Shown here in pieces: positions 1-64,000 of a DNA stretch of 64,000 nucleotides. The stretch comes from Candidatus Latescibacterota bacterium (GTDB lineage Bacteria > Latescibacterota > UBA2968 > GCA-2709665). Location of the stretch: positions 1,248,001-1,312,000 of the forward strand of contig OZ250150.1 in NCBI GenBank assembly GCA_965237675.1, given 5' to 3'. The translations under genes and the position numbers were made by a program. Each line of letters starts with the position of its first letter. Position 1 is the stretch's first letter. Under the pieces are notes generated by a model. That model made no database searches. It saw only the letters and a program-made list of their open reading frames with translations, and was not told the DNA's origin.

Positions 1-31
1 GAAACCCCTTTTCAGCTATACTATTTACCCT

Positions 32-69
32 GAACAGGCTTGCATAATGCAAGCCTGTTCTTTTTTCTT
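32..69 (+). terminator. Intrinsic terminator-like hairpin
   Basis: GAACAGGCTTGCA-taa-TGCAAGCCTGTTC followed by TTTTTTCTT. Confidence 0.6.
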
Positions 70-178
70 CCACGTGCGTTATTTATTATCGATTTAAACT
101 GTTTTCGATAATAATAAACCTCCTTTTCTTCACATGCGAAAACAAGAGAAGGCCTTCGCGCCTGCCGATGCCTCTCCA

Positions 179-207
179 GTAGGGGCAGGTTTCAATCCTG
201 CCCCTAC
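179..207. repeat. GTAG-type REP palindrome
   Basis: GTAGGGGCAGG-tttcaat-CCTGCCCCTAC; related copies at 7571, 21881, 34184, 45332, 45793. Confidence 0.8.
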
Positions 208-350
208 ATGCGTCTACCGGGCACTGTTTAGAACGCGAAAAGGCCATTCTCTGTTTTATTGCCATTTTGTGTTATATTGTTAGCGAACTGAACAGGAAAC
301 GCGTATAGGGGTCGTCGTTATTTGCCCAATCGAAATCGTGGAGCGAACCG

Positions 351-2504
351 ATGAATCACAGTGAGATCGTCAGCTTTATCTGGGGCGTTGCGGACCTGAT
401 CCGCGACAGCTTCAAGCGCGGCAAATACCAGGACGTCATTCTGCCTCTGACCGTGCTGCGCCGTCTTGACTGCGTCCTTGCTCCGACCAAGCAACGAGTG
501 CTCAAACGCCAGGCGGAGTTGAGAGGTCGCGGCCTTGAAGATCTGAAGGCACAACTGCGCGAAACATCCGGCTTCGCATTCTACAACACTTCACGCTATG
601 ACTTCGACACTTTGCTGGCCGATGCGCCCCAACTTGCCGCCAACCTGAGAAACTACATCGCCGGCTTCAGCGATAACATGCGCGAGGTGTTGGAACGATT
701 CGACCTCGACAACACGATCAGCAAGCTCGACGAAGCGGGGCTGCTGTTCCAGGTGCTGGAGCGGTTCAAGAACGTCGACCTGCACCCCGATCTGATCGAC
801 AACGCGACCATGGGGACGGTCTTCGAAGAGTTGATCCGCAGGTTCAACGAAGCCCTGGATGAGAATCCCGGTGAACACTTCACGCCGCGCGATGTTGTGC
901 ATCTGATGGTGGATCTCATGCTCGCCGGTGAGAAAGACCGCATCGCCCGACCCGGCGTTGTGCGCAGTGTTTACGACCCGTGCTGCGGCTCCGGCGGCAT
1001 GTTGACCATCGCCAAGGAACACATTACAAGGGGCATGCGAAGCAACGGCGAAATCCTTCGCCCCGCCATCAATCCGGAGGCGGAGATCCACCTCTTCGGC
1101 CAGGAAGTGAACCCGGAGACGTGGGCGGTCTCAAAGTCTGACATGTATATGAAGGATCCGACGGGCCGCGACGCGGACGAAATCGTTTTTGGCAGCACGC
1201 TTTCAAACGATCGCCATGCCAGCCGCCACTTCGATTACCTGATAGCGAATCCGCCCTACGGCAAGGACTGGAAACGCGACAAGGCCGCGGTGGAGTCGGA
1301 ACATGACAGGGGCGCGGCCGGCCGTTTCGGCCCCGGACTCCCGCGCATAAGCGACGGGCAGACACTGTTCCTGCTGCACATGCTCGCTCACGTCCGGGCG
1401 CCGGACCAGGGAGGCGCGCGCATCGCAATCATCATGAACGGTTCGCCCCTGTTTACCGGCGACGCAGGCAGCGGCGAAAGCGAAATTCGCCGATACATCA
1501 TGGAGAACGACCTGCTGGAGGCGTTGATTGCGCTGCCCGAGCAGCTTTTCTACAACACCGGCATTGCAACCTACGTGTGGATTTTGAGTAACCGCAAGGC
1601 CCCGGAACGTCGGGGCAAGGTGCAGCTTATCGACGCCACGACCTTCTGGAAGCCAATGCGCCGGAGCCTGGGAGACAAGCGGCGCGAGATCCCGCCGGAA
1701 AAAGCAGACGAAGTACTGAAACTCCTGCGCGGCTTTCGGGATGGCGAGACGCGGAAGGTCTCCGAAGACGGCGAGGAAGAAGACAAAATCGTCAGCCGTG
1801 TTTTTCCGACCACACGGTTCGGGTATCGGAGAATTACGGTTGAACGGCCGCTACGGCTCAATTTCCAGGCGAACGCGGAACGCATCGCCCGGCTGCGCGA
1901 ACAAACAGGCTTTCAGAATCTGGCCAAATCGAAGAAGCGGGGAGATGCAGGCGCCAGGGAGGAGGCCGAAGGCCGCGCACACCAGCAGGACATTCTGACC
2001 ATGCTGGAGAGGCTGCCCGACACCCTTTACAAAGACCGGGAGGGATTTCTGGCAAGACTCGCGGAAGCGGCGCGGAGAGCCGGCATTAAACTCGCGGCGC
2101 CGGTGCAGAAGGCAATCCTCACGGCTCTTGGCGAGCGCGATGAAACGGCCGCGATCTGCCGGGGAAAGAACGGCGCGCCGGAACCCGACCCGGAGTTGCG
2201 TGACACCGAGCGCGTGCCGCTCGCCGATGGGGCGGACCCCGTGGATGGCGACGGCGTCCCAGCCAGCGTTCGCGCCTTTTTCGAGCGGGAGGTCAAACCT
2301 CACGTTCCCAGTGCCTGGATCGACACGTCCAAGCGCGATCATCGGGATGGAAAGGTCGGCTTTGTCGGCTACGAAATCAACTTCAACCGCTATTTCTATC
2401 GGTACAAGCCACCACGACCGCTCGCGGAGATCGAAGCCGATATCCAGGCTATCGAAAAGGACATAATGGAGATGTTGAAGGATATGTCCGGCGCAACGGC
2501 CTGA
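351..2504 (+). CDS. hsdM: Type I restriction-modification N6-adenine methyltransferase subunit M
   Basis: FIWGVADLIR N-terminus, GEHFTPRDV, SAM-binding YDPCCGSGGML, catalytic NPPY, C-terminal GYEINFNRYFY. Confidence 0.95.
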   Translation: MNHSEIVSFIWGVADLIRDSFKRGKYQDVILPLTVLRRLDCVLAPTKQRVLKRQAELRGRGLEDLKAQLRETSGFAFYNTSRYDFDTLLADAPQLAANLRNYIAGFSDNMREVLERFDLDNTISKLDEAGLLFQVLERFKNVDLHPDLIDNATMGTVFEELIRRFNEALDENPGEHFTPRDVVHLMVDLMLAGEKDRIARPGVVRSVYDPCCGSGGMLTIAKEHITRGMRSNGEILRPAINPEAEIHLFGQEVNPETWAVSKSDMYMKDPTGRDADEIVFGSTLSNDRHASRHFDYLIANPPYGKDWKRDKAAVESEHDRGAAGRFGPGLPRISDGQTLFLLHMLAHVRAPDQGGARIAIIMNGSPLFTGDAGSGESEIRRYIMENDLLEALIALPEQLFYNTGIATYVWILSNRKAPERRGKVQLIDATTFWKPMRRSLGDKRREIPPEKADEVLKLLRGFRDGETRKVSEDGEEEDKIVSRVFPTTRFGYRRITVERPLRLNFQANAERIARLREQTGFQNLAKSKKRGDAGAREEAEGRAHQQDILTMLERLPDTLYKDREGFLARLAEAARRAGIKLAAPVQKAILTALGERDETAAICRGKNGAPEPDPELRDTERVPLADGADPVDGDGVPASVRAFFEREVKPHVPSAWIDTSKRDHRDGKVGFVGYEINFNRYFYRYKPPRPLAEIEADIQAIEKDIMEMLKDMSGATA

Positions 2505-2587
2505 GCTACGAGGTGCGTGTCAGAAGTTCTGGACGCGAAGAAAATTCGATTCGACCCAAAAGCCCGGTGGGTTTGAGGGTGATTTTG

Positions 2588-2654
2588 GTCTGTATCAAGT
2601 GGGGACGAGCCGGATCGCGGCCTCGGGTACGTGGAGATCGTCGTCTATAAATGA
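2588..2654 (+). pseudogene. higB: 3' remnant of HigB toxin
   Basis: VCIKWGRAG then, in a shifted frame, VEIVVYK-stop, resembling the HigB C-terminus (ICFxW...VEIVDYH), immediately upstream of higA; no intact ORF. Confidence 0.5.
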
Positions 2655-2675
2655 TGCCAATCTGAGGTTCGGATT

Positions 2676-2990
2676 ATGGTACGTATTCCAACCGATCGTG
2701 TCCCCACTCATCCGGGTGAGATGTTACTGGAGGAGTTTCTGAATCCGTTGAATTTAACGCAGCGCGAATTGGCGACCGCCATTCATGTTCCCTATCAACG
2801 GGTCAACGAACTGGTGAACGGTCGACGCGGTATCACTCCGAGCACGGCCCTGCGACTGGGGAGGTGTTTCAACGTGTCTGCCGCGTTTTGGCTGAATCTC
2901 CAGCTTCGCTGGGATCTGTATCATGCCACCCGGTCCGAGGTCGAGGTACTGGAGGAGACTTCGCCACGTGACATGGAACTTAGTGCATAA
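2676..2990 (+). CDS. higA: HigA-family addiction module antitoxin (XRE HTH)
   Basis: PTHPGEMLLEEFL, RVNELVNGRRGIT, FWLNLQ motifs. Confidence 0.93.
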   Translation: MVRIPTDRVPTHPGEMLLEEFLNPLNLTQRELATAIHVPYQRVNELVNGRRGITPSTALRLGRCFNVSAAFWLNLQLRWDLYHATRSEVEVLEETSPRDMELSA

Positions 2991-3024
2991 CGAGAATGTC
3001 ACGACGCATTAGACGGATTTTCTG

Positions 3025-3081
3025 TTGACAATTAAGCAAGAATACAATATAATGTCGGCAGTCCTTAATAAGATGCCGACA
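3025..3081 (+). promoter_or_regulatory. Consensus sigma70 promoter plus inverted-repeat operator of the abiE operon
   Basis: TTGACA(3025)-17 bp-TATAAT(3048), then TGTCGGCA-13 bp-TGCCGACA (3053-3081). Confidence 0.8.
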
Positions 3082-3086
3082 ATTTT

Positions 3087-3698
3087 ATGAACATGCCTAC
3101 AATTCAACTCGACAGAGATCGCCTTCACAGCGCCGGCCTCGGTGTCTTCTTTCGTCCGAGCCAGATCAATGCGTTGGGGATCACGTACGACCAACTCCGC
3201 CGTTTGGTCTCAACCGGGGCCGTTGAGCGGGTCAACCGGGGCCTTTATAGGCTCGCCAGTGCGGAGCCGACTGAACATTACACACTCGCTGCCGTATGCG
3301 CACGTGTGCCCAATGCCGTCATTTGCCTGCTTTCGGCGCTCAGCTTTCACGAAATCGGAACTCGGCTGCCACACGAGGTCTGGATTGCGATTCCCCACAA
3401 GGCGAGACCCCCTCGCCTTCCGCAATTCCGAACCCGACTCATCAGGTTCAGCGGCGCCGCCTGGACCTATGGTGTGTCCGACACCGCATTCGAAGGCGTT
3501 CCGGCGCGAATAACCTCGCCCGCTCGCACGATCGTCGATTGTTTCCGATTCGAACACCTGATCGGACGCGAAACTGCTATTGAGGCATTGCAAGACGGTC
3601 TCCGGGGAAAAAAGGTGACGACCGGCGCCCTGCTGCGAACCCTTGAGGAATTGCCTTCGCGCCGGCTGAGCGCGGCCCTGGAAATAGGAATTATATGA
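3087..3698 (+). CDS. abiEi: Type IV TA antitoxin, AbiEi family
   Basis: wHTH with VERVNRGLYRL, VICLLSALSFHEI, ITSPARTIVDCFRF; overlaps the AbiEii gene. Confidence 0.88.
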   Translation: MNMPTIQLDRDRLHSAGLGVFFRPSQINALGITYDQLRRLVSTGAVERVNRGLYRLASAEPTEHYTLAAVCARVPNAVICLLSALSFHEIGTRLPHEVWIAIPHKARPPRLPQFRTRLIRFSGAAWTYGVSDTAFEGVPARITSPARTIVDCFRFEHLIGRETAIEALQDGLRGKKVTTGALLRTLEELPSRRLSAALEIGII

Positions 3699-4648
3699 TC
3701 ACCGATGTCGCGGCGTCCATCAGATCTCGCCTGTACAATAAGGCGAAAAAAAGTGGCATAGAGTTCCAGTTTTTTCTTGTGCGTTACGCCTGCGAAAGAT
3801 TCCTATACCGCCTCGGCGCCTGTCCAGTACGTGACCGGTTTATACTCAAAGGCGCAACTCTGCTTGCGGTTTGGATGGATGAACCCTACCGTGCTACTCG
3901 CGATATCGATTTGTTGGTGGCCTCCGGTGGCGCTGATGAAACGTCCGTCCGAGAAACCATGAAAACGATCTGCGATGTCCCCTGTCGCGAGGATGGCCTG
4001 GTTTTCGATCTCAATAGCTTGCGGATTTCTTCGATTCAATCGGGGCAAATGTTCCCGAGCCAACGCGCCAAGCTGAACTGTTATCTTGGAAAAGCGAGAA
4101 TTCTCACCCAGGTGGACTTTGGTTTCGGCGATGTCGTCACCTCTGGTGTTGAGCAAGCGAAACTAAAGACACTCATAGACGGTGTCCCCGCGCCCTCGCT
4201 GCTCGTTTATCCACTATCGACAAGCGTCGCCGAGAAGTTCGAAGCTATGGTGCGATTTGGGCATCGCAATAGCCGCATGAAGGACTTCCATGACATTTGG
4301 GCCCTGTCTGATCGGTTTTTCTTTGATGGCGAAAAACTCCGCGAAGCTATCCGGGACTGTTTCAGCCGGCGTGGCACGGATCTAAACTCAGAGCCTCCGG
4401 CTGCTCTCACTTCGTCGTTCTACTCAGACACTGACCGGAATAGGCTGTGGCGCAACTATCGGGTTGAGATGGGGCTTCTGACACCGCCGCCCGATTCTTT
4501 CGAAATCGTAGGTGAGCGCTTGTTGAGATTTCTTGAGCCTATCCGTGAAAGCATCCTGGCGGACAATTCGTTCGAGTTTTGTTGGCCCGCTGGCGGACCT
4601 TGGCGACCCGTTTCGGACAAGGACTGCGAAAACAGAGACCGTGCGTAA
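3695..4648 (+). CDS. abiEii: Type IV TA toxin, AbiEii nucleotidyltransferase
   Basis: FILKGA...RATRDIDLL, VDFGFGD, AEKFEAM, NSRMKDFHDI. Confidence 0.9.
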   Translation: MITDVAASIRSRLYNKAKKSGIEFQFFLVRYACERFLYRLGACPVRDRFILKGATLLAVWMDEPYRATRDIDLLVASGGADETSVRETMKTICDVPCREDGLVFDLNSLRISSIQSGQMFPSQRAKLNCYLGKARILTQVDFGFGDVVTSGVEQAKLKTLIDGVPAPSLLVYPLSTSVAEKFEAMVRFGHRNSRMKDFHDIWALSDRFFFDGEKLREAIRDCFSRRGTDLNSEPPAALTSSFYSDTDRNRLWRNYRVEMGLLTPPPDSFEIVGERLLRFLEPIRESILADNSFEFCWPAGGPWRPVSDKDCENRDRA

Positions 4649-4715
4649 TGCCGTCAGATACAAACATTGGGACGGCGTAACTCAGCGCAAGGAAAACGCC
4701 GCTAGGGCCGGAGCA

Positions 4716-4775
4716 CTGCGGAGGTTGAAACCCAATCCGGCTTACAAGGCCTCGGGCGTCGAATGCCTCGCATAG
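4716..4775 (+). pseudogene. hsdS: Orphan 5' stub of hsdS
   Basis: LRRLKPNPAYKASGVECLA-stop matches the conserved HsdS start (cf. LHPYAAYKDSGIVWL at 7744 and MKDSGVEWLG at 8451). Confidence 0.65.
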
Positions 4776-4881
4776 ATTCAGTGGTATCGTGACGTCTCTG
4801 CCGGAAATCGGATTGCCTACGTCGCTAACAAACTTGAAATGCTGAAGGGTTTGCGCGAAGAATCGCCTGAGTGACATCATA

Positions 4882-4909
4882 TGTCGGCAGTTACGATGAT
4901 GTGCCGACA
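4882..4909. promoter_or_regulatory. Second copy of the abiE operator-like inverted repeat
   Basis: TGTCGGCA-12 bp-TGCCGACA, same arms as 3053-3081. Confidence 0.6.
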
Positions 4910-5036
4910 TTTCGTATAGTTCGCCAGGCTGCAATTCAACTGGCCAAATTCATCTCGCTACGTTAAGTAACGCTATTATGTCCGAACTTGGTGCAACACA
5001 GATTCCCAAGCCTAGCGACGAGCAAGCCTTTGAGCG

Positions 5037-6398
5037 GTGCAATGTTACGCTTTATCAGAGGAGGATAGACGCTTGGAAGGCGACGTCAGGAGATTGATCG
5101 ACGATCCCCGGTTCCGGGCATACCATCGGGATTTCCTGAAACCAAGGGAATTCAACACCTTCGACGTTCTCCAGTACGCGGACTACGAAATCCGCCACAG
5201 CAACGTGTTGGCGTGGCTGCTCCGGCCCGGCGACACCCACGGTATCGGCGCACGGTTCCTGAAATGGTTTGTGGACCAGATCGATAAAGGGCTCGCGGCG
5301 GCGAATGCAGGGCCTCTTCCCGCAATCGGCTTTGAGGCGTCGAATGTCGCTGTCTGGAGAGAGCGAGACCATGTCGACATCACGGTCTTGTTCAAGAAAG
5401 AGCGGTGTTTGATCGCCATCGAGAATAAGACGGGACCGGCGTCTTCCGAGCATGTTGACCAGGTCAGGGGTTACGAGCGGAAGCTGCGCGGCAAGCACGA
5501 GGGACACACGGTGAAGTGCGTCCTTTTGACCACCTCGCCCGACGGAAGTGTGGACTTCCCAGGCCTTGTCCATGTTGGTTGGAAGTCGGTCCATGAAACC
5601 ATCGACAGTTTCCATTTGGAAGGCAGGTTCCAGTCTTGTGGCGTACGGGCCTTCGTCCTACAGTACCTTGAATTGGTCGAAAGGTGGTTTGGTTCCGCAG
5701 GAGTCGAGGGTTTCAAGAAGCTTCTTGACGACTATCACTCCATCTTGCAGAAGATGCGGCAGGTCCTGGACAAGGACGGCGATGGCGGTGTCCGTGGGAT
5801 GGCGCCGGAGGACCGGGCAGACTACGGCGACGCGCTTGTCATGCTGGTGAAGGCATCGAGACAGGATCCGGTGAAACTGCGACAGGCGGTGGCATATCGC
5901 CTCAGGGGACAAGGCTGCGAGCTCCATTTCACACAGAATAACAGTAACATGACTTATTGGTTGAACTGGCACGATACGGACCTTGCCGATATCGCGCGGA
6001 GACTGGGCTGCGGAAACTTCGCCCTCTCGTGGGGGATGACGTTCACCCATCACGAAGTCCGAGCGGGTTTCTATCTCTATCAAGAGAAGCCAGAGGAGCA
6101 GGCCTCGCTGGACCGGCTCAAGCATTTCCTGAAAGCGACGCCGATCAACAGACGTAAGCCGGACGAATACGTCATGCGGGACAATGGCTTCGGCTGGTAT
6201 CAGGTCTATGACCTGGAGGTCGTTTCCAGGGACGAGCTTGCCGGCATGTCAGGACATGAGGTCAAGGAGGAAGTGATCCGGAGACTGGAGAACTTCATGG
6301 GTTCGGACGACTCGGAGTACAGACGCATCGACGACTACTTCCAATGCCTCGCCTTCACACCCGGCGATTCGGCATCCGCGCGGGAGGATTCGCCATAG
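5037..6398 (+). CDS. PD-(D/E)XK nuclease family protein (PDDEXK_4-like) with long C-terminal extension
   Basis: EIRHSNVLAWLL, RERDHVDI...IAIENK, DQV..Y motifs; start codon uncertain. Confidence 0.75.
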   Translation: MQCYALSEEDRRLEGDVRRLIDDPRFRAYHRDFLKPREFNTFDVLQYADYEIRHSNVLAWLLRPGDTHGIGARFLKWFVDQIDKGLAAANAGPLPAIGFEASNVAVWRERDHVDITVLFKKERCLIAIENKTGPASSEHVDQVRGYERKLRGKHEGHTVKCVLLTTSPDGSVDFPGLVHVGWKSVHETIDSFHLEGRFQSCGVRAFVLQYLELVERWFGSAGVEGFKKLLDDYHSILQKMRQVLDKDGDGGVRGMAPEDRADYGDALVMLVKASRQDPVKLRQAVAYRLRGQGCELHFTQNNSNMTYWLNWHDTDLADIARRLGCGNFALSWGMTFTHHEVRAGFYLYQEKPEEQASLDRLKHFLKATPINRRKPDEYVMRDNGFGWYQVYDLEVVSRDELAGMSGHEVKEEVIRRLENFMGSDDSEYRRIDDYFQCLAFTPGDSASAREDSP

Positions 6399-6494
6399 CG
6401 GTTTGAAACTGCCGCTCCATTGAAGCGCCGAATCGGTGCTATATTGCTTTTGCGGTCTTGCGCGACAACTCGAGATCAAACGCTGGAGGGATCA

Positions 6495-6983
6495 ATGACA
6501 TTCGGATCCGCCGGTTCCCTGGTTTCCGCCGAGAGTAGCGCGGCCTCGGTCGCGCTACTGCTCGCCCTGCTCGCCGCGACCGGCTGCCGTGAATCGACGC
6601 TCGATCCGGATGTCCCCGAAAGCAACGTGGTGGTCGCCGACGACCGCGAACGGGGAGACGACCCCTGCGTCGTGAACTCGGCCGCCATCGGCGGACACCG
6701 GTTGACCATCGAAGTCTCGTACGCCGGCGGCTGCCGGAGGCACGACTTCACGCTGGTAATCTCGAAATCGTTCAGAGAGTCGGATCCAGTGCAACTTCCG
6801 GCCGTGCTCGCCCATAATGCGAACGGCGATCGCTGCGAGGCATGGCTGACCGAGTCCCACGTCTTCGACCTCGCCCTGGTCAGGACGCGCTATCAGCAGT
6901 TATACGGACCCGGTCCGGGCAAGGTCGTCCTTCGAATCGCGGGCGTGCCCGGTGACAACCTCTTGTACGAATTCGACGGATAG
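6495..6983 (+). CDS. Putative lipoprotein of unknown function
   Basis: GGAGG RBS before ATG 6495, hydrophobic stretch ending LAATGC, YAGGCxxH and GDxCEA cysteine motifs. Confidence 0.6.
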   Translation: MTFGSAGSLVSAESSAASVALLLALLAATGCRESTLDPDVPESNVVVADDRERGDDPCVVNSAAIGGHRLTIEVSYAGGCRRHDFTLVISKSFRESDPVQLPAVLAHNANGDRCEAWLTESHVFDLALVRTRYQQLYGPGPGKVVLRIAGVPGDNLLYEFDG

Positions 6984-7175
6984 CACCGGGCGGGTCGCTC
7001 AACTCGAAACCGGCAACTCCTGCTTTCTTCGATTGAACGCGACGAGAGCCCCGATCTGTTCAATTTACAGGCTCTATGTACTTATATCGGTCATACGGGT
7101 GAGGATCTTCAATCGCATACCGCCCTCGGGGCCCAGTTCATTAATGGCCTCTGGGCGAGCGCCCGACCTATTGTC

Positions 7176-7394
7176 TTGTCCGACGTTCCCGTTGATTCTA
7201 AGACTCAAAAAGCCACGGACCTGGTGTTCCGGGCGTTGATTGGTGATACCAATAAAGACGAGTGGCCCAAAAGGGCGGCTGCGCTCTTCCGCACGCTTGA
7301 CGAAGATCCAGGACGTTATCTTCTCCGCTGGTGCGAGGCGAAATTTCTGCCTGTCGATCAGATTCGAAAGATTCTGCGAGAAGAGATCCATTGA
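7176..7394 (+). CDS. Small hypothetical protein or gene fragment
   Basis: 72-aa ORF with protein-like composition, same strand as neighbours; no recognised motif. Confidence 0.3.
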   Translation: MSDVPVDSKTQKATDLVFRALIGDTNKDEWPKRAAALFRTLDEDPGRYLLRWCEAKFLPVDQIRKILREEIH

Positions 7395-7570
7395 GTGGTC
7401 AATTGGGATTCTTATTGGGCGGGGTAAACCGGGCGAACCTCAATGGTTCGACGTCAGGACAACCGAAATGACATTGCGTGACCTTACAGAATCACAAAGC
7501 CGGCCGCGAAATCGTTGAGCACAGCCGATAACCGATCATGGCCCTGGCCCCTGTGCACGAAGACACCCAC

Positions 7571-7601
7571 CGGAGGGGCAGGTTTGAAACCTGCCCCTCC
7601 G
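7571..7601. repeat. REP palindrome abutting a RAYT remnant
   Basis: Perfect 15-bp arms CGGAGGGGCAGGTTT-g-AAACCTGCCCCTCCG. Confidence 0.8.
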
Positions 7602-7720
7602 AAGAACACGATATATGGAACCACGCAGCACTTAATCGCATTCGTCAGGGCATCATCGACAACCCGGCGCAATGGCGTGAAGAACCTGAAAATCCAGCGT
7701 TACATGAAGAAAGGCCATAG
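7601..7720 (+). pseudogene. C-terminal remnant of a REP-associated tyrosine transposase (RAYT, IS200-like)
   Basis: EHDIWNHAALNRIRQGIIDNPAQW...ENP resembles the RAYT motif EHIIR...RIRxYIxxNPxxW; the catalytic Tyr position reads G; N-terminal HUH part missing. Confidence 0.7.
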
Positions 7721-7727
7721 GGCCGTC

Positions 7728-9185
7728 ATGACACCCGCTCGCCTCCACCCTTACGCTGCATACAAGGACTCCGGCATCGTCTGGCTGAGAAAGATCCCTG
7801 CGCATTGGGTAGTGACGCGGTTGAAGTCGTTTGCCACAGTTCAGCTTAGCAACGTAGACAAGAAGTCCACGGAAGGGCAAGATGCCGTTCAGCTATGCAA
7901 CTATGTGGACGTGTACTACAACGAACGAATTGACGATCGTGTTGATTTCATGTCTGCAACTGCGACGTCGGAACAGGTACGTCGTTTTTCCCTCCAGTCA
8001 GGCGATGTATTAATAACGAAGGATTCGGAGACCTGGACGGACATAGCTGTTCCAGCGGTGGTCTCCGAGGATCTGCCTGGTGTATTATGCGGGTACCACT
8101 TGGCTCACATCCGGCCGGGCCAGCATTGTAATGGCGGTTTCCTTAGCAGATTGTTTGCTGCGATTGGACCCCGAGATCAGTATCACATTTCGGGTAACGG
8201 TATCACACGGTTCGGTCTAACCGGCGATTCCGTTCGTGCCGGAGTGTTTGCACTCCCACCCCTCCCCGAACAACGTGCGATTGTCGCCTTCCTCGACCGC
8301 GAGACGGCCAGGATCGACGCCCTCGTGGCCAAAAAGGAGCCGTTGATCGAGTTGCTCCAGGAAAAGCGCACCGCCCTCATTAGCCACGCCGTCACGAAAG
8401 GCCTTCCTGCCGACGCTGCGGCGCAGGCAGGCCTCGACCCCAACGTGCCAATGAAGGACTCGGGCGTCGAATGGCTGGGGACAATTCCGGCGCATTGGGA
8501 GGTGAAGCGGCTAAAACATCTCGTAATTGCGCCGCTCAAATACGGTGCGAACGAGCCAGCAGTTTACACCGATAATTATCTCCCAATTCGTATTACCGAC
8601 ATACGGGAAGATGGGACATTGCGAGACGACAGCTTTAGGTCGATCCCAGAGGAGATTGCTAAACCCTATCTTCTTGCCGGAGGCGACATTTTGTTTGCAC
8701 GTAGCGGGGCAACCGTCGGAAAGACTTTCCGGTACAACGCCAGTTGGGGCAAAGCAGCACATGCCCGGTATCTGATTCGTGCACGTTTTGATGGATCCGT
8801 CGTTGAGTCTGTTTTCGTTCAGTATTTTACACAAACTCAAAGATACGCTGATTGGCTTCTAAGCAACTTGATTCAAGCCACAATTCAAAATGTGAGCGCC
8901 GAGAGCTACGCATCCCTGAGCGTTCCTTTTCCACCTCTTCCCGAACAACGCGCCATCGCCGACTTCCTTGATCGCGAGACGGCCAGGATCGACACCCTCG
9001 TCCGCAAAGTCCGAGAAGCCATCGACCGTCTTAACGAACTCCGCACGGCACTCATCTCGGCAGCTGTAACAGGCAAGATCGACGTGCGCGAGGCGCCGGC
9101 GCGGGCGCCGGATGAATCCGGGAACAGCACGGCAGACGGCAGCGTCATGCCTGGCGCATCGGGCGACATGGGGCGAGATAGATGA
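7728..9185 (+). CDS. hsdS: Type I restriction-modification specificity subunit S
   Basis: Two TRDs with repeated YKDSG.EWLG.IPAHW and PPLPEQRAI..FLDRETARID, ends TALISAAVTGKIDVR; probable start ATG 7728. Confidence 0.93.
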   Translation: MTPARLHPYAAYKDSGIVWLRKIPAHWVVTRLKSFATVQLSNVDKKSTEGQDAVQLCNYVDVYYNERIDDRVDFMSATATSEQVRRFSLQSGDVLITKDSETWTDIAVPAVVSEDLPGVLCGYHLAHIRPGQHCNGGFLSRLFAAIGPRDQYHISGNGITRFGLTGDSVRAGVFALPPLPEQRAIVAFLDRETARIDALVAKKEPLIELLQEKRTALISHAVTKGLPADAAAQAGLDPNVPMKDSGVEWLGTIPAHWEVKRLKHLVIAPLKYGANEPAVYTDNYLPIRITDIREDGTLRDDSFRSIPEEIAKPYLLAGGDILFARSGATVGKTFRYNASWGKAAHARYLIRARFDGSVVESVFVQYFTQTQRYADWLLSNLIQATIQNVSAESYASLSVPFPPLPEQRAIADFLDRETARIDTLVRKVREAIDRLNELRTALISAAVTGKIDVREAPARAPDESGNSTADGSVMPGASGDMGRDR

Positions 9186-9337
9186 AACAAGGCGAAATAG
9201 TCTTTGAGGCGCGCGTGGCCGTCGAAGGTGGTGTCTCGTCAGGCGCGAAGTTGATTCCACGGATACCGCATTGTCCCGCTCAACACTGCCTAACTCACGG
9301 ACACACGGTTCGATAGCGCAAACGATGCGCATGACAG

Positions 9338-9353
9338 GACTAGTCTGACTAGT
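9338..9353. promoter_or_regulatory. Palindromic operator upstream of the Phd-type antitoxin
   Basis: GACTAGTCTGACTAGT directly before TATATT and the ATG at 9366. Confidence 0.45.
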
Positions 9354-9365
9354 TATATTCACGCC

Positions 9366-9644
9366 ATGACACTGATCTACTCAACCTACGAAGCAAAAGC
9401 GCGGTTTTCGGAGGTCATCCGGCACGTGCGGAAAGGCAAGACCGTCACGGTTTCTTATCGAGGAGAGCCCGTGGCTGAGATCCGCGCGATCCAGCGTCAC
9501 CGGCAGCAGACGATCGAAGAGCGACTGGATGATCTCCAACGACGCGGGGTCTTGGTGCGATCGGGAGCGCCTGAGCAGACGCTTCAGCCAGTGGCGCGTC
9601 GGCCGGGAGCCCTGGCGCGTTTCCTGGCTGAGCGTGGCGATTGA
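9366..9644 (+). CDS. Phd/YefM-family antitoxin
   Basis: STYEAKARFSEVIRHVRKGKTVTVSYRGEPVAEI. Confidence 0.88.
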   Translation: MTLIYSTYEAKARFSEVIRHVRKGKTVTVSYRGEPVAEIRAIQRHRQQTIEERLDDLQRRGVLVRSGAPEQTLQPVARRPGALARFLAERGD

Positions 9645-9797
9645 GCGTCGCATACGTCGATACGTCGGTGTTGGCCACCATCGCCTTCGACGAACAGAAC
9701 CCCGGGCCAACTCTTGTTCCTCACGCTTGACGACCGACAGAGCGCTGTGGCCACCGCGCTCGGCTTTGTCACTCCGGAGGGACTGTATTCGCCATGA
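9641..9797 (+). pseudogene. vapC: VapC (PIN) toxin with large internal deletion and frameshift
   Basis: TTG overlapping the antitoxin stop gives VAYVDTSVLATIAFDE (PIN N-terminus); the +1 frame continues directly with FLTLDDRQSAVATALGF (PIN C-terminus). Confidence 0.75.
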
Positions 9798-9842
9798 GGC
9801 TCGCGGTTTCAATAACCTCTTTCCAGTACGCCACTGACCCGG

Positions 9843-9880
9843 GAACTGGCCTGTATCGTGGAAGCCAGTTCTTTTTTCTT
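9843..9880 (+). terminator. Terminator-like hairpin homologous to that at 32-69
   Basis: GAACTGGC-13 nt-GCCAGTTC-TTTTTTCTT. Confidence 0.5.
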
Positions 9881-10074
9881 GCCCATTTGCATAATATTAT
9901 TAGTGAATTGAAGCAACAGCGCTAACAAGGTTGACTCTTATTTTCCTATGTGCAGACAAGGTACGGTCGTGACATCCGGCACTAATGGGCGACGCCGACC
10001 CCACGGCCGATATTCGACAGACCGAGCGCTCATCATCTGGATTCAGGCGAAGTCGACTGGGCGGGGATGAAAGA

Positions 10075-10115
10075 TTGACATCTCCAATGAGGATGTGTAT
10101 TATTTATACACATCC
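10075..10115 (+). promoter_or_regulatory. sigma70 promoter with overlapping operator for vapBC
   Basis: TTGACA(10075)-17-TATTAT(10098); perfect IR GGATGTGTAT-tattt-ATACACATCC over the -10. Confidence 0.75.
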
Positions 10116-10139
10116 CGCCGTGAACCAGGAGGTGCACAA

Positions 10140-10415
10140 ATGGCTAGAATTCAACTGGTGTTATCCGACGAGGACCGCGACCGCTTCGTTCATCAGGCGC
10201 GAAGAGAGGGTAAGACCTTAAGCGAGTGGCTGAGAACCGCAGCCCGCCGCCGGCTGGAGGAACAGCAACGGTCCCATCCCTTCGAGTCGCCGGCGGACCT
10301 CGAGGCGTTCTTTCGCGCGTGCGACGCGTTGGATGGTCCCGCGCGAGAACCTGAATGGGATGAGCACCTGGCGGTCATCGAGGAATCCCGCAGAAGGGGT
10401 ATATCCAGCACATGA
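10140..10415 (+). CDS. Ribbon-helix-helix (VapB-like) antitoxin
   Basis: AGGAGG RBS; MARIQLVLSDEDR...ARREGKTLSEWLR RHH pattern; overlaps the PIN gene. Confidence 0.8.
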   Translation: MARIQLVLSDEDRDRFVHQARREGKTLSEWLRTAARRRLEEQQRSHPFESPADLEAFFRACDALDGPAREPEWDEHLAVIEESRRRGISST

Positions 10416-10804
10416 TCTTTGTCGACACAAATGTCTTCATGTACGCAGTTGGCATGCCGCATCCGCTCCGGGATACCGCCCGGGGCTTTTTCAACGAGTG
10501 CACTCGAAACCGCACGCCTCTGTGCACGTCGGCGGAAGTGCTGCAGGAGCTGGCGCACGCTTACCTTCCGGTGGCGCGGCTGCAAACGCTCGATGCGGCG
10601 CTTTCGCTGATCGCCAGATCCGGCGTGGAGGTATGGCCGCTCGAAGAAGAAGATGTCATACTGGCGCGGCAGCTCTACGAACAGCATCCCACCCTGGACG
10701 CCAGAGACCTCTGCCACCTGGCCAGCTGCCGGCGGCGCGGCGTACGCGAGGTTTGGACCTTCGATAAGGCCCTGGGTGCCGTTATCGGCGGGACAGCAGG
10801 GTGA
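10412..10804 (+). CDS. vapC: VapC PIN-domain toxin
   Basis: MIFVDTNVFMY, EVLQEL, ARDLCHLA, WTFDKAL acidic PIN residues. Confidence 0.92.
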   Translation: MIFVDTNVFMYAVGMPHPLRDTARGFFNECTRNRTPLCTSAEVLQELAHAYLPVARLQTLDAALSLIARSGVEVWPLEEEDVILARQLYEQHPTLDARDLCHLASCRRRGVREVWTFDKALGAVIGGTAG

Positions 10805-11020
10805 GAAGGCGCAGTCGGAAAGATATCCTGCAGACCGAAAACCGGCGTTAATCCTGCGATCGTTTGACCCATTTTCCAGACGATATGTCCGGCTCATCAC
10901 AAACTGGGTGTTCCGGATTTGCACACCGAATCACCCCGCAGTCCAAAGCCAGGGGCGGACACCGCATTGTAATCGCCACCAATTTTGAGATAACCCGAAC
11001 CGGAAATTACAAGAGCCGCG

Positions 11021-12385
11021 ATGTCAAATCTAAAGCGTGTTGAATCGTGTTCCCTCGACCGCATTGAGAGGATGAGAAACCTGGTCACGGGGGAGATCAA
11101 GAAGATCGAAGGCCAGTTGGCCGAGGAAGAACGAAAAATCGACCTGATGGCCAGAAGTGCGGACACGGTCGCCCTGAGCAAGCGGCACGGCCATTACGAA
11201 CTGAACCTGGATACGGCCGAATCGCGGATTTCGACGTTGAACGAGGAAAAACAGGAATTGGAGGACAAGGCCCGGATCATCGAGCAGGCCTTCCAGAAGA
11301 AACACCTGATGGATAGGCAGGCCAGCGTATTGGGCAGCGCCTGGCGCGTGAACGTCAAGGACATAATCATCTTTCTTCTCATTCTTTTCCTGATCTCGAT
11401 CCTTGTCGTCGACCTGCTCGGCATCGGTACCAGCGGCGGCGGAGCAGTCGCAAAGGCGGAAGTAGAAAAGGGAAAGATCCGTAAGATTGTCATTCAGAAA
11501 ATGGGCGCCGGGTATGTGCGCGTGAACATAGACATTGTGGACACGGACGGGGCCGGCGCGCTCGTTTCCGGGCATGTGGCCGGAGGAAAATTGACAGGCG
11601 CGGACGTCGTCGATGGCGGGGGAAATTACACGAAACCGGTTGTGGAGGTACATCCTCACTTCGCGGTGAGCACGTTGTGGATCTTCTGGATCATCGACGT
11701 GGTATGCTGCACCATTTTCATGGCCAACTTCTTCTTCGAGCACAAACTTGCCGCTTCCAAGAGGTGGTATTGGAAGAACAACTGGATCGACTTCATCACG
11801 TCCATCCCGCTTCCGCCGGTGCAGGTCATCGCAGCCTCCGGCAACATAGGTGTCGTGCGCCTGGGGCGTCTGCTCCGGGCCGTACGCATTTTGCGGGCGC
11901 TGAGGTTATTTCGCATCGGGCTGTTTTTCTGGCGGGGCATGGACCACCTGAGCACCACGCTGGACGTGCGGCTCCTCAAGCGGTCCCTTCTTTACGGCCT
12001 GTTATCGCTCGTGTTCGGCGCATGTGTTTTTATGGGTCTGGAACGCATGGAGTCCGGTTCGGGATTCTGGGCGAGCCTCTGGTGGAGCTTTACCACGCTT
12101 GTTACGGGTGGTTACGCAGACATCCACAATCCCGAGACCGCTTTCGGCAGAATCCTCACTGTTTTTCTGGTAATAACCGGAATGGTCCTTGTGGGTGTTT
12201 TCACAGCCACGCTGACGAGCATCCTCGTCAAGGACGAGGACTCCTTGAAAGCAGAGGAGCTCGACGAGCAGATCGGGATCGTAACGAAGATCCAGGAAGA
12301 GATAAAAACCACCAACCGGCGCCTGGACAGGCTTGAAGGAAGCGTCCGCGAAATCCGCGACGCCGTTACGGACCGGGAGCAATAG
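11021..12385 (+). CDS. 6-TM voltage-gated-type ion channel (Ion_trans) with coiled coils and extracytoplasmic insert
   Basis: NWIDFITSIP (S3), RLGRLLRAVRILRALRLFR (S4), SLWWSFTTLVTGGYAD (pore), GRILTVFL (S6). Confidence 0.85.
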   Translation: MSNLKRVESCSLDRIERMRNLVTGEIKKIEGQLAEEERKIDLMARSADTVALSKRHGHYELNLDTAESRISTLNEEKQELEDKARIIEQAFQKKHLMDRQASVLGSAWRVNVKDIIIFLLILFLISILVVDLLGIGTSGGGAVAKAEVEKGKIRKIVIQKMGAGYVRVNIDIVDTDGAGALVSGHVAGGKLTGADVVDGGGNYTKPVVEVHPHFAVSTLWIFWIIDVVCCTIFMANFFFEHKLAASKRWYWKNNWIDFITSIPLPPVQVIAASGNIGVVRLGRLLRAVRILRALRLFRIGLFFWRGMDHLSTTLDVRLLKRSLLYGLLSLVFGACVFMGLERMESGSGFWASLWWSFTTLVTGGYADIHNPETAFGRILTVFLVITGMVLVGVFTATLTSILVKDEDSLKAEELDEQIGIVTKIQEEIKTTNRRLDRLEGSVREIRDAVTDREQ

Positions 12386-12541
12386 CCGATCCACGCATCT
12401 CCGCCGTCTGTCTGCTTCACGTTGGCCCCGGGAAGGGAATTCTCCGGGGCTTGTTGTATCCCTCGGCGGCCGCCTGCGCGTTTGGCCTTCCTGGAGGACG
12501 GACCATTGAACCCGGTACCCAGCAATAGAACCTGAACCGAC

Positions 12542-13819
12542 ATGTCAGTTTCCAGGAAGCACGATCCCTACGCGGCCTTCCGCATCGTCAACTACCGGCG
12601 ATACATCCTGGGCTGGTTTTTCGCCATCGCGGGCAACCAGATCCAGAGCATCGCGATCGGTTGGGAGATTTACCAACGCACCGGTCAGGCGCTCTCCCTT
12701 GGCCTGGTCGGGCTCGCCCAGGCCCTGCCCACCATCATCCTGGCCCTGCCCGCAGGTTACCTGGCGGACAGATTCGACCGCCGCCGGGTGGTCATCTTCA
12801 GCATGCTGGGCACGACCCTGACGTCGCTCGGGCTCCTGGCGCTCTCGCTTTCGGAGGGGCCGGTTCTCCTGATGTACGCCCTGCTGGCGCTGGATGCCGC
12901 GGCCACGTGCCTGGGCCGCCCGGCCAGAACAGCCCTTGTGCCCCTGCTCGTCCGGCGCGAGATCTTTCCGATTGCCGTTACCTGGAACACCAGCCTGATG
13001 CAGATGGCCGGGGTCGTCGGCCCGGCCCTGGGCGGCTTTGTCGTGATGTTCAACGTTCACTCCGCCTACGCGCTCAGTGCGGCGAGCACCCTCGTTTTCG
13101 TCGTCCTGCTCACGCGGGTGGACTTCCGTGCAGAGCCCCAAAGAGCGGAACCCGCTTCGATCGCGACCCTGCTGGCGGGCATCCGCTACGTCTGGCGCAC
13201 CCGCCTGATCCTTTCCCTGATGGCGCTGGACATGTTGGCCGTGTTGCTGGGCGGCGCCGTTTACCTGTTGCCCATCTATGCGGAGGATATTCTCCGCGTC
13301 GGCCCGCAGGGATTCGGCTGGCTTCGCGCCGCCCCGGGCGTCGGCGCCTTCTGCATGGCGCTCCTCCTGGCCTACCTGCCTCCGATGCAGCGCGCCGGCC
13401 GGAACCTCCTGCTGGCCGTGGCGGGATTTGGCGCGGCCACCATCGTCTTCGGCCTCTCTCAATCCTTCTGGCTCTCCCTGGCGATGCTTTTCCTCACCGG
13501 CGCCTTCGACAACGTCAGTATGGTCGTCCGGCACACACTCGTTCAGCTTCTCACAACCAATCGGATGCGAGGCCGCGTGCTGGCGGTCAACTACGTGTTC
13601 ATCGGCGCCTCCAATGAATTGGGCGGCCTGGAATCCGGCCTGGCGGCCCATTGGTTCGGGCCGGTCGTCTCGGTGGTCAGCGGCGGAATCGGAACCGTCC
13701 TCGTGGTTCTCGGCGCCGCAGCCGGCGTTACCGGCCTTCGACGCTTCGGCGCCCTCCACGAAGCCAGGCCGCAGGAAGAGGAGCCGGCAGTGGATGCCTC
13801 CGGGAAGGAGGGACCCTGA
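12542..13819 (+). CDS. MFS transporter (EntS/H+ antiporter-like)
   Basis: GYLADRFDRRRV motif A, about 12 hydrophobic segments, MRGRV in the C-half. Confidence 0.9.
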   Translation: MSVSRKHDPYAAFRIVNYRRYILGWFFAIAGNQIQSIAIGWEIYQRTGQALSLGLVGLAQALPTIILALPAGYLADRFDRRRVVIFSMLGTTLTSLGLLALSLSEGPVLLMYALLALDAAATCLGRPARTALVPLLVRREIFPIAVTWNTSLMQMAGVVGPALGGFVVMFNVHSAYALSAASTLVFVVLLTRVDFRAEPQRAEPASIATLLAGIRYVWRTRLILSLMALDMLAVLLGGAVYLLPIYAEDILRVGPQGFGWLRAAPGVGAFCMALLLAYLPPMQRAGRNLLLAVAGFGAATIVFGLSQSFWLSLAMLFLTGAFDNVSMVVRHTLVQLLTTNRMRGRVLAVNYVFIGASNELGGLESGLAAHWFGPVVSVVSGGIGTVLVVLGAAAGVTGLRRFGALHEARPQEEEPAVDASGKEGP

Positions 13820-16800
13820 GCCCGGTATTCGCGTTCCACCGTCCGGATGCGTGGTTCCGGCGGGTGTTGCCGGTTCTGTTTGCGTTCGTCGCAATCTGCA
13901 CCTCGCCCGCGCATGCGCAACGGGTCCCGCCGGACGAGTCGTGGCGCACGTTCGATACGGAACACTTCCGCGTCACCTTCTCCGGACATCTGGAGGACCT
14001 TGCGCGCCGGCTGGCCAGGCAAGCGGAGTGGGCTCACGCCCGCCTGTCCGAACGGTTCATCCCGGGACCCCGTGGGCCTATCGATCTGGTCGTCACCGAT
14101 CACACCGACGTCTCCAACGGCTACGCGACCCCATTGCCTTCGAACCGAATCGTCCTTTTCGCCCGGCCTCCAGTTGACCTCATCGCCCTTGCCTACTTCG
14201 ATGACTGGCTCCAACTTCTGATTGTCCACGAACTGACGCACATATTTCACCTCGACCGGCAGGGCCGTTACAGCGTTCGAGGGCTTTTCGGGCGGATCCC
14301 GTTCCCTGTACTCGGTTTCCCTGCAGCCACAATGCCACGGTGGGTGATCGAGGGCATCGCCACCTGGTATGAATCTGCGCTCACGGGCAAGGGCCGCGTT
14401 CTGGGAACCTACCACGACATGGTGCTGCGAACGGCGGCCCTGAAGGGCCGATTCGAGTCCATGGGCCAGGCGGGGGGATGGTCGCCGCACTGGCCCGGCG
14501 GGACCCGCGTGTACGCGTACGGATCGCTTTTTTTCGAAACCCTCATGCGGAAGTACGGTCGGGACCGGATGGCGGCTTTCGTCCAGGCGGTGGAGGGCCA
14601 GTGGATCCCCTATCGGCTTGGCGCGGCCGGAAGGAACGCCTTCGGCGCCAGCCTGTCGAGCGAGTGGACGACCTGGGCGAAAGCGTGGCGGGATTCAGTG
14701 GCGGGGCTGGATACCCGCCTCGCCCGGTTCGGTGCGGTTTCCGAGCCCGAAAGGCTGACCCATGGCGCCCGCTACGCGCGCCACCCAAAGGTGTCGCCCG
14801 TTGGTTCGGCGCTGGTCTATCTTCGCTCCGATGGCCGTTCGGATCCGAAACTGGTATCCGCCAGGCTGGATGGCGGCGGCGAATCGACCGTCGCGCGGAT
14901 ACGCGGGAACACATTCGCGTTCACACCCGGCGGCGACATCCTCGTCGACCAGTTGGAATTCTCCGGGCGCTACCGGCAATTCAGCGACATTTACCGGGTG
15001 ACGCAGGACGGCGCGGTGCAGCGGTTGACCGCCGGCGCCCGTCTGACCGCCCCGTCGGCCGGCCCCGGGGACTGGGCGGTCGCCGTCGCGGAAGGGGACG
15101 GCACCAACGGACTGGCCCGGGTCAATACCCGTACCGGCGCGGTCGAGACGCTGGTTCACCCCGAAGACGGAGTCTACTGGGCGTTTCCGGCGGTTTCACC
15201 CGATGGGCGTTGGATTGCGGCGACCCGCTGGACAGGCGGGAAACACGATATCGCCATCCTGGATGGGAGCGGCAGCCTCGTCAGCCAGGTCACCCATGAC
15301 CGCGCGCTGGACTTCGCCCCCGCATGGAGCGCCGACGGACGTTGGCTGTTGTGGTCGTCCGACCGCACCGGCATCCTGAACGTTCTCGCGGCAAGAATCG
15401 ACAGCGGACGGACCACACCCCCGGTCATGCTCACGAACGTCCGCACGGGCGCGGCGTGGCCCAGCGTGGATCCGGCGGGGCAATGGCTCTATTTCTCAGG
15501 CTACCACGTCGACGGCTGGGAGATCGAACGGATTCCGTTCGATCCGGTTGCCGCGCCGCCGGCGCCACCCTTCCGCCCTGATTCGACGCGCACCGCGGCC
15601 GGCTTGTCCGCCGCAGGGGTCGTAACCTCAGCAACCGGACCTCCCGCGCGCGCCGGTGCGCCAATACGCGCCTATTCGCCGTGGCCGACCCTCCTTCCCC
15701 GCTACTGGATCCCTATTGGGACTCTATCCTTCTCCGGGGCCGGGAACAGCACAACGCCGCGGACAACGGTGCTTGGCACGTCCGTCGGCGCCTTTACGTC
15801 GGGGGTGGACCTCGTGGGCCGGCACGCGTATAACGTCGGAGCCCGCATCTTCCTTCCAACGGGAGGATACGCGGGCGGAAGAGCGGCGGGTTTTCTGTCC
15901 TATGGGTACGCCGGACTCGGCAACCCCACGTTGGGCCTATCGCTGTCGCAGAACTGGGACGAGGAACTCGTCAGGGTGCGGGAAGAGGGCAGCGACGCCC
16001 CGGCGGACACCACGTTCATTCTTGAACGAAGTCGCCGGGCGGCCGTATCGATGACCCTGGCGCGCCCCAGGGCGTGGAGTTCGTTCTCATACACGCTTTC
16101 CGGCCGGCTGCTTCGGGAGGACCGGGAGGCGCTGGATTCCGCGCTCCAACCAGCGGATCTGTCGAAATACGACAGCCCTCACAGCACCCTGGGTGAAGTG
16201 ACGGCGCGTTTTTCGGCGTCCACCGCCAGGTCGCACGCGTTTCAGATGGGCCGGGCTGCCGGCGCGTCATTCTCCGCCCAGGCCAACCGGCGCGTCGACC
16301 TCGCCGGGGAGTCTACGGACGACCGGTCCGTCGACGCTATCTCTGGCGACTTCAGGACCTACGCGAAACTGCCGGGAGGCAGATTTGCCGCGCCCGTGCT
16401 GGCGCTTCGGGCAAGCGCGGGTGCTGCGCGGGGCCCTGACAGCGGCAGGGGCTACTTTAAGGTTGGCGGTTCCGCCCGGCGGACCTTTCCGGTGCGGGGA
16501 TACGAGAACACCCCGCGATCAGGGCGGCGGGCCTGGTCCGCGTCGCTCGAACTTCGGCTGCCTGCTTCCCTGGCAAACCGCACCCTTGGAACGCCGCTGA
16601 TCCACGTCGACCGCCTCTTTTTCACGCTCTTCGCCGACGCGGGTAACGCCTGGGGCCGTGACAATCTCAGCCAGGAATCGACACCGTCGGCACTCCTTTC
16701 CGCGGGTGCTGAGTTCGTCTACGATTTCGGTATCCTCTATCTTCCATTCCGCTTCCGCATCGGCGCGGCATACGCGTTCACCAGTCCAAAAGGCGCCGTG

Positions 16801-16830
16801 CCCTATCTCCACCTCGGCACGTCGTTTTGA
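13816..16830 (+). CDS. Secreted HExxH peptidase-like + PD40/TolB beta-propeller + Omp85/BamA-type barrel protein
   Basis: Signal peptide ending AHA-Q, IVHELTHIFH...WVIEGIA, SPDGRW/WSADGRW repeats, VRGY and FADAGNAW, terminal F; start inferred at CTG 13816 after AAGGAGG. Confidence 0.8.
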   Translation: MSPVFAFHRPDAWFRRVLPVLFAFVAICTSPAHAQRVPPDESWRTFDTEHFRVTFSGHLEDLARRLARQAEWAHARLSERFIPGPRGPIDLVVTDHTDVSNGYATPLPSNRIVLFARPPVDLIALAYFDDWLQLLIVHELTHIFHLDRQGRYSVRGLFGRIPFPVLGFPAATMPRWVIEGIATWYESALTGKGRVLGTYHDMVLRTAALKGRFESMGQAGGWSPHWPGGTRVYAYGSLFFETLMRKYGRDRMAAFVQAVEGQWIPYRLGAAGRNAFGASLSSEWTTWAKAWRDSVAGLDTRLARFGAVSEPERLTHGARYARHPKVSPVGSALVYLRSDGRSDPKLVSARLDGGGESTVARIRGNTFAFTPGGDILVDQLEFSGRYRQFSDIYRVTQDGAVQRLTAGARLTAPSAGPGDWAVAVAEGDGTNGLARVNTRTGAVETLVHPEDGVYWAFPAVSPDGRWIAATRWTGGKHDIAILDGSGSLVSQVTHDRALDFAPAWSADGRWLLWSSDRTGILNVLAARIDSGRTTPPVMLTNVRTGAAWPSVDPAGQWLYFSGYHVDGWEIERIPFDPVAAPPAPPFRPDSTRTAAGLSAAGVVTSATGPPARAGAPIRAYSPWPTLLPRYWIPIGTLSFSGAGNSTTPRTTVLGTSVGAFTSGVDLVGRHAYNVGARIFLPTGGYAGGRAAGFLSYGYAGLGNPTLGLSLSQNWDEELVRVREEGSDAPADTTFILERSRRAAVSMTLARPRAWSSFSYTLSGRLLREDREALDSALQPADLSKYDSPHSTLGEVTARFSASTARSHAFQMGRAAGASFSAQANRRVDLAGESTDDRSVDAISGDFRTYAKLPGGRFAAPVLALRASAGAARGPDSGRGYFKVGGSARRTFPVRGYENTPRSGRRAWSASLELRLPASLANRTLGTPLIHVDRLFFTLFADAGNAWGRDNLSQESTPSALLSAGAEFVYDFGILYLPFRFRIGAAYAFTSPKGAVPYLHLGTSF

Positions 16831-17004
16831 GCCGATACGGACGAAACAAAACAGGCGGAACACAAAAGATCCCACGCCAAAAAAAGAGCCCCTGGAGATT
16901 CCTCCACCGGGGGTATGTTTTGCCAGTCTTGGTGTTTATTCGCCTGTGCCGTGCAGCACATTAGCTTCGGATTCTCTGCGCGGATGGTGCCCTCCGCTAG
17001 AAAA

Positions 17005-17271
17005 TCAATCGAATAAATCCGTGTGCCTTCCAGTACGTACAAAAATTAGAGTATCATCCCTCCGCTCCCAGATCAACAGCCAATCCGGTTCGAGGTGGCA
17101 TTCCCAGAAGGAAGACCAATTCCCCGACAAGCGGTGCGGTTTAAGCCGTGGCTGCAGGGGATGCCGTGACAATAGTGTCTCAACCACCTTCCAGAGCTTA
17201 CTTAGGTCTTTTCCCCGCCTCGTGGCGCGCTTCAGGTCCTTCTCGAATCGACTCGTGGTTAGTAGGCGCAC
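17005..17271 (-). CDS. yafQ: YafQ-family mRNA interferase toxin
   Basis: FEKDLKR, HRLSGNW..FWECHLEPDWLLIW, RTGRHTDLF. Confidence 0.93.
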   Translation of the reverse strand: MRLLTTSRFEKDLKRATRRGKDLSKLWKVVETLLSRHPLQPRLKPHRLSGNWSSFWECHLEPDWLLIWERRDDTLIFVRTGRHTDLFD

Positions 17272-17274
17272 GGA

Positions 17275-17532
17275 TTAACCATGCTCCGCCTTGAGCGCCT
17301 CCAGGTCGGCGTATTCGTTTAGACCCACTCCCGTACCTGCTTGCCGCATTGCCTCTATGGTCTCGCTATTGGGAACCCTGACCGCGAATGGCAAACCGCC
17401 ATGCAAAGTGACTTGGGCGTAAAATAAGGTTATCGCCTCCGTCGTAGATAGCCCGATCTTGGAGAAGACCTCCTCGGCTCGGTACTTCAACTCAGGTTCC
17501 ACGCGGGCGCGTATGAATTCGGTCTTGGCCAT
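17275..17532 (-). CDS. dinJ: DinJ/RelB antitoxin
   Basis: MAKTEFIRARVEPELK...GLPFAVRVPNSETIEAM; GGAGG RBS. Confidence 0.92.
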   Translation of the reverse strand: MAKTEFIRARVEPELKYRAEEVFSKIGLSTTEAITLFYAQVTLHGGLPFAVRVPNSETIEAMRQAGTGVGLNEYADLEALKAEHG

Positions 17533-17657
17533 GTAGACCTCCGCTTTTTTAAAAATGTACCACAAACGGGATACAAACACAACCTCTTTTTGAACGCAGC
17601 CGGAAACCCGACCTCAAGTTTTTCATTCACGGGGGTTTGTCATATCCGTACTGATGT

Positions 17658-18782
17658 TCAGTCACCTGTGCAGGCCGATTTGTACATCCACCCGCTTTTA
17701 AATCCCTGTTGTTCTGCAATTGACATGAGAGGCTTCAAGGTTTTGTGATACACAGATTTCAATTTCTCACAATCGAGCGTTTCATCGGCCTTAATAAACA
17801 GGTCTGTAATATAGGGCTCAACTTCCTTTTCCCATTTCTTGTTGCTCAAGCTGTCCCGTGCGATGGATAGCGCGGCACGCTGGGTTTCAGCCAGGCGGTC
17901 AATGTAAATTTCAGATGGGATGTGGTCGCTCTTAAAACTATTCGCCTGGGAATCAACGGGAATGAGATTCCACAACTGATTGTGCGCTACGAATCTCCAT
18001 GGCAAAAAGTGATCCAATTCATAACCACGTCCCAGCTTCTTCCCTGAGTAAATACAACGGATATCCGTTTTATCAATAGCGATATTCCAGAAGCTTCTCT
18101 GTGCGTTGAGAGACTCCCTCTTGTCTGGCGGGAGCAATTTTCGCGTTACAGCAGGAATACCAGGATTGCGTCGCTGCATATAATCTGCCCAATGCCATAG
18201 CGCCCATCCCTCGAGAATCGATTGATGTTGTTTCAAGTAAGCGATCCAATCCGGATGCAAAAGGATACTTTTCTCGGAATTGTCGAAGCGGAAAAGAGGG
18301 CGTCGTTCATGGAAATGTTCCGCAGCGAGTTTACAAACTTCCCGGTTCACTCTATAATCTCGCATGCCTCTGGTTTCTGCAGAAAAAAAAGAGCGCAAAA
18401 TCCGGTGGGGAACATAACGCGTCAATTTGCAATCCGGTACTTTACCATGAATGGCGAGTTGTTTCCGCAATTTTTCTCGCCCGGTTTTCGACAGGGCATT
18501 TTGATCATCCTTAATGCATTTAGTCGATTCAAAAGCCGAAGCAATTTTGTCCTGCGTGCCGAATGACAATTTAAAAAAGACATGCGGATACCATGCAGTA
18601 ACCAGCATTTCAATCTCAATTTTTCTCAATGGAATACTGTCATCAGTCTCCAATTGCCTGTCCTTTACCAAAGTCATTAACGAGATGAAAAATAAATATT
18701 TGTACGAATTCGTCCTATGCGTGAACAAACTGCTCAGTGCTGCAACATCCAGTTGATCTGAATGTGGTAATTGCTGGGTCAT
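17658..18782 (-). CDS. HNH endonuclease-domain protein (putative restriction/defence nuclease)
   Basis: TNSYKYLFF N-terminal motif, CIYSG...LDHFLPW...LWNLIP..N..KSD; visibly AT-richer than flanks. Confidence 0.82.
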   Translation of the reverse strand: MTQQLPHSDQLDVAALSSLFTHRTNSYKYLFFISLMTLVKDRQLETDDSIPLRKIEIEMLVTAWYPHVFFKLSFGTQDKIASAFESTKCIKDDQNALSKTGREKLRKQLAIHGKVPDCKLTRYVPHRILRSFFSAETRGMRDYRVNREVCKLAAEHFHERRPLFRFDNSEKSILLHPDWIAYLKQHQSILEGWALWHWADYMQRRNPGIPAVTRKLLPPDKRESLNAQRSFWNIAIDKTDIRCIYSGKKLGRGYELDHFLPWRFVAHNQLWNLIPVDSQANSFKSDHIPSEIYIDRLAETQRAALSIARDSLSNKKWEKEVEPYITDLFIKADETLDCEKLKSVYHKTLKPLMSIAEQQGFKSGWMYKSACTGD

Positions 18783-19119
18783 AAAGGTTCAATCCGATTG
18801 GCGAATCTCTTCGACCTCTGCAGAAACAAACCTGTCCATTTGAACCGGCAATTCCTATGTCTCGTGGCGTTTCAAAGCGTTGCGCATGTCGCAAAATGCA
18901 ACATCCCGTACTATCGTACGGCCCAGCAGTGTTGTTGTCAACCCGAATCCTTGCGGAAGTTAAAAAACAAAACCCGATGGGAAAACCAACCCACCGGACT
19001 ATTCATATCGCCGATATCCTGGCGCGGCTTCGCCACGCTCAGCCGCAACCGAAACTGTAACGCTTATATGCGCCGCCGAATCATCCGCAAAATGCGTCCG
19101 TCACACCTGCGCCTACACT

Positions 19120-19384
19120 CTGAGGAAGCCGTCAGGCTGACGAAGCATCTCCTGCTCGCGTCGAATGATGCCCGAGTGCCTGTCGCTGAGCCAGGCCTGC
19201 CAGGCAGCACAACTGCTTTCTCTTCAGGCGCCGGCATCCACGGATGGGCGCCTACGCCCTGAGCCGCTCCCTGAGCTTGTCGAAGGGTCGGCGAAGGGTA
19301 GCCGAAACACGGGCGCTTCGACAAGCTCAACGCACGCAGCGTCCATGTTTCGGTCGGCGCGTTTCGACTACGCTCAGAATGACA
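19120..19384. repeat. Cluster of REP-like palindromic repeats (CTGAG/TTCGAC family)
   Basis: CTGAGGAAGCCGtCAGGCTGACGAAGCATCTC (19120-19151, copy at 22108-22139); TGAGCTTGTCGAAG...CTTCGACAAGCTCA IR; TTCGACTACGCTCAGAATGACA (copy at 21992). Confidence 0.7.
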
Positions 19385-19603
19385 GGTCGGCCGATCAGGC
19401 CAGTAAGATCCCTTCAACGATCCCCGGCGCCGCAGGCACGCCGTAAACGCCAGTCCCTACCCTTGACCCTTTATCATTGACACGAATCCCTGAACAAGCC
19501 GTATGAATAATCATGTACCCAATTTGCGTAAAAGTCACACTGTAAGACTCGAAACTATAACTGACGTTTCACAGTATTCAGACAGGCCACACCAAGAGCA
19601 ACC

Positions 19604-19663
19604 CCCCGACTGCTCGGTCGCCGGAGAGAGTCCCCGAGCGCCTGTTGTCGGGGAATCTTTTTT
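19604..19663 (+). terminator. Hairpin plus U-tract upstream of sat
   Basis: CCCCGAC...GCTCGG...CCGAGC...GTCGGGG-AATCTTTTTT. Confidence 0.45.
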
Positions 19664-19787
19664 GTCCCGGGCGGAACTTTGAGGTATATTTAACGCTTTC
19701 TGTTTCGACGTGCCGACTGCAACGCAAAATTGTGGATTTCGGGGCGGCGCCCCTGGAACTTCGGAAGATTGGAGGGATGTTTCGACT

Positions 19788-21047
19788 ATGTCCGACTTGA
19801 TACCGCCTCATGGCGGATTGTCTGCGCCGGTTTGTTGCATGGTTCCGGCCGACGAGAGGGACACTTTCCGCGAGAACGCATCAAAGCTGACGCCGGTTCC
19901 CGTCAGCGACGCCGATCTGTCCACCGTGTACCGTTTTGGCGACGGCGGGCTGAGTCCGCTCACGGGGCCCATGGACGCGTCCACCTACCACAGGGTGCTT
20001 GACGAGAGCGTCATCGCTTCCAACGGAGAAATCTACGCGTGGACCATTCCTTTGGCTTTACCGATAGAGAGCGGCCTGGCCGGGCAACTCGAGGTCGGAC
20101 AGACGGTTGCCCTTGTGCGTCAAGACAGGGAACTCGTGGCCACGCTGGAAATCAGCGACGTCTTCCCCTGGGACAAGCAGGCGTATCTCAAAAGCGTCTA
20201 CCTCACCGAGCGGACCGACCATCCGGGTGCGGATATGGTCCTGAGCGGAGATGCGGACAAGAACCACCTTCTGGGAGGGAAAATCAGGGTTTTGCCGCAG
20301 CCGAAGCACCCTGCGTTCGGTCGTTATATGTATACACCCGCAGCGGTCCGCAGTCTCCTGTCCAAAACGGGCTGGCAGCGGGTGGTTGCGTTTCAGACCC
20401 GAAACCCGCTGCACCGTGCGCACGAATATGCCCTGGTCTACGGACTGGAAACGCTGATTCGGCAGGGGACCAACGCGGGGGCCTGTCTGAACCCTCTGGT
20501 CGGAGAAACCAAGTCGGACGACGTCAACGCGGAGATCCGGATGCGGACCTACGAAGCGCTGATCGAGTCTCGCGGGTTGGGGGAGGGGGATAGCGATGCC
20601 GATTTGTGGAAACCCAGGGGCGAGGCCGTGCCGGACCGGGTGATGCTCATCGGCCTGGATATCAAGATGTTCTACGCCGGTCCCAAAGAGGCGGTTATGC
20701 ACGCCCTATACCGCCAGAATTACGGCTTTACCGATATTATCATCGGCCGCAAACACGCCGATGCGCCCTATCACGACGGCAGTCCGATCTGGGGAGATTT
20801 CGACGCGCAGGAGGTGTTCCGCCATCTGAACGGAAACCTGGAGATCCAGCCGCTGAACGTGGGATTCGCGGCGTTCTACGAGTCGCTGGGGCGGGTGGAT
20901 TTAATGGAGAACCATCCCAGTGAACAACCGGTGTTCATTTCGGGAAAGCAGGTGCGGGATATGCTGATGAGCGGGGAGGCGGTGGATCCGCGGATTATGC
21001 GGCCCGGCACATCCCGGATTCTGAGCGAGGCCATGGCGAGAACGTGA
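19788..21047 (+). CDS. sat: Sulfate adenylyltransferase (ATP sulfurylase)
   Basis: [57 protein letters not shown]. Confidence 0.93.
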
Positions 21048-21233
21048 GATCCTCCGAATGGGCATGGAACGATGTGCGGGATGCGTCCGTAACCTGTCGC
21101 CCATTTCGTGCCGGCGCCGAATTTGAGGGAATGGCCTTGACAATGATGGGCGTATAGGATAAATTGGGCGGGCTTTGGAAGCTGGCAAACCAGTCGTATA
21201 TTCACGCGTCATCTGTGGGAAGAAGGGGAAGCG

Positions 21234-21857
21234 ATGCACGAGTTCCTGTTGAACGAAGATCCGGAGGAAGAAGAAGAGGAGGAGGAGGCGCAGCCGGGCG
21301 GCCACGGCGGCGAGTTCATCGTCAGAAGCCTGATCAAGGCGCGCACCATTCTGATCTCCGATCCCATCGACCATAAACTGACAACGCGGGTGATTGCCCA
21401 GTTGTTGCTGATGGACAGCGACGATCTTGAAAAACCCATCACGATTTTGATCAACTCGCCGGGGGGCAACGCGGACGACGGGTTCGCAATTTACGACATG
21501 ATTCGCTTCATTCGTCCGCCGGTGAAAATTATCAGTGTGGGATTGTCCGCCAGCGCGGCCACGGTGATTATGCTGGCCGCGGAAAAAGAGTACCGATTCG
21601 CGCTGCCGAACGCACGAATAATGATCCATCAGCCTTCAATGCGGTATATAGGTGTTGCGGAAGACGTAAAACGCACGGCGGAACAGATTCTCAAACTTCG
21701 CGAGCGGATCAACGTACTGTATGCCCAGGAGACCGGGCAGCCACTGGACAAAGTGGTTGAAGATACGGATCGAGACTACTGGATGTCCGCACCGGAAGCG
21801 GTGGAATACGGTCTGATCAGCAGGGTGATTGGGCGTTTCAACGAACTTGACGGTTAG
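21234..21857 (+). CDS. clpP: ATP-dependent Clp protease proteolytic subunit
   Basis: INSPGG, GLSASAA (Ser), IMIHQP (His), DRDYWMS (Asp). Confidence 0.95.
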   Translation: MHEFLLNEDPEEEEEEEEAQPGGHGGEFIVRSLIKARTILISDPIDHKLTTRVIAQLLLMDSDDLEKPITILINSPGGNADDGFAIYDMIRFIRPPVKIISVGLSASAATVIMLAAEKEYRFALPNARIMIHQPSMRYIGVAEDVKRTAEQILKLRERINVLYAQETGQPLDKVVEDTDRDYWMSAPEAVEYGLISRVIGRFNELDG

Positions 21858-21880
21858 TGGCGCAATGGTTTCGCGATTCA

Positions 21881-22139
21881 GCAGGGGCACAGAACGTCGT
21901 GCCCCTGCTTTGTTTGAATGGGGAGCGGTGCGATCAGGGGCGGGATGAGGATGCGCTTGAAAGCGGAAGTCCCTATTTCTGCGCGAGACGCTTCGACTCC
22001 GCTCAGAGTGACAGGCATGATTGGCGCCAGACGCGACCGGCGGCAATCGCATTGCGGGTTGGCCGAGGGACAGTCCATTAATTCTTGTGTATAAGCATCC
22101 TGTCATGCTGAGGAAGCCGACAGGCTGACGAAGCATCTC
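21881..22139. repeat. REP cluster between clpP and hemE
   Basis: GCAGGGGCAC...GTGCCCCTGC (21881-21908), CTTCGACTCCGCTCAGAGTGACA, and the 32-bp copy of 19120-19151. Confidence 0.7.
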
Positions 22140-22319
22140 TTGCCCGGTCAATCGCAGTGACCGGTTGACCGTCGATGGGATGTGATGGCATCACCTGTCT
22201 AAAGGACGGGAGACGGGAGAGGACTACCCCGCCAACCCCCCGGGCCAGTCACCATTCAGCTATGAGCGGGCAGCGGCACAGCACCATGTGCCCCTGCCCT
22301 GTTTGAATTGAAGGCACAA

Positions 22320-23351
22320 ATGTCCCGAGCCGACCGTTTCCTGAATGCATGCCGCCGCGAGGCGGTGGACGTCACGCCGGTCTGGCTGATGCGCCAGGCG
22401 GGCCGGTACATGCCCGAATACCGGAAGCTGAAGGAAAAATACGCCTTTCTGGAGATGGTGAAGACGCCGGATATCGCCACCGAGGTCACGTTGCAGCCCG
22501 TTGACGCGTTCAATGTGGACGCGGCCATTATTTTTCAGGATATCCTGCCGATCCTGGAGCCGATGGGCCTGGAACTGGAATACGTGGGGGGCGAAGGTCC
22601 CGTGATTCACAACCCGGTTCGGACGCCCGCGGACGTGGAAGCCCTGGCCATTCGTCCCGCTGCGGAAGCCATGGACTTCGCCGCTACAGCCATCCGCCAG
22701 GTCCGGCGTGCGCTGGACGGCAGGGTTCCGCTGATCGGGTTTTCCGGGGCGCCGTTTACGCTGGTCTGTTATGCGGTGGAAGGCGGCGCTTCACGGGACT
22801 ACCGGCTTGCCAAGGGCCTCATGTACGAACAGCCGGAGACCTGGCGGCGCCTGATGGAAAAAATGTCCGTGGCCGTAGGGGACTATCTTCAGGTTCAGGC
22901 GGCGGCCGGGGTCCAGGCGCTGCAACTGTTCGACAGCTGGGCGGGCGCGTTGAGCCCTGCGGATTATGAAACGCACGTGCTGCCCCATACCCGGCGTGTG
23001 ATTGAGATGGTCACGGCAACGTGCGACGTGCCGGTGATCCATTTCGGTACGGGCACGTCCGGCATTCTGCCGCTGTTGAAGCGGGCGGGCGGTGACGTGA
23101 TCGGGGTGGACTGGCGGATTGAACTGGACGAGGCATGGAATCGGTTGGGGCCGGAGGTTGCGGTGCAGGGGAATCTGGATCCGACGGTGCTGTTTGCACC
23201 GGTGCCGGTGATCGAAAGGCAGGCCGCCCGGATCCTGGATCGTGTGCGGGGACGGCGGGGACATATCTTCAATCTCGGCCACGGCATCCTGCAACACACC
23301 CCGGTAGCGCACGTGGCCGCGCTGGTCGATTTCGTACACGCCTGCGGATAG
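22320..23351 (+). CDS. hemE: Uroporphyrinogen decarboxylase
   Basis: PVWLMRQAGRYMPEY, IGFSGAPFT, QGNLDP, HIFNLGHG. Confidence 0.97.
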   Translation: MSRADRFLNACRREAVDVTPVWLMRQAGRYMPEYRKLKEKYAFLEMVKTPDIATEVTLQPVDAFNVDAAIIFQDILPILEPMGLELEYVGGEGPVIHNPVRTPADVEALAIRPAAEAMDFAATAIRQVRRALDGRVPLIGFSGAPFTLVCYAVEGGASRDYRLAKGLMYEQPETWRRLMEKMSVAVGDYLQVQAAAGVQALQLFDSWAGALSPADYETHVLPHTRRVIEMVTATCDVPVIHFGTGTSGILPLLKRAGGDVIGVDWRIELDEAWNRLGPEVAVQGNLDPTVLFAPVPVIERQAARILDRVRGRRGHIFNLGHGILQHTPVAHVAALVDFVHACG

Positions 23352-23357
23352 GGGACA

Positions 23358-24275
23358 ATGAAGAAAAAAGCGGTGTTAATGCTTGCATACGGCAGTCCGG
23401 ATTCTCTGGATGACATGGAGGCGTACCTGAACGACATTCGCGGGGGGCGGCCGATGTCCCGCGAATTTGTGGCGGAATTCAAGAGCCGTTACGCGCAGAT
23501 CGGAGGCCGGTCTCCGCTTAACACAAACACATTTGAACAGGCGGACCGGACGGAGCGGGTGTTGCGGGCTCGCGGGCATGACGTGTGCGTTTACGTGGGA
23601 ATGCGGCACTGGTCTCCGTGGATTGGAGACACGGTCGACCGGATGCACGCCGATGGCGTGGAGGCGGCGGCGGCCATTGTCATGGCGCCGCACTACTCGA
23701 GTCTGAGCATCGAAAGGTACCGGGATGCCATGGATCGCGCCAGGGATGCGGGGGGAAGCGGGATTCGGTTTTCGTTCGTGGATTCGTGGTGGCGGCAACC
23801 CCGGCTGCTGGATGTGCAGGAAGCCCACGTTCGTGCCGCGCTGGCAGCGTTCTCGCGTGCAGACCGAGACAACGCGAAAGTCGTCTTTACGGCGCATAGC
23901 CTGCCGGAACGCCTGTTGAAGATGGGCGATCCGTACGATGAAGAGTTGAAGGGCAACGCGAGAGCCGTGGCGAAACGCCTTGGAGACGTGGACTGGATGT
24001 TTTCCTACCAGAGTGCCGCTCACACGGGAGAGCCATGGCTGGGTCCTCAGATCGAAGACGTGATCCCGGATCTGGCCGACGAAGGGTACCGGCATGTGCT
24101 TGTGGCGCCTATCGGATTCGTCTGCGACCACGTGGAGATCCTGTACGATATCGATATCGGGGTCCAGGCCATCGCGAGGTCGCGGGGCGTGAACGTGAAG
24201 CGCATCGCGTCCATGAACAGCGACCCCGCGTTTATCGAAGCGGTGGCCGACGCGGTGGAAGAGAAGCTGAACTAG
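23358..24275 (+). CDS. hemH: Ferrochelatase
   Basis: LMLAYGSP, GMRHWSP, FTAHSLP, YQS..TGEPWLGP, GFVCDHVEILYDID. Confidence 0.96.
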   Translation: MKKKAVLMLAYGSPDSLDDMEAYLNDIRGGRPMSREFVAEFKSRYAQIGGRSPLNTNTFEQADRTERVLRARGHDVCVYVGMRHWSPWIGDTVDRMHADGVEAAAAIVMAPHYSSLSIERYRDAMDRARDAGGSGIRFSFVDSWWRQPRLLDVQEAHVRAALAAFSRADRDNAKVVFTAHSLPERLLKMGDPYDEELKGNARAVAKRLGDVDWMFSYQSAAHTGEPWLGPQIEDVIPDLADEGYRHVLVAPIGFVCDHVEILYDIDIGVQAIARSRGVNVKRIASMNSDPAFIEAVADAVEEKLN

Positions 24276-24343
24276 GTTCTGCCCCGGTATCCGGACGCTT
24301 CCAATCCGCGCACCGACTCCCGGCGCTATGTTGAGGTTCTGAT

Positions 24344-25738
24344 ATGCATGTGACCATCGTTGGCGGGGGAATTGCGGGGTTGGCAACCGCTTTTTATCTG
24401 CAGGAAAAGGCCGAAGCGCACGGGATGGAGGTGGATTACACGCTTGTTGAGGCGGGGGAGCGATGGGGCGGAGAAATTGTGACCGAGCGGATCAACGGGT
24501 TCACCATCGAAGGCGGGCCCGATTTGCTTTTAACGCGAAAACCGTGGGGCATCGGGCTCTGCCTGGACCTGGGGCTTGAGAATCGACTGATTGCGCCCAA
24601 CGAGGAACGGCGGAAGACCTTTCTGGTGCAGGAGGGTGACCTGGTGCCGTTCCCGGAAGATTTCACACTGATTCCCTCACGGTTTGTGCCCGTCGCCCGC
24701 TCCCCGCTGCTTTCGATTCGGGGTAAGCTGCGAATGGGGTTGGACTGGTTTGTCCGACCCCGGGCGACGACGGACGATGAGAGCCTGGCATCGTTTGTCC
24801 GGCGCCGTTTGGGGCAGGAAGCACTCGACAAGATCGGTGGGCCGATGCTGGCGGGCATTCATGGGGCGGACCCGGAGCGGCTGAGCCTGCTGGCCACTTT
24901 TCCGCAGTTTGCGGAAATGGAGCGCAAATACGGGAGCCTGATCAGAGCGGTGCGGGCCGGCCTCAAAAACCGGCCGTCTTCCGGCGATACCAAACCGGCG
25001 CCGCCGATGTTCCAGACCCTGATCGGCGGGCTCGGAGAACTGGTTGAGGCGATCGTGAACCGCCTGCGGGGCGGCCTGCGCACGATGTGTCCGGTAACGG
25101 GACTGGCGCCGGTCCAGCGCGGATTTGAGGTATCGCTGGGCGGGGAGGAGTTGAAGACCGATGTCGTGGTACTGGCCACACCCGCATTTGTAACGGCCGA
25201 TCTGCTGGCGGGTATCGCGCCCCGGTTGTCGGCGCAACTCCGGCGGATCCGTTACGTTTCCTCCGGGACGGTGGCGCTGGCCTACCGGAAGGCGGATGTT
25301 CTGGCGCAGCATGACATCGATGGCTTCGGATTCCTGGTTCCCAAATCGGAGGGCCGCCGGATGACGGGGTGCACCTGGGTGTCGTCCAAGCTTGGCCATC
25401 GGGCGCCGGATGACGGCGTGTTAATCAGGGGATTCGTCGGCGGCGATGCGCAGGAAGAGGTGGTCGAGATGCCCGACGAGGCGCTTGTGCGTGCGGTGCG
25501 TGAAGACCTCGCACACGTGATGGGGCTGACCGCCGAGCCGCTGTTCACCCGGATTCACCGCTGGCGGAAAGGCAGGCCCCAATTCGACGTGGGACACCTG
25601 GATCGCTTAGCGAAGATGGAAACGCTTGCCGATGAGCTTCCGGGGTTGTACCTGACCGGCAGTGCCTATCGGGGTTCCTCTGTACCCGATTGCGTCAGGC
25701 AGGCAATGGAAACCGCGGATCGGATTCTGGGACTGTAA
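24344..25738 (+). CDS. hemY: HemY-type (proto/copro)porphyrinogen oxidase
   Basis: [13 protein letters not shown] motif, [22 protein letters not shown]. Confidence 0.93.
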
Positions 25739-25892
25739 ACATCCCGCACGCACGCGGTCCACTCCATGGCAAAGGAAAAAGGGGCGAAAGTATCTCGCCC
25801 CTTTTTCTCGTGTTCGGATTTTCAGCGTTCGTTTATGGTCCCGCGCGACGACCCGCCCGGGATTGAAGGAAATTCCCCGGTGGGTTGGCGTT

Positions 25893-27179
25893 CTAGGCTA
25901 CGGGCTCCAGAATCTCCTGGCCGCCCATATACGGGCGAAGTGCTTCCGGAATGATCGCCGTGCCGTCAGGTCGCTGGCTCTGCTCGACAATGGCGGGAAT
26001 CAGACGGCTGGTCGCCAGGCCCGAGGCGTTGAGCGTATGCACAAATTCGTTCCGGGCGGTTTCGGCGCGTTTGAACCGGATGTGGCCGCGCCGGGCCTGG
26101 TAGTCGTGCGCGTTGGATGCCGAACTGACTTCCTTGTATTCCCCCATGCTCGGAATCCAGATCTCGATGTCGTAGGTTTTGGCCATGGATGCGCTGGAAT
26201 CCTGGGCCGCCAGTTTGGAAACACGGTGGTGCAACGCCAGGCCCTGGACGAGGCGTTCGGCCTTTGCGATCAGTTCTTCCAGGGCCCGTTCCGAGTCTTC
26301 GGGACGCGTGAACTGAAAGATCTCGACCTTGTTGAACTGGTGCCCCCGGATCATGCCGCGTTCCTGGGCCCGATAACTGCCGGCCTCTCTGCGGTAGCAG
26401 GGCGTATAGGAAAAGTATTTCCGGGGCAGTTCCGCTTCGTGAAGGATTTCGTCCCGATGGAAGTTGATCAATGCGGTCTCCGACGTCGGCAACAGGAACC
26501 GGGGCTCCTTTTCGCTTTCCCACTTCAGATGAAACACGTCGTCAGCGAATTTGGGAAACTGCCCCGCCGTGTAACCGCATTCATAGGTGAGCAGATGGGG
26601 CGGAAGCACGAATTCGTAGCCGTCGGCGAGGTGCGCGTCGACGAAGTAATTCAGGAGCGCCCACTCGAGCCGGGCGCCGGCGCCCCGGTAGAGCCAGAAT
26701 CCGGCGCCGCCCATTTTGACACCGCGCTCGTAGTCGATCAGCCCCAATGAAGTAACCAGGTCAACGTGGTCCTTGGCCCCCTCGCACAGTTCCGGCCTTT
26801 CGCCCCACGCACGCACGACCTCGTTGTTTTCCTTCCCTCCCGGGGGTACGTCGTCCGCCGGTATATTGGGCAGTTCCTCGAGAAAGCTCCGGATAAGGCG
26901 TTCAACGTTCGATAGTTCCGATTCGAGGGTTCTGATCGTCCCGGAAACCGTCCTCATTTCACTTTGGACATCGGCAGTATCCCGGCCCGCCTTCTTCATC
27001 TGGGGAAATTGCGCGGAAACCTTGTTTCGCCGTTCCCGCAGGCCCCCGATTCTGGCGATGAGAGCTCTCCGGTTCTGATCCCATTGGAGCAGATCCGCAA
27101 AATCCACCGTCTCCATGCGTTTCAGCAGCGCCTTCCGGACGCCCTGGGGATCTCTCCGAATCAGGTTCAGATCCAGCAT
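25893..27179 (-). CDS. serS: Serine--tRNA ligase
   Basis: MLDLNLIR, LPTSE, CYRREAGS, RGHQFNKVE, EVSSASN, HTLNASGLA. Confidence 0.97.
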   Translation of the reverse strand: MLDLNLIRRDPQGVRKALLKRMETVDFADLLQWDQNRRALIARIGGLRERRNKVSAQFPQMKKAGRDTADVQSEMRTVSGTIRTLESELSNVERLIRSFLEELPNIPADDVPPGGKENNEVVRAWGERPELCEGAKDHVDLVTSLGLIDYERGVKMGGAGFWLYRGAGARLEWALLNYFVDAHLADGYEFVLPPHLLTYECGYTAGQFPKFADDVFHLKWESEKEPRFLLPTSETALINFHRDEILHEAELPRKYFSYTPCYRREAGSYRAQERGMIRGHQFNKVEIFQFTRPEDSERALEELIAKAERLVQGLALHHRVSKLAAQDSSASMAKTYDIEIWIPSMGEYKEVSSASNAHDYQARRGHIRFKRAETARNEFVHTLNASGLATSRLIPAIVEQSQRPDGTAIIPEALRPYMGGQEILEPVA

Positions 27180-27507
27180 ATCGATACCGCCTCCCGCCTC
27201 CAATACAGCAACCGGGTGAGTCCGGTGAGATCCTTCCGGCTGAACGGACAGTCAGGGGTCGATCAGTCCGTTCAGGTGTACGGGTGGATTTCACCACATT
27301 TTTCACACTGTGTGGCGCAATTGAACACTGTTGTCCCGCGTTCGACGGCTTCTTACTTTCGGCCCGTGCCCTGAAAATGCCCATAAACGCTTAAAAAATG
27401 GAAAACAACTTGTCCATTCCGACACTATGGCACGATATTCGCTGTATATCATGGGTGTTCATCATGACCGTTGTCGTTCTGTCACCCCTTTACGTACGAG
27501 GCCCGAA

Positions 27508-27678
27508 ATGGTTCTCAAAACAGCACTGAATCCACGCGACCGCCTGGCTTTTCTGGCACTATATTACGCGCTCCGGGGCAACGAGAAGCGATCGGAACAG
27601 CTACGTCGTGCGGTACGCCGGCACGATCAGGCCGTGATGGGCCGCCCGCAAGTCCACGGGATGCCGGCGGCCTTTTGA
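27508..27678 (+). CDS. Small hypothetical protein (56 aa)
   Basis: GAGG RBS before ATG, amphipathic helical-looking sequence in an otherwise empty gap. Confidence 0.35.
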   Translation: MVLKTALNPRDRLAFLALYYALRGNEKRSEQLRRAVRRHDQAVMGRPQVHGMPAAF

Positions 27679-27920
27679 GCTATGGGTCAGGAGCCGCAAA
27701 CCTGTTTGCAGTTAAGCGGACCCGCTCTTCCATTCGTTCCAGATGGCGCGGGAGCGGCGAGACCTCTCCGGTTCGCGCTTCCTGAACCGGGAAATCGCCC
27801 CTTCCGTATCCCTACATCCTCAAAACCGGTGGCATACCGTACGTGACAGGCCATATTTCATGGTCTGTCTTTTTATAGCCACGAATCCCGGCCCCGTCTC
27901 TCCTGGCACCAATGCTGCCG

Positions 27921-28901
27921 CTATGTCAGGAATCTTCGGATGTTGAATTTTTCGTGGGGAAGTGTCTGCCGCGTGATCATATCCGCCAGTAGCCCGGTGC
28001 ACATGAACTGAACGCCCAGCACGGACAGCAGGATTCCCAAAAAAAGAAGCGGATGGCGGTTCTGAATGGTTCCCGTGCGTAACCACAGCAATGCGATAAA
28101 GCCATTCACGGCAACGCCCAATGCGCTCAGGAGTATTCCGATGGTGCCGAACAGGTGCAACGGACGGCCGATGTACCGTCCCAGGTACATCACAGTAAGC
28201 AGATCGAGGAATCCCTTGAGCAGACGCGTCCATCCGTACTTGGTTTCGCCGAAGCGGCGGGGACGGTGCTGGACAACGATTTCGTCGATGCGGTAGCCTT
28301 CCAGGTGGGCGAGAACGGGAATGTACCGATGGAGTTCGCCGTATATCTTGATGTCTCCCACCACTTCACGGCGGAAGGCTTTAAGGCCGCAGTTGAAGTC
28401 ATGGATCGGAATGCCCGAAAGCCGGCCGGTGACCCAGTTGAAGAACTTGGACGGGATGGTTTTGCTCAGGGGATCGAAGCGCTTCTTCTTCCATCCGGAC
28501 ACCAGGTCAGGTCCACTGTCGATTTTTTCGATCAGGCGAGGGATTTCCGCCGGATCGTCCTGAAGGTCGGCATCCATGGTGACAATCATCCGGCCCGCCG
28601 CGATGTCGAATCCCGCGGCGTACGCCGCGGCTTTGCCAAAGTTGCGGCGGAACTGAACGACCTTGACTTCGTCGTGGGCGTCGTAAAGTTGCTCCAGAAC
28701 CTGCATGGAGCCATCTGTGCTTCCATCGTCTATGAAAATGGCTTCAAAACTGCTCCCCGATGCCGCCATGGTCTCCCGGACCTGTTCCATCAGGGGACGA
28801 AGGCTGTCCGCTTCGTTCAGGAGCGGGATGACGATGGAGATATCAACCGTTCCCCCGGTTGGGGTATCGGGTTCGGCCAGGGGGTCGGTATGCGTATCCA
28901 T
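27921..28901 (-). CDS. GT2 polyprenol-phosphate glycosyltransferase (ArnC/DPM-like)
   Basis: ISIVIPLLNE, IDDGSTD, RNFGKAAA, TMDADLQDDP, HDFNCGLK, two C-terminal TMs. Confidence 0.92.
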   Translation of the reverse strand: MDTHTDPLAEPDTPTGGTVDISIVIPLLNEADSLRPLMEQVRETMAASGSSFEAIFIDDGSTDGSMQVLEQLYDAHDEVKVVQFRRNFGKAAAYAAGFDIAAGRMIVTMDADLQDDPAEIPRLIEKIDSGPDLVSGWKKKRFDPLSKTIPSKFFNWVTGRLSGIPIHDFNCGLKAFRREVVGDIKIYGELHRYIPVLAHLEGYRIDEIVVQHRPRRFGETKYGWTRLLKGFLDLLTVMYLGRYIGRPLHLFGTIGILLSALGVAVNGFIALLWLRTGTIQNRHPLLFLGILLSVLGVQFMCTGLLADMITRQTLPHEKFNIRRFLT

Positions 28902-29117
28902 AGTTTCAAGCCCGCGATCATCGGTCAGCAATTGGCCCCTCCCATCGCCCCGCGGGCGAGAACCGGGAGGGTTGTGGCGCGATGGATTGCCTCTCCCTTC
29001 TCACCTTTCACGTCTCGTCACTTCCCAAGATAGCAAAGAAGGACCCGCTTTTCAAGTCCTGTATCGCCGCGCCGCGGGTTTCGGGGTGCCGGGAGGTTCC
29101 CCTGAAATTCCGGAACG

Positions 29118-31082
29118 TCAGCCGGCACCGTGTTTCAGGTCGACAAAAAAACGTTTTTGATCCCGGTTGCCGACCTCGTCCACAACATCCAGCGTGTGCC
29201 ATCCCCTCGAGAGTTCCGCGGTTTTGACATGCCGGCCACGGCTGCTTCCCAGGTACCGGTCATCCAGGTACCAGTATAGGATCCGATTTCTCTCCCTGTG
29301 AGCCACACGCATCGCAATCTTCTGCCATGCGCCGCCGAAGTCCCTGGGCAGCCATAGCCTGGCGTTCTGTTGCGGATAGATGATCTTCAACGGATAGGGC
29401 TCGTTCCCGGCCGGGCAATCCAATTTGTGCGGCGGAACCCTACCCGGAACATGTCCCCGTTCCTGCAAATATTGCGCGACGTCTGCCGGAAAGACAAGCT
29501 GGCGGACCGGACGGCGGTCCTTCGGTTCCCAGCAGAGCGAGCAGACGCGATGACCCCCGTCCAGCGTCACCTGAAACGTCCGGTGATAGGGACAGGTCCG
29601 AAGGGGCTTCATATGCAACGGCGCTTCAACGGAAACCGGGCGCTCGCAATGCAGACCCGATCGGAATCCGGTATCCGCGCAGAGTTGAAGCGCGCTCAGG
29701 TCGCCAACCGGCGCGTCAATCCAGGCATATTCCCGTTGCTTCGGCAGCATGTTGAATAGATCGAACAGAAGGGGCGCGGCCGCGCTTGCGCCCGTGAGGT
29801 TCGCATTGCCTCGTCCGCCAAAATTGCCTATCCAGACGGCCACCGTCCACTCGGGGCTGACGCCGACCGCCCAGGCGTCCCGCTTTCCGTAGCGAGTTCC
29901 CGTCTTCCAGGCGATCGGCCACTGGTTCTGGTACTGCTCCCAGTAGTATTCCACACCCGGCCGCTTGAGATCCCGAAGCATGTTCAGCGTCAGATAACAC
30001 GCGCCGGGACTGATGAGCGCAGGACCCTCGACATCGGGTGTCCCAGCCAGGTACCTGAGTGGACTGAACCGGCCCCCATTGGCCAGCGCACGGTAGCACA
30101 GCGCCATATCCCACAGACAAACCTCGACCCCGCCGAGAATCATCGGCAGACCGTAATCGCCGGCGGAGCGAAAAAGCGTCGTCAGCCCGGCCGATTTCAG
30201 AAACCTGTAAAACGGATCGACGCCGTACGCGTCCAGCAATCGGACCGCGGGTACGTTGAGAGAACGAACCAGTGCTTCTTTGGCCGATACCAGCCCGCCA
30301 AAGGTTCCATCCGCGTTCCCCGGGGAAAAAGCGCCGTAGTGGGTGGGAAGATCCCGGATCCGCGTCTGCGGCAGTACCAGGCCGTCGTCGATGCCCAGGG
30401 CAAATAGAAACGGTTTGAGCAGAGAACCGGACGACCTTGCGGCCACAACGCCGTCCACCTGGCCCTGGTTTCGGGCGTCGAAGAATTCCTGGGATCCAAC
30501 GTACGCGCGTACCTTCCCCGTACGGGTCTCAGCTACCAGGGCCGCGCCGTTTCGGACCCCCAGACGCTTCATAAAGCCGGCGTGTCGATCAACGAGTTCC
30601 TCGCTTTGTTTCTGAATCGCTCGTTGAATAGTGGTTCGTATATACGTATTCCGGTGCCGGGACTCAAGCCGTCGCGCCAGATGCGGCGCATCCATTGGCA
30701 GCGGCCTGGTGCCGTCCGGCACCACCTCCATCCTCGCCAAACCAAAGGTCTCGTCGTCTATCATCCCTTCGTTCAGCAGCCGGCTCAGAAGCCGGTCGCG
30801 CCGGAGCCGCAGTTTTTCCGGGTTGGCAAGAGGCGATATCAGCCCCGGCGCGTTCGGAAGAACCGCCAATGTGGCGGCCTCTCCCCAGGTCATCCGTTCG
30901 GGCGACTTGCCGAAATATCGATGCGCAGCCGCGCGGTAGCCCACAATATTGCCGCCATAGGGTGCGTGACCCAGATAGAGATTAAGGATCTGTTTCTTGT
31001 CATAATTCAGCTCGATCTTCAATGCCTGGAGCATCTCCAGGGCCTTGTTGATATAGGTCCTCCTCTTGGGCGTCGCGCTCAT
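29118..31082 (-). pseudogene. pbpC: Penicillin-binding protein 1C, 5'-truncated
   Basis: YLGHAPYGGN, GSLLKPF (SxxK), SLN, WKTGT and PBP1C C-terminal domain; lacks membrane anchor and the first transglycosylase motifs. Confidence 0.8.
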
Positions 31083-31746
31083 CCATATACTCTTCCCGGT
31101 TCAGATTCAGGCGACTCATCCATCGCGGCGCCATCCGATCGGACAGACGCGGGTTGTCGATTTCCCAGCCGGCGGGCAGAACCTGAACCAGCGCAACCTC
31201 TTCGACGTTGCGCGCGACGGTCGGATTGCGAACGCGAAAATGGCCCCAGAAACTCTCTCCCTGAGAAAGTTCGGAGGGATCGACCGGCATTCCGTCGTTG
31301 TTGAGCCAGGCCACCTCCAGCGTCAGCTTGCTGGACGTATCTCCCCCGTCGTCGGTAAGCGGAACGCCGTCCCAGTCCAGGGTTGCAAACGCCCTCTTGA
31401 CGGTCGAGGTAGAATCCAGGAAGACCTCTACTGCCTCGCCAAAGCCCTCTTCGATTTCAAAGTGATACGCCGACCGATCTGTCTCAAACCGCATCTCCCG
31501 TCCGTCCGGAAGACGGATTGTGCCCGCGAGCACGGACGGGCTACCCTCTTCCTGTGAGAGAGACCGGAGGTATTTCCCCATGGCCAGAAGCATAAACCCG
31601 GTGGTCTGGGTGCTGTACCAATTCTGCGACGCGAGCGCCAGTCCCAACTCCGTGGCGACCTCGTCCGCCTCGGACCAGCGTTCGAACAGGACCAGCGCAT
31701 TCAGAATGATCGCCAGATCGCGCCGGCCCGAACCGTAGGTGCCGCC
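31075..31746 (-). pseudogene. Bacterial alpha-2-macroglobulin, C-terminal fragment
   Basis: GGTYGSGRRDLA, WYSTQTTG, VQVLPAGWEIDNPRL, EYMD; then joins pbpC sequence. Confidence 0.75.
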
Positions 31747-32276
31747 TGGCGCACCTGTTCCAGCGGGGTCTTTTCGCTGAACACGACTCGCCCCGTGTAG
31801 ACCACCCGCCGCGGGTCGTCTTTTTCGATCAACTCAAAATCCGCGTTCAACGAGACAATCTCCCGGCCTGCAACCCGAAACGCAAACAGCAGGGGTTGCA
31901 GGTTATTGCGCTTTGGAAACAAGGCGGCGAGATCCAGGGTGCCCCGGTAGTGCTGCCGGAACGGGAGCGGCGCGTTGGGTTGAAAGAGAAGGGTGCGACG
32001 GTCTGCCCAACGGGCGGTACCTTCGATACGCGGAGCGAACGAGAACACGGCCTTCTCCAACCTCTCGCCGAGTTGGTTTCCGGACGTGGCGGGCGACACG
32101 AAACGTACGCGAATATCGTCTCCCGCGCGGATGAGATCCGAGGTCACGTGACTGACCAGCCTGGCCGTCTCCCGCTGGTAGGAAATCGTCCCCGTCTCGT
32201 TCCGCTTCGAAGCACAGCCGGTTATCAACATGCCGACCACGAACAGCGTGCCGCGTCCAATCCGATTGGGCATCAT
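31747..32276 (-). pseudogene. Bacterial alpha-2-macroglobulin, N-terminal lipoprotein fragment
   Basis: Lipobox LITGC, IRVRF, FAPRIEGTARWADRRTLLFQP; breaks out of frame into the C-terminal fragment. Confidence 0.7.
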
Positions 32277-32625
32277 CCGGAACTCTCCCATGGTATATCG
32301 TGGAAGCCCTCCAAAAGCGGCAAGCAAAGCGCCATCGGAGCCTCTGCCATTGGCAACCCGTCTCCCGACGCCGACCGGGAAACCGCTTGACATCATCGCT
32401 TCGATCTTTACCTTAACAGCCCGTTGAAAAAGTCCATCCGGGCTGCGTCCGGCCCTTGTGGCCTAATTACTGCGTTGCACTCCCTCCCCGAATCCCCCGA
32501 TTCGACGCGGTCGCGCGCCTTGTCTTCGGCCACAATGACTCGGCCTCGCCTGCAGAGCGACTTTATCAACGGACTGTTAAGCGCCGGAAACCGGCACCAC
32601 GACAAAAATACTCGGGAGATTTCCG

Positions 32626-33687
32626 ATGCAATTCGGCCAATTCTATCTGCTGGAAACACCGCCCGGTAAAGACCACGCGCAAGTTTACCACGAAGCATTC
32701 GAACAGTTCAAACTCATGGACGAAACGGGCTGGGACGCCATCTGGCTGGCCGAACACCACTTCGACCACCGGGCGCCCGGCGCGAACTATTATTCAATCA
32801 CCCCGTCGATCCATACCATGGCCGCGTACGCGTCGGCCATTACCGAACGCATAAAAATCGGCACCGCGGTCATCGTGCTGCCCTTCCACAACCCGGTCAT
32901 TGTCGCGGAAGACTTCGCCACCGTGGATATCATGTCCAAAGGGCGGCTCCTCTTCGGCGTGGGGCGCGGCTACCAGCTTGAGGAATTTCACAACTGGGGA
33001 ATCGATCTCGAGGAAAGCCGCGAACGCTTTCAGGAAGAACTGGATATTATCCTGAAGGCCTGGACCGGCCCCGTCGAGTACGACGGCAAGTACCACAAGG
33101 TCCGCAAAGTCAATGTCATCCCCAAACCCGTACAACAACCGCACCCGCCGGTTTACGTCGCGGCGGTGAGTCCTTCCACGTACGAATGGGTCATCAAAAA
33201 CGGCTACAACGTCCTGACCTCGTTCCTGCATCCCTACGACCAGGTATTCGAACTCTATGAGGCGTACCACAAGACGGCGGCCGCGTGCGGGCTGTCAGGA
33301 AAGCTGGACTTCCCCCTGGCGAGGTTCCTCTACGTTGCCGAAACCACCGAGAAAGCCCGCGAGGAATGCCACGACCAACTCATGTGGTACTTCCGCACCC
33401 TGCTTGCTGAGGTTATCGCGCCCCCGCCGGAAATCGCGCCTCCCGGACAGATGGAATTCTACCAGGAACTCAAACAGAAATTCTCGAACATCAGCTTCGA
33501 CGAGATCCTCGCAGATCATGCCATCGTAGGCGATCCCGACTTTGTCGCCGACAAAATCGGCTGGATCCGGAAACATACGGGATTGCAGAACTTTATGGGG
33601 TGGACCCGTATCGGAGACCTGCACCCCGATCTTGTCTGCAAATCCCTTCGGATGTTCTCCGAACACGTCGCGCCTGCGTTTAATTGA
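32626..33687 (+). CDS. LLM-class flavin-dependent monooxygenase (luciferase-like)
   Basis: IWLAEHHF, IGTAVIVLPFHNP..VAEDFAT.D..S.GRL.FGVGRGY, PKPVQQPHPP. Confidence 0.93.
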   Translation: MQFGQFYLLETPPGKDHAQVYHEAFEQFKLMDETGWDAIWLAEHHFDHRAPGANYYSITPSIHTMAAYASAITERIKIGTAVIVLPFHNPVIVAEDFATVDIMSKGRLLFGVGRGYQLEEFHNWGIDLEESRERFQEELDIILKAWTGPVEYDGKYHKVRKVNVIPKPVQQPHPPVYVAAVSPSTYEWVIKNGYNVLTSFLHPYDQVFELYEAYHKTAAACGLSGKLDFPLARFLYVAETTEKAREECHDQLMWYFRTLLAEVIAPPPEIAPPGQMEFYQELKQKFSNISFDEILADHAIVGDPDFVADKIGWIRKHTGLQNFMGWTRIGDLHPDLVCKSLRMFSEHVAPAFN

Positions 33688-33720
33688 ACCTTCCACAGTG
33701 CAACGACTCCGCTCGCGCGT

Positions 33721-34056
33721 TTATTCCCGCCACGCCGGCTGCGTAACGTGCAGCAGCAACGCGCCCTCCGGGACCGTTATCACGGTTGACGTTCCCTTTT
33801 CGATATAGCCCAGATCCCCGACTTCGAAACGCACCGGCTCCTGACCCTGCGCGTGAACTTCCAGCGCACCCTTCAACATGAAAAAGACCTCGTTGTAGTC
33901 GAAGGTCCATTCCAGCCGGCTGGGTTCAAGATATTCCGTGAATCCTGCCGCGAGACAGTCGTCCTTTCCGAGAATGGGATCGGATACCTGTACTCGTGCG
34001 CCGGGCGCGTCGTACAGCTTCATGTCCCGCTGATCCGGTTTGACAATCTGTACCAT
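33721..34056 (-). CDS. EutQ-like cupin
   Basis: LAAGF, LEWTFDYNEV..MLKG.L, GDLGYIEKG. Confidence 0.8.
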   Translation of the reverse strand: MVQIVKPDQRDMKLYDAPGARVQVSDPILGKDDCLAAGFTEYLEPSRLEWTFDYNEVFFMLKGALEVHAQGQEPVRFEVGDLGYIEKGTSTVITVPEGALLLHVTQPAWRE

Positions 34057-34099
34057 GTCGACTCTCCTCTGTAGGGCAGCAACCAGCATGCAGCAAAAA

Positions 34100-34210
34100 C
34101 AGCTATCAGCTTTCAGCGGTCAGCCAATACCGGTTAGCGATAAGGCCACGTGAAATCGACCACCGATATCCGCACCACCATGTGGGCAACCACAAGGGTT
34201 GCCCCTACAA
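34100..34210. repeat. Composite repeat (TCAGC heptamers + ACCGG block + REP)
   Basis: CAGCTATCAGCTTTCAGCGGTCAGC..ACCGGTTAGCGATAAGGCC..GGGCAACCACAAGGGTTGCCCCTACAAAT; homologues at 45248-45361 and 45708-45822. Confidence 0.7.
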
Positions 34211-34264
34211 ATTCGATCGCCGTGCGCGATGGTTTGCGGCTCCTGGCGTCTGCGCGGCGCCCGC

Positions 34265-36598
34265 CTACGGCTCCAGGCGCTGCCGCGTCTCCGCTTCCGA
34301 AGCAATACGCTCCCATTCCCACAGTTGAGGAATATACCCCACGTCGGCCCAGAGTCGGGCCTGATCCGAATAGTGAGCGCTTCCGGGATGCCCGGAGGCG
34401 CCCAACGGCACGATCCACCGGGAATCGCTCCAGTTCGAAGGATCATGAATATATCGGTTCACCGACATCCCTGTCGCAATAAAGGGATCGCTCACGTCAT
34501 AGCCTCCGGCCAGCGGGACATCGCCGTCCCCATGCGTGGGCATCGAGGGAGGATCCAGAAGCCTTGCGCATTCCGGAAAAACCCGCGAGAGCGGATGCCT
34601 CGGCCGCGTCCGGTGGACGCGGCCCCACCGCCACTCGGACATCTCATCACCCAGGCGGCCCTTGAGATCCGCTACGGCCCGCTGGAGAGACACGGCCAGC
34701 AGATCTCCCCAACCGCACCCGTCCGGTAACATCGACTCGTCCCCGCGCTCGAGACCCAGGATCATCTCCAGAACGATCAACCGGATATGCATTTCCGCTC
34801 CTGGAGCCCCCTCAAGCGCCGGGGTCGCCATTTCGCCGAGCAGATGCTCCGCCAGTATTCGGGTTGTGCAGAGGCGGGTCTGCGAATAGATCGTCGGCTG
34901 CGCCAGGTCCCGGTCCATGCGATAGTCCCACTCGTTCAGAAGCGCCAGGGCCCGTTGCGAATCCGCGTCCGGAGCCTGGATTTCGAGAAGCGCCTCCGTA
35001 AAAATCCGCGCCGGAATGGAGGTCCGGTCGGCGTGCATACCCGCCATATCGTCCACGGTCGCCGCGCCCGGCGCCAGATCCAGGATGCGCAGCTGAAGCC
35101 GTCTGGCCCGGTACTCCGGGCTGAAGTACAACCCCACGTAGTACGGGTAATCAGATCCGGCCACACGCTGGTTGCAGGTCACCGCGTACCCGGCCTGCGG
35201 ACAGATCGCCCGTGGCAGATCATCGTGGGGAATATATCCCCGCCACTCGTACTCTCCGGTCCACCCCGGCACGGCGCGCCACCCGTTGGCCTCCGTGCGA
35301 ACCGGGATCTTTCCCTCGTGCAAATAGCCGAAATTTCCGTGGACGTCCACGACCGCATAGTTGTTCACCCGATCGGTCCAGTTCTCAAATGCGTCGTGCA
35401 GTTCCTGCACCGTGGTGGCGAGCATCGCGTCGCGGGCGGCATCCAGCCAGGGCGTGCCCTGAATGAGCCCGGGATCGCTGATCGCAATTCCGTACCCGGA
35501 TTCGGGATTGCCCGTGATCACGGGGCCGTGATGCGTGATGGTCACTTCGATCTCGACCGGCTCGGCGTTCCGGACCGCGATGGTCTCATGCAGAACCTCG
35601 GCCTGTTTCCACGTCTCCCCGAATGCATACTCCCGCCCTCCCGCGCGTTCTCGAAATCGTTCCACGAAAAGATCTTGCGTGTCGGCATTTCCGTAGGTCA
35701 TCCCCCAGCCCACGTGCGCGTTGTGGCAAAAATGCAGGATCCCGGGCATCCCGGGTATTGAAGAGCCGATCATCGAAAAATCCGGACAGGAAAGATGCGC
35801 CTGATAGTAAACGCACGGCGTATCCAGGGCCCGGTGAGAGTCGCCCCCCATCAGCGGCAACCCGGATCGGGTCAGTTCTCCCGAAATCGACCAGGCATTG
35901 GAACCGGCGTCCGTCTCCTTCAGCCAGTTCACGTCTTCGAGCGCCCTGCCGAGTTCCTCCAGTCCGTCCACGCCAGGTCCCGAATACACCTCTCCCGGGG
36001 GAACGGTGAGCAGATGACCGCCGGGGTAACCCTTGATAATGCGTGCCGCCTTTTCGGGGCCGATTTCCAGAGCCAGGCGCGTACGGTAGAGTTTCGGCTC
36101 GAACGTTCCCAACAGCGTATTGCGCATCTTGTAGACCGCGATACAATGCCAATTCTCCCAGGGCTCCGGCGTCCTTTCCAGAAGATTGTACTCGACCGGG
36201 TACGCCGACGTCGTTTCGATAAAAGCGTTCACGCCCGCTGTATAGGCATCCACCATCGCCGTTGCCTCCGCGCCTGCCGCCTCGTAGTCCAACCTGGCGG
36301 TGCGCCCCATTCCCGCCGTTCGCAACAGCCTATCCTGGGCAACGCCATCCGGGCCGGCAAGTTCCGCCCATCGGCCCAGCGCCCGGTACCGGTCGTAATC
36401 CATGTGCCAAAGCCGATCCTGAGCCGTGGCGAAACCCTGCGAAAAAAAGAGGTCGTGTTCGTTCTCCGCCCGGATATGCGGAATGCCCCACCGATCGCGG
36501 CAGATCGTAACGGTATCGATCAAACCGGACAGGCGCAACGTGGATGACAGATCCGGTAGTGCGGCGGCCAGGTCGGCTTCGGTAAGCTCTACACCCAT
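34265..36598 (-). CDS. Penicillin acylase-family Ntn hydrolase
   Basis: RDRWGIPHI, QGFATAQDRLW, GSNAW nucleophile site, DSHR, GASGHP.S.HYSDQ. Confidence 0.93.
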   Translation of the reverse strand: MGVELTEADLAAALPDLSSTLRLSGLIDTVTICRDRWGIPHIRAENEHDLFFSQGFATAQDRLWHMDYDRYRALGRWAELAGPDGVAQDRLLRTAGMGRTARLDYEAAGAEATAMVDAYTAGVNAFIETTSAYPVEYNLLERTPEPWENWHCIAVYKMRNTLLGTFEPKLYRTRLALEIGPEKAARIIKGYPGGHLLTVPPGEVYSGPGVDGLEELGRALEDVNWLKETDAGSNAWSISGELTRSGLPLMGGDSHRALDTPCVYYQAHLSCPDFSMIGSSIPGMPGILHFCHNAHVGWGMTYGNADTQDLFVERFRERAGGREYAFGETWKQAEVLHETIAVRNAEPVEIEVTITHHGPVITGNPESGYGIAISDPGLIQGTPWLDAARDAMLATTVQELHDAFENWTDRVNNYAVVDVHGNFGYLHEGKIPVRTEANGWRAVPGWTGEYEWRGYIPHDDLPRAICPQAGYAVTCNQRVAGSDYPYYVGLYFSPEYRARRLQLRILDLAPGAATVDDMAGMHADRTSIPARIFTEALLEIQAPDADSQRALALLNEWDYRMDRDLAQPTIYSQTRLCTTRILAEHLLGEMATPALEGAPGAEMHIRLIVLEMILGLERGDESMLPDGCGWGDLLAVSLQRAVADLKGRLGDEMSEWRWGRVHRTRPRHPLSRVFPECARLLDPPSMPTHGDGDVPLAGGYDVSDPFIATGMSVNRYIHDPSNWSDSRWIVPLGASGHPGSAHYSDQARLWADVGYIPQLWEWERIASEAETRQRLEP

Positions 36599-36866
36599 GA
36601 GTTGTCCTCGTCAATGGCGATCCTCGTCGAAACGTGGATTGCCGTGTAGATGCTGGATGTCTGGATGTAACGATGCCTCACGGCGTGGAACGAAAACACA
36701 AACAGCGACGAGTGTTCCTGCCCGACCGCATTCGCCTCAGGCAACAATATGGCGACGATGAAAGACCGCATCGCTCCCGCCGTCAAACGATTCAGTGCCT
36801 GAACCGGTTTCCCCATATCTACATATCTTTGTGTCTCTGTGCCTTTGTGTGCGAATGATATGGGGT

Positions 36867-37754
36867 CTAACCGGGCTCCACGTCGCCAAGCCACCGCTGC
36901 ACCGCCTCAGAAAACCCGTCCGCGTTGTGGTCGGACACCACCGGAAACCGTTTTCTCAAGGGTTCGGGGGCGTTCTGTACAACAAATGGAAACCCACACC
37001 ACTGCAACATATCCGAGTCGTTGTAGTCGTTGCCGACGGCCGCGGAACGCTCGGCGTCCGCGCCCAGCCGTTCGCACAGTCTGGCCGCGGATCGGGACTT
37101 GGAGACGTGCCTCGGAAAAATCTCAAACCACGTGGACTGGTGGTCCGAAGGGGACGTGGTCCGGATCACCGTAAGGTCCGGCAGGGCGTTCGAGAGCGCG
37201 TCATGGGTGCGCCAGGGATCCGCTTCCCGGGGACAGACCACCAGGAATTGCGAAGCGCGGCTGTGCCGCGGGCTGCCGGGATCCAGCGGTTGGCAGAATT
37301 CCGCGTTGTATTGACGCCTGCGCAAAAAATCGGGATTGTGCTCGTTCTGTTCCCAGTACTCGAACGTATGGTTCTCCGGAACCGGTGCGTGAACCATAAA
37401 GTCGAATCCCGTATCGATCAGATGGTCGGCAACAAGGCGCACGGCTCCGGCGGAAAGGGCATGGGATTCCACCAGCGTCTGATCCCGGAAATCGAAAATT
37501 CCGACCCCCGACGAAGTAACAAGGAAATCAATCGGAAATGTGTCCGGCAAAACGGTCCGTGCCGACATAAGGGACCGCCCGGTGACCACCGCCCTCCAGA
37601 TGTTCTTTCTCCCCAGCGATTTCAGCGTTTCCAGGCTTCGTTCGCTCGCCTTCCGATCGCTCTGCAACAGCGTTCCGTCCAGATCCGTAAACAAAGCGAG
37701 GTTCGTTCGTTTTTCCTGCGGCTCCAACCCGTGCCTCCATCCCTGTCGGGCCAT
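36867..37754 (-). CDS. Cof-type HAD phosphatase
   Basis: TDLDGTLL, VTGRS, SKS, GNDYNDSDML; start uncertain. Confidence 0.88.
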   Translation of the reverse strand: MARQGWRHGLEPQEKRTNLALFTDLDGTLLQSDRKASERSLETLKSLGRKNIWRAVVTGRSLMSARTVLPDTFPIDFLVTSSGVGIFDFRDQTLVESHALSAGAVRLVADHLIDTGFDFMVHAPVPENHTFEYWEQNEHNPDFLRRRQYNAEFCQPLDPGSPRHSRASQFLVVCPREADPWRTHDALSNALPDLTVIRTTSPSDHQSTWFEIFPRHVSKSRSAARLCERLGADAERSAAVGNDYNDSDMLQWCGFPFVVQNAPEPLRKRFPVVSDHNADGFSEAVQRWLGDVEPG

Positions 37755-37788
37755 CGGTTCGGCGGGAGTCTGCGGTCTCCGGCGCTCC

Positions 37789-39336
37789 TCAGGCATCCGC
37801 AATACGATATGAATACAGCGACGCCTTCCTCATGTAAAACCGATATCGGGTATAGCCGACGATCGTATTCACGGCCGGAACCCCATTCCAGGAAACCACG
37901 TGGTTCACGTCGTCTCCGGTGAACCGGTCGCAGTCCTCGCGACGATACCGTGCCCAGGGGTTCTCCATCGCATCCAGAACCTCGACGTCGATATATCCAC
38001 CCGGGGCGCACCGTGCGTTGATGATCAGTTTCTCTCCCGTGGAAAACTGCGGCCTCGTGCAAACGATCCCTTCCTGAAGCCCCGCATCGAGCGAGATGAA
38101 TCCGTCCAGCCTAATGGTCGCCAGGCCAAGCCCGCCGTTCAACTGATCGATTGTCAACGCCGCCTCCGGCGTATCCAGACCCCGCGATTTCCCCAAAACG
38201 TACCAGTCGTGATGGTAGTCCGCCCCACCGTAGTAAATGTAGTGGCGGTCGCCGACACGGAACGGCGTTATCACCGTGTCGATCTGAAATTCATCCCAGG
38301 AACCCCTTCCACCCCTGGGAACCACCCGCGGGCCGTGAGGATAATGGCGCCAGTCCACGCCGTCGTGGCTATAGACGAGTTCCGTGTCCTTCGTGCTGTC
38401 CACGGTATGAAATACCGGCATCAGTCCACAGTGATACCGGCCCATCCTGAAGGGGGCCAGCGAATAAAACTGATCGTCCAGATTGTGAAGCGCTCCCGGC
38501 GCCAGCACACGCACAGCGTCGGACCACGTGATCAGGTCTTCGCTTTCGATCCGGTAAATTGCGCGTTTGGGGATCCATCCGAAGGGCTGTGAGGGATAGT
38601 GTCTGACGAAGCGCTGATCCGCGTCGGGATTGCCTGTCTCCGCCGCGTAGTGGACACGCCCGTATATCACGTATCGTCCGCGTGATTCGTCCTTCAACAA
38701 CGTAAGCACGTCGCTTCCCCATATCGTGCTGACGGGGTTCCTGGCTTCCAGCGACCAACTCAGCCCTTCGCCCGAGTAAGCCATGCAGAGGCCCAGGGCA
38801 TGCGAGTGAGCGAGCGTGGTCTTCTTGGGAACGTTGACGTTTTCTTTTTCGGGAAGAAACGCCATCTTGTATCGCCTTGCCGGATCGGGGTCTTCTTCGT
38901 CCCGAATCACGCAGAATGCCACCGGCGTTCCGAAGGTCTCGTCCCAGGCCACGCGATTGGTGCCGGCGGCCTCAATTGAAACCGCGCCCAGGGCGGGCTT
39001 TTCCCACCGGATGCCATCGGAAGACTCGGCATAACTGATCCTCGGCTGCATCCGATGCTCCGCCGCGCCGCCCGCGAAGTCGCTCATAGAGATGTCGAGA
39101 TACCAGCACCGAAACCTGCCGTCCGGCTCGCGGAGCATCGTCACCGTTGTATTGAAATGCGGAAATACCTCCCACGGCTTGTCTCGCTTCAAAACGGGAT
39201 TGCCCGCGTGTTTTGTTGCCCGATGGCGGGTCCTCTTGACGTTCTTCACCCATTCCAGCACCGTGTCATCCAGAAAATACTGTACTTGCTCGGCAATGCG
39301 TTCATAGTGCCGTTCAGGGTTATAGCTGGCCAACAT
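37789..39336 (-). CDS. Five-bladed beta-propeller glycoside-hydrolase-like protein
   Basis: GNPVLKRDKPWE, YAESSDGIRWEKP, YSHDGVDW, LATIRLDGF repeats; substrate unknown. Confidence 0.7.
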   Translation of the reverse strand: MLASYNPERHYERIAEQVQYFLDDTVLEWVKNVKRTRHRATKHAGNPVLKRDKPWEVFPHFNTTVTMLREPDGRFRCWYLDISMSDFAGGAAEHRMQPRISYAESSDGIRWEKPALGAVSIEAAGTNRVAWDETFGTPVAFCVIRDEEDPDPARRYKMAFLPEKENVNVPKKTTLAHSHALGLCMAYSGEGLSWSLEARNPVSTIWGSDVLTLLKDESRGRYVIYGRVHYAAETGNPDADQRFVRHYPSQPFGWIPKRAIYRIESEDLITWSDAVRVLAPGALHNLDDQFYSLAPFRMGRYHCGLMPVFHTVDSTKDTELVYSHDGVDWRHYPHGPRVVPRGGRGSWDEFQIDTVITPFRVGDRHYIYYGGADYHHDWYVLGKSRGLDTPEAALTIDQLNGGLGLATIRLDGFISLDAGLQEGIVCTRPQFSTGEKLIINARCAPGGYIDVEVLDAMENPWARYRREDCDRFTGDDVNHVVSWNGVPAVNTIVGYTRYRFYMRKASLYSYRIADA

Positions 39337-39535
39337 CGCATCTCTCCGGTTGGAAAGTCGGGTGAGTCCATGTCATTCAGCGCAAATATAAAAAATCCGG
39401 AAGAAAACACATAACCGATTCTCTTCCGGATTTCCGCTGGCGATTCCAAACAAAAACGGCGCACCGTCGTGCGCCTTCTGCCAGGTGACTCCTTTGACTC
39501 GTTTTCAGTTCACGCGAATCCTTTCGGCCATCCGG

Positions 39536-40117
39536 TCAGTCGCGGGACCGCTTGCGAAAATACAATACCCGGTGCAGCGCGGTATAGTTGGCCAGAAACG
39601 CAATCGCCCAAATTGCTACCGTAAGACCGATTTCGCCCACGAGCGCCCCCACGCCGATGGCGATTACCCGTTCCGGCCGTTGCATGAAACCGACCTTGCA
39701 CTCTTCGCCCAGACCCTCCACACGTGCCCGGATATAGCTCACCATCAAAGAGCCTGCCAGCGCAAAAAACACGGCGGACGTGGTCCACAGGGAGTCCGAC
39801 CGGATAAAGCTCACCGCCATTCCGAACCAGATGAAAATCTCGGAATACCGGTCGACGGTCGAGTCCAGGAGCGCGCCGAACGTGGTTTCGCTTTGCCCCA
39901 CGCGGGCTACCTGTCCATCCAGAAAATCGAACACGCCGGCGAGCAGCACAACCAAGCCCGCCCACCGAATGTATTCGAATCCGAAAAGCACCGCCGCAAC
40001 CAGGTTCAGGATGAACCCAACCAGGGTCAGTACATTCGGCCGGAAACGCTTCTTAACAAGAAACTGCGTGGAGGGTTCGAGCAGTTCCGCGACGTCGTTT
40101 TTAACCTTCTCAATCAC
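39536..40117 (-). CDS. CDP-alcohol phosphatidyltransferase
   Basis: DFLDGQVAR...GALLDSTVDRYSE signature, VSYIRAR.E, G.MQRPER. Confidence 0.93.
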   Translation of the reverse strand: MIEKVKNDVAELLEPSTQFLVKKRFRPNVLTLVGFILNLVAAVLFGFEYIRWAGLVVLLAGVFDFLDGQVARVGQSETTFGALLDSTVDRYSEIFIWFGMAVSFIRSDSLWTTSAVFFALAGSLMVSYIRARVEGLGEECKVGFMQRPERVIAIGVGALVGEIGLTVAIWAIAFLANYTALHRVLYFRKRSRD

Positions 40118-40473
40118 GAGCCAGCATTCCCCATTGGCCGGGATATTGCATTTCCGGGCAATATACTACCTGCGATTTTTTCAAAATATAGAATAATCGC
40201 AGGGGGGTAGCAAGGGAAATCTTCGGTCCCGGACGCCGCGCCGATCGGCCGATATCCGCGGGTCGACAGGGGGTGGCCATTGGCTGGAGGGGCCCCTGGA
40301 TCGGTCGCTTTTCCGGGTTGATCTTCCGTCGTCACCGCCCCGTTACGCCTCGCGCGAAACGATCGCATCCGCAGGGGTTGTCGAGCGCGATCCGGTCACG
40401 GTCGTCGCGGCCCTGGAATCGCGGCGCGTGAAGGCGTCTACGGTTGGCGGGTGGCTGGCGGATCCGCCGGATG

Positions 40474-40604
40474 TTTTCCACGTGTTTTCCACAGAGCGTG
40501 TTATAGCTGTGGAAAACACGTGGCTTGTTTCCGTTAAATAACACAAAAATAAGTAAATAATTATAAACACCTGCTTCCGTTCAGTTATTCTATGATGTGG
40601 ATTA
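40474..40604. promoter_or_regulatory. DnaA-box-like cluster in a 17-bp inverted repeat plus AT-rich tract
   Basis: CCACGTGTTTTCCACAG-12-CTGTGGAAAACACGTGG; TTTTCCACA on both strands; AT-rich 40534-40570; TGTGGATTA at 40596. Confidence 0.55.
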
Positions 40605-40772
40605 GTAACGGTTCCGAGTCCGCATCCGGCCCGGGCGCGCCGCCGCCGACCGGTGGTATGCCGCCGCTCGTTTCGTCGCCCTTATGCCTTGACAGACGCC
40701 GGCCCGCATGTTATTCTTCGCTCTCGGTTCCGCAAAACAACGCCATTTCTCAAGAGAAAGGCAACCCATCTC

Positions 40773-41624
40773 ATGCGATTGCTTACCTTCGAATACCAGG
40801 GAGCGCGGCGCGTGGGCGTCCGGTCGGGAGATACGATCGTGGATGTGAACCGCGTCGATGCCGATATTCCCCCGGATCTCGTAAGATTGCTCGAGGCGGG
40901 GCCGGCTGCGCTGGGTTCGGCGCGGGAGGCGGCAGAGCGCGGCGAAGGTATCGATGCCGATCTCGTCCGTGTCGTGGCCCCCATCCAGAACCCTCAGAAG
41001 ATCCTCTGCATCGGCCTCAACTACGCCGACCACGCGGCCGAAAGCAATATGCCCATTCCCTCCGAGCCGGTGGTGTTTTCCAAGTTCTCTTCCACCATTG
41101 TGGGTCCCGGCGATGCGATCCGCCTGCCGTCGGTTACCCGGTCTATCGACTATGAGGCTGAACTGGTGGTTGTCATCGGAACGTCCGGAAAAGACATTTC
41201 CGAATCCGACGCGTTTGGACACGTGGCGGGCTATACGGTTGGTCACGACGTGAGCGCGCGGGACTTCCAGCTTGAAAAACCCGGCGGACAATGGCTGCTG
41301 GGGAAGACCTTCGACACCTTCGCGCCGCTGGGACCGGATATTGTCACACCCGACGAGGTCGACGACCCGCACAACCTGGATATACGCTGTATCCTGAACG
41401 GCGAAACCGTACAGGACTCGAATACGCAACAGTTGATTTTCAAGATCGACCAACTGATCGCCTACCTGTCCCGGGTTATCACCCTTCAGCCAGGCGACCT
41501 GATTTTCACGGGTACGCCGCCGGGAGTCGGCATGGCCAGGCAGCCGCAACTCTGGCTGAAGGCGGGGGACACCGTTGTCTGTGAAGTCGACGGTATCGGC
41601 AGGCTCGAAAATCCGGTTGTCTAG
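40773..41624 (+). CDS. Fumarylacetoacetate hydrolase family protein
   Basis: KILCIGLNYADH, DYEAEL, HDVSARD, GKTFD, DLIFTGTP.GVG. Confidence 0.94.
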   Translation: MRLLTFEYQGARRVGVRSGDTIVDVNRVDADIPPDLVRLLEAGPAALGSAREAAERGEGIDADLVRVVAPIQNPQKILCIGLNYADHAAESNMPIPSEPVVFSKFSSTIVGPGDAIRLPSVTRSIDYEAELVVVIGTSGKDISESDAFGHVAGYTVGHDVSARDFQLEKPGGQWLLGKTFDTFAPLGPDIVTPDEVDDPHNLDIRCILNGETVQDSNTQQLIFKIDQLIAYLSRVITLQPGDLIFTGTPPGVGMARQPQLWLKAGDTVVCEVDGIGRLENPVV

Positions 41625-41752
41625 GGCTGACGGATTCCCGGTCAGAAAATCGGGGTCATTGCGGTGGACCCGAATATCCGGTGATATGGAATCAACCCGG
41701 ATCTCGTCGTCCCCTCGGTCCTGGACACTCGACCTCCCGATATACGGGCCCG

Positions 41753-41819
41753 TATTGAGTTTCGCAATAACACGTAAATACGTTATATTACGCCAAAAGC
41801 CTACACACACGAGTGTGTA
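41753..41819. promoter_or_regulatory. AT-rich leader with three palindromes upstream of the XRE-mutase gene
   Basis: TATTG-7-CAATA, CGTAA-10-TTACG, TACACAC-4-GTGTGTA. Confidence 0.45.
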
Positions 41820-41885
41820 TGGGTCCGGTCGCGGCGGCGCAATCGTACTCTGAAGCCCGCATGCCGCGCAACGGAGGTTTCGAGG

Positions 41886-43670
41886 ATGAATTTCGGCGAC
41901 ATGATAGCCAGCGCCCGCAGGGGCAGGTTCAGCCAGCAGGGGCTGGGCGAAAAGATCGGTGTCTGGGGCACTTATATTGGTCAGATCGAGAAGGGAAAGC
42001 GAATCCCTTCGGATGAGCGTTGTCTGGACCTGGCCGCAGTCCTCGATCTGGAACCCAGGGCCGTTCTGATACAGGCCTACAGACAGCGCGCTCATACTAA
42101 AGAGGCCAGGCGGCTTTTCGATCAGATCGCGGGGTTGCTTGCCGATCCGGCCGGGCAGGGAGAACTCGCCCCGGAACGGATCGGACGCGCAGGCGAGCCG
42201 CCCTTCACCCGCGGCGCTTATCCCTCGATGTACCGCGGACGCCTTTGGACCTTCCGCCAGTATGCGGGATTCTCCACGCCATCGGAGACAAACGCCCGGT
42301 TTCGCGCGCTGCTTGCCGGGGGCCAGACCGGCCTGAGCGTGGCCTTTGACCTGCCCACACAGATGGGCTATGACTCGGACCATCCGAATGCAGAGGGAGA
42401 AGTAGGCAGGGTGGGGGTGGCCGTTGACGGTCTGTGGGATCTGGAAGCCCTGTTCGACGGGATCCCGCTGGACCGCATCAGCACGTCGATGACAATCAAT
42501 GCGACGGCGTGTATTCTTTTTGCATTTTACGCGGGCCTCGGAAAGAAGCGCGGGATGGCTTCGTCGGTGCTTACCGGTACGGTTCAGAACGACGTTCTCA
42601 AGGAATATGTTTCACGTGGAACCTATGTCTTCCCCATCGCCGATTCGATGCGCATGGCCGTGGACCTGATGGGCTATTGTCTCCAAGAGGCCCCAAAGTG
42701 GAATCCCATCAGCGTCAGCGGCTACCACATGAGGGAAGCGGGCGCAACCGCCGCCCAGGAGCTAGGTTTCACGCTCGCCCACGCCCTGGCGTATGCCGAT
42801 GCCGCCAGCGAAGCCGGCCTCGCGCTGGAGGGGGTGCTTCCGAAATTCTCCTTCTTCTTTGGGGTCCACAACCACTTCCTGGAGGAGATCGCCAAGTTCC
42901 GTGCGGCCAGGCGCCTTTGGAGCCGCCTCGTCGCGGAACGCCTGGGCGTCGGGGATCCTTACTGCCGGCGCCTGAGGTTTCACGCTCAGACGGCCGGCTC
43001 CACCCTCACTGCCCAGCAGCCGCTGAACAACTGCGCGCGGACCACGTTTCAGGCGCTGGCCGCCGTTCTGGGCGGCGCCCAGTCCCTGCACGTCAACGCC
43101 TATGACGAAGCGCTTGGCCTGCCGTCGGACAGGGGAGCGCAACTGGCCGTTCGCACCCAGCAGATTCTGGCCTATGAAAGCGGCATCCCCGACACCGTAG
43201 ATCCGATGGGCGGATCCTTCGCGGTCGAAAAATTGACCGATGAACTGGAGGAGGAAGCCATGGCCGTCCTGGAGTCCGTCGACCGCGAAGGCGGGGCAAC
43301 ACAGGCAGCCGCAAACGGCTTCACAGCCGCCTGTATCGCGAACTCCGCATACGAGGCGCAGAAGAAGATTGAATCCGGCGAGACCGTTGTGGTGGGGGTG
43401 AACCGGTATCAGGGTGCCCCGGACCCGCCGGTTCCGGCGTTCCAGCCCCCGCCGGATACGGAGCGTACACAGAAGGCGGGCCTGGCGCGGGTCCGGCGGC
43501 TGCGAGATCCAGACGCGATGAATTCTGCGCTTGACAACGTCGCTCGGCGGGCGCGAGGCGAGGGGTCGATCACGGAATCGGTCGTGGAGGCGGGGTTGGC
43601 CGGCGCAACGGTGGGCGAGATATCGGACAGCCTGCGTTCTGTTTTTGGATCCTACAGACCCGGAGGATAA
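41886..43670 (+). CDS. Methylmalonyl-CoA mutase substrate-binding subunit with N-terminal XRE helix-turn-helix
   Basis: aa ~1-60 FGDMIASARR..SQQGLGEKIGV..TYIGQIEKGKRIPS (XRE); then PFTRG.YPSMYRGRLWTFRQYAGF, SVAFDLPTQMGYDSD, QNDVLKEY, SGYHMREAG; no DxHxxG B12 domain. Confidence 0.9.
   Translation: MNFGDMIASARRGRFSQQGLGEKIGVWGTYIGQIEKGKRIPSDERCLDLAAVLDLEPRAVLIQAYRQRAHTKEARRLFDQIAGLLADPAGQGELAPERIGRAGEPPFTRGAYPSMYRGRLWTFRQYAGFSTPSETNARFRALLAGGQTGLSVAFDLPTQMGYDSDHPNAEGEVGRVGVAVDGLWDLEALFDGIPLDRISTSMTINATACILFAFYAGLGKKRGMASSVLTGTVQNDVLKEYVSRGTYVFPIADSMRMAVDLMGYCLQEAPKWNPISVSGYHMREAGATAAQELGFTLAHALAYADAASEAGLALEGVLPKFSFFFGVHNHFLEEIAKFRAARRLWSRLVAERLGVGDPYCRRLRFHAQTAGSTLTAQQPLNNCARTTFQALAAVLGGAQSLHVNAYDEALGLPSDRGAQLAVRTQQILAYESGIPDTVDPMGGSFAVEKLTDELEEEAMAVLESVDREGGATQAAANGFTAACIANSAYEAQKKIESGETVVVGVNRYQGAPDPPVPAFQPPPDTERTQKAGLARVRRLRDPDAMNSALDNVARRARGEGSITESVVEAGLAGATVGEISDSLRSVFGSYRPGG
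42608..42623. promoter_or_regulatory. parS-like site inside the mutase gene
   Basis: TGTTTCACGTGGAACC, one mismatch to the 44773 site. Confidence 0.5.
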
Positions 43671-43672
43671 CC

Positions 43673-44071
43673 GTGGACGGATGCGTGGATCACGTGGGCA
43701 TTGCGGTGGAGGGGATCGACCAGGCCATGGCTGCCTATTCCATGCTTGGGTTCCAAAAAATGGAAGACGAGGCGGTGGAGGCGGAAGGTATCCGGGCCGT
43801 TTTTCTCGGGGGCGGAGGCCGGACCCGGATCGAACTGCTCGAACCGTTGGACGACAGGAGTACCGTGGCGCGATTCCTTTCGAGACGGGGCCAGGGTCTC
43901 CACCACATCGCGATCATCGTAAAGGACATCGAAGCGGCCGTGTCAACCTGTAAAGACGAGGGGTTCGCGATCTCCGGGGATATCCGGATCGGAGCGCTCG
44001 GCAGACGGGTGGCGTTCGTGCATCCCAAAAGCGCATCGGGCGTCCTGATCGAACTCGTTCAGGCCGCGTGA
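43673..44071 (+). CDS. mce: Methylmalonyl-CoA epimerase (VOC family)
   Basis: DHVGIAV, IELLEP, GLHHIA, FVHPKSASGVLIEL; directly after the mutase. Confidence 0.92.
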   Translation: MDGCVDHVGIAVEGIDQAMAAYSMLGFQKMEDEAVEAEGIRAVFLGGGGRTRIELLEPLDDRSTVARFLSRRGQGLHHIAIIVKDIEAAVSTCKDEGFAISGDIRIGALGRRVAFVHPKSASGVLIELVQAA

Positions 44072-44716
44072 TCAGCAGTACCCAGCCGATACCCTGACAA
44101 GGATCGTATTCCTGCCGTGAGCCTCGGGCGCCATTGATTCTACGGACAAGACGGGGCCGTGGGGCCCGAATTCCCCTGCTTCCAGGAGGGCGCCGGGGCC
44201 CTTCATTGCGAACAACTCGCCATCTTTTTTGAGGAATCCCGACGACAGTCGCCAGAGCACCGGCAGGGACCCTACGGCGCGCGCAGTTACAATATCGTAC
44301 CGCTCCCGGTGTTCCTCACGCTTGCAGGCGTCCTCCGCCCGTTCGGTTGAAACCGATAGCCCGGTCAGTCCAAGTTCCCCCACCAGGTGGTTCAGGAAAA
44401 GTCCCTTCATTCGAGCCGACTCCACAAGCACAACATTCACTTCCGGGCGGGCTATCTTGACCGGCACCCCCGGAAAACCCCCACCCGATCCCAGGTCCAG
44501 CAACGAGATCGGCCCCGCGGGCAGAAAGGGCGTCACTCTCAAACAGTCGATAAAGTGGCGATCTCTAATCCTGTCCCGATCCCCCCTGGAAACCAGTCGC
44601 ACCCTTTCGGACCACGACCTGAGCAGCGCTTCATAGCGGAAGAACTGCGCGGCCTGTACTTCCGACAGGTCAACCGACAACGTCTTCGCGGCTGCAAGAA
44701 ATTCCTGATCGGTCAC
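44072..44716 (-). CDS. rsmG: 16S rRNA m7G527 methyltransferase
   Basis: HFIDCL, LDLGSGGGFPG, RAED, YDIVTARAV, AMKG. Confidence 0.94.
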   Translation of the reverse strand: MTDQEFLAAAKTLSVDLSEVQAAQFFRYEALLRSWSERVRLVSRGDRDRIRDRHFIDCLRVTPFLPAGPISLLDLGSGGGFPGVPVKIARPEVNVVLVESARMKGLFLNHLVGELGLTGLSVSTERAEDACKREEHRERYDIVTARAVGSLPVLWRLSSGFLKKDGELFAMKGPGALLEAGEFGPHGPVLSVESMAPEAHGRNTILVRVSAGYC

Positions 44717-44772
44717 CGATCCTCCACAGGCGCCCGGAAAACCGACGCTTCGATTCCACGGACAGCATCCGA

Positions 44773-44788
44773 TGTTTCACGTGGAACA
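44773..44788. promoter_or_regulatory. parS centromere-like site
   Basis: TGTTTCACGTGGAACA matches the parS consensus; origin-proximal. Confidence 0.85.
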
Positions 44789-45247
44789 TGAGCCGTCAGC
44801 GGTCAGTTTGAAGCAAAAGGCGAAAGGCAAATTCAACATCCACTTCTCCCCAAATTTCCTGCCTCCGGCGGGTTCCTTAAAAACCGGGAGAAGTAAGACG
44901 GGAGAAGTGAGACGACCGCTCCGCAAACCACCGCTTTCGTGCCATCCTTCGCGATACACTTCTGCTTTCCAGTTAGCGAGACTCCGGCTACGTAGGTGTC
45001 ATATGACAAAGTTACCAACCCGTCTCCCTTCTTGCCTCTTTCTTCTTTCCGCTTTTAAAGGTCCCCGCTAGGCGCGGAGCCTCCCATATGCACAGCGCGA
45101 ATTTGCTCACGGGATGCACCGGATCTGCTGCCCTACCAGCCACAGTGGATATCCGTGTTCGGTGCGGGACGGAACCCGGCGCTCTGCTCTGGAAATACTC
45201 TCAAATGGCATCGCGTCAGATACCGGCGTGGTTGCCCTGTGAGCGAG

Positions 45248-46143
45248 GAGCCAATAGCAGTCAGCAGTCAGCTTAAACCGGTTTGCGATACGGCCCAGCG
45301 TTACCATTTACCGTTGTCAACGCAAATATGTGGGCAACTTTGAAAGTTGCCCCTACAAATGCAAAAACGGCGCAAAGCATATAGCGATAGGCGGTTCAAC
45401 CGCAAATCCTCACGGCGGCCCTTCGGGGTCTTCCTCTCGACCGTCCGGCGGTGGCGAAGGGTCTTTTCCGCGCTATTCCGTCCTCCGCCTTCGCATGGGG
45501 AGTGCCGAAAACTTGGCAGGGCACAATCCCTGGTTTCCGTTGTAAGAGTAGTTCGCGGAAAAGCAGCCCCGCGGCGTTTGAGCGGCGCCGTTCTTTTTGG
45601 TCCTTTTTCTTTGGCGAGAAAGAAAAAGGACAAAGAAAAAAGAATAACAGGATAAAGACAGAAAGAAATGACCTCGCGCGCCCGTACCACAACCCATCCT
45701 TCGGGTACAGCTGTTAGCGGTCAGCCGTCAGCTTACACCGGATAACGATGCGGACTGGCGATATTAATTCACGGATATCTGCGCCCGTATGCGGGCAACC
45801 ACAAGGGTTGCCCCTACAAATGCAGCGACCGCGCGGCGTAAAGCAGCGGTCAGCAGCCAGCGAGAAACCAACAACATAAAACCGGCGAGAATCCTTTGCG
45901 ATATTGCTAAACGATTGGGCGAACGGGACGTCCGCGTTTCAAATTGTCGCAAAATGCAACACCGGTCGCGCGGAGGGTTTTTCCGTGTTGATCCGTACAG
46001 CACCGCGGCTTGGTGTATCCTTCTCCGCACGTAGGACAAAGGCGCTTGTAGTCATCCGTCCTGCGATTCGCCGAAAAACCGGCCTCGCGCCGAGCGGCGC
46101 GGTTCTTTTTGGTCCTTTTTCTTGCGCGAACAAGAAAAAGGAC
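45248..46143. repeat. Two diverged composite repeat units in tandem
   Basis: Each unit: TCAGC heptamers, ACCGG block, REP, then GAGCGGCGC.GTTCTTTTTGGTCCTTTTTCTT..AAGAAAAAGGAC (45580-45631; 46092-46143). Confidence 0.75.
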
Positions 46144-46396
46144 GAAGAAAAATTAAAAGGCGAAGGGAGCGGAAATGCCTATATATGCCCGGAACGCGGT
46201 TCCAGGCACCGATTGTCCGCCAACAGGCGGACTGTTTAGACCTATTGAATAAACCACCAGCGGACCACCCCAAAGAGTGTTACCTATGTACGCGGTCTGT
46301 ACAGGCGTACAGGAAAATGAGCGAAAAAATCATATATAAACCGATTTAACGTGCCCGTGCGTCCTTCTTCCTTCTCCCCTCTACCGCCTCCCGCCT

Positions 46397-47752
46397 CTAT
46401 TTTCCGATACAGAAGGTACTGAAAATCCGGTCCAGGATCTCCTCCGACGTGGTCTCGCCTACGATCTCAGCCAGCGCGTCGGTCGCCTCCCGCAAATCCA
46501 CCGCCACCACTTCCCCGGGAAGTCCTTCGTCCAGCGCCGCAGTCGCCCGGCCAAGCGCGTCTCCCGCCCGCCTCAACGCCTCCACGTGACGCCCGCGCGT
46601 CACCACGCCGGGTTCGGGATCGGAGATCGACATGACCCGCCCGTGTATCCGTTTCCTGAGACGGTCGAGGCCATCCCCCGTGAGGGCGGAGATGGAGAGC
46701 CCTGGAAACCCCTGATCGCCGCGCCAATCGGAATGAAGGCCAAGATCCTTCTTATTCATCACCAGAAGCACGTTTTCACGATCCACACCCTCGACCATGT
46801 CATCCAACCCCGCGGTAGCCGAGACGGACGCATCGACGACAAAAAGCACAAGCATGGACCGTGTCATCGCTTCCCGTGACCTTCTGGCGCTCTCGCGCTC
46901 AATGGGGTCGCGCGGCTCCGAAATACCGGCCGTATCGATCAGTGTGACGCGAATACCGTCCAGGGTAATGGACTCTTCAATCGTATCCCGCGTGGTTCCG
47001 GACACCGGCGACACAATCGCCCGATCCTCTTCCAGCAGCCGGTTGAGCAGGCTGGATTTACCCGCGTTCGGGGGGCCCGCCAGCGCAACGAGGGCGCCCT
47101 CGCGTATGACTTTACCATGCCGATAGGAGGCAATCAGGCGCTCGATTTCTTCCGCCGCCCGGCTGAGCGACGGACGTATCGCGTCCTCGTCGACGCCCGC
47201 ATCTTCGTAAAAATCCAATCCTGCCTCAAGCAACGTCAGCGAATCACGCAGGGCTTCCGCCAGAACCTCGAACCTGGCCTTCAATCCACCGCGCAACTGG
47301 AAATACGCGGACCGCAGGCCCCGGTCCGCGCGGGCGGCGATCAAATCCCCAATCGCCTCGGCTTGGGTCAGATCGATTCGTCCGTTGAGAAATGCCCGCC
47401 GGGTAAACTCACCGGGCTCGGCCGGTCGGGCGCCCGCCGTCACCAGGGCCTCCATCGCCCGTTGTAGAAGGAGAGGGCCTCCGTGGCAGTTGAATTCGAC
47501 CGTATCTTCGCCCGTAAACGACCGGGACGCCCGCATCACGGAAACCAGAACCTCGTCCAGGTCCCGGTCTCCGACAACAAATCTCCCGTACGTCAGGCGA
47601 CGGTCCTCAAGGCGGTTCAATTCGCGTGAACCACAAAAAAAACCGGAGGCAATTCCAACCGCCACCGGACCCGTTAGCCGCACGATGCCTATCGCTGCGT
47701 CGCCGGTTCCGGTGGCGATTGCGACAATGGTATCGCGATCCGAAGGTCGCAT
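46397..47752 (-). CDS. mnmE: tRNA modification GTPase
   Basis: DTIVAIAT, SFTGED, GEFTRRAFLNG, GPPNAGKSS, GTTRD, DTAG, FCIGK. Confidence 0.97.
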   Translation of the reverse strand: MRPSDRDTIVAIATGTGDAAIGIVRLTGPVAVGIASGFFCGSRELNRLEDRRLTYGRFVVGDRDLDEVLVSVMRASRSFTGEDTVEFNCHGGPLLLQRAMEALVTAGARPAEPGEFTRRAFLNGRIDLTQAEAIGDLIAARADRGLRSAYFQLRGGLKARFEVLAEALRDSLTLLEAGLDFYEDAGVDEDAIRPSLSRAAEEIERLIASYRHGKVIREGALVALAGPPNAGKSSLLNRLLEEDRAIVSPVSGTTRDTIEESITLDGIRVTLIDTAGISEPRDPIERESARRSREAMTRSMLVLFVVDASVSATAGLDDMVEGVDRENVLLVMNKKDLGLHSDWRGDQGFPGLSISALTGDGLDRLRKRIHGRVMSISDPEPGVVTRGRHVEALRRAGDALGRATAALDEGLPGEVVAVDLREATDALAEIVGETTSEEILDRIFSTFCIGK

Positions 47753-47764
47753 TGTGACAAACCC

Positions 47765-49447
47765 TCAGTGGCTGCCGAGCACGCGTTTCACTCGTTCCAT
47801 AACTTGCTGCTGCAAAATGGTGAGTACGTTGAACATGGTCCAGTAGAGCACCAGACCGGAGGACATGCTCCAGAAAATCCAGGTCATGAAAACCGGCATC
47901 ATGTAGACCATGACCGCCTGCTTGGGATCCTTCATGGTCATTTTTGATTGCACAAATGTAGACACGGCCATCAACAGAGGCAGAAGGTGGATTTCAATAC
48001 CACCAAAGAACAACCGGTCCGGCTGTGACAAGTCCGTTATCCAGAGCAGAAACTCGGACTGTCGCAGTTCGATCGCGCCCCGGAACACATTGAACAAGGA
48101 AAAGAGGATGGGCATCTGGATGACCATCGGCAGGCAGCCCCCGAGAGGACTCACGCCCTCCTCCTTGTAAAGCTTCATCATCTCCGTGCTGACCTTCTGT
48201 TTATCGTCCGGGTATTTTTCTTTCATCGCCGCAATCTTGGGCTGGAGTTGCTGCATCTTGGCTGCCGCTTCGAGACTCTTGTGCGTTAGCGGAAACACCA
48301 CGATTTTGATAAACACGGAAAAGACGATAATGACCAGACCAAAGTTCGGGATCAGTTGGTGCAGCGAAAGAAAGGCTCTGAGATTCAGAATAGTGATGGG
48401 TTTAATGATGGGTCGGAAGAGGGCGAAGCCATACTCCATGAACTCGTCCATCTCCAGTTCACGATAATTGCCCGCCAGGTCCTGATTCTGCTGCCTGAGC
48501 CGATGGTAGGAGATCGGACCGAAGTAAATGCCGTACCGCTGTCCCGGATCGGCGCCTTTCGCCAGGATTTCGACATCGTACCATTCGGCGACATCGCGCA
48601 TAGCGCCGCTCAGATTCATGCTATAACTGCCATCCGGCGGGATGAGGGCAACCAGAAAGTACTTGTTCTTAATCCCGACCCATGAGATCCGGCCGCCGGG
48701 AGGGGGATCGCCGTCCGGTCCCAGATCCGCCACATTCCAGGTTTCGAGCTCGCCGCCCGCGCGTGTGACAACCGCCATATAGGCCGCGTTCTCTTCAGGG
48801 CTGTTCTCGGTGTCGGCCAGGCTGCAGGACCATCCGACGCCCAACTTCTCTTCAGGCTGCAGTCCGGACACGAACAGCGCCATGTCCAGCCGATACCGAT
48901 TGCCCTGAAAGCGAAGCCGCTTTTCAATCGCTCGCGCACCCAGTTGCGCCCTGAAGATCAATTCGGCCTGCTCGCCCCCGAACAGCGTGAGCACCGGAGT
49001 GTCCGTAGCGAATTCCTGGTCGTCCAGTGATTCACCGGCTAACGATAGACCCAGCGCGGTGCTCCCGGGCGCCATCAAATCGAGTTGGCCGCCATGCGGG
49101 TCTTCATAAGCCTTCAGCCGAAGACGGGTTAACACCCCGCCCCGGGTGCTGAACGTGGCAACAAAGAGGTCGGTTTCGACAATGATGTCCTGCGGTGTAA
49201 ATTCCCCTGGCGCAGACCGGCGAATCCGTGGATCGTTCGAAACGCGGGGCGACGTCTCCGGCTGGATACTGCGCTGACTGTTGGGTTGTTCCGGCGGCGG
49301 CGCCGGCCGTGTCCGGAGGGTTTCGTCCCGTACCGGATCCGATGGAAGGATCGGGGTTGTTTCCCCCGTTATCCATTCCATATAGTGGGGATAAAGGATG
49401 ATGATCAGGCCGATTACAATAAAGGCAAGGATTGTACGTTTATCCAT
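47765..49447 (-). CDS. yidC: Membrane protein insertase
   Basis: MDKRTILAF, YFGP, NFGLVII, LQPKI, PLGGCLP, GLVLYW. Confidence 0.96.
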   Translation of the reverse strand: MDKRTILAFIVIGLIIILYPHYMEWITGETTPILPSDPVRDETLRTRPAPPPEQPNSQRSIQPETSPRVSNDPRIRRSAPGEFTPQDIIVETDLFVATFSTRGGVLTRLRLKAYEDPHGGQLDLMAPGSTALGLSLAGESLDDQEFATDTPVLTLFGGEQAELIFRAQLGARAIEKRLRFQGNRYRLDMALFVSGLQPEEKLGVGWSCSLADTENSPEENAAYMAVVTRAGGELETWNVADLGPDGDPPPGGRISWVGIKNKYFLVALIPPDGSYSMNLSGAMRDVAEWYDVEILAKGADPGQRYGIYFGPISYHRLRQQNQDLAGNYRELEMDEFMEYGFALFRPIIKPITILNLRAFLSLHQLIPNFGLVIIVFSVFIKIVVFPLTHKSLEAAAKMQQLQPKIAAMKEKYPDDKQKVSTEMMKLYKEEGVSPLGGCLPMVIQMPILFSLFNVFRGAIELRQSEFLLWITDLSQPDRLFFGGIEIHLLPLLMAVSTFVQSKMTMKDPKQAVMVYMMPVFMTWIFWSMSSGLVLYWTMFNVLTILQQQVMERVKRVLGSH

Positions 49448-49592
49448 TCGTCAGACCTGTATTGTGTATCTGCAATTTTAAGACAGGAACAGGACGGGTT
49501 CCGGGTCGTATGCAGAACAACGAATCCCGCGAACAAATAGGTGGGCGCGATGAGGAGGGCGACACACATCCGAAGACAAAGCGGAGGACGAT

Positions 49593-49952
49593 TCAACGAG
49601 GAAGCAACCCCAACGGCATGACCGAGCCGCGGAGAAGACCCAGATTTCCAAACGCGAAAATCAGATCTGTACGGAGATCCCGGAACCCTGCGGAGGCCGA
49701 CCCGTCGCCGACGGAAACGATCACCATATGACCCATGACGCGGTGAGGGGCCACTTCTCTACAAATAGCACGAATTCGCCGGCGCGCGCGATTTCGCGCA
49801 ACAGCCTTACCGAACCGCTTCCGCACGGAAATAAAGATACGATCTTCTGCGGATTTACTCACACGTACGTGCAGCCAGCGGCCTCTGAACAGCGATCCTG
49901 TCAGGCGAAGATTCTGAATCTGCTTGCGCAGCCCGGCTGTCGGCCTGCCCAT
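49593..49952 (-). CDS. rnpA: Ribonuclease P protein component
   Basis: ISVRKRFGKAVARNRARRRIR; position between rpmH and yidC. Confidence 0.9.
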   Translation of the reverse strand: MGRPTAGLRKQIQNLRLTGSLFRGRWLHVRVSKSAEDRIFISVRKRFGKAVARNRARRRIRAICREVAPHRVMGHMVIVSVGDGSASAGFRDLRTDLIFAFGNLGLLRGSVMPLGLLPR

Positions 49953-49953
49953 T

Positions 49954-50088
49954 CTAGAGCGAGACCCGGCCGCGTCCTTTGCGACGGCGCCTTGAGAAGA
50001 TTTTCCGTCCTCCAGGAGTGCGCATGCGGTGGCGAAAGCCGTGTTTGTTTTTGCGTTTCCGGTTGCTGGGCTGGAAAGTCCGTTTCAT
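49954..50088 (-). CDS. rpmH: 50S ribosomal protein L34 (below the ORF-track cutoff)
   Basis: [44 protein letters not shown]. Confidence 0.97.
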
Positions 50089-50154
50089 TCCAATGTCCGT
50101 GCGTTACGCAAAGAACAGCTGCTGTTGTATCTAAATGAATTGTAGGAAGTTAGG

Positions 50155-50183
50155 AATATAGAGGGGGAAGTAATCTTTGTCAA
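50155..50183 (-). promoter_or_regulatory. rpmH promoter
   Basis: Minus strand TTGACA-17-TATATT. Confidence 0.7.
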
Positions 50184-50219
50184 GGGATTTCGTCGGTATC
50201 TATACTATCCGGAAATATA

Positions 50220-50265
50220 CCACTATATATTGTGTTTTATTTATAGTATATACATTATATAGAAC
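50220..50265. promoter_or_regulatory. Tandem NrdR-box-like sites
   Basis: CCACTATATATTGTGT (15/16 to acaCwAtATaTwGtgt) and a weaker ATACATTATATAGAAC 30 bp later. Confidence 0.6.
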
Positions 50266-50664
50266 CCGAACGCTGTCGGTTGATGGGTAGAAAAGAAGCC
50301 GATTTTTCTTCCTAAAAGCGCTTGACTTTTGGAAATCTATTCTTTAGTTTGACTCCATCCAACAGCCGAGGTGGTTCCTTCGGCAACTCCCCCGTTATAT
50401 GTTCATCATTACTTGAATCTCTATAATTTTATCTAACCGGCTCGGCCACCGGCAGGCCTTTGTATTGTCCGTTTGTAAGGAATTCAACCCTTCCTCTCCC
50501 GCGAATTCCATCCCCCAGAATATCTTCTGTAATACACCCTTCAATAGATGATCTTCTGGCTTCTGGCAGGGTCTGCGTAATTCCCGGCCAACTCTCTCTT
50601 GTATTGAAAATCGGCTTTAGCGACGGTGGATCACCCTCGCTACGGTATGGGCGGTTTAGTCTCC

Positions 50665-52074
50665 ATGGTTGAAAATCCTTCCGACCTCTGGGGCCGGTGT
50701 CTGCGGAAAATCGAGGGGAAAATCGAGGCGGACGCCTACCTGGCATGGTTCAGCCAGACATCCTCGTCGCGACTTGGGGCGACGTTGGCGGTTATCGAGG
50801 TACCACGCTCCTTTTTTGCAGACTGGCTCGAGGAACACTTTGTCGGTTTAATTCAGTCTACAATAGAAGAAATCACCTCCTGGACGCCGGAGATCAAATT
50901 TGCCGTCGGAAATAACGTTCAAACGCCGGCGGGGGCACCCGTCGATTTCTCGGGTACTGACGATTCCGTTCGCCCGCGGAACAAAGAACGGCAAACAAAA
51001 GCGGTCGTTCCTCCACCTGCCTCTGAAGCCGTCTTTCCGCTGAATCCCAGATATCGGTTTGAAGATTTCGTCGTCGGTGAGAGCAATCAGTTCTCATTTA
51101 CGGTGGCGAAAGCCGTCGCGGAGTCCCCTGGCCGGATATCCTACAATCCGCTGGTCATCTATAGCGGCGTGGGCCTGGGGAAAACGCACTTATTGCAGGC
51201 TATTGGAGATTATTGTGTCCGTAACAACACGGCACGCCGGGTGGTATATGTCACGGCAGAGCGGTTCTTTACCGACTATCTGAGAGCCATTCAGAAAAAG
51301 GATACATCCGCGTATATCGAAACCTATCGAAATGCGGACATTCTACTGATTGACGACATTCAGTTTTACGTAAAGACCGAAGCCTGCCAGCGGGAACTCC
51401 TTCACACATTCAACACATTATATCAGCTTAACAAACAGATCGTCTTGAGTTCAGACCGCCCGCCGTCAACGCTTAAAGGATTCGAAGACCGGCTTATTTC
51501 GCGGTTTCAGTGGGGCCTGGTTTCTGATATTGACCGCCCTGACCTGGAAACCCGGATGGCGATTATCAATCAGAAGGCCGGCGATCATGGCGTCTCGATC
51601 CCCCCGGATGTGGCTCGTTTCCTGGCCGAACACGTCAATTCCAACGTCAGAGAACTGGAAGGCGCCCTGACCCACCTCATTACCTTTTCGGTATATAAGC
51701 GCGTACCCATTTCACTCCAAATCGCCCGGGATACCATAAAGAGTCTGGGACGGGTGAAGGGTATCACGTCTCCGGCAATCAGCATCGGGGAAATCCAGAA
51801 GGGAACGGCGGGTTTCTTCAACATCTCCGTGGATTTGTTGACCGGATCCACCCGGAAGCAGGACATCGCCACAGCTCGACATATCTGCATGTACCTATGT
51901 AAACGGCTGACGGGAGCGCCGCTAAAGGCCATCGGAACCGAATTTGGGAATAGGGATCATACAACGGTCATTCACGCATGCAAAAACATAGCTACGAAGC
52001 TTTCAACCGACTCCGATTTTCAGGCACTTGTCAGCCGCATCCAGAACAGGGTTCAACAGTTCGCGTCGGCCTGA
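50665..52074 (+). CDS. dnaA: Chromosomal replication initiator
   Basis: LNPRYRFEDFVVG, YNPL.IYSGVGLGKTHL, LIDDIQF, SNVRELEGAL, RDHTTVIHA. Confidence 0.98.
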   Translation: MVENPSDLWGRCLRKIEGKIEADAYLAWFSQTSSSRLGATLAVIEVPRSFFADWLEEHFVGLIQSTIEEITSWTPEIKFAVGNNVQTPAGAPVDFSGTDDSVRPRNKERQTKAVVPPPASEAVFPLNPRYRFEDFVVGESNQFSFTVAKAVAESPGRISYNPLVIYSGVGLGKTHLLQAIGDYCVRNNTARRVVYVTAERFFTDYLRAIQKKDTSAYIETYRNADILLIDDIQFYVKTEACQRELLHTFNTLYQLNKQIVLSSDRPPSTLKGFEDRLISRFQWGLVSDIDRPDLETRMAIINQKAGDHGVSIPPDVARFLAEHVNSNVRELEGALTHLITFSVYKRVPISLQIARDTIKSLGRVKGITSPAISIGEIQKGTAGFFNISVDLLTGSTRKQDIATARHICMYLCKRLTGAPLKAIGTEFGNRDHTTVIHACKNIATKLSTDSDFQALVSRIQNRVQQFASA

Positions 52075-52229
52075 TCTCGTGTTGCCCGTTGTTTCAATTG
52101 TGCCCCTGACGGGAATCGTGACGGTCGTTGGCGAGTGTGTGCGCAGTTCACGGGATGTGCCCGACGTGTATCATATGTTTGCCCATATGGACCGGTTTCA
52201 ATTTGAAACCGGTTTTTTTTATATCCGAA

Positions 52230-52620
52230 AGTATCCACAGAATAGGCGTTGTAATATTGTTAGAGTAGTTTAAAGGATCTTTTGTTTAACCATTAAATAC
52301 AACAATAACATGTGCGGGTGAAAAGTGGAAAACATTGAAATCAGCCGTTTAGAGAAAGGAAAATCCGGATGTAGTAATGTAGAATTCCTATGGATAACAT
52401 GTGAATATCTGGAAGGATATTCACACCACCCCGGGACCCACGCTACGGGTTGATTGTTATCCACAAATTGTCCGGAAAGTTTTCCACAACACCGGATCTC
52501 GGTAAGTTAAACCGGTAAAATCGTTACATCTGATAATTTAATAGATATTTATCACACGTATCCGGAAAAGTACGTCTTGTATTGCGCTGGTATTATCCAC
52601 AAATGGTGATTGTGAATAGT
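52230..52620. other. Probable oriC
   Basis: dnaA-dnaN spacer with TTATCCACA (52457, 52593), TTTTCCACA (52480), GTATCCACA (52231), TATGGATAA, TGTGAATAG and AT-rich tracts. Confidence 0.85.
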
Positions 52621-52892
52621 CCCCCCGAAGCCCGGCGCGGATAAAGGGTGTCGCGCCGACTGCGGAATGCGACCCGAGGCTGCGGGCGGACAGGTTCGTT
52701 GCGGCCCGCAGCCTCGACGGTCACAACCGCTGCCGGAGGGGCAGAAAGCACTCGCGGTCGTATCGTATTCCACGGTCTCCGGGCGGGGCGGTCAGGCGGC
52801 GGCTGAAAGGGCTGAAACGACAGTCCGTAGGGTGGAGGAACGGGGGGGGTCGGGATGGGGGGTTGTATTGGACCGCAAAAGGGACAAAAACA

Positions 52893-52921
52893 TTGACAAA
52901 TTCGATAAAAATCAGTATATT
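52893..52921 (+). promoter_or_regulatory. dnaN promoter
   Basis: TTGACA-17-TATATT. Confidence 0.7.
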
Positions 52922-53039
52922 ACGTCATGGTTGAAAGTGGCCTGACAAGCCGTTTTTTTGCAACGTATGCAAGCCGGATTTTTGAACCGCAGTTCGGTGC
53001 GGCAACGTCATTGCCAGACCGGTTCTCAGGAGACCGAAA

Positions 53040-54239
53040 ATGAAGGTGGTTATCGAACAGGATATGCTCATCTGGGGCATCAATTCAGTGCTGGATATTG
53101 TCCCTTCCAAAACAGCCCTCCCTGTGCTGTCCAATATTCTCGTCGGGACCAACGAGAGCGGGGAAGTTCGTCTGAGTGCGACAGATCTGGACATTTCCAT
53201 TCAATGTATCCTCAAGGGTACCGTGGAAGCGCCGGGTTCAACCACGGTGCCGGCCAGGAAATTTGCCGAGATAGTACGTGAATTGCCGGAAGGCCCCGTT
53301 GTTCTGACCGAAGAGTCCGGGAGGGTGACCCTTCAGTGCCAATCCGGGCTCGAAGGCACTTATATCCTCATGGCGGCGCCCGCTGAAGACTTTCCCGAAT
53401 TGCCCACGGAGGTCGAGGGCCCCGAGATGGTTTTCGAGACCGGGGAAGACGAGCCTGAGGGTGGTGGCGAAAGTCAGTTGTTGAAGGAGATGATTTTAAA
53501 GACGTCGTTTGCGGTGTCCCGAGATGAAACCAGACCGGTCCTGAACGGCGTGTTCTGGAAGGTAGGCAGCGGCCGGATGACCATGGTTGCCACGGATGGG
53601 GCGAGGCTGGTCAGATACTCCAGGTCACTCTCCGGTTCGGAGGCGCGTGAGGTATCGACGGAAGCAATCGTCCCCACCCGTGCGCTGAACCATCTGGTCA
53701 AGCTGGCGTCGGCAGGCAGCGCCCTGGGCCGGGTGCAGTTCGGGCAGAATCACCTGATGTTCGATCTGCAGGCCGCCAATGACTCCGAAACGAACGCCAG
53801 GGGTGCCATTCGTCTGTTTTCCCGCCTGGTCGAAGGGCCCTATGTCGATTACGAGCAGGTGATTCCTCAGGACAATGGCACAAAACTGAAGGCACCCAAC
53901 AGCCTGTTTACGCCCGCTGTCCGGCGGGTCTCCATTCTTGCAAGCGCAGAGACCCATCAGATTCGTATTGAAATCAATAGCAACCGCGTCGTGCTCTCCG
54001 CCTCGAGCCAGGAGATCGGAGGCGAGGCTCGCGAGGTGCTCGAAGCTGAATATAGCGGCAATGAAATGGTGGTTGGTTACAATTCGAAATATCTTCTCGA
54101 TATTCTCAGGCATATCGACTCCGAGCAGGTGTTGTTTGAGCTGGACGGACCGATGGCGGCGGGGATCATTCGGCCGGCCGAGCAACCGGAGGGCGAAGAC
54201 TACCTGTGCTTGCTGATGCCGCTTCGGATCAACGACTGA
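53040..54239 (+). CDS. dnaN: DNA polymerase III beta clamp
   Basis: LPVLSNIL, SATDLDI, DETRPVLNGV, VATDG, YNSKYLLD, LLMPLR. Confidence 0.97.
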   Translation: MKVVIEQDMLIWGINSVLDIVPSKTALPVLSNILVGTNESGEVRLSATDLDISIQCILKGTVEAPGSTTVPARKFAEIVRELPEGPVVLTEESGRVTLQCQSGLEGTYILMAAPAEDFPELPTEVEGPEMVFETGEDEPEGGGESQLLKEMILKTSFAVSRDETRPVLNGVFWKVGSGRMTMVATDGARLVRYSRSLSGSEAREVSTEAIVPTRALNHLVKLASAGSALGRVQFGQNHLMFDLQAANDSETNARGAIRLFSRLVEGPYVDYEQVIPQDNGTKLKAPNSLFTPAVRRVSILASAETHQIRIEINSNRVVLSASSQEIGGEAREVLEAEYSGNEMVVGYNSKYLLDILRHIDSEQVLFELDGPMAAGIIRPAEQPEGEDYLCLLMPLRIND

Positions 54240-54252
54240 TGGGCGATGCGTT

Positions 54253-55335
54253 TTGTACATTACAGCGCTCAAGCTTGTCAACTATCGGAATTTCGATACC
54301 GTCGACTTTGCGTTTCAGGGCCGGAAAACGGTTGTTTGCGGCGAAAACGGCCGGGGCAAGTCGAACCTGCTCGAAGCCATATACTTCCTTGCCATAGCCA
54401 AGTCCGGCCGGGGGTCAAGAGACAGGGACGTCGTTCGGTGGGGGGCGGATTACTTCAGCATCGACGCGGCGGTTGCCTACGAAGACCACTCGCGGTCGAT
54501 CCGGATCGCATTCGATCGACAAGCGGGCAAAAAAAAAGCACTTCTGGATGCAGCCCCACTCTCTCGTCTTTCGAGCCTTATCGGCACCTTTAATGCCGTT
54601 CTGTTCTTCCCGGAAGATGTAGACCTGGTCTTGCGGGATCCCCCCCAGCGTCGCCGTCTCCTGGACATCCTTGTTTCTCAGTCCCAGACCTCCTATCTGT
54701 CCGATCTGGATCAGTACCGCCGTGTACTCGCCCAGAGGAACCGGCTGCTGAAAGAAGGTCAGGGGCGAGCCCAGGATGTGCGTCATCTCGCGCCCTGGGA
54801 CGTTCAACTGGCGGAATTGGGAGCACGGATTATTCGCGACAGGCTGGATGCGCTTGATGCGATGCGGCCCACAATCGATGACTATTATCGCCAGATTTCA
54901 CACGGCAGAGAACAGATCGGGTCCGTTTACCGAAGTTCCGTAAAGGCCGATGCGCGAGACCGTGGTCAGGAGATTCTGGAGGCCGAACTGCGGCAACGGC
55001 GGGCAGACGAAGCGGGACTGGGCTTTACGCTGGTCGGACCCCACAGGGACCATTTGATTTTCACACTGGATGGCCGGAGCGCTCACAAGTTTGCATCCAA
55101 GGGCCAACTCAAGTGCATTCTGCTGGCTTGGAAGCTTGCCGAGGCGGTCTATCTGGAGTCCCACACCGGTCATGCCCCGGTGATGCTGATGGACGATATT
55201 TTCGCCGAACTGGATAAACGCCGGGCAGAGGCGTTGATGGACCTCGTCGCGTCTTTCGGACAGGTTTTCATTACCTCCGCGCGCGAACTCGAAGTGAATT
55301 TCAAGGACCGAGGTTTTCAGTTGTTGACGCTATAG
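54253..55335 (+). CDS. recF: DNA replication and repair protein RecF
   Basis: NYRN, GENGRGKSNLLEAI, GPHRD, SKGQ, MDDIFAELD. Confidence 0.96.
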   Translation: MYITALKLVNYRNFDTVDFAFQGRKTVVCGENGRGKSNLLEAIYFLAIAKSGRGSRDRDVVRWGADYFSIDAAVAYEDHSRSIRIAFDRQAGKKKALLDAAPLSRLSSLIGTFNAVLFFPEDVDLVLRDPPQRRRLLDILVSQSQTSYLSDLDQYRRVLAQRNRLLKEGQGRAQDVRHLAPWDVQLAELGARIIRDRLDALDAMRPTIDDYYRQISHGREQIGSVYRSSVKADARDRGQEILEAELRQRRADEAGLGFTLVGPHRDHLIFTLDGRSAHKFASKGQLKCILLAWKLAEAVYLESHTGHAPVMLMDDIFAELDKRRAEALMDLVASFGQVFITSARELEVNFKDRGFQLLTL

Positions 55336-55337
55336 CG

Positions 55338-55706
55338 TTGATGGTGCCGCGTGGAGAAAAATTGGCGTACTTTGAAGAGAGTGGAGACCAGGCGCGTCTG
55401 TCCCATCGTAGCGGCGCAGGCATCGTTGCTCTGGGTGAGGCACTGAGAGAGGCCGTACAGGCCCTGGGCATCGAGACGCGGCTTCTGGAAGAGCGTGCCG
55501 TGATGCTGTTGCCTGAGGTTATGGACGAATTCAGCGGTGTGCCGGATGCGATGGCCCGATCGGCCGAGATTCGTCGCGGTGAGCTTGTTATCTGGATCAA
55601 ACACCACGCCGTGCGTCACCGGCTGCTATTCGAGCGGGATCGTATCCAGGCGAGGTTGAATGCGGCCCTGGGGCGCGAAGTTGTAACGTCGATTCGTTTC
55701 GGGTGA
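55338..55706 (+). CDS. DUF721/DciA family protein
   Basis: Position between recF and gyrB; C-terminal RLNAALGREVVTSIRF; divergent, start uncertain. Confidence 0.7.
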   Translation: MMVPRGEKLAYFEESGDQARLSHRSGAGIVALGEALREAVQALGIETRLLEERAVMLLPEVMDEFSGVPDAMARSAEIRRGELVIWIKHHAVRHRLLFERDRIQARLNAALGREVVTSIRFG

Positions 55707-55818
55707 TGAACCGACACGCAGGTGAACACGCCAAAGGCGAGCGTCATCAAGAACCACAAGACATAAAGGCCTTACCGGAGAAGAGCCGGGGTACACGTTG
55801 ATCCAAATAAGGAGTTGA

Positions 55819-57762
<1,944 letters not shown>

Positions 57763-57835
57763 GCGTGTACCACACCTGTCCGGCCGCCCCGCAAGGGCGG
57801 GCGTTGATCTGACAAACACGTAGGAGATAAAACCG

Positions 57836-60322
57836 ATGATGAGCGCGCGACAGCGGATTGTCCCGATGGACATCGGCGATGAATTGAAGAAGTCCATGCT
57901 GGACTATTCCATGAGCACGCTGGTGAATCGTGCGTTGCCGGATGTGCGTGACGGGCTCAAACCCTCGCAACGGCGCATCCTCGTCGCAATGAACGACCTG
58001 GGCCTTGGGCCCACCCGGCAGCACAGGAAATGCGCCAACATCGCCGGGCATACGTCGGGGAATTACCACCCGCACGGCGAAGAAATCGTCTACCCGACGC
58101 TGGTCAACCTGGCGCAGGACTTCAAGCTGCGCTATCCGCTGGTGGACGGACAGGGTAATTTCGGCTCGATCGACGGGTATCCCCCCGCGGCGATGCGATA
58201 TACCGAGGCGAGGATGGCCGGCCCGGGCAGCGAGATGTTGCGGGACCTAGACAAGGATACGGTGAATTTCAACCCGAATTACGACGAACGGCTCATGGAA
58301 CCCGCTGTCCTGCCTTCCCGCTTTCCGAATATGCTCTGCAACGGGGGCGTGGGTATTGCGGTGACTATGGCCACGGCGATTCCGCCCCACAACCTCCGCG
58401 AGGTCGTCGCCGGACTGGTGGCGCTGATCGACAATCCCGACCTGGAAGTCATGGATCTCATGGAATACATCAAGGGCCCCGATTTTCCCACAGGCGGGGT
58501 GATTTACGGGATGAGCGGTGTGCTGGATGCCTACCGCACCGGCCGGGGGTTGATCAGGGTGCGGGCGACCGCCACGGTCGAGACCTTGAAGAACGGACGC
58601 GAAAACGTCGTCATTACCGAAATCCCTTATATGGTGGCCAAAGCCACAATGCTGGAGAAGATGGCCGATCTGGTTCGGGAGAAGCGGGTTGAAGGGATAT
58701 CGAATATTCGCGACGAGTCCGACCGCAAGGGTATGCGGGTCGTGGTGGAACTGAAACAGGACGTCTACAGCGAGGTGGTCCTGAACCAGCTTTACAAACA
58801 TACGCAACTGGAAAGCACGTTCGGCGCCAATGTGATCGCGCTGGTGGACAGGCAGCCCAGGCAGTTGAACCTGAAGCAACTGCTTCAGCACTATATCGAG
58901 CACCGCCATGACGTCGTGGAGCGGCGCACCTCGTACGAGCTTCAGGTGGCCGAAGATCGCGCGCATATCCTGGAAGGATTGAGAATTGCGCTGGATGCGA
59001 TTGAAGAGGTGATTCAAATGGTCCGTGGAGCGGCCGATCCGGATGCCGCCCGTTCGATCCTGATGGAACGGTTGTCCCTGACCGAAAGGCAGGCGCAAGC
59101 CGTCCTGACAATGACCATACAGCGGCTGACGGGACTTGAGCACCGGAAAATCGAAGAGGAATATGGGGTTCTGGTTAACGAGATCGCGCGGCTGAGGTCG
59201 ATTCTGGACAGCAGATCGGAGCGAATGGCGCTCGTGAGGTCGGAATTGTTGGAGGTTGAAGCGAAGTACGGAGATGAACGACGGACCGACATCGTTTTTT
59301 CAGCTTCGGAATTCAATATCGAAGACCTGATCGCGGACGAGGATATGGCCATCACGATTTCGCATCAGGGGTATATCAAGCGAATTCCGGTGGACACCTA
59401 CCGGCAGCAACGCAGGGGCGGGCGTGGCGTGGCGGGGATGCGGACAAAAGAAGAGGATTTCGTGGAACATCTCTTCATCGCTTCCACGCACAGCTATATT
59501 CTGTTTTTGACGGATCGGGGTCACTGTCACTGGTTGAAGGTACACGAGATCCCCGAAGGCGGCCGTGTTTCCCGCGGCCGGCCGGTCGTCAACCTGATCG
59601 AGATCAACGTGGGTCACAAGGTGGCCGCCATTGTGCCGGTCAGGGCGTTTGACGATGGACACTATCTGATGAAGGTGACGCGCGACGGCCTGGTCAAAAA
59701 GACGGTTTTGTCCGCGTACAGCCGGCCCCGGCGCGGCGGGATTATTGCGATGCATATTCTGGACGATGACCGGTTGATCGGAGCCGCGGTCACGAACGGG
59801 TCACAGGAGATTGTGCTGGCAACCCGAAACGGCCAGGCCATCCGATTTCACGAACGGGATGTGCGCGATATGGGGCGCGGGGCCCAGGGGGTGAGAGGGA
59901 TTTCCCTGGAGGGAGACGACGAGGTGGTGTGCATGGTGGAGGTACAGGGCGCCGACAGCACGCTGCTTACGGTCTCTGCGAAGGGATACGGTAAGCGGAC
60001 GGGGGTGTCGGATTACCGGTTGACCCGCCGCGGCGGGAAGGGGGTGATCAACATCAAGGCCACCGAGCGAAACGGAAAGGTGGTGGCGGTGAAAGGCGTG
60101 GTGGATGAGGATGAACTGATGATTGTGACCCTGAATGGAATCCTGATCCGGCAGCCGATCCGGGAAATCAGTTCGATCGGAAGGAATACGCAGGGGGTAC
60201 GGCTCATCAATCTTGACGACGACGACGAGGTGATCGACGTTGCGCGCGTGATTTTCCAGAGTAACGGGGACGGGTCAGAAGGCCTTCCACCGGAGACCGG
60301 TCCCAATGGAAACGCGCTATAG
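57836..60322 (+). CDS. gyrA: DNA gyrase subunit A
   Basis: RALPDVRDGLKP, YHPHG, AAMRYTE, GyrA box QRRGGRG. Confidence 0.98.
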   Translation: MMSARQRIVPMDIGDELKKSMLDYSMSTLVNRALPDVRDGLKPSQRRILVAMNDLGLGPTRQHRKCANIAGHTSGNYHPHGEEIVYPTLVNLAQDFKLRYPLVDGQGNFGSIDGYPPAAMRYTEARMAGPGSEMLRDLDKDTVNFNPNYDERLMEPAVLPSRFPNMLCNGGVGIAVTMATAIPPHNLREVVAGLVALIDNPDLEVMDLMEYIKGPDFPTGGVIYGMSGVLDAYRTGRGLIRVRATATVETLKNGRENVVITEIPYMVAKATMLEKMADLVREKRVEGISNIRDESDRKGMRVVVELKQDVYSEVVLNQLYKHTQLESTFGANVIALVDRQPRQLNLKQLLQHYIEHRHDVVERRTSYELQVAEDRAHILEGLRIALDAIEEVIQMVRGAADPDAARSILMERLSLTERQAQAVLTMTIQRLTGLEHRKIEEEYGVLVNEIARLRSILDSRSERMALVRSELLEVEAKYGDERRTDIVFSASEFNIEDLIADEDMAITISHQGYIKRIPVDTYRQQRRGGRGVAGMRTKEEDFVEHLFIASTHSYILFLTDRGHCHWLKVHEIPEGGRVSRGRPVVNLIEINVGHKVAAIVPVRAFDDGHYLMKVTRDGLVKKTVLSAYSRPRRGGIIAMHILDDDRLIGAAVTNGSQEIVLATRNGQAIRFHERDVRDMGRGAQGVRGISLEGDDEVVCMVEVQGADSTLLTVSAKGYGKRTGVSDYRLTRRGGKGVINIKATERNGKVVAVKGVVDEDELMIVTLNGILIRQPIREISSIGRNTQGVRLINLDDDDEVIDVARVIFQSNGDGSEGLPPETGPNGNAL

Positions 60323-60353
60323 GATTTGAGCCCGGATCCGCCGCCGGTTCTGG

Positions 60354-61661
60354 CTACAGCGCTTCAATGCGGAGGATCTGAGACCGTTCGGTTACAATGG
60401 GAAGGCGATCGATTTGATGAACGGCCGTTCGCATGCTGGCTTCGCGGGCCTCGTGGGTCGTCATAATGAGGGGTACGGTTCCTTGTTCGGTTTCGGACCT
60501 GCCGTGCTGGATGACGGTTGCTATACTGATCTTGTGCTCTGAGAAAATGTGGGCGATCCGTGCGAGTACGCCGGGTTGATCATATACGGCAAAGCGACAG
60601 TAAAAACTGGTTTCGACCTCTTCGGGCGGAATAGGGTCTGCGTGGGGAAGATCGGCGAGGGCGGCACGCCCCGTGGATCGACCTGTCAGACGACGTTCCG
60701 CCAGATCGAGTAGGTCGGAGACCACCGCACTGGCCGTGGGCATCTGCCCGGCGCCGCGGCCATACAGAACCTGTGGGCCAGCGGCATTGCTCACGATCTC
60801 CACGGCGTTGAATTCGTCCTTTATATTTGCGAGCAGTGCGCCGGAGGGCACCAGGACGGGGTGGACGCGGGCTTCAATCCGGTTTCCAATCGCTTTTGCG
60901 ATGGCCAGGAGCTTGATTGTATATCCGAGTTCCCTGGCGAAGTCGATGTCCAGCGGTGAGATGTGCGAGATGCCCTCTTTGAGGATGTGCGAGGGATTCA
61001 GGCCAACTCGGAAGGCGATGCGGCACAAGAGGGCGAGTTTTTGGGCAACGTCCGTGCCGTCGATGTCCATGGTGGGATCCGCTTCGGCGAATCCCTTTTT
61101 CTGGGCCTGGCGGAGCATGGCGTGAAAGTCTCCACCCTCATCGGCCATCCTGGTAAGAATGTAGTTCGTGGTACCGTTGAGAATCCCGTAGATGGACTGA
61201 ATCCGGTTGGCCGCCAGGCCATCCGTAAGCGTTCGGATGACGGGTATGCCACCGCAGACGCTGGCTTCAAAGCCGATGTTTGTGCCGTTGCGCGCGGCGG
61301 CGGTGAACAGGTCGTCGCCGTGTTCCGCGAGCAGGGCCTTGTTGGCGGTGGCCAGATCTTTTCCGTTCTCGAGCGCTTTCAGGCAGAGTTCCCTGGCGGG
61401 ATCGAGCCCCCCCATCACTTCAACGACAATCTGAACATCCGGATCTTCAACGACCTCGCTGGCGCTGGCGGTGAGGATATCCACGGGTAGATCATTGTCG
61501 CGCGATTTGGCAGGATCCCGCACGGCGATGCGCTTCAGATCGAACGCCACGCCACGAATGGACCGGAAATATTCGGCGCGCTGTTTGAGAATACGAACGA
61601 CTCCGGCGCCGACGACGCCCATGCCGATGAGTCCGATTCCGATGGGTTGAGGGTTGGTCAT
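60354..61661 (-). CDS. hom: Homoserine dehydrogenase with ACT domain
   Basis: GMGVVG, TANKAL, EASVCGGIP, GILNGTTNYIL, GFAEADP, DQPGVLA. Confidence 0.96.
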   Translation of the reverse strand: MTNPQPIGIGLIGMGVVGAGVVRILKQRAEYFRSIRGVAFDLKRIAVRDPAKSRDNDLPVDILTASASEVVEDPDVQIVVEVMGGLDPARELCLKALENGKDLATANKALLAEHGDDLFTAAARNGTNIGFEASVCGGIPVIRTLTDGLAANRIQSIYGILNGTTNYILTRMADEGGDFHAMLRQAQKKGFAEADPTMDIDGTDVAQKLALLCRIAFRVGLNPSHILKEGISHISPLDIDFARELGYTIKLLAIAKAIGNRIEARVHPVLVPSGALLANIKDEFNAVEIVSNAAGPQVLYGRGAGQMPTASAVVSDLLDLAERRLTGRSTGRAALADLPHADPIPPEEVETSFYCRFAVYDQPGVLARIAHIFSEHKISIATVIQHGRSETEQGTVPLIMTTHEAREASMRTAVHQIDRLPIVTERSQILRIEAL

Positions 61662-61883
61662 GCTGGAATCCATGGTCCGGATCGTGGAACTCCGTGAATT
61701 GCCGATGGTCGTTTCCGCCCCGGAAGCGATTATCGGATATGGACAGAATTGAGGCAACGGACCAATTATAAGACAAAGGGGAGCGGGAAGCAAGGAGGGA
61801 CACGCCACGAAGTGCGCGCCGACGTCGTCGCCTGGCGATCGTTTCGACCTCCCGGGGGCGGTGTGGCAGACACCTGAAAAGGC

Positions 61884-61912
61884 TTGACAGCTTCAGGGGG
61901 CTGTGTTATCTT
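61884..61912 (+). promoter_or_regulatory. tRNA promoter
   Basis: TTGACA-17-TATCTT. Confidence 0.7.
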
Positions 61913-61960
61913 TACGCCCGCTCAAAACAGAAGTCGATTTGAGCATTTGTTCTATGGTGC

Positions 61961-62039
61961 GGGGTAGTAGCTCAGTATTGGTTAGAGTGCAGGCCTGTCA
62001 CGCCTGAGGTCGCGGGTTCGAGCCCCGTCTACCCCGCCA
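61961..62039 (+). tRNA. tRNA-Asp (GTC)
   Basis: Acceptor GGGGTAG/CTACCCC, anticodon arm CAGGC-ctGTCac-GCCTG, GGTTCGAG T-loop, encoded CCA. Confidence 0.96.
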
Positions 62040-62110
62040 TATAAAAAAAGGATGGCCACGGAAGGCCTCCCCCGATCGCCCTCCGCCCGTGCAGAGGGAT
62101 GCGGACTCCC

Positions 62111-62144
62111 ACCACTTCCTTTCACCGGGACGGGTGGTTTTTTT
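62111..62144 (+). terminator. Terminator-like hairpin after the tRNA
   Basis: ACCACTTCC...GGACGGGTGGT followed by a T-run. Confidence 0.45.
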
Positions 62145-62331
62145 GTGTTTGTGTTGATAATGCCCGACTCAAAGCAGGGTCGGGCGTTTTGGTGTTACGG
62201 TCGGGCCTTCCGGAAAACCCTGTTCACTGGTCAATAGACCATTGCGATCGCAGCTCCGTGGCTGACGATTTTTGCTACCGGCGCGTTCGCGTGTGAAGCA
62301 TTTGCGGCAGAGGGGAACCGGGGGAATTTGA

Positions 62332-64000
62332 ATGTCGATCAAACGGGTTTACGACAGAATGGTGAAGTCCGAGCCGTTTGCGGAACTGGCGCGGCTGATC
62401 GAAGCCCGTACGCCGGCGATTCCGGTGCGCGGGCTGCCGGGTTCGCTTACTGCGTTCGGCATTGCATGGGTGGAGGAGACGGCGCCCGGTCCTGTACTGG
62501 TGGTTTGCGCTTCGGAGAATCGCGCGGAGGAAGTGCGCGACGATCTGGAGCGGCTGCTGGGTTCGAGCCGGGTCGGGATTTTTCCAGCCCGGGGCGGATC
62601 GCCTTATGACCGTCGGTCGCCGCATCTGGACGTCATGGGGCTTCGGTTGGAGGCACTGGATCAGTTACAGGGGGCAGGTTGCGGAATTGTGGTTACGCCG
62701 GTGGAAGCCCTGATGAGCCATACCCTGCCACCGGACCTGCACGATCTGGCGGTGCAGGAGATACGGGTAGGGGAGGAGGTTGCGCCCGATACGCTGGCAG
62801 AACATCTCGTGGATATCGGCTATGAGCGCGTGACACTGGTGGGCGGGGTGGGTCAGTTCAGCGTACGCGGGGGGATATTGGACGTCTGCTCGTTTGGCAG
62901 TACGCATCCGATCCGAATCGAGTTTTTTGGCGATGAGGTGGAATCCATTCGAGCGTTTGATCTGGGTACACAGCGGTCGGTGGCCGGGCAAGATTCGGTA
63001 AGGGTACTGCCGTGCCGTGAGGCAGTCCTGATAGAGACGCTGTCGGACGTGTATGCGGCGCACGTGACCGAAGCGGAACGACGGCTTGGGATGGGTCTGG
63101 AGGGGCTGCGTGAAATGATGGAGAGCCAGGGCGCATTTGACGGGTTGGAGCAGTATCTGGGCGTTCTGTACAGGGAGAAAACCTGCCTGCTGGACCACGT
63201 TTCGGATGGTTATGTCGTGGTGGACGACCCCGGCGCGGTAGAAGCGGCATCGGCTGACGTGTGGGCGCGGGTGGAGGTGGCTGACCGTCGACAGAAGAAG
63301 AGGCGTGGAGAACCGGAACCCCTTCCGGCGGAGGCCGTGGCCCGGCGTCCGGAGGCGATTCTGGACCGGCTGGACGGCATGCGACGGGTGTTGAACTGGC
63401 CGCTGGGCGGAAGGACGGAAGAGGGCGTCCACTTTTCGGGCATCGGGGGCCGGCGATACGAGGGTCACCTGGAAACCCTGAAGGAGGATTTGAGAAGACA
63501 CTGGCAAGCGGACTACGATGTGGTGCTGCTGTGCGAAAGCCAGGGCCAGAAAGCGCGGTTTGAAGAACTGCTGGAAGAAGAGGAAAACCTGATAACAATA
63601 TTCGTAGGCACCCTGCACAGCGGCTTCACTTTTACGTCTTCGAAGGCGCGGATGGTGGTGCTGAACGACCACGAGATTTACACCCGTGCGCGCCGCCGCC
63701 GCCGTTACAGGCGGTTCAAGGACGCCACGCCCATCCGCAACATTTCGAGCCTGCAAGCTGGCGATTTCGTAGTACACGTGGACCACGGCATTGGGCGCTA
63801 CGAAGGGATCGAGCATCTCACGGTGGACGGAGTCCGGCAGGACTGTTTGGCCATGTTCTATAGGGGTGGCGACCGGGTGTTCGTACCGGTGGACCAGATG
63901 GACCGTGTGCAGAAGTATGCGGGACAGGACAGTATCGCCCCTGCGTTGAGCAAACTGGGTACGGCAACCTGGGAACGGATAAAGGAAAAGGCCAAAAAGG
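62332..64000 (+). CDS. mfd: Transcription-repair coupling factor (5' part, runs off the window)
   Basis: Open frame from ATG 62332; GQFSVRGGILD, RIEFFGDEVESIR.FD..TQRS, GDFVVHVDHGIGRY, VQKY, LSKLG...WE. Confidence 0.95.
   Translation, partial: MSIKRVYDRMVKSEPFAELARLIEARTPAIPVRGLPGSLTAFGIAWVEETAPGPVLVVCASENRAEEVRDDLERLLGSSRVGIFPARGGSPYDRRSPHLDVMGLRLEALDQLQGAGCGIVVTPVEALMSHTLPPDLHDLAVQEIRVGEEVAPDTLAEHLVDIGYERVTLVGGVGQFSVRGGILDVCSFGSTHPIRIEFFGDEVESIRAFDLGTQRSVAGQDSVRVLPCREAVLIETLSDVYAAHVTEAERRLGMGLEGLREMMESQGAFDGLEQYLGVLYREKTCLLDHVSDGYVVVDDPGAVEAASADVWARVEVADRRQKKRRGEPEPLPAEAVARRPEAILDRLDGMRRVLNWPLGGRTEEGVHFSGIGGRRYEGHLETLKEDLRRHWQADYDVVLLCESQGQKARFEELLEEEENLITIFVGTLHSGFTFTSSKARMVVLNDHEIYTRARRRRRYRRFKDATPIRNISSLQAGDFVVHVDHGIGRYEGIEHLTVDGVRQDCLAMFYRGGDRVFVPVDQMDRVQKYAGQDSIAPALSKLGTATWERIKEKAKK

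Follow-up and report, generated by a model that had tools for sequence, protein, structure and literature searches.

A methylmalonyl-CoA mutase subunit carrying the DNA-binding domain of an XRE-type regulator, a probable switch of its own operon in one genus of Gemmatimonadota

Introduction

Few enzymes also act as transcription factors, and most of those that do are ancient; for that reason their emergence is guesswork. The locus described here raises the question whether a methylmalonyl-CoA mutase (MCM) subunit with an XRE-type helix-turn-helix (HTH) domain at its N-terminus may also control its own operon, and how such a protein could have come about. The locus lies in a window of 64,000 nucleotides, i.e. 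the whole stretch of DNA that was analysed. An earlier note on this window had proposed that the mutase barrel may serve both as catalyst and as ligand sensor controlling DNA binding, with the reservation that the fusion might be accidental.

Results

Fusion gene and neighbouring genes

The fusion is encoded by an uninterrupted open reading frame at 41886..43670 on the forward strand (594 aa), which starts with ATG and has GGAGG 8 nt upstream of the start. From N- to C-terminus the protein comprises an HTH_3 domain, a helical extension reaching approximately residue 89, a short linker and an entire mutase barrel of the methylmalonyl-CoA type. Both domains scored above the curated cut-offs, which bears out the 594-aa XRE-mutase frame of the earlier note: HTH_3 (Pfam PF01381) was found at residues 15-57 with 33.8 bits (cut-off 23, E 3.4e-8), and MM_CoA_mutase (PF01642) at residues 101-588 with 638.9 bits (cut-off 22.1), covering profile positions 27-512 of 512. 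The NCBIfam model TIGR00641 (acid_CoA_mut_N) gave 640.9 bits (cut-off 303.8), and the Pfam search of the fusion returned no domains besides HTH families and MM_CoA_mutase. The span 41753..44071 given earlier includes leader at its start and ends with the epimerase gene. The genes and gene parts are as follows.

40653..41624, + strand: FAA-hydrolase-family gene, the upstream syntenic anchor (family match; synteny)
41886..42152, + strand: XRE/HTH_3 domain and sixth helix, aa 1-89 (Pfam; homologous to the N-terminal half of the free 166-aa regulator)
42153..42185, + strand: linker, aa 90-100, shorter than in any other genus member (alignment of genus sequences)
42186..43670, + strand: MCM large subunit (substrate-binding barrel), split type (PF01642, TIGR00641)
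43673..44071, + strand: methylmalonyl-CoA epimerase, second gene of the operon (TIGR03081)
44072..44716, - strand: rsmG/gidB, the downstream syntenic anchor (family match; synteny)
46397-47752, - strand: mnmE, beyond gidB

Internal initiation of translation had been considered in the earlier note. No conserved internal start was found: no methionine stands between residues 6 and 113, and the junction region offers a single in-frame alternative, a TTG at codon 84, whose position varies. The AlphaFold model of the fusion (mean pLDDT 44, 17-row alignment) had an unfolded barrel and was unusable for domain packing, and sequence matches to solved mutases were therefore relied on instead. In the HTH part of this model six helices were predicted, with pLDDT of 58-80.

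Mutase barrel and partner genes

The methylmalonyl-CoA-type residues recognized earlier (Tyr, Gln, Arg and His) were confirmed by alignment to the alpha subunit of Propionibacterium shermanii MCM (1REQ_A), to which RQY, QND, the Arg of SRG and GYH of the barrel are identical. In P. shermanii numbering the MCM-specific substrate residues are Tyr89, Gln197, Arg207 and Tyr243-His244. HcmA (4R3U_A) has RQI and AQK at the places of the Tyr and the Arg, i.e. Ile and Gln. The matches of solved mutases to the barrel were full length, with E values of ~1e-131 to 1e-144.

The fusion is the only mutase barrel in the genome. As had been noted, it has no B12-binding domain, and neither a small subunit nor meaB lies nearby; both genes are found ~1.12 Mb away:

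C1:165.6-167.0 kb: B12-binding subunit (PF02310) and MeaB

The B12-binding subunit (141 aa, PF02310) contains a GLDGHDRG motif, and its gene overlaps that of the 317-aa MeaB. The genome also encodes a PCC-beta-like carboxyltransferase. The epimerase (TIGR03081, 137.6 bits, cut-off 114.95) starts at 43673, in agreement with the 2-bp spacing after the mutase reported before. The best reading of these matches is that the mutase part of the fusion is an active mutase subunit, its activity being predicted from sequence.

Distribution of the fusion and origin of the locus

The HTH_3 and MM_CoA_mutase architecture was found in frame in all 15 genomes of the genus (g1), one open frame being kept in the fourteen other genomes, and it was absent from all others among the 168 genomes of the phylum (Gemmatimonadota) searched. 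Eleven database clusters of 601-692 aa combine PF01381 with PF01642. Contigs assembled from public runs of two studies spanned 41600-42600 with 0 differences, although this DNA may itself derive from either of them. A second public contig carried a longer-linker variant, also in frame, in which 74 nt replace 17 nt at 42153-42171. The reading frame through the junction is thus upheld by independent assemblies, database clusters and metagenome contigs. The earlier note had counted against its idea the case that relatives carry the two parts as separate genes and that the fusion is unique or unsupported by reads; the parts are indeed separate genes in relatives, yet the fusion is fixed in the genus. 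In databases the fused proteins are named just 'methylmalonyl-CoA mutase family protein', so that the presence of a regulatory domain is concealed.

The HTH does not belong to the PccR/PrpR/RamB type of regulator, which the earlier note had named; its source is a 166-aa XRE protein found at the same locus in relatives. Residues 1-89 of the fusion are 55-67% identical to free proteins of 165-167 aa, and the homology stops at approximately residue 89. The locus between the FAA-hydrolase gene and gidB exists in three states: with a free HTH gene, with an unfused mutase and epimerase (genus g5) and with the fusion (genus g1). The FAA-hydrolase gene is the conserved neighbour in all three. Among the 14 free-HTH loci, compared at the level of the order, 13 had both the FAA-hydrolase and the GidB anchors, and the 14th ends at a contig end. 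HTH and mutase as adjacent separate genes were not found in any of the 168 phylum genomes searched, and in this genome neither the regulator nor its C-terminal domain occurs as a separate copy.

From this synteny the fusion appears to have arisen in place. The ancestral locus would have contained the FAA-hydrolase gene, the HTH gene and the mutase and epimerase genes, followed by gidB on the opposite strand. A deletion would then have joined the regulator at about codon 89 to the mutase just ahead of the PFTRG motif, and the same deletion would have cost the regulator its C-terminal dimerisation domain and the mutase its N-terminal arm of ~60 aa. Intergenic repeat insertions and indels are numerous in the genus, and the linker of this genome carries an additional in-frame deletion that its relatives lack.

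Selection on the fused domains

Rates of substitution were compared over 91 pairs of 14 sequences, with dS of ~0.6-0.7 among the fused sequences of the genus. The dN/dS was 0.17 for the HTH, 0.10 for the HTH core, 0.12 for the barrel and 0.73-0.81 for the linker. Both domains are therefore under the purifying selection that the earlier note had proposed to look for, and this constraint, together with the conservation throughout the genus, removes its reservation about an accidental fusion. In the free regulators of genus g6 the HTH dN/dS was 0.11, compared to 0.17 in the fused form, which gives no clear relaxation in the fusion. The stretch GVWGTYIGQIE, containing the recognition helix, is invariant in the 15 fused proteins and nearly the same in the free regulators. 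The linker block extends over 35 columns of the alignment, from which linker lengths of 11 to 35 residues were read for the individual genomes. In one genome (G009) a 7-nt deletion leaves codons 1-11 in another frame than the remainder of the gene; it may cost the protein its first HTH helix, or it may be an assembly error.

Free regulator

In Pfam, the free relatives of 165-166 aa matched HTH families only, their C-terminal domain having no Pfam family. The model of the free regulator (pLDDT 94.6) consists of an HTH and a helical C-terminal domain. Its HTH shows the five-helix Cro/C1 fold and superposes on the N-domain of P22 c2 (rmsd 1.1 Å over 61 columns, TMt 0.84-0.86), followed by SinR, 434, C.AhdI, ClgR and DdrO as next structural neighbours, while the whole model had no match reaching E 0.001 among solved structures.

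As a homodimer, the free regulator was modelled with an ipSAE of 0.67, compared to 0.40 for the best control. Among proteins of known structure, 20 of 30 that had been solved as pairs reached this mark, as did 1 of 23 that had been solved as single chains; these calibration counts are approximate (own alignment used), and resemblance to HTH dimers already solved may have raised the score. Over three runs the contacts agreed to at least 94%, and partner pLDDT was at least 89. The interface lies mostly in residues 87-165, i.e. the part that is missing from the fusion; what the fusion lacks is the C-terminal domain through which the free regulator is predicted to dimerise.

When the HTH subfamily was searched for fusions to other enzymes, most of its 39 representatives (E up to 1e-10) proved to be small single-domain proteins of 106-282 aa. 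Nine have 470-1228 aa, and all but one of these match in several stretches. One weak match in the subfamily search (P0170) has 561 aa.

Promoter and candidate operator

The leader of the operon contains the following candidate elements.

41761..41789, + strand: sigma-70-like promoter candidate, TTCGCA, 17 nt, TATATT (consensus match alone)
41802..41819, no strand: candidate operator, TACACAC-ACGA-GTGTGTA (inverted repeat; core ACAC-N6-GTGT at 41805-41818)

One promoter-like site was found in the leader, compared to 0.2 expected from shuffled sequences, and at locus L018 TTCACA-17-TAAATT was read by eye at a matching offset from the palindrome. No intrinsic terminator was detected between the FAA-hydrolase gene and the operon, and in a scan of leader and operon for riboswitches and other known RNAs no match approached its gathering score.

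Three palindromes had been reported in the leader, and all three are readable: ATACGGGCCCGTAT at 41742-41755, ACGTAAATACGT at 41772-41783 and TACACACACGAGTGTGTA at 41802-41819. Only the third, which lies just downstream of the promoter-like site, is conserved in relatives. It was also the one reported by the repeat tool as set, which did not report the other two. The full repeat ACACAC-N4-GTGTGT occurs at 3 loci in the 5.6-Mb genome, compared to 0.28 expected by base composition, and at 1-3 loci per genome in all 15 genomes of the genus, in each of which the backwards control gave 0. The core ACAC-N6-GTGT was present between the FAA-hydrolase gene and the fusion in all 14 genus loci with the full region (everted control 0), its arms being conserved and its centre variable. 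The same core was found within 300 nt upstream of the free HTH gene at 17 of 23 loci, with 30 matches in 6.9 kb, compared to 2 in 54.5 kb elsewhere at these loci, 0 in coding sequences and 0 for the everted control upstream. This corresponds to an enrichment of ~100-fold. The third leader palindrome is thus a candidate operator of the type belonging to the HTH lineage, as judged from sequence, and it fits the self-regulation suggested by the earlier note.

None of 5 genomes with free regulators contained the exact repeat, compared to 1 of 5 without; its use as a test of co-occurrence with the HTH was dropped, as the half-sites of the free genes differ in arm length and spacing. A regulon defined by the short core was rejected, since 57 matches were found genome-wide, compared to 50 for the everted control.

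In 8 of the 14 genus loci repeat elements lie between the palindrome and the ATG, leaving the palindrome 588-1101 nt upstream, and tight autoregulation is thus not obviously kept at these loci. Two further conserved palindromes of the genus lie beside a NIF3/DUF34 gene and a CbiX-like gene, at C1:2142719 and C1:2274987, respectively. There was no palindrome near the orthologues of the NIF3-like and CbiX-like genes in other genera, and the two extra sites could belong to another genus-specific factor. The B12-subunit/MeaB locus of this genome has no palindrome.

Discussion

We consider it somewhat probable that the protein is bifunctional, combining the catalytic subunit of a split B12-dependent mutase with the N-terminal DNA-binding domain of an autoregulated XRE repressor. 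Judged from domains, synteny and the candidate operator, the fusion probably acts both as an enzyme and as a switch of its own operon. A pair of barrels would hold two HTH domains on flexible linkers, and the pair would bind the ACAC-N6-GTGT palindrome that directly follows the promoter-like site, thereby repressing the mutase-epimerase operon. The protein probably also acts at the palindromes beside the NIF3/DUF34 and CbiX-like genes, and the enzyme would still work together with the B12 subunit and MeaB, whose genes lie elsewhere in the genome. The barrel forms pairs in all solved relatives. The N-terminal arm of the mutase, which presumably embraces the partner subunit in solved MCMs, is gone here, and dimerisation of the fusion barrel is therefore an assumption.

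A more elaborate form of this explanation, which we hold to be possible but doubtful, is that repression by the mutase subunit is gated by acyl-CoA occupancy of the barrel or by docking of the AdoCbl-carrying small subunit and MeaB. The regulon would then include the CbiX-like and NIF3/DUF34 genes and would tie the supply of mutase to cobalt/B12 status.

Alternatively, the enzyme may be only a scaffold for a constitutive regulator: the HTH would keep its ancestral job, the barrel would replace the dimerisation domain, and no metabolite would be sensed. We hold this, too, to be possible but doubtful. As this genome has no separate regulator gene, any ancestral function still required would have to be carried by the fusion; the domain that the fusion lost is the one through which dimerisation is predicted; selection holds the HTH as tightly as it does in the free regulators; and the variable, near-neutral linker suggests that the two domains are loosely coupled. 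However, the choice of the downstream gene as partner is then unexplained beyond its adjacency, and a regulator present in a 1:1 dose with an abundant metabolic enzyme would be odd for an unrelated regulon.

It is also conceivable, but unlikely, that the HTH has become a module of the enzyme that does not bind DNA, either substituting for the arm or serving as a dock for MeaB or the small subunit, the palindrome being bound by another factor or being a relic. The HTH and linker sit exactly where unfused relatives have the ~60-aa arm, and the structural neighbours of the HTH include the enzyme HppE (2BNO), whose HTH-like domain is not known to bind DNA. The displacement of the palindrome in 8 of the 14 loci and the possible loss of helix 1 in G009 would also be in line with such a role. 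Against it, the recognition-helix stretch does not vary among the fused proteins and is nearly identical to that of the free regulators, the HTH core has a dN/dS of only 0.10, the arms of the palindrome are conserved even where it is displaced, and a flexible, fast-evolving linker is unsuited to a fixed structural arm. A neutral or slightly deleterious accident with a vestigial HTH, or an artefact of annotation or assembly, is hardly credible: the repeat insertions and indels of the genus and the additional linker deletion of this genome would suit it, but it is contradicted by the pattern of selection, with an HTH at 0.17 beside a linker at 0.73, by fixation in 15 of 15 genomes at the dS observed, and by the agreement of the frame across independent assemblies and metagenome contigs.

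If the protein is a bifunctional enzyme and repressor, a single syntenic locus displays the intermediates of its emergence, namely the autoregulated repressor as a free protein, the mutase operon in unfused form and the fusion fixed in a genus. The old operator would have been retained while the dimerisation domain was exchanged for an enzyme expected to pair. This provides a directly testable case of a metabolic enzyme acquiring gene control through a single deletion and, if true, a dated natural example of a dimerisation domain swapped for a dimeric enzyme by one local event. Should the gated version hold, the protein would be the first trigger enzyme of the acyl-CoA mutase family. If acyl-CoA or the B12 subunit alters DNA binding, this would constitute a new sensing logic for propionate/methylmalonyl-CoA metabolism and provide a compact acyl-CoA- or B12-responsive switch.

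Comparison with known systems

The fusion resembles PutA, BirA and NadR in joining, within one polypeptide, a DNA-binding domain to an enzyme of the pathway that it would control, and in having a palindrome at its own putative promoter. These proteins are defined by DNA binding under the control of a ligand, a property that the fusion may share. The DNA-binding fold of PutA is a ribbon-helix-helix and that of BirA a winged helix, while the fusion uses a Cro/C1-type HTH_3. In contrast to all three, its enzyme is an acyl-CoA mutase barrel and the fusion is young, occurring in one genus. No DNA-binding fusion of an acyl-CoA mutase barrel was found in those parts of the literature that were available to us.

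The ScfR-type XRE regulators (PccR, PrpR, RamB) have ~470 aa and contain further non-enzymatic domains. They share with the fusion the association of HTH_3 with genes of the propionate/methylmalonyl-CoA pathway, but according to Pfam neither the fusion nor its free ancestor has their large non-enzymatic C-terminal domains. The CarH/LitR B12 photoregulators consist of a MerR HTH and a B12-binding Rossmann domain. A DNA-binding domain is thus joined to a module of B12 enzymes in these proteins as well, whereas here the partner is the substrate barrel, which lacks a B12-binding domain, and the HTH belongs to the XRE type.

On the enzyme side, the barrel belongs with the large subunits of split-type MCM (TIGR00641), and its solved relatives 1REQ_A, 2XIJ_A, 6OXC_A and HcmA (4R3U_A) match it over its full length. 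The likeness to split MCM extends to the separate B12-binding subunit and MeaB in the genome and to the adjoining epimerase. The difference lies at the N-terminus, where every solved or unfused relative has 60-80 aa before PFTRG and the fusion has the HTH domain and linker instead.

On the regulator side, SinR/DdrO-type repressors have the layout of HTH and helical oligomerisation domain that is also found in the free ancestor, although SinR, DdrO, P22 c2 and 434 are merely 25-32% identical to this HTH lineage. The fusion also resembles the free XRE regulators of Gemmatimonadota (165-192 aa, e.g. P0012), which the source annotation describes just as 'transcriptional regulator with XRE-family HTH domain'. 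They share with the fusion the recognition helix, the locus within the order and the ACAC...GTGT element upstream. Immediately after the recognition helix all fused proteins have Lys (GKR) where the free regulators have Glu (GER), and in the fusion the mutase has taken the place of their C-terminal helical domain.

Results

The fusion protein and its enzyme type

An HTH_3 domain (aa 15-57; Pfam, 33.8 bits against a cut-off of 23) and a methylmalonyl-CoA mutase barrel (MM_CoA_mutase, aa 101-588, 638.9 bits) are encoded by a single gene:

41886-43670, + strand: fusion ORF, 594 aa, uninterrupted, ATG start with GGAGG 8 nt upstream

NCBIfam also assigned the protein to TIGR00641, the acyl-CoA mutase N-terminal (barrel) domain, with 640.9 bits, and the methylmalonyl-CoA epimerase gene (TIGR03081, 137.6 bits) begins 2 bp past the fusion stop. 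Among solved structures the barrel matched HcmA (4R3U_A, 2e-144) and the mutases of human (2XIJ_A), P. shermanii (1REQ_A) and M. tuberculosis (6OXC_A), the latter three at approximately 1e-130 to 1e-132. In a residue-by-residue alignment RQY, QND, the Arg of 'vsRg' and GYH were identical to those of 1REQ_A, whereas HcmA has Ile and Gln at the places of the Tyr and Arg that the fusion barrel keeps. By these residues the barrel belongs to the methylmalonyl-CoA type, as the earlier note had proposed.

No other mutase barrel is present in the 5.6-Mb genome. A B12-binding subunit of 141 aa with GLDGHDRG is encoded about 1.12 Mb from the fusion gene, and its gene is overlapped by that of MeaB (317 aa). 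This makes the enzyme a split-type mutase, the large subunit of which bears an extra N-terminal domain. A PCC-beta-like carboxyltransferase is also encoded in the genome. On the minus strand, a 515-aa ORF (37789-39336) matched no Pfam family at E ≤0.01.

Conservation and selection

Each of the 14 remaining genus members (41 related genomes searched) likewise has both parts in one stop-free open frame, of 609-672 aa; in 13 of them the ATG is at the same place as in the genome studied, giving proteins of 594-618 aa. Across 168 scanned phylum genomes the fusion was confined to this genus. A large protein database contained 11 clusters of 601-692 aa with PF01381 and PF01642, every one 60-74% identical to the query across aa 1-105, and the sole source name was 'methylmalonyl-CoA mutase family protein [Gemmatimonadota bacterium]'. 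Contigs assembled from the public runs of two studies, either of which is possibly the source of the window's DNA, span 41600-42600 with 0 differences, and another public contig carries a linker variant in which 74 nt replace 17 nt and the frame is kept. In one genus genome (G009, locus L017, C1, ~1650125-1650165) a 7-nt deletion relative to the closest relative puts HTH codons 1-11 out of frame; the ORF is intact beyond them, and the deletion reflects an assembly error or else recent damage to helix 1. A further fusion of an HTH to an enzyme may be represented by a 561-aa database protein (P0170), the first 57 residues of which match the HTH weakly (43% identity, E 1e-4).

dN/dS in the fusion protein (Nei-Gojobori, 91 pairs of 14 genus sequences; G009 excluded because of its N-terminal frameshift)
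aa 1-89 (HTH): 0.17
aa 14-60 (HTH core): 0.10
Barrel: 0.12
Linker: 0.73-0.81

The linker varies in length (35 alignment columns) and has its shortest form in the genome studied. The free regulators, XRE proteins of related genera with a C-terminal domain absent from the fusion, gave 0.11 for the HTH and 0.135 for the C-terminal domain within genus g6. Because the fused HTH has a value near that of the g6 regulators, its constraint is close to that of a functional regulator. All fused proteins (15/15) share one unchanged recognition-helix stretch, GVWGTYIGQIE. Just past this helix, aa 38 (41997-41999) is Lys (GKR) in all 15 and Glu (GER) in the free regulators, a charge reversal that coincides with the fusion.

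Origin of the fusion

Residues 1-89 are 55-67% identical to the N-terminal half of free 165-167-aa proteins of neighbouring genera, the homology ending at '...LLADP'. Free regulator genes occupy the chromosomal place of the fusion, the interval from the FAA-hydrolase gene to gidB/mnmE, with both anchors present at 13 of 14 order-level loci and the 14th ending at a contig edge. In genus g5 of the same family the mutase in this slot is unfused (558-563 aa); ~59 aa of it form an N-terminal segment of its own, and the epimerase gene comes next. In the fusion the HTH and linker stand in place of the 60-80-aa segment that precedes PFTRG in unfused relatives. The genome studied has no copy of the free regulator or of its C-terminal domain, and regulator and mutase were in none of the 168 phylum genomes adjacent separate genes. 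In the simplest history, the ancestral order would have been FAA-hydrolase, regulator, mutase-epimerase and gidB, and a single deletion would have joined regulator codon ~89 to the mutase a few residues ahead of PFTRG. The origin of the fusion is unusually legible, and its distribution is narrow.

Unfused mutases of two other genera (G105:C2:1739875-1741380 and G094:C707:702-2192) have open frames of 633 and 594 aa, compared to the usual 556-584. In genera with the free regulator, as at L030:2063-2575 (+) and L031:2109-2609 (+), the gene divergent from the regulator encodes a conserved ~115-aa coiled-coil protein that scores over no Pfam family's cut-off. ACAC...GTGT palindromes sit in the intergenic region common to the two genes, and the coiled-coil gene is absent from the corresponding slot in the fusion genus.

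In the model of the free regulator, which is of high confidence (pLDDT 94.6), six helices make up the N-terminal part and the C-terminal domain is helical as well. The six-helix part overlays the P22 c2 N-domain (rmsd 1.1 A, TMt 0.84-0.86), and its HTH also resembles those of SinR, 434, C.AhdI, ClgR and DdrO; the model as a whole had no match at E 0.001. The homodimer model had an ipSAE of 0.67 compared to 0.40 for the best control. In calibration, that mark was attained by 20 of 30 proteins whose solved structures are pairs and by 1 of 23 whose structures are single chains; the calibration is only rough here, as an alignment of our own was used, and likeness to solved HTH dimers may raise the score. 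Contact agreement between runs was at least 94% and partner pLDDT at least 89. The predicted interface consists mostly of residues 87-165, so that the deletion would have removed the predicted dimerisation module. In the solved structures of this mutase family (P. shermanii, human and HcmAB) the barrel subunits come in pairs, so the barrel could, by analogy, provide the pairing required by a palindromic operator.

Candidate operator

The three palindromes that the earlier note described in the leader are all readable, but only one of them was found again in relatives:

41761-41789: promoter-like TTCGCA-17-TATATT, consensus-type candidate
41802-41819: recurring palindrome, TACACACACGAGTGTGTA

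The palindrome begins 13 nt after the promoter-like site, a repressor-type position. The long form, ACACAC-N4-GTGTGT, occurs at 3 loci in the genome studied (0.28 expected) and at 1-3 loci per genome in 15/15 genus genomes, the backwards pattern in 0/15. Palindromes of the same half-sites recur upstream of free regulators in ~18 genera. The core, ACAC-N6-GTGT, lies within 300 nt upstream of the free regulator at 17 of 23 loci (30 matches in 6.9 kb), compared to 2 matches in the remaining 54.5 kb of these loci, with 0 in coding sequences; the everted control upstream of free regulators gave 0. Such enrichment looks like the signature of an autoregulated repressor family. In the fusion genus, the core is present between the FAA-hydrolase and fusion genes at all 14 loci with a complete intergenic region (everted control 0), its arms kept and its centre variable. 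Non-coding repeat elements lie between palindrome and gene at 8 of the 14, where the palindrome is 588-1101 nt upstream. A regulon based on the short core was rejected, as its genome-wide frequency was too near that of the everted control (57 vs 50 matches).

The 1.7-kb gidB-mnmE gap (44717-46396) is full of non-coding repeats, and every unit contains a hairpin-like GGTCCTTTTTCTT...AAGAAAAAGGAC:

45306-45373 and 45767-45834: repeat pair
45580-45640 and 46092-46152: repeat pair

Translated frames of the repeats upstream of the fusion gene in L013, L016 and L019-L024 give the same peptide strings as the gap units. These could be small mobile or REP-like elements of a family specific to the genus.

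The sole other long-palindrome copies in the genome studied, C1:2142719-2142736 (L084:1220-1237) and C1:2274987-2275004 (L085:1488-1505), read ACACACAC-NN-GTGTGTGT with TATAT after each. One is ~80 nt upstream of a NIF3/DUF34-family gene, the other ~310 nt upstream of a 248-aa gene with CbiX and Oxidored_molyb (molybdopterin-oxidoreductase) domains. For comparison, 20 further palindrome sites were fetched from other genus genomes; a NIF3-like gene adjoins 12 and a CbiX-like gene 6, and three sites match neither. The palindrome begins 77-102 nt from the NIF3-like gene start at 10 of the 12 and in the genome studied (the remaining sites being one at 313 nt and one partial match), and 140-550 nt from the CbiX-like gene start, again including the genome studied. 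Both kinds of site are conserved across the genus, and no such motif stands beside the orthologues of other genera; the regulon may therefore have grown in this genus once the fusion existed. A tie of the extra sites to cobalt/B12 supply is speculation.

Discussion

We somewhat favour the reading that the active mutase large subunit, as a pair, binds the candidate ACAC-N6-GTGT operator and represses the mutase-epimerase operon. Paired barrels would hold the HTH on the operator, and the operon would be repressed with the enzyme still active. It is possible, with a considerably lower probability, that the barrel is only a scaffold and the state of the enzyme has no effect at the DNA. That the HTH now serves only protein-protein contacts, as a structural module, appears unlikely. 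The idea of the earlier note that the barrel might sense a ligand and thereby gate DNA binding was neither favoured nor disfavoured by the sequence and structure analyses. A chance fusion, the accidental scar against which the earlier note had cautioned, is highly improbable, as the HTH and the barrel are both under selection and the fusion is fixed in the genus; judged from these sequences, a vestigial scar is for practical purposes excluded.

The HTH does not belong with regulators of the PccR/PrpR/RamB type, because no additional domains turned up in the fusion or in the free regulator. No HTH-mutase fusion was found in the literature searched, which lay mostly outside the subscription journals. 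The nearest systems in working principle are PutA, BirA and NadR, each of which combines an enzyme and DNA-binding in one protein.
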